From: a virus
Length of the DNA: 44,214 nucleotides
IMG/VR virus record: IMGVR_UViG_3300011563_000001
Span: 1-44,214 of that record
Strand: one strand, 5' to 3'
The notes beneath the pieces were generated by a model that did no database searches, had not been told where the DNA came from, and worked only from the letters and a program-made list of their open reading frames with translations. Made by a program: the position numbers and the translations under genes. This document shows positions 1 to 44,214 of this stretch, one piece after another (position 1 is the stretch's first letter; each line of letters starts with the position of its first letter).

Positions 1-115
1 CAAGGTTTTTAAAATCCCTCCATCTCCGTATTTTACGATATTAGTTAATGATATCTTACTTAAAAACCTTGATAAATCAGGGTTTTTTATTTTATATAAA
101 ACTTCTAATTATGGT
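1..115. repeat. Left copy of a perfect 115-bp direct repeat, identical to 44100-44214. It is either an attL-like boundary or a circular-assembly overlap.
   Basis: Positions 1-115 match 44100-44214 base for base. The integrase gene ends 76 bp inside it. Confidence 0.9.
62..87. promoter_or_regulatory. Candidate core-type recombination site. It also has the shape of a hairpin terminator.
   Basis: Inverted half-sites AAAAACCTTG and CAGGGTTTTT flank a 6-bp spacer ATAAAT, with one G-T wobble, and are followed by a T-run. A third copy of the motif, CAAGGTTTTT, lies at 1-10. Confidence 0.3.
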
Positions 116-128
116 TGATTTAAAATTT

Positions 129-190
129 TTGGTCACAACGTGGTCACATTAGCACCGTTTTTTTAATCTTGTGACCAATTTTGTGACCAA
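129..190. promoter_or_regulatory. Cluster of candidate integrase arm-type binding sites (TTGGTCACA motif)
   Basis: TTGGTCACA lies at 129-137 and TGGTCACA at 141-148. The inverted form TGTGACCAA lies at 170-178 and 182-190. The same motif recurs at 44056-64 on the other side of the repeat. Confidence 0.4.
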
Positions 191-1264
191 CTATAAATTA
201 TCCATGACATTTCTGAGTTTAATCGTTTCTTCTTTTTCTACTTCTTCTAACAAATGGCTGTATATTGATAGGGTAGTAGTCACATTAGCATGACCTAATC
301 TTTTACTTATATAATGAATAGACACACCTTTATGCAATAGGTAAGAACAATGCGTATGCCTTATACTATGCAACGTATATGCGCCAATTTGATGTTCCAA
401 GCAAAATTTATTTAATACTTTGGTCACGGCATTATTTGTTATTAAACCATTTCCAGTATTGAATATGTGACCATCTATTTGTATTGGTCGTTCTTTTAGA
501 CTGTTTAATAAATATTTCATCTCTTTATCGGTAATAGGGATAGTCCTATCAGATGTTTCTGTTTTTGTACCAGGTAAATGTATCATATTATCTTTCTTTA
601 TTAGATCGCTATATTTTAATTTCTGTACTTCTCCAAATCTCGCACCCGTAATTATCAAAATATATATGAACAGATATGATAGTTCTTTTCTACCTGTTAC
701 ATAATCTTTCAAATTAGTATAATTATCTATCGTCATAAATTTAGTACTTTCATGCTGTGATGATTTAGTACCATATGGCTTAGCTTTATATGTTGGGTCT
801 TTATATATTAGCCCTTCACTAACTGCATCTTGTAATGCTGCTCTTAAACATAAATGTAATTTTTGTACACTATTTGTAGTTCGTCCTCCTTTTCGTGGAG
901 TTAAATATAAACCTTCACCATATTCTTTAAGTAGTTCTCTATATTTCAACTGTGTTAATTTATTAATAGGTAAGTCACCAAACTTTTCTTCAAATACGTC
1001 TATAGAAGATTTATAACGTAACATAGATTTCTCTGATATCTGTCCTTCTTTATTAACACTTAACCAACTATTGTAATAATCTACAAAAGGAACATCATTT
1101 GTTAAATCAAAACCTTTTGTTAATTGATTGTACAATTCATTACCTTTTTCAGTTGCTTCTCTTTTAGTCAAAAATCCACCTTTTCGATAACGATTTCCAT
1201 CATACCTGAAATCATATTGCCATTTTTTACCTCGTTTACTTATATTCATTATGTCACTCCTCAA
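191..1264 (-). CDS. int: Tyrosine recombinase / phage integrase
   Basis: 357 aa. It has box I (TGARFGE), box II (HSIRHTHCSYLL) and the C-terminal LGHANVTTTLSIYSH with the catalytic Tyr. An N-terminal SAM-like/arm-binding region is present. The gene sits at the edge of the element. Confidence 0.95.
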   Translation of the reverse strand: MRSDIMNISKRGKKWQYDFRYDGNRYRKGGFLTKREATEKGNELYNQLTKGFDLTNDVPFVDYYNSWLSVNKEGQISEKSMLRYKSSIDVFEEKFGDLPINKLTQLKYRELLKEYGEGLYLTPRKGGRTTNSVQKLHLCLRAALQDAVSEGLIYKDPTYKAKPYGTKSSQHESTKFMTIDNYTNLKDYVTGRKELSYLFIYILIITGARFGEVQKLKYSDLIKKDNMIHLPGTKTETSDRTIPITDKEMKYLLNSLKERPIQIDGHIFNTGNGLITNNAVTKVLNKFCLEHQIGAYTLHSIRHTHCSYLLHKGVSIHYISKRLGHANVTTTLSIYSHLLEEVEKEETIKLRNVMDNL

Positions 1265-1270
1265 AAAATG

Positions 1271-1301
1271 TAAAAAATAATAAGGGTAGGATATCTACCC
1301 C
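1271..1301 (-). terminator. Rho-independent terminator after the repressor/DUF4352 operon
   Basis: On the minus strand the stem GGGTAG/CTACCC (1284-1300) is followed by TTATTATTTTTT, immediately after the stop at 1308. Confidence 0.6.
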
Positions 1302-1307
1302 GAATTA

Positions 1308-2306
1308 CTATTCTGGTACTGTTAATGCATCACGTTCTTGTTGTACACGGCTTTGATAGTCATTGAATGACTCTCCAGCAGGGGAAGTCATACCTGGACC
1401 ACCACCAACACCATTTTGATGTTTCCCTTGTTCTAATTCTTGAGTGAATTGTTGAGCCTGTTTGTATTGCTCGTATTCTGGATTGCTCATTTGTGATTCA
1501 TCATGAGTTGTAGTTTTAGTCCGATCATATTCTTCTTTGCTTATGCCTTCTTGTTTAGGCGTTTCTTGTTTAGTAGAAGCTTGGTTGTTACTATTAGTGT
1601 TTTGTTCTGGACTTGATTGTTCGTTAGACACAACGATTTGATTATTTTGTTCATAGTTATTACTAACTTGTTCAGTAGTAGTTTCTACTTTATTATTTTT
1701 GTTTTTGTTAGATTTTGTAGTGGTTTTTCCATCACTTAATTTAAAAGTCACTTTATTTGTGCTAAATAATTTTGATGTAATTTCCATTTTCTTATCATTT
1801 GAATTCGCAAACTCTTGAGATACATCAAATACTACTTTTCCTTGAGTAGTACTATCAGGGTTAACTTGTTCTAAGAAAAATGAATCTGTAATTGTACCAT
1901 CGTCACTTTGATTTGCAGAAGTAGAAGCACCAGCATCAGCTTTTGCAGTCTTTTCTCCGTTTAATAACTTAAACATAGTAGAATCTATCGTTAAAGCTTC
2001 ATTTCCGTTATTTTTAATTGTTACATCAGCTACTACGAAAGTATCTTTAGCTGTAGTTGGTAATGCAGAAGGACCAACTTGATTAGCAGTTTCTACAGAG
2101 TTAACAGTTACTTCAATGTCACCATTTTTTGCTGTATCACCAATTTTAAATTCTTTAGTTTTATTGCTAGATTGCTTAGAGCTACCATTACTTGATGTGT
2201 TATCATCTCCGCCGCCAATAAACATTGCGCATGCCCCAAATAATACAGCGAGCAAAATAAATATTACTAAACAACCTCCACACCCCAATAACCATTTCTT
2301 ATTCAT
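1308..2306 (-). CDS. Membrane-anchored (possible lipoprotein) DUF4352-like protein with a low-complexity tail; candidate superinfection-exclusion factor
   Basis: 332 aa. The N-terminus is KK plus a hydrophobic stretch with a possible lipobox LFGAC. The central region (GDIEVTVNSVE...FVVADVTIKNNGNEALTIDSTMFKLL...GKVVFDV) looks like a DUF4352 Ig-like fold. The C-terminal half is rich in N/Q/S/T/E. Confidence 0.7.
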   Translation of the reverse strand: MNKKWLLGCGGCLVIFILLAVLFGACAMFIGGGDDNTSSNGSSKQSSNKTKEFKIGDTAKNGDIEVTVNSVETANQVGPSALPTTAKDTFVVADVTIKNNGNEALTIDSTMFKLLNGEKTAKADAGASTSANQSDDGTITDSFFLEQVNPDSTTQGKVVFDVSQEFANSNDKKMEITSKLFSTNKVTFKLSDGKTTTKSNKNKNNKVETTTEQVSNNYEQNNQIVVSNEQSSPEQNTNSNNQASTKQETPKQEGISKEEYDRTKTTTHDESQMSNPEYEQYKQAQQFTQELEQGKHQNGVGGGPGMTSPAGESFNDYQSRVQQERDALTVPE

Positions 2307-2356
2307 TACACATTCTCCTTTGTTTTTTATTTATATTAAGCACCACCGAAGTGATG

Positions 2357-2695
2357 CTATTTCCCTTGTTGTGATTTCAAAAACTTCACATATTCCAATA
2401 CTTTTTGCATTTCGTCTTCATCTAGGTCACTTACTTCCCCATCAAGATGTGCTGCTATCGTAGTTGGTTTGTAAGTTTCTTCTTCAACTAAATCAGCTTT
2501 AGAAACGCCGAAGTAATTAGCAAGTAATTCTATTTTATCTATACGTGGGTACGTTTTAGCGTTTATCCAATCTGAGACAGTTGTATATTTTAATTTTAAA
2601 TCATTAGATAATTTAGTTCTATCGACATTTTTCTCTTTCATATATTTAGAAATATTTTTAGCCATCACTTCTTTGTTGCCCAACATATTTACCAT
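2357..2695 (-). CDS. cI: Short XRE-family HTH repressor (cI-like) without a peptidase domain
   Basis: 112 aa. It has an HTH_3-like core (LSNDLKLKYTTVSDWINAKTYPRIDKIELLANYFGVS) and an acidic tail. It is divergent from the cro-like gene. No S24 Ser/Lys dyad region is present. Confidence 0.85.
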   Translation of the reverse strand: MVNMLGNKEVMAKNISKYMKEKNVDRTKLSNDLKLKYTTVSDWINAKTYPRIDKIELLANYFGVSKADLVEEETYKPTTIAAHLDGEVSDLDEDEMQKVLEYVKFLKSQQGK

Positions 2696-2722
2696 TCCCT
2701 TCTATATAATGTCTACAAATTT

Positions 2723-2808
2723 ATTATACGTTTTATCCGTAATATTTACAAGTATTAAAAATAAATTATGTTTAAACCGTTGACATTACGTTTTTACCGT
2801 AGTAAGAT
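2723..2808. promoter_or_regulatory. Divergent lysogeny/lytic promoters, each with a 15-bp operator in the spacer
   Basis: Rightward promoter: TTGACA (2780-85), 17 bp, TAAGAT (2803-08), with TACGTTTTTACCGTA (2787-2801) in the spacer. Leftward promoter, read on the minus strand: TTGTAA (2746-51), 17 bp, TATAAT (2723-28), with TACGTTTTATCCGTA (2727-41). Confidence 0.6.
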
Positions 2809-2840
2809 TGAGACAGTTAAAACAGAAACGGGGTGAAAAC

Positions 2841-3068
2841 ATGCAAGATATTCAACTAAGACGTGAACCCTATACTTTAAAAATGTTGAGAGCTAAGTTT
2901 GAATTAACTCAAGCGCAAGCAGGAGAAAAAGTAGGGGTTTCAGCAGACGTTTGGCACAACTGGGAAAAAGCAAAAACATTCCCGAACGTTCCACAGATCG
3001 AAAGAATTGAGAAAGAATTTGATGTTACTTATAACGAGATTATTTTTTTACCTAAGAATAACGGTTAA
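2841..3068 (+). CDS. cro: Cro-like XRE-family HTH regulator
   Basis: The ATG at 2841 follows the RBS GGGGTG. The HTH segment is LTQAQAGEKVGVSADVWHNWE. The TTG at 2808 given in the ORF track lies inside the -10 box, so it is unlikely to be the start. Confidence 0.8.
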   Translation: MQDIQLRREPYTLKMLRAKFELTQAQAGEKVGVSADVWHNWEKAKTFPNVPQIERIEKEFDVTYNEIIFLPKNNG

Positions 3069-3092
3069 ACCGTAAAAAAAGGAGGAAACAGA

Positions 3093-3884
3093 ATGCAAGA
3101 ATTACAAACATTATTCAGTTTTAAAAGAAATAATGACGGAACAGTAGCGGTAAGTGGGCGAGAGTTACACAGAGGGTTGAAAATTGAAACTCCATATAAA
3201 CAATGGATGGACAGAATGATTGGTTATGGTTTTGAAGAGAACATAGATTATATTACTACGAGTGAAAAAGTACACACACAAAAAAGTGTACGTGCTTATG
3301 AACAGGTTGACCACATCATGACACTCGACATGGCTAAAGAAATCTCAATGATACAACGTAGTGAAATTGGTCGAAAGATTAGAGGTTATTTTATCAAAGT
3401 TGAAAGGCAACACCTAGAAATAGCACAAGCGTATGGCATTACAACTAAAGAAGATATGAACCAGTTAATTGAACAGTTGGTAAGTGACAAACTAGATTAT
3501 CTGATTTCAACAGGACAGGTTAGCAATAACAAATTAGATGATTTAAATAACAAATTCGAAGGCGAATATGTAACACCACAAGATATAGATGCGATTAAGT
3601 TCACTGTTAAAAATAAAGCTGAACAACTTTTACAAAACGAAGGCTTACAAATGACATTAGATACTTTACTAATCGGCGATGTATATGAGCAGGCATTAGC
3701 TAACAAGAAGATGAAAGAAGAATACCGTTACCAATTAGGAAAAGCTAAAAGAAAGATACTGGTTGCTACTAAAAAAGAGTTAGACATGAAAGGTAACGCA
3801 CCTAACAATCACATCAAGCGTAAAGATGTAGATATAGCAATTCAGTTCATCAAAGATATCAGAGTATCACAAATTCAATTATAG
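3093..3884 (+). CDS. Phage antirepressor (AntA/ORF6N-like N-terminal domain)
   Basis: 263 aa. The N-terminal segment VSGRELHRGLKIETPYKQWMDRMIGYGFEENIDY is typical of Ant-type proteins. The RBS is AGGAGG. It is the second gene of the rightward early operon. Confidence 0.65.
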   Translation: MQELQTLFSFKRNNDGTVAVSGRELHRGLKIETPYKQWMDRMIGYGFEENIDYITTSEKVHTQKSVRAYEQVDHIMTLDMAKEISMIQRSEIGRKIRGYFIKVERQHLEIAQAYGITTKEDMNQLIEQLVSDKLDYLISTGQVSNNKLDDLNNKFEGEYVTPQDIDAIKFTVKNKAEQLLQNEGLQMTLDTLLIGDVYEQALANKKMKEEYRYQLGKAKRKILVATKKELDMKGNAPNNHIKRKDVDIAIQFIKDIRVSQIQL

Positions 3885-3894
3885 GAGGAACATT

Positions 3895-4119
3895 ATGACA
3901 CATCAACAAATCAAAAAATTAAATGACATTGTAAACACATTACATTCAGTAAAACAAAATAAAGTATCAACTTATACTCACAGTAACATTACTTCGTTAA
4001 ACGGTATTGGCAAGGTTGAATGTTCATACGAAGTAGACAGAGAAACTCATCTTGAATCAATGATTGAATGGGCAATTGACCAGATAGAACAGAATTTTGA
4101 TTTGGAAATCGAGTTTTAG
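3895..4119 (+). CDS. Hypothetical early protein
   Basis: 74-aa ORF with RBS AGGAGG, tightly packed in the early operon. Confidence 0.7.
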   Translation: MTHQQIKKLNDIVNTLHSVKQNKVSTYTHSNITSLNGIGKVECSYEVDRETHLESMIEWAIDQIEQNFDLEIEF

Positions 4120-4130
4120 GAGGGATAACT

Positions 4131-4442
4131 ATGGAGGCATTATTCAACATTGAATTACTCAATGAATTAATCGATCAACGTGTAGAAGAAAAATTAAAAG
4201 AATTACGCAATGAACAGTTACCTAGAGAAATGACGATGAAAGAATTAGTCAAAGAAACTGGGTGGAGTGAATACTACATCAAGAAAAATATTATTAATCG
4301 CAATTACTTCAGAAGAAAAATTGAACCTTTTACTACATTCAGTAAAAACGGTAGAGGAAAGTTCAGTTTCGACAGAAGAAAAATGATTGAGTTTATCGAA
4401 GAGTACAAAGAAGAAATTAAAGAAAGGGCGAAAAACGGATGA
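4131..4442 (+). CDS. Hypothetical basic early protein; possible DNA-binding or excisionase-like function (speculative)
   Basis: 103 aa with RBS GGAGGG. It contains the basic segment MTMKELVKETGWSEYYIKKNI. No excisionase gene lies next to int. Confidence 0.65.
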   Translation: MEALFNIELLNELIDQRVEEKLKELRNEQLPREMTMKELVKETGWSEYYIKKNIINRNYFRRKIEPFTTFSKNGRGKFSFDRRKMIEFIEEYKEEIKERAKNG

Positions 4443-4609
4443 AATATATCACTTTAACAATGTTCCTAGTACTAGAGTTCTTCATCATCGCAGCGTTTAG
4501 CGTAACACCGTTTGAACATTCATTCCTATTCTGGTTGCTCACAGTGTTGTTATTCGAAACATGGGACTTATTAAAAGAAAACGAAAAAAAGAACCATAGC
4601 GCCAACTAG
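4439..4609 (+). CDS. Small two-TM membrane protein (56 aa), below the ORF-track length cutoff
   Basis: Its start overlaps the upstream stop (ATGA). The translation is MKYITLTMFLVLEFFIIAAFSVTPFEHSFLFWLLTVLLFETWDLLKENEKKNHSAN. Confidence 0.5.
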   Translation: MKYITLTMFLVLEFFIIAAFSVTPFEHSFLFWLLTVLLFETWDLLKENEKKNHSAN

Positions 4610-4672
4610 GGTTCGAGCGAATTAAAATATATACAACTAAACAATACAACTAAATATAGGAGGACGTCAAGT

Positions 4673-4930
4673 ATGGATAAAACAAGACTTGTAAATTTAG
4701 CTAGTGATTTACTAATAAAAATTGCACATTCTGACTTAGAAATAAAATTGGAATTCAGAAATTATGATGGTGGAGAACTAGGTTTTAACCTCGTTCATTT
4801 TGATGATAGATACGAAGACGGTTGTTACACTTTACACATTTATCAATGGCAAGACAAAGATATAATTATGAATTTGTTCGAACAAATGAAAGATGTCATA
4901 GCTGGCGAAAGGTTGATTACAAATGAGTGA
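4673..4930 (+). CDS. Hypothetical early protein
   Basis: 85-aa ORF with RBS AGGAGG 8 nt upstream. Confidence 0.7.
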   Translation: MDKTRLVNLASDLLIKIAHSDLEIKLEFRNYDGGELGFNLVHFDDRYEDGCYTLHIYQWQDKDIIMNLFEQMKDVIAGERLITNE

Positions 4931-5162
4931 AAAAGTAGAAACAACTTATTATATCAAAACACTTGAAGGGCTGTATCTGACAAACGTCCCTAATTCACCA
5001 GAAGAAGCGTCATATCATGCAAGTAGACCTAGAGAATACAAAGGGCTAGATACAATTAAAATCGACTGGGATAAGCATGTTGTAGTCGTTATTAAGACAT
5101 TCACTGATAAAACGTATCAAACTGTAAGAGTTTCTGATTTGGAGGAGATTGAGAATGGCTGA
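4923..5162 (+). CDS. Hypothetical early protein
   Basis: 79-aa ORF that overlaps the upstream stop and so appears translationally coupled. Confidence 0.65.
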   Translation: MSEKVETTYYIKTLEGLYLTNVPNSPEEASYHASRPREYKGLDTIKIDWDKHVVVVIKTFTDKTYQTVRVSDLEEIENG

Positions 5163-5802
5163 AAAACTAAACTTATTTCAAAAAATAGCTGATGTAAAAG
5201 CTAACATAGATGGATTCACTAAAGATACAGAAGGTTACAAATACAAATACGTTAGTGGATCACAAGTATTACACAGTATTAGGAACAAAATGGAAGAACA
5301 TAATCTATTGTTTGTTCCTCATATAAAAAATGCACATTATCAAGAAATTGAGGTTCTAGTTAAAGGACAAAAGAAACCAAACATAATAGTATCACTAGAT
5401 TTAATTTATACGTGGATAGATGCAGACAACCCAACAGATAGATTTGAGATACCGTTCTACGCAATAGGGCATCAAGATGATGCAAGTAAAGCGTTAGGTA
5501 CAGCACTAACTTATTCAGAAAGATATTTATTGATGAAACAATTCAATATACCAACCGATGAAGATGACGCAGATGCAAAACAAAAACGTGAAACATACGC
5601 ACCTAAAGCTAAACCTGAACAAATTAAAAACCTACAAGAAAAAATTAAACAAGCAGTTGAAATTGGTGGAGAAGATGCAACTGAACAAAAAGTTATGCAA
5701 TGGCTAAAAATTAGCGATTACGACACAGTAACGGAGGCGCAAATTAACCCAATGATTAAGCGATTGAATGACTTAATCAGTAGTAAACGAGGTGGAAAGT
5801 GA
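5155..5802 (+). CDS. ERF-family single-strand annealing recombinase
   Basis: The ATG at 5155 lies 7 nt after GGAGGAG. The motifs YKYKYVSGSQV and ALGTALTYSERYLLMKQFNI resemble the ERF core. The C-terminal tail is acidic. Confidence 0.6.
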   Translation: MAEKLNLFQKIADVKANIDGFTKDTEGYKYKYVSGSQVLHSIRNKMEEHNLLFVPHIKNAHYQEIEVLVKGQKKPNIIVSLDLIYTWIDADNPTDRFEIPFYAIGHQDDASKALGTALTYSERYLLMKQFNIPTDEDDADAKQKRETYAPKAKPEQIKNLQEKIKQAVEIGGEDATEQKVMQWLKISDYDTVTEAQINPMIKRLNDLISSKRGGK

Positions 5803-6536
5803 TGGAAAAAATAAACATAGAAAATAATGGTTACGGCATAATTTTTAAATCATTAACAAGAAACCCGAATATAGATATAGAAGCTAAAGGTTTATTTTCT
5901 TATTTGACAACATATGCAGGTTCAAAAGATAACGCATATCCTAGTGTAGATTTAATTTGTCATGAATTGAATATATCTACTAAACGGTTTCAAAAGTATA
6001 GAAAGCAATTAGTTGAAGCTGGATATCTAAGTATCTCAAGAGAGAAATCATCTAATTTATACGGAAGAAATGTTTACACGTTATATCACGAACCTCGACA
6101 GGTACAAATTCGACCGGTCGAAAATGAAACGATGCAAATTGAATCGGTCGAAAATCTACCCACTAAGAATAACAGTACTAAGAATAACAGTATTAAGAAT
6201 AACATTAGTAAGAGAGACGACACGCAAAATTCGATAGATTATATAAATCATAACTTAGAAATGATAACAAGTCCTATGAAAATTCAAGAAATAGAATATC
6301 TAGTAAATGATATTAAAAATCAAAAGTTAGAGATTGTGAAAGTAGCTACAAACTATTGCAAACAAAATAAAAAAGGTATCAACTATTTAATCAAAGTGTT
6401 AACGAATTGGATAAATGAAGATATTGATACTAAAGAAAAAGCTGAAGCTAAAATACAACCTAAACAACTAAAAGCTAAATCAGATAACTTCGGAGATTTA
6501 AGACAAAAAATTCTAGGTGGTGTAAGTAATGACTGA
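5802..6536 (+). CDS. Replisome organiser / replication initiator (winged-HTH N-terminus, DnaD-like C-terminus)
   Basis: The segment YPSVDLICHELNISTKRFQKYRKQLVEAGYL is HTH-like. The gene lies upstream of the helicase and contains DNA iterons. Confidence 0.6.
   Translation: MEKINIENNGYGIIFKSLTRNPNIDIEAKGLFSYLTTYAGSKDNAYPSVDLICHELNISTKRFQKYRKQLVEAGYLSISREKSSNLYGRNVYTLYHEPRQVQIRPVENETMQIESVENLPTKNNSTKNNSIKNNISKRDDTQNSIDYINHNLEMITSPMKIQEIEYLVNDIKNQKLEIVKVATNYCKQNKKGINYLIKVLTNWINEDIDTKEKAEAKIQPKQLKAKSDNFGDLRQKILGGVSND
6105..6206. repeat. Iteron cluster inside the organiser gene; candidate replication origin
   Basis: A 22-bp repeat CAAATT-N6-CGGTCGAAAAT occurs at 6105-26 and 6135-56. Three tandem 15-mers ACTAAGAATAACAGT occur at 6162-76, 6177-91 and 6192-6206 (the last degenerate). 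A palindrome CGACCGGTCG lies at 6111-20. Confidence 0.5.
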
Positions 6537-6888
6537 AAGTGAAGCGTTCGACTTGATAGAAATAGTAGGTAATGCCTATCACATGGAATTTACAGAAAAG
6601 AAAGCGAGGATATGGATCTCATTACTAATTGACGGAAATTTTGAAAAGAGTAGAACCAAACTATTGAAATTAATCAACGAAAGTCCATATCAACCGAAAA
6701 TTGCTGATTTTAAAGTTAGTGATAAACCTAACAATTTAGTAAAAGAAGAAAATGAAATAGCCGAAGAAATCAAAAAAGCTAACGCTGAATTAAGCGATCC
6801 AGCTAAAAGAGAACAAAGGCAGATGTTAATTAAGAAGATGAATGAAAAAATGAAGCAACTGAAAGAGAGTGAGCAATATGAAACGTAA
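6529..6888 (+). CDS. Hypothetical protein between organiser and helicase; possible helicase-loading accessory
   Basis: 119-aa ORF that overlaps both neighbouring genes. Confidence 0.65.
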   Translation: MTESEAFDLIEIVGNAYHMEFTEKKARIWISLLIDGNFEKSRTKLLKLINESPYQPKIADFKVSDKPNNLVKEENEIAEEIKKANAELSDPAKREQRQMLIKKMNEKMKQLKESEQYET

Positions 6889-8119
6889 TAGTGAAGATTT
6901 ATTAATTGCTACTCTTTTGCAGTATCCAGAATTATTTGAAAATCTTATGTTGAGTGTTGATATGTTTGAAGTACCAGACTATCAAAAAGTTATTCAGTTT
7001 TTCATAGAAGAAGGTAAAGCTGATAAACACGCATTATATGCAAAAGCTAAATCGCATAAAGACAATTTTATAACATCACAAGAAGTCAGAGAATTGCTTA
7101 ATGAAGATTTAGTGAGTAAGTATTTCTTTAATCAATACCAACAAGAAGTGTTAGACGCATATAAGAGTAGAGAATTATTCAAAGCAATGGATATATACAA
7201 AACTGACCCAACTAGAGAAAATCATAAATTCTTACAAGATACAGTCAATGAATTAGAGAAAATCAGCATTAAGCAACCAGATACTAAGAAAGAGATTCTA
7301 AGTGATATATATGAATCAATCATGACTGGCGAAGAAACTTCGATAATTAAAACAGGCTTTAAATCACTAGATGAAACAATAGGTGGTTTTAAACCTAAAC
7401 AGCTAAATATCATAGGGGCGAGGCCTTCAATGGGCAAAACTGCTTTTGCAATAAACCTAGCTGAAAACCTAACAAAACAAAATTGTGAAGTGACATTTGT
7501 ATCTTGCGAGACAGGAGAACGTAACATAACTGAAAGGTTATTAGCATCAATGGCTGGTGTAAATTTATCGAAATTCACATTTGTTAAAGCATTAACGAAT
7601 GAAGATATAGATAAAATCATCACACAAATTGATAGATACAGTGAAATGGATCTAAAAGTTATAGACCAAGCAAAAGTTAAACCGTCAACAATAAGACGAA
7701 TGATGGCAAATAAAACAGATAAGCAAAAAGTTATTGTCATTGACTACATTCAGTTAATGCGTTCTGACGAAAAAACGAACGATAGACGATTGGAAATAGA
7801 AAGCATTTCAAGAGATTTGAAGATATTAGCAAAAGAAACTAACGCAGTAATCATTATATTGGCACAAGTTAAGCGTGAAGTAGAACAAAGACAAGATAAG
7901 CGACCAATGATGAGTGACTTAAAAGAAGCAGGCGGTTTAGAACAGGATGCAGATATTATTTCGTTTTTATATAGAGACGATTATTACAACCCTCCAGAAG
8001 TTCCAAATACATTCGGTAAGTCAGAAGTTGAATGTATTATCGCAAAGAATAAAGACGGCGCTACAGGAACGGCTAAATTTGACTTCTATAAGAAGATTCA
8101 AAGGTTTATGGATGTTTAA
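6869..8119 (+). CDS. Replicative DNA helicase, DnaB family
   Basis: 416 aa. It has Walker A (GARPSMGKTAF), VIVIDYIQLM and LAQVKREVEQRQDKRPMMSDLKEAGGLEQDADIISFLYRDDYY. An alternative start is the ATG at 6878. Confidence 0.9.
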   Translation: MSNMKRNSEDLLIATLLQYPELFENLMLSVDMFEVPDYQKVIQFFIEEGKADKHALYAKAKSHKDNFITSQEVRELLNEDLVSKYFFNQYQQEVLDAYKSRELFKAMDIYKTDPTRENHKFLQDTVNELEKISIKQPDTKKEILSDIYESIMTGEETSIIKTGFKSLDETIGGFKPKQLNIIGARPSMGKTAFAINLAENLTKQNCEVTFVSCETGERNITERLLASMAGVNLSKFTFVKALTNEDIDKIITQIDRYSEMDLKVIDQAKVKPSTIRRMMANKTDKQKVIVIDYIQLMRSDEKTNDRRLEIESISRDLKILAKETNAVIIILAQVKREVEQRQDKRPMMSDLKEAGGLEQDADIISFLYRDDYYNPPEVPNTFGKSEVECIIAKNKDGATGTAKFDFYKKIQRFMDV

Positions 8120-8300
8120 TATATTGAACGCATTAGAACTCGCTAGAAAGCTATATAAGAACGAAAGAAACCCACTTGTGAAAGGTTACTATTTAAAGTT
8201 TGGCTTAACTATGAAAGAAATGCTCGAGCGACAAGAAATTAATGAATTAGATGATTATGACGAAGTAAAAAATAAAATATATGACGAAATGGAGAAATGA
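8112..8300 (+). CDS. Hypothetical small protein (62 aa)
   Basis: The in-frame ATG at 8112 overlaps the end of the helicase gene. The upstream part of track ORF 7947-8300 lies inside the helicase gene. Confidence 0.5.
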   Translation: MFNILNALELARKLYKNERNPLVKGYYLKFGLTMKEMLERQEINELDDYDEVKNKIYDEMEK

Positions 8301-8303
8301 CAA

Positions 8304-8717
8304 ATGATTAACAGAACAGTATTAGTAGGTAGATTAACGAAAGACCCTGAATACAGAGTAACGCCAGCAGGAGTTCAAGTAGCAAACTTCACACTAGCAG
8401 CAAACAGAACATTTAAAAATGCAAAAGGCGAACAAGAAGCAGACTTCATCAATTGTGTTGTATTCAGAAAGCCAGCAGAAAATGTCAATAATTACTTAAA
8501 AAAAGGCAACCTTGCAGGAGTTGAAGGCAGACTTCAATCAAGAAGCTATGAGAACAATGAAGGTAAACGAGTATATGTAACAGAAGTTGTATGTGACAGT
8601 GTTCAATTTTTAGAGCCTAAAGGTAGCAATCAAGGACAATCAGCGCCAAAACAACAAGCTAATGATCCATTCGCTAATGCTGGTACAGATGTAGATGATT
8701 CCACGTTGCCTTTCTAG
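8304..8717 (+). CDS. ssb: Single-stranded DNA-binding protein
   Basis: It has the OB-fold motifs [16 protein letters not shown] and [11 protein letters not shown], plus the acidic C-terminal tip DDSTLPF. Confidence 0.95.
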
Positions 8718-8728
8718 GAGTGGTGTAA

Positions 8729-9391
8729 ATGTCAAAAGTGACAAGATACAAACAAAGTAACGGACGTTATTCAGTAGTGGTAGAAAATGTTGATCTAACA
8801 GATGACGCTTTACTGCTACTAGATAACGGTTATCCGTTAGATGTAAATGTAGAGATACAAGACGGAAAAAGAATAACGGTCAAGCAACGTAAAAAGGTAT
8901 TTGCACTTGTAAATGATATAGAGGCACATACTGGCCAACCTCGTGACTGGTTAAGGGAAATGTTCCAAGATTACGTAACGTTTCTAAATGGGTACTCTAA
9001 ACGCCTCTCATTGAGTGACTGCACACGTAAGCAAGCTGGAGAATTAATTGATGTGATATTGGAATGGGTGTTTGTAAATGACATACCACTGAATTATAAG
9101 ACAAGCGACTTGATGAAACAGGACCAGACATTCTTATATCTCGCAACAGTGCATAGAAAGTGTGTAATTTGTGGGAAACACGGAGAAATAGCTCATCATA
9201 AAGCAATTGGCAGAGGTGCAAATCGAAAGAAAATGGATCATTACGGTTATGAAGTTCTAGCTTTATGCAGAGAACATCACCAATCACAACATAACATGGG
9301 TGTGGAAAGTTTTGATAAATTGCATCATCTCGAAAACTCATGGGTTCCAGTGAATAAGCGTTTAAATGACATGTTAAAGGGGCGTAGTTAG
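8729..9391 (+). CDS. DUF968-like phage protein with a Cys/His (HNH-like) metal motif
   Basis: 220 aa. The motif is CVICGKHGEIAHHKAIGRG...LCREHHQSQHNMG. Confidence 0.55.
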   Translation: MSKVTRYKQSNGRYSVVVENVDLTDDALLLLDNGYPLDVNVEIQDGKRITVKQRKKVFALVNDIEAHTGQPRDWLREMFQDYVTFLNGYSKRLSLSDCTRKQAGELIDVILEWVFVNDIPLNYKTSDLMKQDQTFLYLATVHRKCVICGKHGEIAHHKAIGRGANRKKMDHYGYEVLALCREHHQSQHNMGVESFDKLHHLENSWVPVNKRLNDMLKGRS

Positions 9392-9970
9392 ATGAAAGAA
9401 ATTTGGAAAGATGTACCAGAATATGAAGGGTATTACCAAGTGAGTAATTTAGGAAACGTCAGAAGTGTAGAACGTGTTGTCAAATACAGAGATGGCAGAA
9501 CATTTAAATATCCTAGTAAGCAATTAAAACAAACGAAAGACACAAGAGGTTATTCACAAGTTGGGTTTAATATGAAAGGCAGACAAACCACTCACAGAAC
9601 TCACAGATTAGTCGCAGAAACGTTTTTGGTTAAACCCAAAATCAAACTTATATCTGTAAATCACATTGATGGTGTTAAATCTAATAATCAATTAGATAAC
9701 TTAGAATGGGTAACTTATTCAGAAAATACAAAAAAAGGTTACGAAATCGGTTTATTTGAAAAATCTAGAGAGGCTACCAAAGAAAGATTGAAGAACAACA
9801 CATACCGATGTAAAAGTGTGGAAGTAACTTTTAAAGACACAGGGGTAACTAAAAAATTCAAATCAGCTAGGGAAGCATCTAGACATATAAATCGTTGTCA
9901 AAATTACTTCACGCAACTATTGAGAGTTGGTGGAGTAAATAAATGTTACAAAGTTAGATTTGTTGACTAA
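9392..9970 (+). CDS. Free-standing HNH homing endonuclease (NUMOD4 + HNH_3)
   Basis: The NUMOD4 motif is WKDVPEYEGYYQVSNLGNVRSV. The HNH motif is VNHIDGVKSNNQLDNLEWVTYSEN. Its start abuts the upstream stop (TAGATG). Confidence 0.85.
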   Translation: MKEIWKDVPEYEGYYQVSNLGNVRSVERVVKYRDGRTFKYPSKQLKQTKDTRGYSQVGFNMKGRQTTHRTHRLVAETFLVKPKIKLISVNHIDGVKSNNQLDNLEWVTYSENTKKGYEIGLFEKSREATKERLKNNTYRCKSVEVTFKDTGVTKKFKSAREASRHINRCQNYFTQLLRVGGVNKCYKVRFVD

Positions 9971-9985
9971 ACAAAATGTTAAAGG

Positions 9986-10399
9986 GTGGAAAACTTGAGT
10001 AAATATAACGCTAAGAAAGTTGAATATAAAGGAATAACGTTTGATAGCACAGTTGAATGTGAGTTTTACAAATTCCTGGAGAAACAAATCAATGTAGGTA
10101 AGTTCGACCACATAGAGATACAACCAAGATATGAATTGATACCGAAAATAGATAAACAACGTAAAACAGAATATATAGCAGACTTTGCATTATGGAAGAA
10201 CAACGAGTTAATCGAAGTTATAGACGTTAAAGGAATGGCAACGGAAACTGCGAAGTTGAAAACTAAGTTATTCAGATACAAATATCCAGAAGTACAGCTT
10301 ACATGGATATGCAAAGCACCTAAATATACAGGCAAAGACTGGATAGAATATGACGAGTTGAAAAAGGTAAGGCGAGAACGTAAGAAAGCTAAGGAGTGA
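9986..10399 (+). CDS. DUF1064-like protein (putative endonuclease/resolvase-type fold)
   Basis: 137 aa. The N-terminus SKYNAKKVEYKGITFDSTVECEFY is typical of this staphylococcal phage family. An alternative start is the TTG at 9995. Confidence 0.55.
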   Translation: MENLSKYNAKKVEYKGITFDSTVECEFYKFLEKQINVGKFDHIEIQPRYELIPKIDKQRKTEYIADFALWKNNELIEVIDVKGMATETAKLKTKLFRYKYPEVQLTWICKAPKYTGKDWIEYDELKKVRRERKKAKE

Positions 10400-10403
10400 T
10401 CGA

Positions 10404-10598
10404 ATGAAAGTAGTAGTCAAAGCAAAATACATCACTTACGCAACGGTTGAATTAGACACTTTAGATGTAGATGAGGCGAATATGAAATTAGATGCATTAG
10501 CAAAATGTTGTCCGACTGAATTTTTAGACACACACAGAATTGAGTTAGACGATTACGAACTATATGAAATTGTGGAGGGACATAGATATGTACGGTAG
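10404..10598 (+). CDS. Hypothetical protein
   Basis: 64-aa ORF with RBS AAGGAG. Confidence 0.65.
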   Translation: MKVVVKAKYITYATVELDTLDVDEANMKLDALAKCCPTEFLDTHRIELDDYELYEIVEGHRYVR

Positions 10599-10740
10599 AA
10601 AAGCGCATTACGCACCAATCATTGATTGGACCGAGAAAAAGGTTAAGAAGGTTAAATATAAGAAAGCAGAGAATAAGCCAGTAAAGAGAGATATATATTA
10701 CAACATATTATTTTATGAGTATTTTAAGGGGTGGGAGTAA
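10588..10740 (+). CDS. Small basic protein (50 aa), not in the ORF track
   Basis: The ATG at 10588 follows GGAGGG. Its stop overlaps the next gene's ATG (TAATG). Confidence 0.45.
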   Translation: MYGRKAHYAPIIDWTEKKVKKVKYKKAENKPVKRDIYYNILFYEYFKGWE

Positions 10741-11168
10741 TGGTTAGATATGTTAATAATTCAGGGGCTATTAATACGATATTCGAGTTATACATGAAAT
10801 TAAGAGAAAAAGAGAGAACTCAAGAAGAAGAAAATGTATTCAATTTCATCAAAGATGCACATGAAGAACAATTTAAAAATAGTGTAGTTTACTTTTACAA
10901 AATGAATGAGAAAAGAGCAGCAGTGAAATTCGATACATTCAATAGCAGATGTTATAACAGTTGGGATAAAGAAAAAGCATTGACCACTAAGATTAAACAA
11001 AAACAAAAACCATCTAAAACAAAACGAGAAAAAATACAACGTAAAGAAACTGAACAAGACATCATCAGATTTGTAGAAAATGGGTTAGTGCTAAGTCGTA
11101 GACAACTGAAGTATATCGAGAATAACCCAGTGTTCGCTGAGAAATTGAAGAAAGAAGGTATATGCTAA
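10740..11168 (+). CDS. Hypothetical protein
   Basis: The ATG at 10740 follows the RBS GGGGTGGGAG. The product is 142 aa. Confidence 0.7.
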   Translation: MVRYVNNSGAINTIFELYMKLREKERTQEEENVFNFIKDAHEEQFKNSVVYFYKMNEKRAAVKFDTFNSRCYNSWDKEKALTTKIKQKQKPSKTKREKIQRKETEQDIIRFVENGLVLSRRQLKYIENNPVFAEKLKKEGIC

Positions 11169-11707
11169 TGGAGTTTAAAGCAGGCGATAGAGTTCATGTT
11201 ACGAAATATCATGGTAAGACAATAGAATTACACGCAACATTGAGAGAATCACCCTTATTTAACTTATTCATAATGGTGGATACATCAATGATAGGATATG
11301 AAGGCTTTACGATTTCAAAGCCAGGAGACTATCGTTTCGGCAAAGATAAAGAAGACTACTACACATTAGCAACAGATGAAGAAGATACAGAGGAACCAGA
11401 AGTAAAGTTTAATGAAGAAGCATGGAGACAAGCAGGGAAAAATGTTAGAAATTTTGTAGATTCCTTAAATAATAAAATTGATAACGACACACACGATGCG
11501 GTAAACAAACCATCACATTATATGCTAGGTGACATTGAAGTGAAGGATATTATCGCAATTGTGGCTGATAAATATCACAAAGGTTCAGTAGCACATAACG
11601 TAGCGAGTGCATTGGAGTATCAGATGAGAGCGCCAGCTAAGAATGGACTAGAGGATATTAAGAAAGCACGTAAATGCTTAGACTTCGCTATTGAGAATTG
11701 GGAGTGA
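11162..11707 (+). CDS. DUF3310-like domain protein
   Basis: The C-terminal region is AVNKPSHYMLGDIEVKDII...ALEYQMRAPAKNGLEDIKKARKCLDF. Confidence 0.55.
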   Translation: MLMEFKAGDRVHVTKYHGKTIELHATLRESPLFNLFIMVDTSMIGYEGFTISKPGDYRFGKDKEDYYTLATDEEDTEEPEVKFNEEAWRQAGKNVRNFVDSLNNKIDNDTHDAVNKPSHYMLGDIEVKDIIAIVADKYHKGSVAHNVASALEYQMRAPAKNGLEDIKKARKCLDFAIENWE

Positions 11708-11711
11708 GTGG

Positions 11712-11942
11712 ATGCGTAGTGAATACTTTAAAAATAAGTATTACCTAATCAAAGGTAATCAACGTATTGCTCACGTTCACATAGTCGACGGAACATATAA
11801 AGTGTGTGGACATTACAAGAAGTTCAAAGAATTTAAACATCGTGTGTTTAATAAAGAAACATTTGAACAATTCAAAGCAGCACATGATTTGAAGTTAGAA
11901 GAAGAATTAGGACTACAACTTGATATATGGGATGTGATTTGA
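11712..11942 (+). CDS. Hypothetical protein
   Basis: The ATG at 11712 follows GGGAGTGAGTGG. The product is 76 aa. Confidence 0.6.
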   Translation: MRSEYFKNKYYLIKGNQRIAHVHIVDGTYKVCGHYKKFKEFKHRVFNKETFEQFKAAHDLKLEEELGLQLDIWDVI

Positions 11943-12118
11943 TGCCAACAATATTAGATGAATTAATCGTAGCGAACAATAATTTAAACAAAAACAAAAC
12001 AGGTAACTTACACATGGATAATATGACAGATTCCTTCGGTAAAGAAGTATTACGTGAAGTGATGAAACAGATTGAGAACGGTGCAAAGTTAGATGATGAA
12101 TATGTGGAGGTAGAGTAG
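11942..12118 (+). CDS. Hypothetical small protein (58 aa)
   Basis: The ATG overlaps the upstream TGA. Confidence 0.55.
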   Translation: MPTILDELIVANNNLNKNKTGNLHMDNMTDSFGKEVLREVMKQIENGAKLDDEYVEVE

Positions 12119-12496
12119 ATGCCAACAATTAAAACAAAGAAAGAAATGAATTTACCAGAGTTGATTGAGTGGGGGTTTGGAAATGATATAAAAAACGCTG
12201 TTTATAATACTAAAAATGGACTTTCAGTAAATTTCTCATTTGATGGAAAAGCAGTTATTGGATATGCCTTTAGCAAAGAAGATACTTTCACAGTAGAAGT
12301 TGAAGAAGAAATCACAGAGGATACAGTTATTCATAAGTTGATTGAATTGAGTGATAAAGGTTTATTAGGTAGAACGATATTAAATATAAACAGTTCGATC
12401 AATCTCGCTAAAACAGACAAATCAGTAGCTTTCTACATCATGAACGATGACTTAACAATGACGTTAATTTGGAAAAATGGGAAGTTGGTAGATTAA
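12119..12496 (+). CDS. Hypothetical protein
   Basis: 125-aa ORF whose start abuts the upstream stop (TAGATG). Confidence 0.7.
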   Translation: MPTIKTKKEMNLPELIEWGFGNDIKNAVYNTKNGLSVNFSFDGKAVIGYAFSKEDTFTVEVEEEITEDTVIHKLIELSDKGLLGRTILNINSSINLAKTDKSVAFYIMNDDLTMTLIWKNGKLVD

Positions 12497-12589
12497 TGAA
12501 AAAAGACATTTCATATCTCATTGCATTTTGGTTCGTATTGAATTTATTAACGTATATATTTCTTAAAAGCCTATAGAGGAGTGGTGTAA

Positions 12590-12961
12590 ATGGAATTAGG
12601 AAAATTAAAAAGTGAAGCCTTAGATATTAGAAACGAACTCGATCAATACAAAACAGCACACAACAAATTAACTGCTGGATTAAAAGAAGCAGTCGCAGAA
12701 AGTATTAAGTATAAGCGTGAACGTGATGAATTAAGTGAAAAACTAGATAAAGAATGTAACTTATCGTTGAATATCGAGGGTCAACTACACGACATGACAA
12801 AACAACGTGACTCGCTCATCAAAGATGTGGAACAACAACGTGAATTACTAAAAGACTTTTCACGATTCATTCACAGAAAAGTTGAAGCGTGTCCAGGTAA
12901 GAAAGAGTATATGGATTTCAGAGATAGACTGAATGAATTAGGTATAGGGGAGCGTGAATAA
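12590..12961 (+). CDS. Hypothetical coiled-coil protein
   Basis: 123 aa with RBS GGAGTGGTG. The sequence is heptad-like and rich in charged residues. Confidence 0.7.
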   Translation: MELGKLKSEALDIRNELDQYKTAHNKLTAGLKEAVAESIKYKRERDELSEKLDKECNLSLNIEGQLHDMTKQRDSLIKDVEQQRELLKDFSRFIHRKVEACPGKKEYMDFRDRLNELGIGERE

Positions 12962-12962
12962 C

Positions 12963-13205
12963 ATGGCGAAAGTGAATTATGAAAAAGCATGGAAAACTTT
13001 AAAAGAAAAGAGAATCCAAGAATATATCAAGTTACACCAAACATGTAACCAAGCAGTAATACCTAATAACCAAATTCATTTATTTTCAATCGCAAACGCA
13101 ATGGTAAGCAAAAAAGACCTAGCTTATATATTGGGCGAAATGGATAGATTGGATGGGACACGTGAATTTAGCAATCTATTACATGACATGGATAGGAGTG
13201 AGTGA
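12963..13205 (+). CDS. Hypothetical protein
   Basis: ATG at 12963, downstream of GGGGAG. Confidence 0.6.
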   Translation: MAKVNYEKAWKTLKEKRIQEYIKLHQTCNQAVIPNNQIHLFSIANAMVSKKDLAYILGEMDRLDGTREFSNLLHDMDRSE

Positions 13206-13206
13206 T

Positions 13207-13446
13207 GTGGCATATGATTATGACGATTTTATTGATGCTATGAGATTTGGTTTAACAATGAGTGATAGAGATACTACTGATGATATTTGGAATATGGTAG
13301 ATGAAGTTGTAAATAAAGCAAAAGCTTGGGATAAATACCTCGAGAGTACTGTTAGACAAGGTGCAATAGATGAATTTGGGGAAGGCAATCCAAGAGTTGA
13401 TTACGCAGTAGAACTTACTGAAAGATTATATAGGGAGGATAGATAA
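13207..13446 (+). CDS. Hypothetical acidic protein
   Basis: The GTG at 13207 lies 8 nt after AGGAG. The upstream part of the track ORF overlaps the previous gene. Confidence 0.55.
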   Translation: MAYDYDDFIDAMRFGLTMSDRDTTDDIWNMVDEVVNKAKAWDKYLESTVRQGAIDEFGEGNPRVDYAVELTERLYREDR

Positions 13447-13641
13447 ATGGAATATGAAATTGAAATAAAAGTTGGTCAAAGAGTATATCTTGAAAATGCA
13501 GACGGACAAAAATGTAAGGCAACAGTAATAAATGTTAATTACTATAGAGAACCTAGCATGACTGTAGCTTTAAATGTTGCTGGTGTACCAGATGTTGTGT
13601 TTGCAAGTTTAGAAAATATTAGAATTTTGGAGGACGAATAA
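13447..13641 (+). CDS. Hypothetical protein
   Basis: 64-aa ORF with a TAAATG junction to the upstream gene. Confidence 0.65.
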   Translation: MEYEIEIKVGQRVYLENADGQKCKATVINVNYYREPSMTVALNVAGVPDVVFASLENIRILEDE

Positions 13642-13642
13642 C

Positions 13643-14158
13643 GTGAACAACCTAAACATCAAATTACTATCAGATAACGCAACAACACCAACTAGGGCAT
13701 ATGGTGTGAGTGCTGGACTAGATATATACGCAGCAGAAACAGTAGTTATTGAGCCACAAGAGAAGATATTACTTGCTACGGATATAGCAGTAGACATTCC
13801 AGAAGGTTATGTAGGCTTATTAACTAGCAGAAGTGGTGTAAGTAGCAAGACGCATTTAGTCGTTGAAACAGGCAAGATAGATGCTGGATATAACGGACAT
13901 ATGAAAGTGAATATTAAGAATGATAGTCAAAGGAATGTAGCAACTGGTCATTTTGGTTTTGGAGATTATTTAAATGTTAAAGGCGAAAAAATTACTGATA
14001 CTAATAGCACTATAGGAGAAACATACAAAATCAACAAAGGCGACAAAATAGCACAATTAGTTATCGTACCAATCGTTACACCAGAAGTAAATGTTGTAGA
14101 GGAGTTTGACAGTGAAAGCGAAAGAGGAACAAACGGTTTTGGATCAAGTGGATTCTAA
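13643..14158 (+). CDS. dut: Trimeric dUTPase with an extra variable insert
   Basis: The motifs are AGLDIYA, SRSG, GKIDAGYNG, GDKIAQLVI and ERGTNGFGSSG. A roughly 38-aa insert lies between motifs III and IV. Confidence 0.92.
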   Translation: MNNLNIKLLSDNATTPTRAYGVSAGLDIYAAETVVIEPQEKILLATDIAVDIPEGYVGLLTSRSGVSSKTHLVVETGKIDAGYNGHMKVNIKNDSQRNVATGHFGFGDYLNVKGEKITDTNSTIGETYKINKGDKIAQLVIVPIVTPEVNVVEEFDSESERGTNGFGSSGF

Positions 14159-14228
14159 ACGTGTCGAAATCGACGGGGTTAAAAATAAAGATATCGTAGA
14201 ACGAGTAAAGGAAGTGTTGGGAAGATGA
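14112..14228 (+). CDS. Possible 38-aa ORF overlapping the dut 3' end
   Basis: The GTG at 14112 lies 8 nt after AGGAG, and the ORF ends in an ATGA overlap with the next gene. Confidence 0.3.
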   Translation: MKAKEEQTVLDQVDSKRVEIDGVKNKDIVERVKEVLGR

Positions 14229-14437
14229 GAGAATACGAAGTAATTAATTATCACATGGAACAATATCGAAAACTTATAGAACAAATGAAGTTATATGAAG
14301 TATGGAAATTGAATAATCCTGATGAATATAAATGGAATTATAAAGGGAAACTTCCTACTCAAGCAGAGATGAAAAGAACAAGATTGATATTAAAAAAATT
14401 GATGTTAGATGTGGAACGTAATATCCACACTTACTAG
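14225..14437 (+). CDS. Hypothetical protein
   Basis: 70-aa ORF. Confidence 0.65.
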   Translation: MREYEVINYHMEQYRKLIEQMKLYEVWKLNNPDEYKWNYKGKLPTQAEMKRTRLILKKLMLDVERNIHTY

Positions 14438-14451
14438 GGGAGGACTAACTT

Positions 14452-14604
14452 ATGGGAGAAATAACTGAAATGATTATGGACGGTACACTATGTAATGTAT
14501 GTGGAAGCTTAATGGAGGATTTAATACCAGAATACGGAAATGAATTAAAGCAACCGCCAGGATATTCAAGAACTTGTGAAGATTGTCAAGAATGGGAGGA
14601 CTAA
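14452..14604 (+). CDS. Small zinc-ribbon-like protein (50 aa), not in the ORF track
   Basis: The RBS is GGGGAGG. The sequence carries CNVCG ... CEDC cysteine pairs. Confidence 0.55.
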   Translation: MGEITEMIMDGTLCNVCGSLMEDLIPEYGNELKQPPGYSRTCEDCQEWED

Positions 14605-14607
14605 CAT

Positions 14608-14808
14608 ATGAAACTAACATTAATCACATTAACAATATCACTTATAGCACTATACGCATTCATCAAACGATCATATAAGTATGCGAGTGTGCAGGATAGT
14701 ATAGACGTCGAAAGTTACGCAAGTGATATGTCAGCACCTATCGATTATGAAGAAACACAAGCCTATAAAGATAACGAGCCGTGGTTCACTGGAATGGGGA
14801 GATGCTGA
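14608..14808 (+). CDS. Small membrane protein
   Basis: 66 aa with the N-terminal TM segment LTLITLTISLIALYAFI. Confidence 0.65.
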   Translation: MKLTLITLTISLIALYAFIKRSYKYASVQDSIDVESYASDMSAPIDYEETQAYKDNEPWFTGMGRC

Positions 14809-14958
14809 ATGGAAACAGATAAGCACATACAAATGTTAGAAATGTTCAATAATGTAACGATAGAAAAGTATGTAACACACGAAGATCATGTAGAACTTAT
14901 AGTAATTGATAAATATGGCAACGAAGCAGAAGTTAAGTTTCGCCCAAGTGAGGATTAA
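14809..14958 (+). CDS. Small protein (49 aa), not in the ORF track
   Basis: The ATG immediately follows the upstream TGA. Confidence 0.45.
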   Translation: METDKHIQMLEMFNNVTIEKYVTHEDHVELIVIDKYGNEAEVKFRPSED

Positions 14959-14973
14959 GAGGGGGCATATTTA

Positions 14974-15198
14974 ATGGAATTAACAATAGCTTATATAGTA
15001 GCAATGATGATTGTTTCGATAATTTTTTATGATATCAAATTCATAAATAGAGAAATAAAAATAATATTAATATTTATAGGAATGCCAATTATATTTGCGA
15101 TAGGTGAGAAGTTAGATAATTATGCACCAGTTGCGTTAGTTTTATCTTTTGTAATTGCTCAGTTTGTTGATTTAAAGAAAGAAGTGAGTAAGGAATGA
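14974..15198 (+). CDS. Small membrane protein (2-3 TM)
   Basis: 74 aa, hydrophobic throughout. Confidence 0.65.
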   Translation: MELTIAYIVAMMIVSIIFYDIKFINREIKIILIFIGMPIIFAIGEKLDNYAPVALVLSFVIAQFVDLKKEVSKE

Positions 15199-15266
15199 CA
15201 TTCGGATTAATACTATTCGCAGTTATAGTCATTGCGTTAGTGATAAATGCAGTTAAGGAGGACTGA
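15195..15266 (+). CDS. Possible 23-aa single-TM peptide
   Basis: It has an ATGA overlap with the upstream gene. The translation is MTFGLILFAVIVIALVINAVKED. Confidence 0.3.
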   Translation: MTFGLILFAVIVIALVINAVKED

Positions 15267-15269
15267 TTG

Positions 15270-15728
15270 ATGTACACACAAGAAGATATTAAAGAAGTGC
15301 TAAATGATTATTCGTGGATGCTAAACGCTGTAGAGTCCAAAATATTAGCATCAGATAGCACAGGTACTGCTCAATATGGTATAGAAGCTAGTATGCCTAA
15401 AGCACAAGGTCAGACGAGTGATAAAGTGAGTAGTATTGTATTAAAGACTATTACACAAGATAGATTTACAATTAAGTGTGCTGAGAAAGTCCAGTTCATA
15501 GATAATAATGAACATCATATTACTAAAGCTAAAGATGTATATATCCTAAAGTTGCTTAAAAGAGGATACAGCTATACGAAGATTGGTTTACTTGTAGGAT
15601 TGCATAAATCACAGGTAGCTAATAGAGTCGATGTGATATGTGGGATATTATCAGAGATATCTAAACAGTCGACGAACTCGACGAATTCTACAAAGATGCA
15701 GAGGGATAGGGAAAAGAATTATAATTAG
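15270..15728 (+). CDS. Late-gene transcriptional activator (functional analogue of the RinA/ArpU/Ltr class)
   Basis: It is the last gene before terS. The C-terminal HTH resembles sigma region 4 (GYSYTKIGLLVGLHKSQVANRV). The ATG lies 8 nt after AAGGAGG. Confidence 0.5.
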   Translation: MYTQEDIKEVLNDYSWMLNAVESKILASDSTGTAQYGIEASMPKAQGQTSDKVSSIVLKTITQDRFTIKCAEKVQFIDNNEHHITKAKDVYILKLLKRGYSYTKIGLLVGLHKSQVANRVDVICGILSEISKQSTNSTNSTKMQRDREKNYN

Positions 15729-15789
15729 GTTAGTCAATGACTCCATTTCTTTGGGGCATGATTCCTCCCTCTAATATTTATATACAGAG

Positions 15790-15820
15790 CCATCTAGCAA
15801 ATGCTAGGTGGTTATTTTTA
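15790..15820 (+). terminator. Rho-independent terminator between the early and late operons
   Basis: The stem is CCATCTAGC / GCTAGGTGG (one G-U pair) with loop AAAT, followed by TTATTTTTA. Confidence 0.6.
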
Positions 15821-15869
15821 TGTTTCAAAAATAAACTAAGCAATTAGCATAAGGGCGTGATAATTTGAG

Positions 15870-16391
15870 ATGAAACTTACAATTAAACAACAAAAGTTTG
15901 TAGACGAGTATTTAATAAGTGGTAATGCAACTGATGCAGCCATTAAAGCTGGATATAGTAAAAAGTCGGCAAGACAAGTTGCAACAGAAAACTTGTCAAA
16001 ACCTTACATTTCAGATTATATCAATGAACGGTTACAAGAAGTGAAAAATAATAAGTTGATGTCTATTGAAGAAGCGATGTTAATATCATCTTCGTTAGCT
16101 AGAGGAGAAGTACAGAAAGCTTATACGAAGATACATGACCACTTAAAAGACGAAGTAGTTAAAGAGACTACTTACAACATAACGCCTAGTGTAGAAGAAA
16201 GACAACGTTCAATTGAACATATCTTAAAAATACATGGTGCATTTAATAAAGGTTTATCTAATAAAAAAATCGAAAAAGAAATCGAAATGATGAACAAGAA
16301 AATCGAACAAATGGATCGTGGAGATACAGCGCAAGAAGATAAGATTAAGCAATTACACGATGCTATAACGGATGTGATTAGAAATGACTAA
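15870..16391 (+). CDS. terS: Terminase small subunit (Terminase_2 type)
   Basis: The N-terminus LTIKQQKFVDEYLISGNATDAAIKAGYSKKSARQVATENL is typical of pac-type TerS. Confidence 0.85.
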   Translation: MKLTIKQQKFVDEYLISGNATDAAIKAGYSKKSARQVATENLSKPYISDYINERLQEVKNNKLMSIEEAMLISSSLARGEVQKAYTKIHDHLKDEVVKETTYNITPSVEERQRSIEHILKIHGAFNKGLSNKKIEKEIEMMNKKIEQMDRGDTAQEDKIKQLHDAITDVIRND

Positions 16392-17607
16392 TTTATCAGC
16401 ACTCTACACAGATAAGCAGATAAACATCCTTAAAGCAACTGAACGCAGAGATTGGTTCATGTTGATTAATCATGGTGCTAAACGTACAGGTAAAACAATA
16501 TTGAATAACGACTTGTTTCTACGTGAATTAATAAGAGTTCGAAAGGCAGCAGATGACGAAGGTGTAGAAACACCACAATATATATTAGCTGGCGCAACAT
16601 TAGGTACTATTCAGAAGAACGTATTAATAGAGTTGACTAATAAATATGGTATCGAATTTAAGTTTGATAAGTACAATTCATTTAATTTATTTGGTGTTCA
16701 AGTCGTTCAGACAGGACATAGTAAAGTGAGTGGTATTGGTGCTATACGTGGTATGACTGCTTACGGTGCATATATCAATGAAGCTTCACTAGCGCATGAA
16801 GAAGTATTTGATGAGATTAAATCAAGATGTAGTGGTAGTGGTGCAAGGATAATCGTCGATACTAACCCAGACCACCCAGAACATTGGTTATTGAAAGACT
16901 ATATTGAAAACAAGGAACCTAAAGCAGGTATATTAGAGTTCTCGTTTCAATTAGATGATAATACATTCTTGAATGAAAGATATAAAGAATCGATTAAAGC
17001 ATCAACGCCTTCTGGTATGTTCTACGAACGTAACATTAATGGTCAATGGGTATCTGGTGACGGTGTAGTGTATTCTGATTTCGATTTAGAATTAAACACT
17101 GTAACCGAAGAAGAACTAAACGATATTCCAATGAAAGAATACTTTGCTGGTGTTGACTGGGGATATGAACATTATGGATCTATCATCGTAATTGGTAGGA
17201 GTATAAAAGGTGATTTCTACTTAATTGAAGAACATGCACATCAATTTAAATTCATAGATGACTGGGTCGAGATAGCAAAAGGTATTGTCGAAAGGTACGG
17301 TAATATTAATTTTTATTGTGATACTGCTAGACCAGAATATGTAACTGAGTTTAGAAAGCATAGATTAAGAGCAATCAACGCAGACAAAAGCGTTATGTCT
17401 GGTATAGAGAACGTAGCAAAACTATTCAAGCAACGTAAATTAAAAGTCGTATATGAACAAATGGATAGATTTAAACAAGAAATATATAAGTATGTGTGGC
17501 ACCCGACTAAAGGAGAGCCAATAAAAGAATTTGATGATGTAATGGATAGTTTGCGTTATGCAATATATACACATCTAAAACCCGAGCGATTAAGGAGGGC
17601 TAATTAA
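16384..17607 (+). CDS. terL: Terminase large subunit
   Basis: 407 aa. It has a Walker A-like segment (INHGAKRTGKT), an ATPase and nuclease domain arrangement, and overlaps terS. Confidence 0.9.
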   Translation: MTNLSALYTDKQINILKATERRDWFMLINHGAKRTGKTILNNDLFLRELIRVRKAADDEGVETPQYILAGATLGTIQKNVLIELTNKYGIEFKFDKYNSFNLFGVQVVQTGHSKVSGIGAIRGMTAYGAYINEASLAHEEVFDEIKSRCSGSGARIIVDTNPDHPEHWLLKDYIENKEPKAGILEFSFQLDDNTFLNERYKESIKASTPSGMFYERNINGQWVSGDGVVYSDFDLELNTVTEEELNDIPMKEYFAGVDWGYEHYGSIIVIGRSIKGDFYLIEEHAHQFKFIDDWVEIAKGIVERYGNINFYCDTARPEYVTEFRKHRLRAINADKSVMSGIENVAKLFKQRKLKVVYEQMDRFKQEIYKYVWHPTKGEPIKEFDDVMDSLRYAIYTHLKPERLRRAN

Positions 17608-17609
17608 CA

Positions 17610-19004
17610 TTGTACAAAATTGCAGATGACATAAAAGAAAATGGTGTTTTACCTAAGCATATAGAAGCTATTATAGAGTCACATAAAGAAGATAGAGAAC
17701 GAATGATTAATCTGTATAACAGGTATAAGACTGATATAGATTATGTACCTATTTTCAGAAGACAACCTATTGAGCAAAAAGAAGATTTTGAGACTGGTGG
17801 GAACGTCAGAAGATTAGATGTTTCAATTAATAACAAATTGAATAACTCGTTTGATAGTGAAATAGTCGACACTCGAGTAGGATATTTACACGGGATACCA
17901 GTAACTTATGATTTAGATGAAAACTCAACTAAAAATGATAAGTTAAAAGAATTTATATCTAACTTTGTTATTAGGAATAATGTAGATGATGAAGATTCTG
18001 AAATGGGCAAAATGGCTGCGATATGTGGTTATGGCTCAAGACTCGCATATATCGACCGCGAAGGTAATATCAGAATTAAAAATATAGATCCATTTAACGT
18101 GGTTTTTATCGGAGAAGATATCACAGAACCTCAATACTCATTACGTTATTTCTTTGAAAAAGACGACGATAATAAAACAGAGTACGTTTACGCAGAGTTT
18201 TACGATGAACAATATTATTATGTGTTCAGAGGAGAAGGTATAGATGCGTTAAACGAAATCGGGAGATATGAACATCTATTTGAATATAACCCGTTGTTTG
18301 GAGTACCTAATAACAAAGAATTGATTGGCGATGCTGAAAAGGTTATCCATTTAATTGATGGTTACGACATAACAATGAGTGATGCATCTAGTGAGATAAG
18401 TCAAACGAGATTAGCTTATCTGGTATTACGTGGAATGGGTATGGATGAACAGATGATTCAAGAAACACAAAGAAGTGGTGCGTTTGAATTATTTGATAAA
18501 GATATGGATGTAAAGTATCTAACTAAAGATGTTAACGACACAATGATTGAGAATCATTTAGATCGTTTAGAAAAAAACATTATGCGCTTTGCAAAATCAG
18601 TCAACTTTAATTCTGATGAATTCAACGGAAATGTACCTATTATCGGTATGAAATTGAAGTTGATGGCACTAGAGAATAAGTGTATGACGTTTGAACGTAA
18701 AATGACTTCTATGTTGAGATATCAATTCAAAGTTATTATGTCAGCACTTAGACGTAAAGGATATAAATTAGATGAAGATAGCTATTTAGATATTATTTTC
18801 AAATTCACACGAAACATACCTGTAAATAAATTAGAAGAATCACAAGTACTAGTTAACTTAAGAGGTCAAGTATCTGAAAGAACAAGGTTAAGTCAATCTC
18901 AACTAGTAGATGATGTTCATTATGAATTACAAGAAATAGAGAAAGATGCATATGAGTTTGCAGACTCCACAAATGAAGTAGGTGGAGATAATGAAACAAG
19001 ATGA
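17610..19004 (+). CDS. Portal protein (SPP1 gp6-like)
   Basis: 464 aa. The call rests on position after terL and on size. Confidence 0.85.
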   Translation: MYKIADDIKENGVLPKHIEAIIESHKEDRERMINLYNRYKTDIDYVPIFRRQPIEQKEDFETGGNVRRLDVSINNKLNNSFDSEIVDTRVGYLHGIPVTYDLDENSTKNDKLKEFISNFVIRNNVDDEDSEMGKMAAICGYGSRLAYIDREGNIRIKNIDPFNVVFIGEDITEPQYSLRYFFEKDDDNKTEYVYAEFYDEQYYYVFRGEGIDALNEIGRYEHLFEYNPLFGVPNNKELIGDAEKVIHLIDGYDITMSDASSEISQTRLAYLVLRGMGMDEQMIQETQRSGAFELFDKDMDVKYLTKDVNDTMIENHLDRLEKNIMRFAKSVNFNSDEFNGNVPIIGMKLKLMALENKCMTFERKMTSMLRYQFKVIMSALRRKGYKLDEDSYLDIIFKFTRNIPVNKLEESQVLVNLRGQVSERTRLSQSQLVDDVHYELQEIEKDAYEFADSTNEVGGDNETR

Positions 19005-19908
19005 TATCGACAAAAGAATAGATAAACTTATTACTCAATCCGAAAAAGAAATTGAGAAGTTATTCTCTAATAGATTAAAAGTGATTAAAGCATTAATAGA
19101 AGATATGTTTGATAAATATGAAGGTAGTGAACCACATATTACTTGGACTAACTTTAATAAATACAACAGGCTCAATAAAGAACTGAAACGTATAAGTGAG
19201 ATGATGAATGATGATTACAAAATAGTTGCTAAGACTATTAAACAATCACAACAAAACGCTTATATCGAAAAGTATATGATGAGCCTGTTTTTATATGAAT
19301 TGGCTAGTCAAAGTGATATGCAAGTTAAAGTTCCTAGTGCAGAAGTTATACAGAAAGCAATAGAACAACCGATTGAATTCATTAAACTTGTACCTACATT
19401 ACAGAAACAACGTAATCAAGTACTAGAAAAGATACGTATGCACATCACGCAAGGCATTATGAGTGGCGAAGGTTACAGTAAGATAGCAAAAGCATTACGT
19501 GATGATATAGGAATGTCTATGGCTCAATCAAAGCGAGTTGCTAGAACCGAAGCAAGTCGTGCAATGAGTATAGCTGGTCAAGATAGTGCAATGAAAGCTA
19601 AAGAGAATGGCATTGGAATGACTAAGATGTGGAATGCTACTAAAGACACACGCACTCGTGATACACATAGACACTTAGACGGTCAGAAAAAGAAACTTAC
19701 TGAAACGTTTAAGTCTAGTGGGTGTGTAGGGTTATCTCCTAAAACGTTTATAGGTGTTTCTAGCGCAAAAGAAAACATCAATTGTAGATGTAAGCTAATG
19801 TATTTGATTGATGACGAAGTACCCGAAGTTATGCGCGTTAGAAATGATGACGGTAGTACGAGTGTTGTTGATTTTCAGACATATGAAAATTGGTTAAAAA
19901 CTAAATAA
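18982..19908 (+). CDS. Head morphogenesis protein (Mu F / SPP1 gp7-like)
   Basis: The motif WNATKDTRTRDTHRHLDGQ is typical of this family. An alternative start is the ATG at 18991. Confidence 0.85.
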   Translation: MEIMKQDDIDKRIDKLITQSEKEIEKLFSNRLKVIKALIEDMFDKYEGSEPHITWTNFNKYNRLNKELKRISEMMNDDYKIVAKTIKQSQQNAYIEKYMMSLFLYELASQSDMQVKVPSAEVIQKAIEQPIEFIKLVPTLQKQRNQVLEKIRMHITQGIMSGEGYSKIAKALRDDIGMSMAQSKRVARTEASRAMSIAGQDSAMKAKENGIGMTKMWNATKDTRTRDTHRHLDGQKKKLTETFKSSGCVGLSPKTFIGVSSAKENINCRCKLMYLIDDEVPEVMRVRNDDGSTSVVDFQTYENWLKTK

Positions 19909-19912
19909 AAGG

Positions 19913-20107
19913 GTGATTGATGTGGATATCAATGTAAAAGTTAATGTAGATGCTGATAAAGCTATTGAGAAGTTAGAAAGAATTAGAGATTTATATAAAG
20001 AAATAAATGAGTTATCAAAAGATGAAGTCAGTATTCAAATTTACCATATGAACAAAATTGGAAAAGAAAAAATAAGAACAGCGGAATTAAGGAATTTTAT
20101 GAATTAA
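19913..20107 (+). CDS. Hypothetical protein
   Basis: 64-aa ORF with a GTG start after AAGGG. Confidence 0.55.
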   Translation: MIDVDINVKVNVDADKAIEKLERIRDLYKEINELSKDEVSIQIYHMNKIGKEKIRTAELRNFMN

Positions 20108-20282
20108 CCCAAGCCGACAGTCGTGAGATTGCCGGTTATTTTTATGCGTTCATTTATCCAGGAAGGACAGTGATCTGTATATCTCGTTTATAGCAGACGT
20201 TAGCTATTTGACCTAAGCAAGTCACTAAAAGGCTCAATATGAACTTTATGGACTTTGTGTACATGAAGGTCAAAAAGGAGCA

Positions 20283-20873
20283 ATGAATATGAATATCGAA
20301 GAAGTAAAAGCATTTTTAGATGAAAATAAAGACTCAAACGAAGTTAAAGAGTATTTAAAAGGACTTAAAACGGTATCGGTAGATGACGTTAAAGGCTTTT
20401 TAGATACTGATGAAGGCAAGCGTTTTATTCAGCCAGAACTAGATAGATATCACACTAAAGGTCTAGAGTCATGGAAAGAGAAGAATCTTGAAAGCTTAAT
20501 TGACAAAGAAGTGCAAAAACGTAATCCAGAGCAGTCGGAAGAACAAAAGCGTATAAGCGCTCTTGAGAAGGAACTGGAGAAACGTGATGCAGAAGCAAAA
20601 CGTGAAAGAATTAAAAGTTTTGCATTAGGTAAAGCGCAAGAACTAAATATTCCATCTAGTTTAATAGATAACTTTTTAGGTGATACTGATGAAGAAACAG
20701 AACAAAACTTATCTTCATTAAAAGAAACATTTGATAAATATGTTCAAGACGGCGTTGAATCAAAATTTAAAAATGGCGGTCGTGATATTCGTAACAACGA
20801 AAATGATTTACCAGAATCAACAAGTGTTAAGTCTATTGAAGAAATGGCACAAGAAATTAGTTTAAGAAAATAA
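20283..20873 (+). CDS. Capsid scaffolding protein
   Basis: 196 aa, highly charged and helical, immediately upstream of the major capsid gene. Confidence 0.75.
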   Translation: MNMNIEEVKAFLDENKDSNEVKEYLKGLKTVSVDDVKGFLDTDEGKRFIQPELDRYHTKGLESWKEKNLESLIDKEVQKRNPEQSEEQKRISALEKELEKRDAEAKRERIKSFALGKAQELNIPSSLIDNFLGDTDEETEQNLSSLKETFDKYVQDGVESKFKNGGRDIRNNENDLPESTSVKSIEEMAQEISLRK

Positions 20874-20894
20874 TAAAAAGCGAGGTAATAAATT

Positions 20895-21821
20895 ATGGCA
20901 GTTCCAAATTACACACCAAGTAATGTAATTTTATCAGATTTTAAAAACGGGGTTATCCCTGCAGAACAAGGTTCATTAATTATGAAAGATATTATGGCTA
21001 ATTCATCAGTCATGAAACTAGCAAAGAATGAACCAATGACAGCACAAAAGAAAAACTTTACGTACTTAGCAAAAGGCGTAGGCGCATACTGGGTATCAGA
21101 AACTGAACGTATTCAAACTTCTAAACCAGAATACGCTCAAGCAGAAATGGAAGCTAAGAAAATCGGTGTTATCATTCCATTATCTAAAGAGTTCTTAAAA
21201 TGGACAGCAAAAGATTTCTTCAACGAAGTTAAACCTTTAATTGCAGAGGCATTTTATAAGAAGTTTGACCAAGCAGTTATTTTTGGTACTGAATCTCCAT
21301 ACAATACTGCAACAAGTGGTAAACCTTTAGTAGCTGGTGCAGAAGAAAAAGGAAACGTAGTAAATGATTCTAATGATTTATACGTTGATTTATCTGCTTT
21401 AATGGGAACTATCGAAGATGAAGAGTTAGATCCAAACGGAGTGTTAACTACACGTTCATTTAAAGCTAAAATGCGTAATGCTTTAGACGGAAACAAACAA
21501 CCATTATTCGATGCTAACGGTAATGAAATCATGGGCTTACCATTATCTTATACTGGTGCTGATGTGTTTGATAAAACTAAATCATTAGCATTAATGGGCG
21601 ACTGGGACTATGCACGTTACGGAATCTTACAAGGTATTGAGTATGCTATTTCAGAAGATGCTACATTAACAACATTACAAGCATCAGATGCATCTGGACA
21701 ACCAGTATCATTATTCGAACGTGACATGTTCGCATTGCGTGCTACTATGCATATTGCTTACATGAATGTTAAACCAGAAGCGTTTGCTTCACTTAAACCT
21801 GCAAAAGTTACAGAAGGATAG
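20895..21821 (+). CDS. Major capsid protein (HK97 fold)
   Basis: 308 aa. The call rests on position, size and composition. The RBS is GAGGT. Confidence 0.88.
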   Translation: MAVPNYTPSNVILSDFKNGVIPAEQGSLIMKDIMANSSVMKLAKNEPMTAQKKNFTYLAKGVGAYWVSETERIQTSKPEYAQAEMEAKKIGVIIPLSKEFLKWTAKDFFNEVKPLIAEAFYKKFDQAVIFGTESPYNTATSGKPLVAGAEEKGNVVNDSNDLYVDLSALMGTIEDEELDPNGVLTTRSFKAKMRNALDGNKQPLFDANGNEIMGLPLSYTGADVFDKTKSLALMGDWDYARYGILQGIEYAISEDATLTTLQASDASGQPVSLFERDMFALRATMHIAYMNVKPEAFASLKPAKVTEG

Positions 21822-21833
21822 GAGTGGTTATAC

Positions 21834-21977
21834 ATGAATAAGCAAGCTGAAGAAATAAAAGTAAAACGTGATGACCAAACTATTACGGTAACACGTAAAG
21901 CTTTCGATGCCTATTATAGCCATGTTGGTTATAAAGAGGTTAAATCAAGACGAACAACGTCTAAAAAGAGTGAGTGA
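21834..21977 (+). CDS. Small basic protein (47 aa), not in the ORF track
   Basis: The ATG at 21834 follows AGGAGTGG. The stop overlaps the next start. Confidence 0.45.
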   Translation: MNKQAEEIKVKRDDQTITVTRKAFDAYYSHVGYKEVKSRRTTSKKSE

Positions 21978-22333
21978 TGTTTATGTCTCTTTATGAAGAA
22001 ATAGAATTACTTCTTAATAAAAACGGAATAGAAATAAATCCGGATGAAAGAGAAGTATTCGAAATGGAAGTTGATGGGATACTCGAAGAGGTTAGAGATA
22101 TTACAAATAATGATTTTGTTAAAGATGGGCAAGTTGTATACCCATTTAAAATCAAAAAGTATGTTGCTGATGTCTTAGAGTATCAACAACGTCCAGAAGT
22201 AAGAAGGAATATTAAGTCAAGGAGTATGGGGACAGTATCGTACACATACAACGACGGTATTCCAGAATATATAACTGATGTATTAAAAAGGTATAAACGT
22301 GCTAAATTCCATGTTTATAAACCTTTAAGATAA
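21977..22333 (+). CDS. Head-tail connector (gp6-like)
   Basis: The call rests on position after the capsid gene and a size of about 118 aa. Confidence 0.65.
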   Translation: MFMSLYEEIELLLNKNGIEINPDEREVFEMEVDGILEEVRDITNNDFVKDGQVVYPFKIKKYVADVLEYQQRPEVRRNIKSRSMGTVSYTYNDGIPEYITDVLKRYKRAKFHVYKPLR

Positions 22334-22346
22334 TGGAGTGATTACA

Positions 22347-22646
22347 GTGACGTACAAAGTTATTAATTACTTCACTGACTTACAAGACGATAACCATGAA
22401 TATAACGTAGGTGACGTTTTCCCTCGTTTTGGTAAGCAAGTGAGTGAAGAAAGACTAACTGAATTATCCAACACATCTAATCGTCAAGGAAAGCCTTTAA
22501 TAGAACGTGTAGACGAGCAGTTAAGCTATTCTGATATGAATGTATCAGAACTTAAAAAACTCGCTAAAAAACTTGGTATTGAGGGCTATTCTAGTATGAA
22601 GAAAGCAAAGTTAATCGAAGTGTTAGAAGGTAATGATCATGTTTAA
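22347..22646 (+). CDS. Protein with a C-terminal Rho-N/SAP-like motif
   Basis: The motif MNVSELKKLAKKLGIEGYSSMKKAKLIEVLEG is Rho_N-like. The GTG at 22347 lies 8 nt after GGAG. The track start is 22338. Confidence 0.55.
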   Translation: MTYKVINYFTDLQDDNHEYNVGDVFPRFGKQVSEERLTELSNTSNRQGKPLIERVDEQLSYSDMNVSELKKLAKKLGIEGYSSMKKAKLIEVLEGNDHV

Positions 22647-22971
22647 TCCATACGACGAATACCCACATACAGTTGAATTAGGTTTCATTGAACAAGTAGG
22701 ACAGTATCCTAATATACAAGAGCGCTTTATAAGCGAAAAACCAATACAAGCATTTATGGATACACCTACGACGTCTGAAACGCTTAAATTTCATCAAATG
22801 GAACAATCAGTCGATATAAACATGTATACGCCTTACCTAACTAAATTTAACCCTAAAAAAGCACATTTCAGATATAACGGTAAAGTTTATCAATGCGTTG
22901 GTGACTTAGAAAATCAAGGTGGTATGAATGAAGTCCACAAAACACATTTAAAGGCGACACCATATGGCTAA
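22633..22971 (+). CDS. Head closure / head-tail adaptor protein
   Basis: The call rests on position and size (112 aa). Confidence 0.6.
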   Translation: MIMFNPYDEYPHTVELGFIEQVGQYPNIQERFISEKPIQAFMDTPTTSETLKFHQMEQSVDINMYTPYLTKFNPKKAHFRYNGKVYQCVGDLENQGGMNEVHKTHLKATPYG

Positions 22972-23377
22972 AGTTAAGTATGGTAATAATAACTTAGTTG
23001 TAGCATTAGAAGATTACCGTGAAGAAATGGAAGATTGGGTTAAAAAAGGTATAGCTAAAACAACACAGATGATATATAACACTGCAGTAGACTTAGCGCC
23101 AGTTGATACTGGATTCTTAAAAGAAAGCATTAGCTTTGATTATAAAGATGGCGGATTCACTGGTGTAGTCAATGTGGGAAGTGAATATGCATTGTATATC
23201 GAGTACGGGACAGGCATATATTCAATTGGACCTGGTGGTAGTCGTGCTAAAAAGATACCGTGGTCATATCAAGATGCAGATGGTAAATGGCATACTACTA
23301 AAGGTATGGAAGCACAACCTTTTTGGAATCCTGCTATTGATGCTGGTCGCAAAACATTTAGTAAGTATTTTTCATGA
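22964..23377 (+). CDS. HK97 gp10-family tail component
   Basis: The motif APVDTGFLKESI and the segment YALYIEYGTG are typical of the family. Confidence 0.75.
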   Translation: MAKVKYGNNNLVVALEDYREEMEDWVKKGIAKTTQMIYNTAVDLAPVDTGFLKESISFDYKDGGFTGVVNVGSEYALYIEYGTGIYSIGPGGSRAKKIPWSYQDADGKWHTTKGMEAQPFWNPAIDAGRKTFSKYFS

Positions 23378-23386
23378 GGTGATTAG

Positions 23387-23812
23387 ATGAGATGGGTATC
23401 AGTTGAACCTGAACTATTTGTAAAGATATATAACAATTTAAAAAGTAGCGCGACCATTGACATGTTAGTTGGTGGTCGCGTTTTTGATTGCGTTCAGAAA
23501 GACGTTGAATACCCATACATCGTGGTTGGAGAAACAAACGTCACTGAACGACCTTCAATGAATGGTATGAGAGAAACAGTTGCAGTCACATTGCATGTCT
23601 ATAGTCAAGCTACTACGAGCTATGAGACTAGGGACATATTGAAGTATCTCAACATTCTAGCAAGAGAGAACATAGACATAGAAGACTATGAATTAGATTG
23701 GGTTCAGAAAGATAACAGTGATGTGTTTATCGATATTGACCAATTCACAAAACATGGTGTTCTACGTCTTTTATTTAGATTTAGACACAAAACATTACAA
23801 GAAGGAGTGTAG
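23387..23812 (+). CDS. Tail completion protein
   Basis: The call rests on position immediately upstream of the major tail gene and a size of 141 aa. Confidence 0.6.
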   Translation: MRWVSVEPELFVKIYNNLKSSATIDMLVGGRVFDCVQKDVEYPYIVVGETNVTERPSMNGMRETVAVTLHVYSQATTSYETRDILKYLNILARENIDIEDYELDWVQKDNSDVFIDIDQFTKHGVLRLLFRFRHKTLQEGV

Positions 23813-23815
23813 AGT

Positions 23816-24340
23816 ATGAGTAATTACATTTTGGTTGTAGCGCCAGAAAAGAATTTGATTGGTTCAGAAGGTTATTTAGTCGCTGAACTTAAAGAAGGCG
23901 AATACAATGTTACGAATGAATTAAAAGAAAAACCAGTCGCTGGAAAAATGGACTATGACTATAGTGTTACTTCTGAGGAATACACGTTTACTAACGATAA
24001 GATTCCAGGAGATAAAGGGCAAGAACAATTCTTAACTGCTATTAAAAACAAAGAACAGATAAGAGTATGGAGAATTGAAAAGAAAAAATATGAAGAAGGA
24101 TATAAATCTGAATTCGCATATACGGTAGTTGAAGAATACGGTAACTCGTTTGACGACGAAGAGGATACTATCGAAGTAACCTTAAAAGTTAAATTTAATA
24201 CTGCTAAAGGAGTATTTGAAAATTTACCGGCATCATGGTTAGATCCATCTGCTGCTGCACCTAAAGTAGAATTTGAAAAACCAGGAGAATGGGATGGTAA
24301 ATTCGAAGAGCGTGAACAAGTAGCAGGTTCTGGTGCTTAA
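23816..24340 (+). CDS. Major tail protein
   Basis: It lies before the chaperone pair and is followed by a strong terminator or attenuator, as expected for a highly expressed gene. Confidence 0.7.
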   Translation: MSNYILVVAPEKNLIGSEGYLVAELKEGEYNVTNELKEKPVAGKMDYDYSVTSEEYTFTNDKIPGDKGQEQFLTAIKNKEQIRVWRIEKKKYEEGYKSEFAYTVVEEYGNSFDDEEDTIEVTLKVKFNTAKGVFENLPASWLDPSAAAPKVEFEKPGEWDGKFEEREQVAGSGA

Positions 24341-24341
24341 T

Positions 24342-24367
24342 AAGGGGTTAAGTCCCCTTATTTTTTT
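24342..24367 (+). terminator. Rho-independent terminator/attenuator after the major tail gene
   Basis: The stem is AAGGGG / CCCCTT with loop TTAAGT, followed by A and then TTTTTTT. Confidence 0.75.
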
Positions 24368-24393
24368 ATATCAAAATTAAGCGAGGTAATAAC

Positions 24394-24885
24394 ATGACAA
24401 ATGTATTTCAAGAAGAAAAATTCAATCCGATTACTGAATTAGAAATTGGAGATGTTAAGTATAAAGCTAAAGGTTCACTGGCGTTTGACCGTAAAGCAAA
24501 AGACTTTGCAACAAAAAATGAAGAAGGTAAAAAAGAAGGCACTGGTATACAAGCCATTTATAACGGTTTATTAAACCGTAATAGTGAATCGATTATTCAG
24601 TTTTGGATTTGTGCATTAGCACATAAAAAAGAATTGAAAGAAAAAGATATTGAAGAAGCAGTAGAAAAAATAATTGATGAAAAAGATGACACAATCGAAT
24701 TGTTACAAGGTGCTGTAACTGTATTAAATGACTCGGGTTTTTTCAAACAACAAATAAAAATGTTTTGGTTCCAGATGTCTCAAGCACACAAATTAGTGAA
24801 GGACGACGAGAAGGAAGAAGCCAAGAAAGCACACGAATTCATGAAAGAAACATACGTGATTCTAACGGGCAAGCAACCTTACTAG
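24394..24885 (+). CDS. Tail assembly chaperone, short form (gpG-like)
   Basis: 163 aa, immediately upstream of the tape measure gene. Confidence 0.8.
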   Translation: MTNVFQEEKFNPITELEIGDVKYKAKGSLAFDRKAKDFATKNEEGKKEGTGIQAIYNGLLNRNSESIIQFWICALAHKKELKEKDIEEAVEKIIDEKDDTIELLQGAVTVLNDSGFFKQQIKMFWFQMSQAHKLVKDDEKEEAKKAHEFMKETYVILTGKQPY

Positions 24886-25229
24886 ATTACGATGACATAC
24901 GTATACAAACTGCTCAATATCTAGGATATATCAGTGAAGACGAGTTATTTGCTATGACACCAAGAGAATGGCAATCGTGGATAAAAGGCGCAAGAGAACG
25001 TGAACTAGACAGTTTAGAACACAACTTGCATTTAGCTACTGCTACTGCCTTAGCACAAAACGGTAAAAAGTTAGGCAAATTACAAAAACAAATAGAAGTC
25101 TCTCGCAAGAAATTGTATCAAAACAATGATGAATTTAAAGCTGATAGAAAAGCAGAACTTGAACGCAAGAAGAATATAAGAGCAAGACAAATAGAAGATG
25201 CTGAAAAAATATTTGGTAAGAACATGTAG
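24394..25229 (+). CDS. Tail assembly chaperone, long form (gpGT-like) made by a -1 frameshift: join(24394..24741,24741..25229)
   Basis: The -1 frame is open from 24735 to 25229. It has no credible start of its own and ends just before the tape measure gene. Confidence 0.7.
24735..24741 (+). other. Slippery heptamer G_GGT_TTT for programmed -1 ribosomal frameshifting
   Basis: This is an X_XXY_YYZ pattern in the gpG reading frame (codons GGT at 24736 and TTT at 24739). Confidence 0.65.
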
Positions 25230-25242
25230 GGAGGGATAAATA

Positions 25243-28200
25243 TTGGAAAAGAACTTCGTAGCGCGTATATCAGCTATTATTAGTAATTTCGAACGTAATG
25301 TTCGTAAAGCGCAAAGATTAGCTAAAACTTCTATACCGGATGAAATTGAAACGGATATTACAGCTAATACATCTAAATTCCAACGTGGCTTAATGCGTGC
25401 AAAAGCTATGGCTCAAAAATGGCGAAGTCATGAAGTAGAATTCAAAGCAGATACAAGTCAGTTAATGACTAAATATGGTGCTACTAGACTTTCTGTCGAA
25501 AAGTGGAAGGAACATACTGTAAATATCAACGCTGATACAAATAGATTTATGAGGGCAATAAAAGGTGCTAAAAAAAGTTTAATTGACTTAAACAAACATG
25601 AGTATCGTCCTAATTTAGGTTGGGTGGATAAAGAGACAAATAAATTAGTAAAATCTACAAGATATGTTGAAGGTAGATTTACAGGTATGTTTTCTACTAT
25701 CAAGAGAGGTTGGGCGCAAACACAAAAAGCGCAAGATGAATTTGATAGAACAATGCAATCTATGGCTCAATCTATTAGATCCTTCGGAACAGTATTTTCT
25801 AATCAAATTAAAGGTACACTAATCGCTAGTTTTCAAGGGTTAATACCAATTATTGCCGGGTTAGTACCTGCCATTATGGCAGTGGGTAACGCGTTAAAAG
25901 TAGTAACTGGTGGTGCTTTAGCCCTAGCAGGTGCAGTAGCTATTGCAGCAGGTGGTTTTGTTGGATTTGGTGCAATGGCATTTACAGCAATAAATCTAGT
26001 TGGTGACGGTACTTTAAAAGCTACAAAAGAAACACGAAGATATGAAAGTGCGTTGCAAGGCGTAAAAGATGCTTGGGTAGATATCGTGAGCGATAACTAC
26101 ACGAAAGTATTCAGTGCAATGGCTAATGGAATGAATGCAGTGAAAGTAGCATTAAAAGGTATAGCGCCATTTCTAGCTGGTGTAGCTGAAGGAATGGATA
26201 AAGCATCTAAATCATTACTACAGTGGACTAAATCAAGTAGTGTAGCTAAAGCTTTCTTCAATATGATGGAAACAACAGGCGTGTCAGTGTTTAACAAAAT
26301 GTTAAGTGCTGCAGGTAAATTTGGTGACGGTTTAATCAATGTATTTACGCAATTAGCACCTTTATTCCAATGGAGTGCTAACTGGTTAGATCGTATCGCT
26401 ACTAACTTTAGTAAATGGGCTAATAGTGCGAGTGGTCAAAACAGTATTAAGCAATTCATGGAGTATACGAAACAGAATTTACCTTTAATCGGTAAAATAT
26501 TCGGCAATACGTTTGCTGGTATCAATAATCTACTAAAGGCATTTAGTAGCAATTCTACTAATATATTCAAATCATTAGAAGGAATGACGCAGAAATTTAG
26601 AGATTGGTCGGAAACAGTCGGCAAATCAGAAGGTTTTAAAAAGTTTATCGATTATGTTCAACAAAATGGTCCAAAAATCATGGACTTAATCGGCAATATA
26701 ACGATGTTACTTGTGAATTTTGGTACTGCAATGGCGCCAATAGCAAGCAAGATATTAGACGTAGTTAATGCAATCATTAGCTTTACGAGTAATCTATTTG
26801 CAGCGCATCCTGGTGTAGCTAAATTAGTCGGTATAATGACTATTCTTGGTGGTATATTACTCGCAGTAGTTCCTACAATTGCACAAGTAGCTATATTCGT
26901 TAAAGACTTATTGATTCCATTCGTAAGTTGGGCAAGTAAAGCTGGTATTGTTAGTAAGGTTATGGGTGTTCTTAAAGGTGTGCTTGGTAAGTTAGCATCC
27001 CCACTTACTTTGCTTAGAACTGCATTTGGTGCAATAGTCGGTGCTTTAGGTGCTATCAGTGCGCCAGTATGGGTAGTGATTGGTGTTATCACAGCATTAA
27101 TCGGTGTAATTACTTACCTATGGAAGACGAACGAAGATTTCAGAAACGCAGTAACGAACGCTTGGAATACTATCAAAGATAAAGTAGGAGAAGCTATAAG
27201 CGGATTGGTTACATGGTTCCAAGAGTTATGGTCTAATATCCAATCCACACTTAAACCTATCATGCCATTACTTCAACAAGTTGGAGAAATTGCACAACAA
27301 GTTTTAGGTGCGACATTTGTTGGTGCTATTCAGTTATTAATGTTAGCTTTCAATCAAATATGGGCAGTCACACAAGTTGTATGGCAAGCAATCGGCGCAA
27401 TTATATCTGTTGCAGTTCAATTGGTAGTCGGTATATTAACGGCGTTTATTCAATTACTGTCAGGCGATTTTAGTGGTGCTTGGTTAACACTACAAACTAC
27501 TATTTCTAATGTAATGGATACAATATGGTCTACTATCCAATCAATATGGACAACAATTTCAGAGTTCTTCTTTAGTATCTATAACACAATATTAGGAACT
27601 ACTATTTCTAGTTGGTCTGAAATGTGGTCATTCATCAGTGGCAAACTGCAAGCTATATGGAATAGCGTATCATCATACTTTAACTTAGTTTTAAGTACAA
27701 TTATAAGCGTAATGAGTAGTGTGTTATCTAATATCATTTCTACTTGGAGTAGCATTGTTAATAACATTGCTAATTATCTTGCTAACGCAGTAAGTGCAGT
27801 AATCACTGGAATGGCTAACATGTTATCTAATGTAGTTAGTGGTATGGTTAATATCGTTAACGCAGCAATCAATGGTATGGTTAACTTTGTCGGTGCAATT
27901 ACAGATGGAATTGGTCGAGCAGTAAGTGCAGCACTAAGTTTCGTTGGCGACTTCGTTTCTGCAGGTACAGATTTAATCATGGGTATGGTTCAAGGTGTTA
28001 AAAATGCAGCAGGTGCTTTAGTAGATGCAGCAGTTTCTACAGTACAAAATGCTGTGAGTGCAGCAAAATCAGCACTGAAAATTAACTCCCCATCTAAAGT
28101 ATTCGCAGAAATCGGTATGTGGTCAGTTATGGGTATGGTCAAAGGTATAGAAGGACATAGAGGCTCAGCTATTTCCAGTACAGAACGATTGGCTAACTCA

Positions 28201-28431
28201 ATTTCTAACGCATTTAATCCACAATTAGTACCTAGTGTAGATAGTAGCCTTATGCGTGATGGTATTTCATCAGCAGTTGGTAACATTGATGGTTATATTG
28301 ATTCAGATGTAAGACATAGCATCGCAGAAAACAGTAAACCAATTGTTAATGTTACTGTACGCAATGAAGGTGACATAGAGTTGATTAAATCTACAATCGA
28401 AGATATGTCAGCGAAAGAATATTACAGTTAG
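25243..28431 (+). CDS. Tape measure protein
   Basis: 1062 aa. The central region is hydrophobic and Gly/Ala-rich, and the C-terminal half has periodic W/I/S repeats. It is the longest gene and lies after G/GT. Confidence 0.95.
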   Translation: MEKNFVARISAIISNFERNVRKAQRLAKTSIPDEIETDITANTSKFQRGLMRAKAMAQKWRSHEVEFKADTSQLMTKYGATRLSVEKWKEHTVNINADTNRFMRAIKGAKKSLIDLNKHEYRPNLGWVDKETNKLVKSTRYVEGRFTGMFSTIKRGWAQTQKAQDEFDRTMQSMAQSIRSFGTVFSNQIKGTLIASFQGLIPIIAGLVPAIMAVGNALKVVTGGALALAGAVAIAAGGFVGFGAMAFTAINLVGDGTLKATKETRRYESALQGVKDAWVDIVSDNYTKVFSAMANGMNAVKVALKGIAPFLAGVAEGMDKASKSLLQWTKSSSVAKAFFNMMETTGVSVFNKMLSAAGKFGDGLINVFTQLAPLFQWSANWLDRIATNFSKWANSASGQNSIKQFMEYTKQNLPLIGKIFGNTFAGINNLLKAFSSNSTNIFKSLEGMTQKFRDWSETVGKSEGFKKFIDYVQQNGPKIMDLIGNITMLLVNFGTAMAPIASKILDVVNAIISFTSNLFAAHPGVAKLVGIMTILGGILLAVVPTIAQVAIFVKDLLIPFVSWASKAGIVSKVMGVLKGVLGKLASPLTLLRTAFGAIVGALGAISAPVWVVIGVITALIGVITYLWKTNEDFRNAVTNAWNTIKDKVGEAISGLVTWFQELWSNIQSTLKPIMPLLQQVGEIAQQVLGATFVGAIQLLMLAFNQIWAVTQVVWQAIGAIISVAVQLVVGILTAFIQLLSGDFSGAWLTLQTTISNVMDTIWSTIQSIWTTISEFFFSIYNTILGTTISSWSEMWSFISGKLQAIWNSVSSYFNLVLSTIISVMSSVLSNIISTWSSIVNNIANYLANAVSAVITGMANMLSNVVSGMVNIVNAAINGMVNFVGAITDGIGRAVSAALSFVGDFVSAGTDLIMGMVQGVKNAAGALVDAAVSTVQNAVSAAKSALKINSPSKVFAEIGMWSVMGMVKGIEGHRGSAISSTERLANSISNAFNPQLVPSVDSSLMRDGISSAVGNIDGYIDSDVRHSIAENSKPIVNVTVRNEGDIELIKSTIEDMSAKEYYS

Positions 28432-28442
28432 AAGGTGGTAAA

Positions 28443-29354
28443 TTGTTAGTTCATGATTTAGAAATAATAAAAAATGGTAAGAAATATCGTGTTAGTGATA
28501 ATGAATTTACCGACAAAGACATCAAGGTAATATCGTTTAATGTAGCTGGCATTGATCATAATTATAGTTACGAGGAAGTCGACCGTTTACATGGTCGATT
28601 TCTTAATGCTTATACAAATAAAAAAAGAAGTGCAAGGATTGTTTTATGGTATAGCGTGGAAAAGTTATCTCATGCAGTTCATTTGAAGAATAATATTGCT
28701 AAGCTATTTAGTGGTCAATGTTACTACAGAGAATTGAAGGCAATTAATCCCGAAATAATGTTTCAAAGTTTCGGACAAAAAGCGCAAAGTTTCGACTTAG
28801 ATTATGTTAGTGGCAAACAAATTAAATTAGCGCTCGTTAATGAATTTGATTTTGATACTTCTCAACTATCTGGGGAGATTGAATTAGAACTTGAAACTAT
28901 TAACTTACCATATTATGAAAGTATAGGTAGAAGTTTAGATTTAGAAGACGATAATAAACTAGGCATATGGTCTTCTGATATGGAAGTTAACTGGAATGTA
29001 AATGACAAAAGAAGAAAATACACTTTTACAAATGTATATAAAGATGAGGTTTATTATCACGGAGACGTTGATATAAGCCAATTCAATTTTGATTATAATG
29101 TAACAATCACTATCGGAGAAACGACAAAAGAATTCATTTGGTACTTAGAAGATTCTGAATTAATGATAATAGAAGATTTAGAACTTAAACCTGGAGATAT
29201 TATTAAATACGATGGTATTCAAACGTTTAAAAATAACATACCGATAAACGAAACAAGAATGACTAATCCTACATTTAAAGAAGGTTGGAACACTTTTAAA
29301 TTCAACCAAGATGTAAGAAAAGTCGTTTTTGATATGAAGTTTTATTATAAGTAG
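28443..29354 (+). CDS. Distal tail protein (Dit)
   Basis: The call rests on position after the tape measure gene and a size of 303 aa. Confidence 0.7.
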   Translation: MLVHDLEIIKNGKKYRVSDNEFTDKDIKVISFNVAGIDHNYSYEEVDRLHGRFLNAYTNKKRSARIVLWYSVEKLSHAVHLKNNIAKLFSGQCYYRELKAINPEIMFQSFGQKAQSFDLDYVSGKQIKLALVNEFDFDTSQLSGEIELELETINLPYYESIGRSLDLEDDNKLGIWSSDMEVNWNVNDKRRKYTFTNVYKDEVYYHGDVDISQFNFDYNVTITIGETTKEFIWYLEDSELMIIEDLELKPGDIIKYDGIQTFKNNIPINETRMTNPTFKEGWNTFKFNQDVRKVVFDMKFYYK

Positions 29355-29362
29355 GTGCATAA

Positions 29363-31156
29363 ATGACTATTAAGGTAATCAACAAAATAGGAAAAGCATA
29401 TCCACTGCACGTTAAGACAATATCTTCCAAAAAGTTAACTGACGAAGGACAATTGTCATTTGAAATACTAGAGAACGAATCGAACTATGACGTCATTAAA
29501 TCAATATCTAAATTTTGGACAATTACAAACGTAAATGGGGTCAACGATTTAGAAGAATATAAAATTATTCTTATCGATCGCGATTCGATAGGTACAAGAC
29601 AAAGAGTCAGTGTAGTAGCCAGAGAGAAACACCTAGATGACTTAATGGCTAAACGTATTCATGACAGTTACACAGGTTCAATAACTGCGGAACGGTATTT
29701 CGAAATTTTACTTGAAGATATGGAATATAAATTCACAATATTACAGAATGTCGGAAGTTCTAGGTGGGAAAACCTAGGTGAAGGCGATTCAATATTTGAA
29801 ATGTTTCAAGAGGGATTAAAACGATACGGACTCGAATACGAATACAATCCTAAAACGAAAACATTTGTATTGAGACCGTCAGTTCAAAATGAAGTTAATT
29901 ATTATATAAGTACAAAAATCAATGCTAATAACTTAAAAATTGAAGAAGACGCATCTGATTGTTATACATGGATACAAGGTTTCGGAGATTTTGAAGAAGA
30001 TGCTAAGTATCAAGATGCTTTATTACAAATCAAATACATTCATCCACTAGCTGATGTTATAGGTATGAGAGAAGCGCCACCTGTAATAGATGGAAGGATC
30101 ACACAAGAAAGTACCATGAAAGCAAGATTAGAAGAAGTGATTGATAATTCAATTAAAGTATCACTATCACTAGATTTCATTTCATTACAAGATGAATTTC
30201 CTAGTGCGATTCCTAAAGTAGGTGATGTTGTACCTGTCAGAGATGATGTTACAGATGTATTTGATAGTGTTCGTATTATCGAAGTTACAACCACAAGGGA
30301 TATTAGAAATAAAATAATCCAACAAGATGTTGTATTAGGTGAATTTAGAAGACGTGACAGATATCGTAAATCAGCTAACAAAGCAACTAAAGCTATCAAT
30401 AAATTAGAAGGTATAGGCGGTATTGGTGGAAGTTTATCTAAAACATTAACTAATGTTACTAACAAAGTCAGTGCTTTGAATTATTCCACACGAGATGTTA
30501 TTGATATGGCTAATTCATTAAATGCTAATTCTAGCGGTATTAGTGCTGGAGATGATAGTAATCTTATTTATCTAAATTATGATGGTTCTATTCAGAAAAC
30601 TAATGACGGTGGAGAAACAAAACAAACTATCATTGATACTAATGGGATAAACGAAGAAAGTTTGCCCAAAGTAACTAAAGATAAAGATGGTTTAATGTTA
30701 AAAAATGATAAAGCTAAGCTAGATTTGTTGGATGTATCTAAGCAACTAACTTCAACCGAAAAAGTTAATTTGACCAAAATACCTGAAATTGATAATAACC
30801 TTACTGATATAACCACAGATACCAATTGGATAGATTATAGCGTTATTGGTGTAGAAAAAAATGTAATCAATCCTAGTGACGGATTTAAGTGTGGATATAA
30901 AGTGATGACTATTGGAGATAAAAGAATTTGTTCTATAAGAGTTAATTTAAAAAACATTAGTCATAACACTGTAGTAGCAAATATACCAAGTGATGTTGTA
31001 AAAGTAAGGCAAAATTTCCCATGCGCATCTACTGATAATCAAAGTGTTATCTATGGCACGTTAAGAAAAGACGGGGCTTTGCTATTTGATATATATTCTG
31101 CAAATCAATCAGCATCAGATTTAGGCGTATATCAAGAATACACATGGATTGATTAA
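29363..31156 (+). CDS. Tail-associated lysin-like / tail tip protein (Tal, prophage tail endopeptidase family)
   Basis: The call rests on position after Dit and a size of 597 aa. Confidence 0.65.
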   Translation: MTIKVINKIGKAYPLHVKTISSKKLTDEGQLSFEILENESNYDVIKSISKFWTITNVNGVNDLEEYKIILIDRDSIGTRQRVSVVAREKHLDDLMAKRIHDSYTGSITAERYFEILLEDMEYKFTILQNVGSSRWENLGEGDSIFEMFQEGLKRYGLEYEYNPKTKTFVLRPSVQNEVNYYISTKINANNLKIEEDASDCYTWIQGFGDFEEDAKYQDALLQIKYIHPLADVIGMREAPPVIDGRITQESTMKARLEEVIDNSIKVSLSLDFISLQDEFPSAIPKVGDVVPVRDDVTDVFDSVRIIEVTTTRDIRNKIIQQDVVLGEFRRRDRYRKSANKATKAINKLEGIGGIGGSLSKTLTNVTNKVSALNYSTRDVIDMANSLNANSSGISAGDDSNLIYLNYDGSIQKTNDGGETKQTIIDTNGINEESLPKVTKDKDGLMLKNDKAKLDLLDVSKQLTSTEKVNLTKIPEIDNNLTDITTDTNWIDYSVIGVEKNVINPSDGFKCGYKVMTIGDKRICSIRVNLKNISHNTVVANIPSDVVKVRQNFPCASTDNQSVIYGTLRKDGALLFDIYSANQSASDLGVYQEYTWID

Positions 31157-31170
31157 TAAGGAGGCAAAAA

Positions 31171-33150
31171 ATGAATTTTAACGTTAGATTACTAACTAAG
31201 TTAACTGATGTGTTTAATAGAAAATATGTTTCTGATTCTGAATTCAATTTTAAAAAGACACAAGAATTTGTCGACATAATGAATGAGTATAAAGCAGATC
31301 ATAAAAATAAAGAAACAAAGGCACATGTTAGTTCTCAAATCACACACAAAGATAAGTCTATTGGGGAAACGACACTTGATAAAATGGTTTCATATCAAAT
31401 GGAGCGTATTAGAAATTTAGTATTAGGTGTAGACGGTGACGGTGTTAAAGAAGTTACTGATAGCAGAGTTTCTATAGATAGCACTAGACATAACTTATTG
31501 TCTGAACGTTTGTTATATGATTTCAATAAAGTAAAAAGTGAATTAGAAAGAATTGAGAATAAATTTATCGACATTAATTTCGAGGAATACCATCCAGATA
31601 AAACAGGAACTACTAGCGTATCAGAAAAATTACAAGATGCGATGAATAGAATTAAAAAAGCAAAAGGTGGTCGTATTTTCATTCCTGCAGGCGACTATCT
31701 ATTAAATAAAAGAGTCGATGTATATGAAAATACCACAGTGGAATTAGACGAAAACGCAACTATTTTAAGAGGCAATACGAACGAGTTATTTATGAATGGT
31801 CCTTATACTGATAAATTCTACGGATACAACGGTAGAGGTAATATCCATTTCAAAGGTGGAACATTAGACGGTAACTATGAACAAATTGATAAATATCCAA
31901 CTAAAGCTGCGAATATGGTCAATTTAAAACATGCTGAGAATATAACATTTACTAATGTTACGTTTAGAAATAACATTAGTTATCACGCATTAGATGTCAA
32001 TGGAGTTAAGAATTTAAGGGTAACCAATTGTGTATTCGAGGGATACATTAATCTCACGACTGAGAGTATGAAGGAAGCCATACAATTATCTGAATATACA
32101 AGAGATAGCATTGACGGTGAGGGTTATTATGATGGAACACCATGTCGTGATGTTATCGTAACGGGGTGTACATTTAGAAAATCAAATATTTTAGGCGCTT
32201 ATTTAGTAGGTGTAGGGAACCATTTAAGTGTTAACAACATTTGGCAAACAAATATTGTTATAACTAATAATTCATTCCAAGATATTCAAAGTGTGTGTGT
32301 TAGGCCTTATAAATGGAAAAACGTAAGAATCGAAAATAATACTTTCGAAAGAGTTCCACAAGGTGTCAGGGTATCAGCGGTAGGATATCAAGATGTCAGT
32401 GCTCAAAACCCAGACGGTACGCCTAGTGGTCAACCACAAGCAGGTAGTATGTATTTCATTAATAATAATTACTTTAATAACTACACTGAATTTGGTGTAG
32501 CGATATATGGTAACCAAGGTGGTGGAAAGACTGCCCTAACATCAAATATCAATATTAATGGAAACATATTCGATTGTAATAACGATGACAAAGGCGAAGC
32601 GATCAACTTACGTTTGTGTTCAAACATCCATATTAAAGACAACACGATCAATAAAGGTTCACGTGGTATTCGACATTTAGGTTGTCATACATTATTCATG
32701 GATAAAAACTACATTAACGATGTAAAAAACGAGTCAATATTCAATGAGAAGTCGGAGTTTTTAGGATATCAAGAATTTGCTAGACACATTCACATTACTA
32801 ATAATTTAATTCAAACGACTGGTCGTAACGGAATTTTCTTACAATATGCTAAAAATTTCTTTATTAGAAATAATACTGTTACTAACACAAACCAAGAAAG
32901 TAATCCAGAAAATCCACGCGGTGGTATTTATATCGCTGATTCTGATACTGGCGCAATAGAAGGTAATCATATGTGGGGTGGAGAAAAAGACTTCGCTATA
33001 CGTTCTGTTAGAACCGATAATGTGAACTACTTTAACAATGGCGGCACTGGAGAAATTTCAGTAGCGAATGCTGATAACGCTAAAATCGGTTATTGGAATG
33101 TAAATAATGATAATAGAATAGTTAAAACAAATACGAAAGGATTGGTATAA
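31171..33150 (+). CDS. Tail protein with a right-handed parallel beta-helix (pectate-lyase-like) domain; putative polysaccharide depolymerase
   Basis: The segment AKGGRIFIPAGDYLL is followed by many N-x-x-(I/V/F)-x-N-N-x-F type repeats about 22-25 aa apart, for example NITFTNVTFRNN, VIVTGCTFRKSN, VRIENNTFERV and IHIKDNTINKG. Confidence 0.75.
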   Translation: MNFNVRLLTKLTDVFNRKYVSDSEFNFKKTQEFVDIMNEYKADHKNKETKAHVSSQITHKDKSIGETTLDKMVSYQMERIRNLVLGVDGDGVKEVTDSRVSIDSTRHNLLSERLLYDFNKVKSELERIENKFIDINFEEYHPDKTGTTSVSEKLQDAMNRIKKAKGGRIFIPAGDYLLNKRVDVYENTTVELDENATILRGNTNELFMNGPYTDKFYGYNGRGNIHFKGGTLDGNYEQIDKYPTKAANMVNLKHAENITFTNVTFRNNISYHALDVNGVKNLRVTNCVFEGYINLTTESMKEAIQLSEYTRDSIDGEGYYDGTPCRDVIVTGCTFRKSNILGAYLVGVGNHLSVNNIWQTNIVITNNSFQDIQSVCVRPYKWKNVRIENNTFERVPQGVRVSAVGYQDVSAQNPDGTPSGQPQAGSMYFINNNYFNNYTEFGVAIYGNQGGGKTALTSNININGNIFDCNNDDKGEAINLRLCSNIHIKDNTINKGSRGIRHLGCHTLFMDKNYINDVKNESIFNEKSEFLGYQEFARHIHITNNLIQTTGRNGIFLQYAKNFFIRNNTVTNTNQESNPENPRGGIYIADSDTGAIEGNHMWGGEKDFAIRSVRTDNVNYFNNGGTGEISVANADNAKIGYWNVNNDNRIVKTNTKGLV

Positions 33151-34613
33151 TGGTAAATTTTGATGCTGCACCAAATAAAGTGGCAGAGTTGGAATTAGAA
33201 ACAACTGCCAAATATCAACCAAGAGCAAATTTAGATGTCGCATTTTCTTCTATGGATAGAGAAAGTGCGATTTTTAAATTCCAAATTACTCAAAAAAAAT
33301 TACCATTATCGATTGGTAGTAGTAATGTAAAAACGCATATATTATTAGTTCATCAAAATGGATCAAAAGTATACTCGCCTTTGACAATTACCGATGCTTT
33401 AAATGGTGTTGCTCAATATAAACTAGAAAATGAAATGTTGAAAATGCCAGGTAAAGTAACTGCACAGGTATATGTAACTAGACGAGGTAAGGATATCCAA
33501 GATAGCAGTTATGCAGTTGTAGCAGAACGCATTTTTACTTTTACTATTGAAGAATCATTAGGTTGGAGTTTTGATGGAGAAACGAAACTTAATTACATTG
33601 TAGAAATTGATGAATTGATGGGAACGTTAGAAAGCAGAATAAATACGGCGATTAGTGCAGTTGAAAATGCTGAAAATTATATCGAACTGGTCAACGAAGC
33701 AAAAGTTGATGGCATAACAGATATAGAAATTGCTAAAACAAATAGTATTTCTGAATTAAATGCACTAACTTTAGAAAAAACAGAAGAAATTAAAAAATTA
33801 GGTTCTGAATATATCGGTAGTCTTGAAACAGTCAACAATGAAATGAACACGAAAATGAATGATTTTATTTCTAATGTTAGTCCTGAAAATTATGCAAAAT
33901 TAGAAGACACTGAAACGTGGCAAAAATTTAAACTCACAAAAGACGATGGATCAGTAGAATTAAAAAATGTAAATAACGACTTAACAACATTACAAAATTT
34001 AAATCCAGGTAATTATTATGTTAGCAATATGCCGATAACAGGCGCTACTTCTACTGCTGGTTTTTTAGAAAAGACAGAAAGAGACGAACTTGTTAAACGA
34101 ATAACATTTAAACCGTATAATTCTACACAAATTTGGGTTATGCGTTTTTATAACTCATGGAGCGATTGGGAACTAACTACAAAAGATATGGAAACTACTG
34201 TCGGCGCTCAAGAAAAAGTAACACAAGCATTTAATGATGCAAAAACGTACATTGATAGTAAATTTTATGACACTGGATGGCAACAACTACCATTAATGAG
34301 TGGTGTTTATCAAGATGATACATTAGGACCTTCTGGATATAGGGTGAAAAATGGTGTTTGTACAATCATATTTAATTTAAGAATGTCAGCTGCAACAACT
34401 GAAACACCATTCTTGAAGTTGCCTGATGAATATTCGCCATTATATGCATTTAGCTTTTTAGCAAGAACTAATGGTACTACTAATGGTAAAAACCCTGTCA
34501 GATGTAGTTACGATATGATTAATCAAGTGTTTAAAATTTGGCAAGACAACTTAAATTCAATACAAGCTGATGACTATGTTTATGGATATGTCACATTTTT
34601 AGTGGAGGGATAA
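33150..34613 (+). CDS. Baseplate upper protein / receptor-binding protein (BppU-like N-terminus)
   Basis: 487 aa. It has an N-terminal Ig-like segment, a coiled-coil middle region and a C-terminal globular domain. Confidence 0.55.
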   Translation: MVNFDAAPNKVAELELETTAKYQPRANLDVAFSSMDRESAIFKFQITQKKLPLSIGSSNVKTHILLVHQNGSKVYSPLTITDALNGVAQYKLENEMLKMPGKVTAQVYVTRRGKDIQDSSYAVVAERIFTFTIEESLGWSFDGETKLNYIVEIDELMGTLESRINTAISAVENAENYIELVNEAKVDGITDIEIAKTNSISELNALTLEKTEEIKKLGSEYIGSLETVNNEMNTKMNDFISNVSPENYAKLEDTETWQKFKLTKDDGSVELKNVNNDLTTLQNLNPGNYYVSNMPITGATSTAGFLEKTERDELVKRITFKPYNSTQIWVMRFYNSWSDWELTTKDMETTVGAQEKVTQAFNDAKTYIDSKFYDTGWQQLPLMSGVYQDDTLGPSGYRVKNGVCTIIFNLRMSAATTETPFLKLPDEYSPLYAFSFLARTNGTTNGKNPVRCSYDMINQVFKIWQDNLNSIQADDYVYGYVTFLVEG

Positions 34614-34614
34614 T

Positions 34615-34989
34615 ATGGAATTCAAACAAATTTTTGATTATAACGGAATACCTTATTTAGTTAAGGTTGATGTAGACGGTTATGTAATACCAGAAGAATT
34701 AGAACGTTTAAATATTACGGATTATACCGATATTATGCCACCAAGTAACTTGTATCCACCTAGATACTTTGACGGTGAACAATGGTTAGGTAAAAATAAA
34801 ACAGAATGGGAAAGCGAAAACCCAACAGAACCTATCCTACCAAGCGATAATGACATTTTGAATGCTCAATTATTATCTAATGATCTAGAACATAATATGA
34901 AAATAAAATCATTGCAAGAAGATATCGCTAACTTAACCAATGAATTATTGAAAATAAAGGGGGATACTACAAATGTTTCCAACACTTAA
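34615..34989 (+). CDS. Hypothetical tail-module protein
   Basis: 124-aa ORF. Confidence 0.65.
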   Translation: MEFKQIFDYNGIPYLVKVDVDGYVIPEELERLNITDYTDIMPPSNLYPPRYFDGEQWLGKNKTEWESENPTEPILPSDNDILNAQLLSNDLEHNMKIKSLQEDIANLTNELLKIKGDTTNVSNT

Positions 34990-35113
34990 AAGATTATATG
35001 ATTTAGGGTTATTTGATAAATCTAAATTAGTAGAAAGCGTTAAATGTAATTGGATAACTGAGAATGAATACAAAATAATTACAGGAGAGTATTTTCCACA
35101 AGGCACTGATTAA
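34973..35113 (+). CDS. XkdX-like small protein (46 aa), not in the ORF track
   Basis: The translation is MFPTLKRLYDLGLFDKSKLVESVKCNWITENEYKIITGEYF. The ITxxEYxxITG motif is typical of XkdX. Confidence 0.55.
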   Translation: MFPTLKRLYDLGLFDKSKLVESVKCNWITENEYKIITGEYFPQGTD

Positions 35114-35129
35114 TTTTAGTGTCTTTTTT
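35102..35129 (+). terminator. Rho-independent terminator
   Basis: The stem is GGCACT / AGTGTC (one G-U pair), followed by TTTTTT. Confidence 0.5.
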
Positions 35130-35160
35130 ATATAAATAAAAGATAGAAAGTGGGTGTTGT

Positions 35161-35577
35161 ATGAATAAGTTGTCTTTGCCAGAAATGATTTCAAGCACAT
35201 TATTGTTTGGTTTAGGAGTATTTAGCTTGTGGCGTGGTTTGTTTTTTGCAATACGACAAGAAACTGTGTTAAACGATTCTGATTTTTACAAAGCCTTACA
35301 TCAAGTTATGCCTATTTGGGTGTGGGGAATATTGATGGCTATATCTAGTTTATTTTTGATTTATTCAAGTTGGTTAATACCTAAACGTAACAGCCTTTTC
35401 CACTGGACATTACTTATAGGTGGCGTTACATGTTCGTTTATGTATCTAATTATGACTAGCGCAAGTTTGTTCAATGCTATTAATTGGCTAACACCTATGC
35501 AATTTGCGACGTTAAGTGCAGTTTGTGGCGTTGTAGCGTTTTTCGGAGGTGCTGAGATTTATGCCAGACGAAAATAG
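35161..35577 (+). CDS. Four-TM membrane protein
   Basis: 138 aa with four hydrophobic segments. Confidence 0.75.
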   Translation: MNKLSLPEMISSTLLFGLGVFSLWRGLFFAIRQETVLNDSDFYKALHQVMPIWVWGILMAISSLFLIYSSWLIPKRNSLFHWTLLIGGVTCSFMYLIMTSASLFNAINWLTPMQFATLSAVCGVVAFFGGAEIYARRK

Positions 35578-35956
35578 ATATGTATTAAAGACTGATCATA
35601 TAGCTGATATAAGTAAGCTAACAGGTCGTATTAAAGATGTCGATAGTAAGCACATGCAATTGCATAATGATTTAAAACTTACTATAAATACTTTAACAAT
35701 TAGTACGCAATCATTAACTGAAACAAGCAAGAAAACAAATAATATTTTAGAGTCCATCGATGAAAAAATGGATGGATATAACGATCGTGCAAAAGATGTT
35801 GAGTATGATGTGAAAACTATTAAAGAACGTGTAGACGATATTGAACATTCAGTATCAGAACGTAAGAAAGGAAACGCGCAACTTTGGGTAGCGATTATCG
35901 GTGCGTTAGGTACTGTCATAGTTGGTGCTTTAGGGTTTGCTCAAATATTTTTCTAA
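35561..35956 (+). CDS. Coiled-coil protein with a C-terminal TM anchor
   Basis: The ATG at 35561 follows GGAGGT. The C-terminus is LWVAIIGALGTVIVGALGFAQIFF. Confidence 0.7.
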   Translation: MPDENRYVLKTDHIADISKLTGRIKDVDSKHMQLHNDLKLTINTLTISTQSLTETSKKTNNILESIDEKMDGYNDRAKDVEYDVKTIKERVDDIEHSVSERKKGNAQLWVAIIGALGTVIVGALGFAQIFF

Positions 35957-35967
35957 GGAGTGATTAA

Positions 35968-36069
35968 ATGGCGCTACCTTCAAGCGGTAAACCTACAGCT
36001 AATGACGTGAAACAATGGGCAATTAGTAGGATAGGTAAAAGGTTAGATGTCGATGGTTATTATGGTGCT
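35968..36069 (+). CDS. Exon 1 (34 codons) of the virion-associated peptidoglycan hydrolase
   Basis: The RBS is AAGGAG. The exon encodes MALPSSGKPTANDVKQWAISRIGKRLDVDGYYGA. An in-frame stop follows unless the RNA is spliced. Confidence 0.8.
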
Positions 36070-37061
36070 TAATTAATGGGTTCCATATAAAAAAATAATG
36101 TGAATTGCTGGAACACCCTTAGAGCCTTTATAACTACAACGTAACTGGCAACGGTAAGCGTGATAGTTTGAAAATATAAAGGATTGGGCAATCAGCAGCC
36201 AAGTGTCTATGGTAAAAGTAGATGAAGGTTCAACGACTAAGTACTATCAATTGATAGGCAGTGCATTAAATATTCATTCATGCTATAATATCTATGACGA
36301 TAATAAAGGGGGCTACACATGGATATTTTAGGTAAGCAATTCAATTATTTAAAAGTTTTAGAATACAGTGGAAAGAATAAGCATAAAAAGAAATTATATA
36401 ATTGTTTATGTACAAGATGTGGTAACGAAAAGGTTATGATAGGAACAGAAGTTAAAAACGGTTATTCAAAGAGTTGTGGTTGTTTGTCACGAGACATCGC
36501 AAAAAATAGAAGTACTTCTCATGGCATGTCTAAAACCCTTATATATTCTAAATGGAAAGGCATGAAAAAGAGATGTTATCAAAAAACATATCAACACTAT
36601 AATTCATATGGTGGTAGAGGGATCGTGATGTGTGATGAATGGAAAAACGACTTTTTAGCATTTTATAATGATATGGGAGATATTCCGTTTGAAGGCGCTG
36701 AACTGGATAGAATAGACAACGACAAAGGTTACTATAAAGAGAACTGTCGATGGGTTAGCCACAAAGAAAATTCAAATAACCGAAGAAAATACAGTAATAA
36801 AACAGGATATACAGGAGTTACTTACAAACCACGATTGAACAAATACCAAGCACAATTATATAAAGACAAACGATTTTATTATTTGGGTGTTTTTGATACA
36901 GCCGAACAGGCTTATGCTGCTTACTTAAAAGCTAAAAATGAATATTAAGATATAGTCTAGTCTTACGTGAAAGCGTAAGGCTCTTTTTATAGAGCAATTT
37001 AACGTTATACAAGCATGATAAGAAATTATCATAGGGAAAGGCGTTAAGTTTAATACAAACG
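36070..37061 (+). mobile_element. Group I intron (992 nt) carrying a homing endonuclease ORF
   Basis: The 5' exon ends in U and the intron ends in G. Joining the exons restores GYYGA-QCWDLPNYLL. A P1 pairing with a U-G pair at the splice site can be drawn (36061-69 with 36079-87). GAAA-capped stems occur in the 3' part (CTTACG..CGTAAG and ATGATAA-GAAA-TTATCAT). Confidence 0.75.
36319..36948 (+). CDS. Intron-encoded HNH endonuclease with a C-terminal AP2 DNA-binding domain
   Basis: The HNH-like segment is ELDRIDNDKGYYKENCRWVSHKENSNN. The AP2-like segment is GYTGVTYKPRLNKYQAQLYKDKRFYYLGVFDTAEQAYAAY. Confidence 0.85.
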   Translation: MDILGKQFNYLKVLEYSGKNKHKKKLYNCLCTRCGNEKVMIGTEVKNGYSKSCGCLSRDIAKNRSTSHGMSKTLIYSKWKGMKKRCYQKTYQHYNSYGGRGIVMCDEWKNDFLAFYNDMGDIPFEGAELDRIDNDKGYYKENCRWVSHKENSNNRRKYSNKTGYTGVTYKPRLNKYQAQLYKDKRFYYLGVFDTAEQAYAAYLKAKNEY

Positions 37062-38852
37062 CAATGTTGGGACTTGCCTAACTACTTATTAAAGCGTTAT
37101 TGGGGTTTTACGACGTCTGGCAACGCTAAAGATATGGCGTGGTATAAATACCCTAGTGGTTTTCAAGTATTAAAAAATACACCTTCATTTGTCCCCAAAC
37201 CCGGGGACTTTGCTGTATGGCAACCAGGTTATGGAATAGGATATGCAGGTCATACAGCTATTGTAATCGGTCCTTCTACGACAAGTTATTTCTATAGCGT
37301 TGACCAAAATTGGAGGAATGCAAATGTATACAATGGTAGTCCAGGTTCTAAAGAAAAGCATTCATACAATGCGGTGTCACACTTTATTCGACCGCCATAC
37401 AAAGAAGAGCCTAAACAAACTGAACCAAAACCAACAGAACCAGACCCAACACCAAGCAAACCTGTACAAGATAATAAACCTAGTTACACCATAAAAGAAC
37501 GTACAGAAATCGAATATACGACTAAATATGAAGATGATAGATATATCGAAAGGATATTTCATAATATTGTCAAAAACGGTGTGCCTAAAGTAGGTAAATA
37601 CAAAGGCGTATTAATTAAAAATGGTAACACAATGAGGTCAGTTAGCAATATTTATAACGATAGAAATAAATTTAACGATAATTTAGAGTATCCACATTTT
37701 TATGTAGATACAAACAGAATGTGGTCTCCAAGAAATACTGATTACATTGTTCCTAGTCATCCAGATTATTTAGTAATCGAAATTGTTGAGGATTTATATA
37801 AGAATAATGAAAGTTATTTAAGAAACCAAGCAATTGGTTTGATTGTAGCTTATGAACAAGCAAAATTACTAGGTATAAAATTTGATGCTAATCATGTTAA
37901 AGCAGACAAATATGTATGGCGTTCTATGAAACAGTTAGTAGATTGGGATATGAATACGAAAGGTTTTCCAAGTAGTGATAAATATGATGAATTAGTCAAA
38001 AAATTCATAAGTATGTATGATGATGTTGAAAAAATTCTGGATGAAATTCCAAAAGATAAGGTAGAAAAAACAAAAGTAAAAGTCGCTAATACCAACAAAA
38101 ATAAAGATGATCAACCTATTAACGATGATACTAATGGAACAAATACTCCAAGCAAAAACACATCAACTAAAGTGACTACTGAAAAAAGTAAATATACTAC
38201 TACAGAAGCACTGAACAAGCAGATGTCTGTTCGCCCACAAGTTAGCAACGGTGTAGCCTGGTACAATGCATCAGTAACTCAAACAAGGAATGCTATGAAT
38301 GTAAACACCATTTGGAATAGCAAAACACAAGTATACCAAATGCTTGATTTAGGTAAGTATCAAGGTATTGCTGTATCTAAACTAAATGAATTGTTGAAAG
38401 GTAAAGGCTCATTATCTGGACAAGGTAAGGCGTTTGCAGAAGCTGGTAAGAAATACAGAATGAATGAGATTTATTTAATCGCTCACGCAATTTTAGAAAC
38501 AGGTAACGGAAGGTCTTATTTTGCTAGTGGTAATAGTGGTTACTTCAATATGTACGGCATTGGTGCTTTTGATAGTAATCCTAATAACGCTATTAGTTTT
38601 GCTAGAAATCAAGGATGGAATACAGCATCTAAAGCGATAATAGGTGGCGCTAGATTCATTAGGCAAGACTATATAGATATCGGTCAAAACACATTATATC
38701 GTATGAGATGGAATCCTAAGAAACCAGCTACACATCAATATGCAACTGATATCAAATGGTGTCAACACCAAGCTACTACTATTAAACAATACTACACAAA
38801 AATTGGACTTAAAGGACAATATTTTATTAGAGATAAATACAAAAATTCCTAA
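37062..38852 (+). CDS. Exon 2 of the virion-associated peptidoglycan hydrolase (rest of CHAP, linker, GH73 glucosaminidase)
   Basis: The frame is open from 37062 and begins QCWDLPNYLLKRYWGF. The CHAP His region is YAGHTAIVIG. The GH73 motifs are LIAHAILETGNG, YFNMYGIGAFD and YATD. Confidence 0.85.
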   Translation, partial: QCWDLPNYLLKRYWGFTTSGNAKDMAWYKYPSGFQVLKNTPSFVPKPGDFAVWQPGYGIGYAGHTAIVIGPSTTSYFYSVDQNWRNANVYNGSPGSKEKHSYNAVSHFIRPPYKEEPKQTEPKPTEPDPTPSKPVQDNKPSYTIKERTEIEYTTKYEDDRYIERIFHNIVKNGVPKVGKYKGVLIKNGNTMRSVSNIYNDRNKFNDNLEYPHFYVDTNRMWSPRNTDYIVPSHPDYLVIEIVEDLYKNNESYLRNQAIGLIVAYEQAKLLGIKFDANHVKADKYVWRSMKQLVDWDMNTKGFPSSDKYDELVKKFISMYDDVEKILDEIPKDKVEKTKVKVANTNKNKDDQPINDDTNGTNTPSKNTSTKVTTEKSKYTTTEALNKQMSVRPQVSNGVAWYNASVTQTRNAMNVNTIWNSKTQVYQMLDLGKYQGIAVSKLNELLKGKGSLSGQGKAFAEAGKKYRMNEIYLIAHAILETGNGRSYFASGNSGYFNMYGIGAFDSNPNNAISFARNQGWNTASKAIIGGARFIRQDYIDIGQNTLYRMRWNPKKPATHQYATDIKWCQHQATTIKQYYTKIGLKGQYFIRDKYKNS

Positions 38853-38863
38853 GGAGTGATTAA

Positions 38864-41092
38864 ATGACAGTGTTTAAAAATAAGGATATAGATGTTAATG
38901 TTAACGAACATAATATTGATATCGGCGATATTGGAGCAAACTTTTATACAGAAGATAAAAGTACCAGCTATATTAGGATTAGAATAAAAAATAATAACGA
39001 AACTGTAAACTTAACAAATACTAATATGTTACCAAAATTAGACCTGTTCTTAAATGACGGGTCTATTTTTATGGATGAAGATGTAAAAATCATATTACCA
39101 GAACAAGGTTTAATCCAGTATAAAATTAGCGACAAAGTTATCAAACATCCAGGTGTTGTTAATGCTAAATTATTCCTAAAAAATCAATCTCAATCTGTAC
39201 ATGTAGCAAACTTTAAATTCTTTATAAAAGACAGCGGTATTGCTGATGCAGTTGAAAAAGAAATCACTGTAAATATAGTGGATGATAGTGTAAGGCGAAT
39301 TATTCAAAGTAACGCGATTGAGTTATTAGGTCAAGAATTCGAACAACGATTGAACGATGATGTCATAACACATTTAGAAAGTAAACCCGAATTATTTAAA
39401 GGGCCTAATGGAGATTCAATCACTGTAAAATCTAAAAGTACTAACACTGACGGTAACATAATCCTTACATTTTCCGATAATACTAGCATCGAAATACCTA
39501 AAGGAATAGACGGAAAAAATTTGAGGTTTACCGACTTAACGCCTTCTCAAAAATTAGAAATAAAAGGCGAAACTGGAAAACCTTTAACAGTAAAATATAA
39601 ATATACTAATTATGACGGAAATATAGTCCTAACATTTTCTGATGATACAACTATAGAAGTTCCTAAAGGAAAAGATTTAAAATTTAACGATTTAACAACT
39701 TCGCAAAAGCAAGAAATAAAAGGTGATAGTGGAGAGTCAATCACTGTGAAATCCAACACAATAAACAGCAAAGGAAATACATTAGTGGAATTCTCGGATG
39801 AATCTATTATAGAGATACCTAAAGGCAAAGATGGTAAAGACGGAAATGATGGCAAAGATTATACACAATCACTTTACAAAGTAGACCTACCACTTCCTAA
39901 ACCTTTTCAAGGTAGAAATTTAGTCGTCATATACAATCAATTTTTCGTTACTGTTAGGTTGGAAGGAAATGCAGACGGTAGTGAAAACAACATCACGCCT
40001 AATGACACAACTTTATTACAATTACCTGCTAATATACCTAGACCAGCAGACACTATGAGGGGTGTTATTACCTCTATTTCAGGAAATCAAACTACGCAAT
40101 ACACAGGGAATTTAGTTGTAAATAAAGCTGGCGTAGTGACTATAAAATTCGATAAAAACGGAAGTAACGTTAGCACTTACTTTGGTGGATCATTAAGTTA
40201 TCCAGCGGGGGCATTAACAACTGTAAATTTTAATAAAGGGTTCAGTAGAAAATATACTTTTCCTGAACCCAATGTATTAGTTGTACAAGGGTGCGATTAT
40301 TTAGATGGTTATATTTTCGGTGCAGTTGTTAAAAAAGGTGATAGCGATATAGCTAAAACCATACAAGTCATTGATACCAACAACTCAAATAATAGTTTTG
40401 TTGCACAAGGAGACTTGGGTGTAAGTATGGGTCACGCTAACGGTATGAGCGTTGTTGGTAAGTTTGGCAATGAATACTTAGTATATGTCACACACATGTA
40501 TAACCCAACCATTATTCCAGTGTACGTTGATGTTATTAATAAAACCGCAAGAATAGGTGAAGGTGTTATTACGTTACAAAATGAAACAGGCAATCAAATT
40601 AAAGCAAGTTCATTAGATTATTTCAGATATGAAAATAGTTCATATACATTCGGTGTATTCAGTATGGGTAAACACTATAAATTCATCATAAATAGCACGA
40701 ATTTAGATATACCACGAAATATAAAAGGTGAATCTATGTTTGAAATAGATAGTGTTAATCAAATTGCTAAAGATCGCCTTATTTTGTATGCAGATTTATT
40801 TAACCAAAATTCTACACATCAAAGCAATAGATTTGTTAACGGAAAATATTTAATGATACAACAAAACTGGAATTTTTCTAGTGTTATTGAGTATGAAGTA
40901 CAAATTGAAAGTAAATCATTAAAAAGAACAGGTCGATATTGGTCAGCTTATAAATCTAATAAAAAAAGATTTGAAATTGAATCGATATTTGAAATAGATG
41001 GTGTATTACACGGAAATGTTTCAGAAGAAAATTTCGACGGCACAGGTTATGACAATTATATTATATCGTTTGATTTACATGAAAATGAATAA
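38864..41092 (+). CDS. Tail fibre protein (BppU-like N-terminus, three internal repeats, short collagen-like G-x-x stretch, C-terminal globular domain)
   Basis: 742 aa. The repeat is GxSITVKS...GN(I/T)xLxFSDxxxIExPKG and occurs three times. It is followed by GKDGKDGNDGKD. Confidence 0.7.
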   Translation: MTVFKNKDIDVNVNEHNIDIGDIGANFYTEDKSTSYIRIRIKNNNETVNLTNTNMLPKLDLFLNDGSIFMDEDVKIILPEQGLIQYKISDKVIKHPGVVNAKLFLKNQSQSVHVANFKFFIKDSGIADAVEKEITVNIVDDSVRRIIQSNAIELLGQEFEQRLNDDVITHLESKPELFKGPNGDSITVKSKSTNTDGNIILTFSDNTSIEIPKGIDGKNLRFTDLTPSQKLEIKGETGKPLTVKYKYTNYDGNIVLTFSDDTTIEVPKGKDLKFNDLTTSQKQEIKGDSGESITVKSNTINSKGNTLVEFSDESIIEIPKGKDGKDGNDGKDYTQSLYKVDLPLPKPFQGRNLVVIYNQFFVTVRLEGNADGSENNITPNDTTLLQLPANIPRPADTMRGVITSISGNQTTQYTGNLVVNKAGVVTIKFDKNGSNVSTYFGGSLSYPAGALTTVNFNKGFSRKYTFPEPNVLVVQGCDYLDGYIFGAVVKKGDSDIAKTIQVIDTNNSNNSFVAQGDLGVSMGHANGMSVVGKFGNEYLVYVTHMYNPTIIPVYVDVINKTARIGEGVITLQNETGNQIKASSLDYFRYENSSYTFGVFSMGKHYKFIINSTNLDIPRNIKGESMFEIDSVNQIAKDRLILYADLFNQNSTHQSNRFVNGKYLMIQQNWNFSSVIEYEVQIESKSLKRTGRYWSAYKSNKKRFEIESIFEIDGVLHGNVSEENFDGTGYDNYIISFDLHENE
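39401..39860 (+). repeat. Three diverged tandem coding repeats (about 45-52 aa each) within the fibre gene
   Basis: The periodicity is clear in the translation. The DNA copies have diverged, so this is not a recent duplication. Confidence 0.7.
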
Positions 41093-41104
41093 GGAGGAGT
41101 TCAA

Positions 41105-41392
41105 ATGGATACAGGTACAATCGTAAGAACAATATTATTAATCATGGTATGGGTAAACCAAGTATTAGCATTAAATGGTGTGTCGCCTATACCCGTAGAT
41201 GAAGTGACAATCAGTACAGTTATTACAGGAATTGTTTCATTAGTTGCATGGTGGAAGAATAACAATTTCACTAAAGAGGCTAAATGGGGACAAGAAAAAA
41301 CAAACAAGTATAAAGCGCAAAAGAAAATGGCTAAAGCTACAGGATATGCACCAGTTACAGAAGAACCAATTGATGGATTAACAAATAAATAA
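41105..41392 (+). CDS. Holin
   Basis: 95 aa with two TM segments and a charged C-terminal tail, immediately upstream of the endolysin gene. Confidence 0.85.
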   Translation: MDTGTIVRTILLIMVWVNQVLALNGVSPIPVDEVTISTVITGIVSLVAWWKNNNFTKEAKWGQEKTNKYKAQKKMAKATGYAPVTEEPIDGLTNK

Positions 41393-41400
41393 AATTTTTA

Positions 41401-41431
41401 AGGGTGACTCAATTATGAGTCGCCCTTTTTT
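41401..41431 (+). terminator. Rho-independent terminator-like hairpin between holin and endolysin
   Basis: The stem is AGGGTGACTC / GAGTCGCCCT (one G-U pair) with loop AATTAT, followed by TTTTT. Confidence 0.65.
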
Positions 41432-41445
41432 AATGAGGTGAATAA

Positions 41446-42834
41446 ATGAAGACACAAGCAGAATCGGTTAAATACATCAATGCAATGGAAGGTACGTTTG
41501 TTGATTTTGATTTAGCGTATGGTTATCAATGTTATGATGTTGCTAACAAGTATTGGTATTATGTAACAGGTCGTAAGTTATATGGGTTATATGCTAAAGA
41601 CATACCTAAAGATAATAATTTCAAAGGTTATGCGACAGTGTATGAAAACAAACCGTCATTCTTGCCTTTGCCAGGTGATTTAGTTGTTTGGAATGGTAAT
41701 TACGGTGAAGGATGTGGACACGTTGCAGTTGTCACACAAGCGACCTTATCACAATTTCAAGTTATAGAGAATAATTGGCTTGGTGGTGGTTGGGTAAATG
41801 GTAAACCAGGTTGGGAAAAAGCAACTAGACGTTGGCATACATTTGATTTTCCTATGTGGTTTATTCGTCCACATTACGCTAAATCAACAACAGTTGTTAA
41901 GAAAGTGGCAAGTGTAGTTAAACCTAAAGTTAAAGCAACTAAAAAGAAATTTGTACTTGTTGCAGGTCATGGATATAACGATCCAGGCGCAGTTGGTAAT
42001 GGCACTAACGAACGTGACTTTATCCGTAAGAATATTATTGATAATGTGGCGAAATACTTACGTTCAGCAGGTCATACAGTAACGTTATACGATAAGAAAC
42101 AAGATATGTATCAAGATACTGCATACGGATATAATCGTGGTGATACGAAGAACTATGGGCTATACTGGGTTAAGAATAAACTTAAACCAGATGCTGTAAT
42201 AGAGTTTCATTTAGATAGCGCAGGTGCGAGTGCGAGTGGTGGTCACGTTATTAAAAATGCTTATGCAGCTGATAGTATAGATAAAGGTATACAAAAATCC
42301 TTAGAAGACACAGTAGGCACAATCAGAGGTATAACAACTAGAAATGACTTACTTAATGTCAACGTAGCATATAATCAAAATATTAACTATCGTTTAGTCG
42401 AGTTAGGGTTTATCACAAGTAAGAAAGATATGGACTATATCAAGAAGAACCTACAAGCATTTACTAAACGTATAGCTGAGGGTATTCATGGTAAGCCAAT
42501 AGGTGGTACGCCTGCAGGTAAAAGTAAAAAGACTACATGGAATTGGAAAGGTCGATTTACTGCGAACACAACTATTAAAGTAAGGAAGTCGGCAAGTTTA
42601 ACTGATGATAAAAATGTAGTAAATAAAGGTTCATGGATTAAAAAAGGTCAATGGATTGACTTCGTTCAATTAATAAAAGTTACAAAAGGTAAAAATAAAT
42701 ATTGGATGGCAAAATTTAAATTCCCAACTAACCCTAAATCAGGTTACTTCTATACTACATTAGGTGAAGTAACAGATAAAAACGAGAAAATTAAGAGTGA
42801 GAAAAAGTTGTACGGTAAAATTAAATGGAAGTAG
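41446..42834 (+). CDS. Endolysin: CHAP + amidase_3 (MurNAc-L-Ala amidase) + SH3b
   Basis: The CHAP motifs are YGYQCYDVANKYW and CGHVAVV. The amidase_3 motifs are VLVAGHGYNDPGAVGNGTNERDF and EFHLDS. The C-terminal region is SH3_5-like. Confidence 0.95.
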   Translation: MKTQAESVKYINAMEGTFVDFDLAYGYQCYDVANKYWYYVTGRKLYGLYAKDIPKDNNFKGYATVYENKPSFLPLPGDLVVWNGNYGEGCGHVAVVTQATLSQFQVIENNWLGGGWVNGKPGWEKATRRWHTFDFPMWFIRPHYAKSTTVVKKVASVVKPKVKATKKKFVLVAGHGYNDPGAVGNGTNERDFIRKNIIDNVAKYLRSAGHTVTLYDKKQDMYQDTAYGYNRGDTKNYGLYWVKNKLKPDAVIEFHLDSAGASASGGHVIKNAYAADSIDKGIQKSLEDTVGTIRGITTRNDLLNVNVAYNQNINYRLVELGFITSKKDMDYIKKNLQAFTKRIAEGIHGKPIGGTPAGKSKKTTWNWKGRFTANTTIKVRKSASLTDDKNVVNKGSWIKKGQWIDFVQLIKVTKGKNKYWMAKFKFPTNPKSGYFYTTLGEVTDKNEKIKSEKKLYGKIKWK

Positions 42835-42840
42835 TAAACA

Positions 42841-42849
42841 TGGTATAAT
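42841..42849 (+). promoter_or_regulatory. Extended -10 promoter element TGgTATAAT (copy 1)
   Basis: It is part of a 13-bp motif AACATGGTATAAT that is repeated at 42952-64. It lies 7 nt after the endolysin stop. Confidence 0.35.
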
Positions 42850-42855
42850 CAATTT

Positions 42856-42932
42856 AGCTATTGCTCGGTTACGACTGAACCGTCGTACATTGCAAAACCC
42901 TATCTAGCGGAAACTAGGTAGGGTTACTTTTT
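42856..42932 (+). ncRNA. Candidate small RNA of about 75-80 nt, or a structured 3' UTR
   Basis: It lies between the extended -10 at 42841-49 and the terminator at 42897-42932. It contains no ORF and has an internal hairpin CGGTT-N7-AACCG. Confidence 0.2.
42897..42932 (+). terminator. Rho-independent terminator of the lysis operon
   Basis: The stem is ACCCTATCTAG / CTAGGTAGGGT (one G-U pair) with loop CGGAAA, followed by TACTTTTT. Confidence 0.7.
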
Positions 42933-42955
42933 GTGCGTAAAATTACCTAATAACA

Positions 42956-42964
42956 TGGTATAAT
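42956..42964 (+). promoter_or_regulatory. Extended -10 promoter element TGgTATAAT (copy 2) for the 73-aa accessory gene
   Basis: It lies 22 nt upstream of the ATG at 42987, with the RBS AGAGG in between. Confidence 0.5.
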
Positions 42965-42986
42965 ACACTTAAAAAGAGGTGTTTGT

Positions 42987-43208
42987 ATGTACATGCTATT
43001 TGAACATATATGGGATTATGAAAATTCGAAAACTAATGTAATATGCGTTAGTGAAAATAAAGAGAATATTACAAGCATTTTATCAAAATATAAATTCAAT
43101 AGAGTATTAGAATTTGAAGATAGAGTTATATATGAACTAGAAGATAGATATTTCATACTAGTTCATACCATTAAAGATAATTACCTAAAAAAAGAGGTAG
43201 TTATATGA
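42987..43208 (+). CDS. Hypothetical accessory (moron-like) protein
   Basis: 73-aa ORF with its own promoter and a shared bidirectional terminator. Confidence 0.65.
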   Translation: MYMLFEHIWDYENSKTNVICVSENKENITSILSKYKFNRVLEFEDRVIYELEDRYFILVHTIKDNYLKKEVVI

Positions 43209-43243
43209 AGAAGTTGAAACATTAAAGGTTCAGAAATAGTTAA

Positions 43244-43271
43244 ACCCACCAATTAAGGTGGGTCTTTTTTT
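43244..43271. terminator. Bidirectional terminator between convergent accessory genes
   Basis: The stem is ACCCACC / GGTGGGT with loop AATTAA, followed by CTTTTTTT on the plus strand. Confidence 0.7.
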
Positions 43272-43545
43272 ATATCAGTCCTTCACGTTCGACTTCATTT
43301 AATTTATGCATATTAACTAAAAAATCGTGTTCTCCAGATTTTTGAATAGGCATTTCAATTATTCCCGAATACAGAAAAACTTGTAGAATATTAGAAACAT
43401 CTTTGTCATCATGCCCTTTTTGATAGACTCTGTCTTTCAAATCTTGAATACTCGTTATTTCTTCTCTAAATATTGAATTAGTAATAACCTTTACAACTTC
43501 TTTATCGTAATTGTGTATTTCCCGATTGATTTTTATCCCCTCCAT
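43270..43545 (-). CDS. Hypothetical protein, second gene of the SOS-box operon
   Basis: 91-aa ORF beginning 9 bp after the YolD-like gene. No motif was recognised. Confidence 0.7.
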   Translation of the reverse strand: MEGIKINREIHNYDKEVVKVITNSIFREEITSIQDLKDRVYQKGHDDKDVSNILQVFLYSGIIEMPIQKSGEHDFLVNMHKLNEVEREGLI

Positions 43546-43554
43546 ATTTCAATT

Positions 43555-43974
43555 CTACTCTATCCCCACAATACAATCCATACTCAACAATACTTTTTCT
43601 CCATTTTCTAATACCTCTAACTTATTACGCTCACTATCAAACTTATTTATCTCACACTCAATTATTTTGTAATAACCATTCTCCCAATACTTAATTGTAG
43701 CTGGCGGATCATAAAATAATTTCTGCGCTAACACATCGTTTAAATCACGTAATGCTAATTTATCGAACACAGGCTTATCTACTTTGTTTTGGTCTTCGAT
43801 AAAACCGTTAATCGTTTCATATTGTTGTGGCACACTAGCAAATGGTGCCCACTTAATCATGCCTCTACCTTTAGGAATGTTCTTATTGAGATATTCTTTA
43901 GGTATCTTGCGATAATCTGTTTCATACTTATAAGGCTCGGGCATACCAGGGTTAATGATTTTCAATTTAAACAC
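43555..43974 (-). CDS. YolD-like protein
   Basis: The core is GRGMIKWAPFASVPQQYE...VDKPVFDKLALRDLNDVL...IKYWENGYY...LSMDCIVGIE, which matches my memory of the YolD family pattern RGxIKWxPF. The likely start is the TTG at 43965, 6 nt after GAGGTG, rather than the GTG at 43974. Confidence 0.65.
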   Translation of the reverse strand: MFKLKIINPGMPEPYKYETDYRKIPKEYLNKNIPKGRGMIKWAPFASVPQQYETINGFIEDQNKVDKPVFDKLALRDLNDVLAQKLFYDPPATIKYWENGYYKIIECEINKFDSERNKLEVLENGEKVLLSMDCIVGIE

Positions 43975-43996
43975 CTCACGTATAATTTGTAGTTTT

Positions 43997-44026
43997 ATTA
44001 TACGAACAAATGTTCTGTTTTGTAAA
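43997..44026 (-). promoter_or_regulatory. Sigma-A promoter with an embedded LexA (Cheo) box
   Basis: On the minus strand: TTTACA (44021-26), an 18-nt spacer, TATAAT (43997-44002). The spacer contains GAACATTTGTTC, which reads CGAACAAATGTTCT on the plus strand at 44003-16 and abuts the -10 box. Confidence 0.65.
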
Positions 44027-44055
44027 GTGATACTATTGATAAATTTTTAATTATT

Positions 44056-44075
44056 TTGGTCACAAACAGGTCGCA
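44056..44075. promoter_or_regulatory. Candidate integrase arm-type site(s) on the opposite arm
   Basis: TTGGTCACA lies at 44056-64, with a degenerate AGGTCGCA at 44068-75. Confidence 0.35.
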
Positions 44076-44099
44076 AAATAAGTGTAACAACGGTTATTA

Positions 44100-44214
44100 C
44101 AAGGTTTTTAAAATCCCTCCATCTCCGTATTTTACGATATTAGTTAATGATATCTTACTTAAAAACCTTGATAAATCAGGGTTTTTTATTTTATATAAAA
44201 CTTCTAATTATGGT
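44100..44214. repeat. Right copy of the perfect 115-bp direct repeat (attR-like boundary or assembly overlap)
   Basis: Identical to 1-115. Confidence 0.9.

Follow-up and report, generated by a model that had tools for sequence, protein, structure and literature searches.

A phage-borne copy of the staphylococcal SOS gene yolD with a predicted LexA operator and interchangeable downstream genes

Organization of the yolD operon

The minus strand near the right end of the window (the whole 44,214-nt stretch of viral DNA analyzed here) carries two co-oriented genes, yolD and a gene for a 91-aa protein, located in an accessory slot that is flanked by the lysin gene and attP (Table 1). Because the two ends of the window are identical over 115 nt, the window represents a circular assembly of 44,099 bp. 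On the circular genome the −35 box of the yolD promoter is ~264 bp from the stop codon of int, in good agreement with the approximately 300 bp given by the first-pass annotation of this DNA. A terminator scan also found a hairpin inside the terminal repeat (44161-44186, equivalent to 62-87), which is the probable terminator of int and would protect the yolD promoter against read-through.

Table 1. Coordinates of the yolD operon and of the surrounding features
Feature	Positions	Strand	Basis or details
Hairpin terminator	43242-43265	both strands scanned	core CCCACC-AATTAA-GGTGGG at 43245-43262
91-aa cargo ORF, co-oriented with yolD	43270-43545	minus	begins 9 nt past the yolD stop codon
yolD ORF	43555-43974	minus	Pfam PF08863; at most 139 aa, from GTG 43974
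Sigma-70-type promoter of the yolD operon	43997-44026	minus	consensus scan, 11/12 positions
Predicted LexA operator (Cheo/SOS box)	44003-44016		CGAACAAATGTTCT on the plus strand, AGAACATTTGTTCG on the minus strand
Terminal direct repeat	44100-44214		exact 115-nt identity to 1-115

The near-consensus promoter is present just where it had been placed originally, with a −35 box TTTACA (44026-44021), a spacer of 18 nt and a −10 box TATAAT (44002-43997). The spacer is occupied by the box CGAACAAATGTTCT, which abuts the −10 box. It agrees with the CGAAC-N4-GTTCG consensus at 13 of 14 positions and its GAAC-N4-GTTC core is exact.

The yolD frame had been described as an ORF of 139 aa. The frame itself stands, but translation probably starts at TTG 43965, giving a protein of 136 aa: a Shine-Dalgarno sequence, GAGGTG (43977-43972), is positioned 6 nt upstream of this codon, YolD homologues start with MK[IV]INP, and 136 aa is also the length assigned by gene callers. 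In one group of prophages (L021-L039) YolD is 143 aa long. The start of the downstream gene is less regular. Members of its family usually start at the codon corresponding to Met6, with GGAGG 8 nt upstream. In the window this codon reads ATC (43530-43528), and the sole remaining start is ATG 43545, preceded by a poor Shine-Dalgarno sequence.

The operon ends in a hairpin that it shares with a convergent 73-aa ORF on the plus strand. The predicted fold has an energy of −17.5 kcal/mol (z = −3.85), and the hairpin occurs only once in the window. It was initially considered to be a bidirectional terminator. We could confirm the hairpin; however, only on the plus strand is it followed by a good T-run, the one on the minus strand being weak.

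Conservation of the LexA operator and promoter layout

Apart from the core of the yolD operator, the 44 kb window has no exact GAAC-N4-GTTC. The same pattern arose at least once in 29 of 100 shuffled versions of the window, so that the box, viewed from the window alone, is weak evidence of LexA control. Its reality is settled by comparison across genomes. Of 95 Staphylococcaceae yolD loci, 82 have an exact GAAC-N4-GTTC ahead of the gene, against 0.007 expected per upstream region from a background of one box per ~60 kb. In 78 of these 95 loci, which include both syntenic chromosomal genes and prophages, the box abuts a −10-like hexamer. The complete layout (−35 box, 5 nt, LexA box, 1 nt, TATAAT) is seen repeatedly ahead of Staphylococcaceae yolD genes, and the TTTACA variant of the −35 box is common to the promoters of phage yolD and of Mammaliicoccus chromosomal yolD. 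The suggestion that a LexA operator fills the promoter spacer is thus backed by deep conservation.

Additional observations link the box to known SOS genes. The SOS box quoted for S. aureus sbcDC in PMC11442139 has the same 14 letters as that of the window, and a Cheo box, CGAACAAATATTCG, is present upstream of M. lentus recA. According to papers citing Cirz 2007, yolD and umuC of S. aureus are LexA-regulated and SOS-induced, and the promoter region of SPbeta yolC/yolD has been reported to bind LexA in vitro. We infer that LexA would likewise bind the operator and that the operon would be SOS-induced in the host of this phage.

Properties of the YolD protein

The assignment to the YolD-like proteins, proposed earlier from a core motif, was upheld by a profile search. 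The protein matches Pfam PF08863 with 57.7 bits (cut-off 27.5, E = 1.3e-15), its residues 49-139 covering positions 3-94 of the 94-position profile. It also matches phrog_3352 of PHROG, and 'YolD-like family protein' is the name that NCBI gives to its close homologues. Ahead of the YolD domain it has the motif RGMIKW(A/Q)PF (family motif RGMIKWAPF), and the segment GRGMIKWAPFAS aligns with the corresponding motif of chromosomal, polymerase-adjacent and SPbeta YolDs. On the strength of these matches, the gene is classified as a true member of the YolD family.

In the AF2 model, residues 91-138 form a C-terminal small beta-barrel of five strands (pLDDT ~86-88). An SH3-like small beta-barrel at the C-terminus of YolD family proteins has been described by Timinskas and Venclovas 2019. 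A Foldseek search with the model returned generic small barrels (Hfq, Tudor, designed SH3/SH3-like) at E ~0.01, and UmuD' was absent from the top matches. The protein has no match to Peptidase_S24 in Pfam and no sequence matches in the PDB. Compared with other phage copies, YolD has a dN/dS of 0.06-0.10 at a dS of 0.7-1.0, values that point to strong purifying selection on phage yolD.

Distribution of yolD and of Y-family polymerases

A tblastn search with Y-family polymerases found none in the window below E = 0.1, in agreement with the original statement that the phage has no polymerase gene. The first-pass annotation had also regarded such an orphan yolD as unusual, and here our results differ. 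None of the 95 fetched Staphylococcaceae yolD loci has a Y-family polymerase gene within ~5 kb, and a solo yolD with a LexA box is the standard state across Staphylococcaceae, which for S. aureus was known from the literature. In Timinskas and Venclovas 2019, the label 'UvrX + YolD SPLIT' is given to Macrococcus, Salinicoccus and S. aureus, and yolD and uvrX of S. aureus are noted to be SOS-induced, each with a LexA site of its own; Mammaliicoccus is not among the genera listed in their supplement. Of 207 published cases, only 3 break the genomic co-occurrence of yolD with UvrX-type polymerases.

By neighbour joining, the phage YolD falls inside the clade of Mammaliicoccus chromosomal YolDs. 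Solo yolD genes were counted in 34 phage records and 753 plasmid records. The chromosome of M. sciuri has a yolD of its own (L071), which puts in doubt the benefit of an additional copy brought by a phage.

Variable genes downstream of phage yolD

The gene that follows yolD is not constant. Among the phages, at least eight unrelated alternatives occupy the position 3' of yolD, or there is none. Among these cargos are a GNAT acetyltransferase, a protein with a SAP domain and proteins anchored in the membrane, besides the acidic protein of 91 aa; several of the cargos have N-terminal transmembrane segments. A hairpin identical to that of the window ends the cargo slot in L001, L004, L005, L012, L013, L014, L043 and L051. 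It might be argued that the LexA-controlled promoter is the main value of the locus, with yolD as a conserved leader and the cargos as payload, which, produced as SOS sets in, could act in exclusion, in defence or counter-defence, or in manipulation of the host. The exchange of cargos behind a conserved promoter, yolD and terminator hairpin is consistent with such a platform, as are the transmembrane segments. However, yolD stands alone, with the terminator directly 3', in phi31, L012, L014 and L017 and is therefore more than a mere leader; the low dN/dS of yolD itself is also at odds with the platform, and PADLOC matches none of the cargos. We consider an SOS-inducible platform an unlikely account of the locus as a whole.

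The first-pass annotation had treated yolD and the 91-aa gene as a fixed two-gene module. Its observation that the second frame begins 9 bp past yolD and has no recognisable motif proved correct, as the 91-aa protein has no match in Pfam, PHROG, PADLOC or the PDB (sequence profiles). The module as such did not hold up. Solo yolD without a polymerase is common in homologous prophages, but its pairing with the 91-aa gene is not conserved: none of the 111 loci fetched through YolD contains a 91-aa relative. The family is small: large protein libraries yield no more than 11 clusters at 90% identity and, at 50%, 13 representatives, and a HMMER scan of 1.84 billion representatives recovered only 13 relatives, none with a Pfam domain. 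YolC of SPbeta, the gene for which runs divergently from yolD with the SOS boxes in common, was considered as a relative and rejected, as it has an N-terminal signal/transmembrane segment and no resemblance to the 91-aa protein.

The AF2 model of the 91-aa protein has a winged-helix-like fold (pLDDT 85), for which Foldseek searches of the PDB and BFVD gave generic winged-helix matches alone (E ≥ 0.03). The protein is acidic (pI 5.3), as are all members of the family, which is unusual for a DNA-binding winged helix; the product is more likely to bind protein than DNA. The gene has a dN/dS of 0.41 against its counterpart in L004.

Members of the family that adjoin yolD share 27-51% identity and occur in two arrangements. 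In Mammaliicoccus prophages with different lysins they are in tandem with yolD (the window, L004 and L131-L134), and in Staphylococcus prophages L217-L219 and L224 they are divergent from it. Adjacency in two arrangements and two genera hints at more than a random cargo. One could therefore envisage YolD and the small acidic protein as a two-protein unit, the latter being, for example, a modulator of YolD, the polymerase or RecA/LexA, a role that the acidity of the whole family would suit. The distribution of the family speaks against this. Besides its absence from the YolD-fetched loci, the family is found without yolD in SaPI-like islands, in AEP-primase elements and in M. lentus remnants, and in M. 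vitulinus a member persists beside a yolD pseudogene. Both genes are, moreover, confined to the short accessory slot between lysin and att, so that their adjacency could be positional alone, and the window has lost the usual Met6 start codon. Altogether, a two-protein unit appears improbable.

The same distribution bears on the platform. In the SaPI-like islands, where the relatives have no LexA box, the family is in an accessory region adjoining a T5orf172/DUF4041 gene, as might be expected of exchangeable payload. In contrast, the divergent arrangement in Staphylococcus prophages does not fit a gene served by the yolD promoter, as the intergenic region of L217 has no second LexA box for the divergent 93-aa gene. 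A stronger version would combine both ideas: operator, yolD, slot and terminator would form an undescribed SOS-timed platform, and the 91-aa family would serve specifically as partner or modulator, be it of YolD, of the translesion polymerase or of RecA/LexA. If this were true, mobile elements would tune host SOS mutagenesis or use SOS as a signal between phage and satellite. We regard this combination as rather doubtful.

Relationship to phage repressors

In coliphage 186 (Tum) and in phages with Gifsy-type antirepressors, the repressor cannot cleave itself, and a gene located elsewhere than in the immunity region has a LexA-box promoter. The window shows the same arrangement. Its 112-aa repressor consists of an HTH domain alone, so the earlier statement that it has no self-cleavage domain is correct, and the LexA-box gene lies outside the immunity region. 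On this ground the operon had been proposed to act as an SOS-sensing switch, that is, as an antirepressor inactivating the 112-aa repressor. That the yolD operator is the sole LexA box of the genome, and that some antirepressors resemble the 91-aa protein in their small size and acidity, would also agree with such a role.

The exact repressor of the window is not among the recorded proteins, and the left ends of the prophages fall outside the 10-kb flanks that were fetched; repressor types were therefore compared across phages. The promoter-yolD cassette does not track non-cleavable repressors among related phages. It is found together with a self-cleaving Peptidase_S24 repressor in phi879 (96 bits), phiRS7 and L217, and together with an ImmR/ImmA-like pair in phi31, where the M78 match is below the Pfam cut-off. 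Conversely, a contig with a short repressor 62% identical to that of the window has yolD followed by a different, 177-aa cargo. Chromosomal yolD genes across Staphylococcaceae use the same promoter, no LexA box accompanies the 91-aa relatives carried by SaPI-like islands, and the phage already encodes an AntA-family antirepressor 3' of cro. The occurrence of the cassette in phages with S24 self-cleaving repressors disfavours the switch, which we now consider highly improbable.

Proposed function of the phage yolD operon

The locus is a copy of a known staphylococcal SOS gene, yolD, on a temperate Mammaliicoccus phage, and not a new switch. We propose, with a probability of roughly 0.6, that yolD was captured from a Mammaliicoccus chromosome together with its native LexA promoter and that it encodes an SOS-induced polymerase accessory factor. 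In the lysogen, host LexA bound to the spacer-filling operator would block RNA polymerase. Upon DNA damage, RecA would be activated, LexA would cleave itself and the operon would be transcribed. The resulting 136-aa YolD would consist of a conserved, probably disordered N-terminal region containing RGMIKWAPF and of the C-terminal small beta-barrel. It is most likely to act as the small accessory subunit that has been proposed for a separately encoded, putative host UvrX-like Y-family translesion polymerase; among the functions considered, this one, which the first-pass annotation had given as an option, is the best supported. Such cooperation with the polymerase would raise lesion bypass and mutagenesis at a time when damaged host and prophage DNA needs to be copied. 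The 91-aa gene would be an interchangeable cargo rather than a fixed partner and, inserted between the yolD stop codon and the conserved terminator, might simply borrow SOS-inducible transcription, whatever role its product may have.

Several observations count against this explanation. Deletion of B. subtilis yqjX lowers UV mutagenesis merely ~1.5-fold, and a 2024 review of the S. aureus SOS response (PMC11442139) still describes the role of YolD as unproven or unclear. The M. sciuri chromosomal copy has been mentioned above. The barrels matched by Foldseek are generic, without a specific match to UmuD', and the recurrence of the 91-aa family next to yolD hints that its genes may be more than a freely exchanged cargo.

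The locus itself is ordinary: annotations exist for its parts, and how it is regulated could have been predicted from S. aureus and SPbeta. The survey is of use in other respects. YolD is a proposed but unproven Gram-positive counterpart of UmuD, and the survey provides a genetic handle on it. The retention of solo yolD and its operator under purifying selection on staphylococcal prophages and plasmids argues for a selectable activity in trans. Phage-borne copies of yolD may offer a way into SOS mutagenesis by the host UvrX/UmuC-like polymerase and, with it, into how antibiotic resistance evolves, and the slot behind yolD is a place to seek genes that matter at prophage induction.

Comparison with known systems

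Compared with the Tum and Gifsy systems, the cassette of the window is independent of repressor type, and its LexA-controlled gene has an orthologue among the SOS genes of the host. Another parallel is HumD of phage P1, a small accessory subunit encoded by a phage on its own, with the host supplying the catalytic polymerase; the phage analyzed here likewise has yolD and no gene for a catalytic Y-family subunit. HumD works with host UmuC, as papers citing McLenigan 1999 report. However, it is a true homologue of UmuD' (S24-fold) for which complementation has been demonstrated, whereas YolD is unrelated in sequence. YolD may therefore be regarded as an analogue of HumD at most, and not as a member of its family.

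The yolD-uvrX (yolE) pair of SPbeta is another case of a phage-borne yolD with SOS boxes bound by LexA in vitro, and its YolD shares both the motif (RGTIKW) and the C-terminal domain with that of the window. The two differ in that SPbeta has the polymerase gene directly 3' of yolD, the proteins are only ~23% identical, and SPbeta YolD is without the ~30-aa N-terminal extension of Staphylococcaceae YolDs.

Further cases are phi879 (Gp55), phiRS7 (orf28) and an SPbeta-like phage of S. epidermidis, each with a solo yolD, annotated as YolD-like, in the region from lysin to integrase. YolD of phi879 is 91% identical to that of the window, and its promoter and operator are identical; the differences are the downstream gene, which codes for a 166-aa membrane-anchored protein, and the S24-type repressor. 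PhiRS7 differs in the downstream gene, in orientation and in its S24-type repressor.

The chromosomal yolD of S. aureus (SACOL1986 / SAOUHSC_02144) belongs to the same family, is solo and far from the gene for the UvrX/UmuC-like polymerase, and has a LexA box, CGAACATGTGTTCT, ending in T, in its promoter. In S. schweitzeri (L054), which is close to S. aureus, the arrangement of −35 box, LexA box and −10 box is identical to that of the window. The S. aureus gene differs in its chromosomal ppaC...yolD context, in its ~47% identity and in having no trailing cargo slot, whereas yolD of the window is phage-borne and adjoins attP.

Phage genome and operon layout

Positions 1-115 and 44100-44214 of the window form an exact 115-bp terminal direct repeat. 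The window is thus a phage genome of 44,099 bp assembled as a circle, and not a prophage with host flanks. The phage is temperate, a siphophage from the Mammaliicoccus (formerly Staphylococcus) sciuri group; over the yolD region its closest records are phi879 and phi31, two M. sciuri phages. The window yielded no tRNA genes. The first-pass annotation had described a promoter with a LexA box in its spacer, a YolD-like ORF, a 91-aa ORF and a hairpin at the right end; all are present as described. On the circular genome the promoter and the stop codon of int are ~264 bp apart, close to the ~300 bp first estimated. As also noted at first, no Y-family (translesion) polymerase is encoded across the whole window.

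The first ORF matches the Pfam YolD profile with 57.7 bits (cut-off 27.5), which bears out the proposed similarity; the second has no match in Pfam, PHROGs or PADLOC. The maximal-ORF GTG of yolD lies inside the Shine-Dalgarno sequence, homologues begin with MK[IV]INP and gene callers give 136 aa. The start is therefore probably the TTG, with a 136-aa product. Convergent with the operon is a further accessory gene, a 73-aa ORF without a match in Pfam, PHROG or PADLOC.

Features of the phage genome and of related loci
Feature	Coordinates	Strand	Remarks
Tyrosine integrase	191-1264		first in gene order
DUF4352 protein			after integrase
112-aa repressor	2357-2695	minus	HTH domain only
cro-like gene			after repressor
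AntA antirepressor			after cro-like gene
Replication and morphogenesis genes			after AntA antirepressor
Holin			after morphogenesis genes
CHAP-amidase-SH3b lysin	41446-42834		after holin
Lysin terminator	42896-42925
73-aa ORF	42987-43208	plus	between lysin terminator and hairpin shared with yolD operon
Strong hairpin	43265-43242	minus	after 91-aa ORF; sequence and terminator prediction
91-aa ORF	43545-43270	minus	begins 9 nt past yolD ORF
yolD ORF	probable start TTG 43965; ends 43555	minus	Pfam YolD (PF08863)
YolD N-terminal extension	43870-43945		residues about 10-35
Shine-Dalgarno GAGGTG of yolD	43977-43972	minus	sequence
-10 TATAAT	44002-43997	minus	sequence
LexA box AGAACATTTGTTCG (minus), CGAACAAATGTTCT (plus)	44003-44016		abuts -10 box; sequence
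Spacer, 18 nt	between -35 and -10	minus	contains LexA box
-35 TTTACA	44026-44021	minus	sequence
Divergent yolD/distant 91-aa member	L217 3431-4282; L224 1569-2457		intergenic ~160 bp

LexA operator upstream of yolD

A motif search of the whole window found a single exact GAAC-N4-GTTC, that of the promoter box. Using YolD relatives, we retrieved 31 viral and 80 genomic loci; 95 Staphylococcaceae loci with sufficient upstream sequence made up the operator survey. The exact core precedes yolD in 82 of the 95, and a box directly abuts a -10-like hexamer in 78, against 0.007 expected per upstream region (one occurrence per ~60 kb elsewhere in the same loci). The common layout (-35, 5 nt, box, 1 nt, TATAAT) is kept both in prophages beside lysin genes and in conserved chromosomal contexts: ppaC-(lactonase)-yolD-folD in the S. 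aureus complex, Salinicoccus, Jeotgalicoccus and Aliicoccus, and speE-speB-MFS-yolD in Macrococcus. Since the operator is ancestral and kept upstream of yolD across Staphylococcaceae loci, we consider that of the window real, as the first-pass annotation had it.

Published data point the same way. PMC11442139 and Timinskas and Venclovas 2019 report that in S. aureus both yolD and umuC are SOS-induced and that each has its own LexA site. The 14-mer of the window is exactly the SOS box that PMC11442139 quotes for S. aureus sbcDC, and the SPbeta yolC/yolD region is bound by LexA in vitro (published). M. lentus recA carries CGAACAAATATTCG upstream. Together with the conserved operator, these data make the predicted LexA repression and SOS induction of the operon very likely. 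The family-wide conservation of this operator-in-spacer promoter is modestly new.

Genomic setting and origin of yolD

An orphan yolD, at first taken to be unusual, is the usual state in Staphylococcaceae. In SPbeta yolD is followed by uvrX, whereas here it stands without a polymerase. No retrieved Staphylococcaceae locus has a Y-family polymerase within ~5 kb of yolD; such a gene directly 5' of yolD occurs only in distant Bacilli and Erysipelotrichales-type loci (L109-L122). This agrees with Timinskas and Venclovas 2019, whose Table S3 gives Macrococcus, Salinicoccus and S. aureus as 'UvrX + YolD SPLIT'. Solo yolD is common on mobile elements, being present in 34 phage and 753 plasmid records, with annotated 'YolD-like' genes among the former in phi879, phiRS7 and staphylococcal SPbeta-like phages.

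Mammaliicoccus species also carry chromosomal yolD in non-phage contexts (L071, L047, L049). In a neighbour-joining tree the YolD proteins of the window and phi879 nest within this chromosomal clade, nearest to an M. sciuri copy, and the genus-typical TTTACA variant of the -35 is common to both. The evidence that phage yolD copies were probably captured from the Mammaliicoccus chromosome is modestly new.

Comparison of the phage copies gives a dN/dS of 0.06-0.10 (dS 0.7-1.0), which shows that selection maintains the protein, and the family motif RGMIKWAPF is intact in the window. In alignments, Staphylococcaceae YolDs carry ~30 additional conserved residues at the N-terminus, which are absent from polymerase-adjacent YolDs and from SPbeta YolD. 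In the 'split' proteins this extension is nearly invariant (ETDYRxIPxxYLNxxIP, ahead of RGMIKWAPF); predicted to be disordered, it could serve as a docking motif. The AF2 model of YolD (pLDDT 75 overall, ~87 in the C-terminal part) combines two helices with a small barrel of five strands, with weak Foldseek matches to generic barrels (Hfq, Tudor, SH3-like).

Some loci have an additional ORF between the LexA-box promoter and yolD. An ORF of 108-111 aa occupies this place in the 134-kb phages of M. sciuri and at chromosomal loci of M. sciuri and M. fleurettii (phi6255 L003 4401-4727, L071 4679-5014, L045), and a leader ORF of 85-88 aa does so in a separate prophage group (L021-L039).

The cargo slot and the 91-aa family

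Phage or island copies of yolD are followed by a 91/86-aa protein (window, L004, L131-L134), a 166-aa membrane-anchored protein (phi879, L043), a 252-aa (phi6255) or 177-aa (L013, L019) membrane protein, a 389-aa SAP-domain protein (L016), 272-aa and 273-aa proteins (L044, L051), a GNAT acetyltransferase (L045, L071) or a terminator only (phi31, L012, L014, L017). A broadened profile found no 91-aa relative in the 111 loci retrieved via YolD. Thus, of the SOS-derepressed two-gene module first proposed, the predicted LexA-controlled promoter stands and the fixed pair does not: the 91-aa gene is an exchangeable cargo. Distal to the cargo, where the slot closes, the hairpin CCCACC-AATTAA-GGTGGG (43245-43262) recurs in many Mammaliicoccus and Staphylococcus prophages (L001, with two copies, L004, L005, L012, L013, L014, L043, L051) and may mark where recombination exchanges the cassettes. 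This hypervariable slot with its recurrent terminator is a modestly new observation.

The 91-aa family is narrow (11 clusters at 90% identity; a scan of 1.84 billion proteins gave 13 representatives), acidic throughout (pI 4.5-5.8) and evolves faster than yolD (dN/dS 0.41). Its predicted winged-helix-like fold (pLDDT 85) gave no specific structural match. The usual start is Met6, with GGAGG 8 nt upstream. In the window codon 6 is ATC (43528-43530), which leaves only the upstream ATG 43545, poorly placed and without a good Shine-Dalgarno; this copy may therefore be poorly expressed.

Members free of yolD and LexA box occur beside terS in SaPI-like islands, in AEP-primase elements and among remnants in M. 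lentus. Within the accessory part of 15-kb SaPI-like islands (L128-L130, e.g. L130 3480-3755; SAPI family protein, TerS, DUF927 primase), 52-54% identical homologues adjoin a T5orf172/DUF4041 gene, with neither yolD nor LexA box present. M. vitulinus retains one member beside a yolD pseudogene. Near recA-rny of M. lentus (L008 ~4500-6250), a DUF4352 gene, typical of the prophage left end, lies next to a truncated 73-aa member of this family, itself typical of the right end; the pair resembles what a deleted prophage would leave behind. A predicted winged-helix-like family common to prophage ends and SaPI-like satellites is modestly new.

Distant members (34-40% identical) adjoin yolD, divergently transcribed, in Staphylococcus prophages (L217-L219, L224); the intergenic region in L217 and L224 has yolD's box and no second one. 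This adjacency is one point against pure chance. Since both genes are restricted to the short slot between lysin and att, it may be positional, and we regard a functional link between YolD and the family as a minority hypothesis.

Phage immunity

The phage repressor indeed lacks a cleavage domain, as first noted. Its residues 1-73 share ~80% identity with the HTH of S. aureus phi11/29/37-type S24 CI, with a short tail replacing the peptidase domain; full-length relatives (46%) are from Streptococcus phages. Such a repressor would suit the suggestion that the operon is an SOS-sensing antirepressor, but the cassette does not follow repressor type. The identical promoter-yolD cassette is found together with S24 repressors in phi879 (Peptidase_S24, 96 bits), phiRS7 and L217 and, in phi31, with an HTH protein plus a weak M78/ImmA-like protease match. 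On another contig, yolD and a different cargo accompany a 62%-identical short repressor. Since, in addition, chromosomal yolD genes have the same promoter and the phage encodes its own AntA, the cassette appears independent of the immunity switch, and an antirepressor role is very improbable.

Proposed role and known systems

In the most likely mechanism, LexA would occlude the operon promoter in the lysogen; DNA damage would derepress it and YolD would be made. Behind this regulatory half stand strong comparative evidence and published orthologue data. By analogy with the model for chromosomal YolD, the protein would then serve a putative host UvrX-like translesion polymerase encoded elsewhere. 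Precedents exist for every component, from the YolD family and the split arrangement to LexA control and carriage on phages. HumD of phage P1 supplies a UmuD' to host UmuC; YolD would, by analogy, likewise be a phage-provided accessory protein for a host polymerase.
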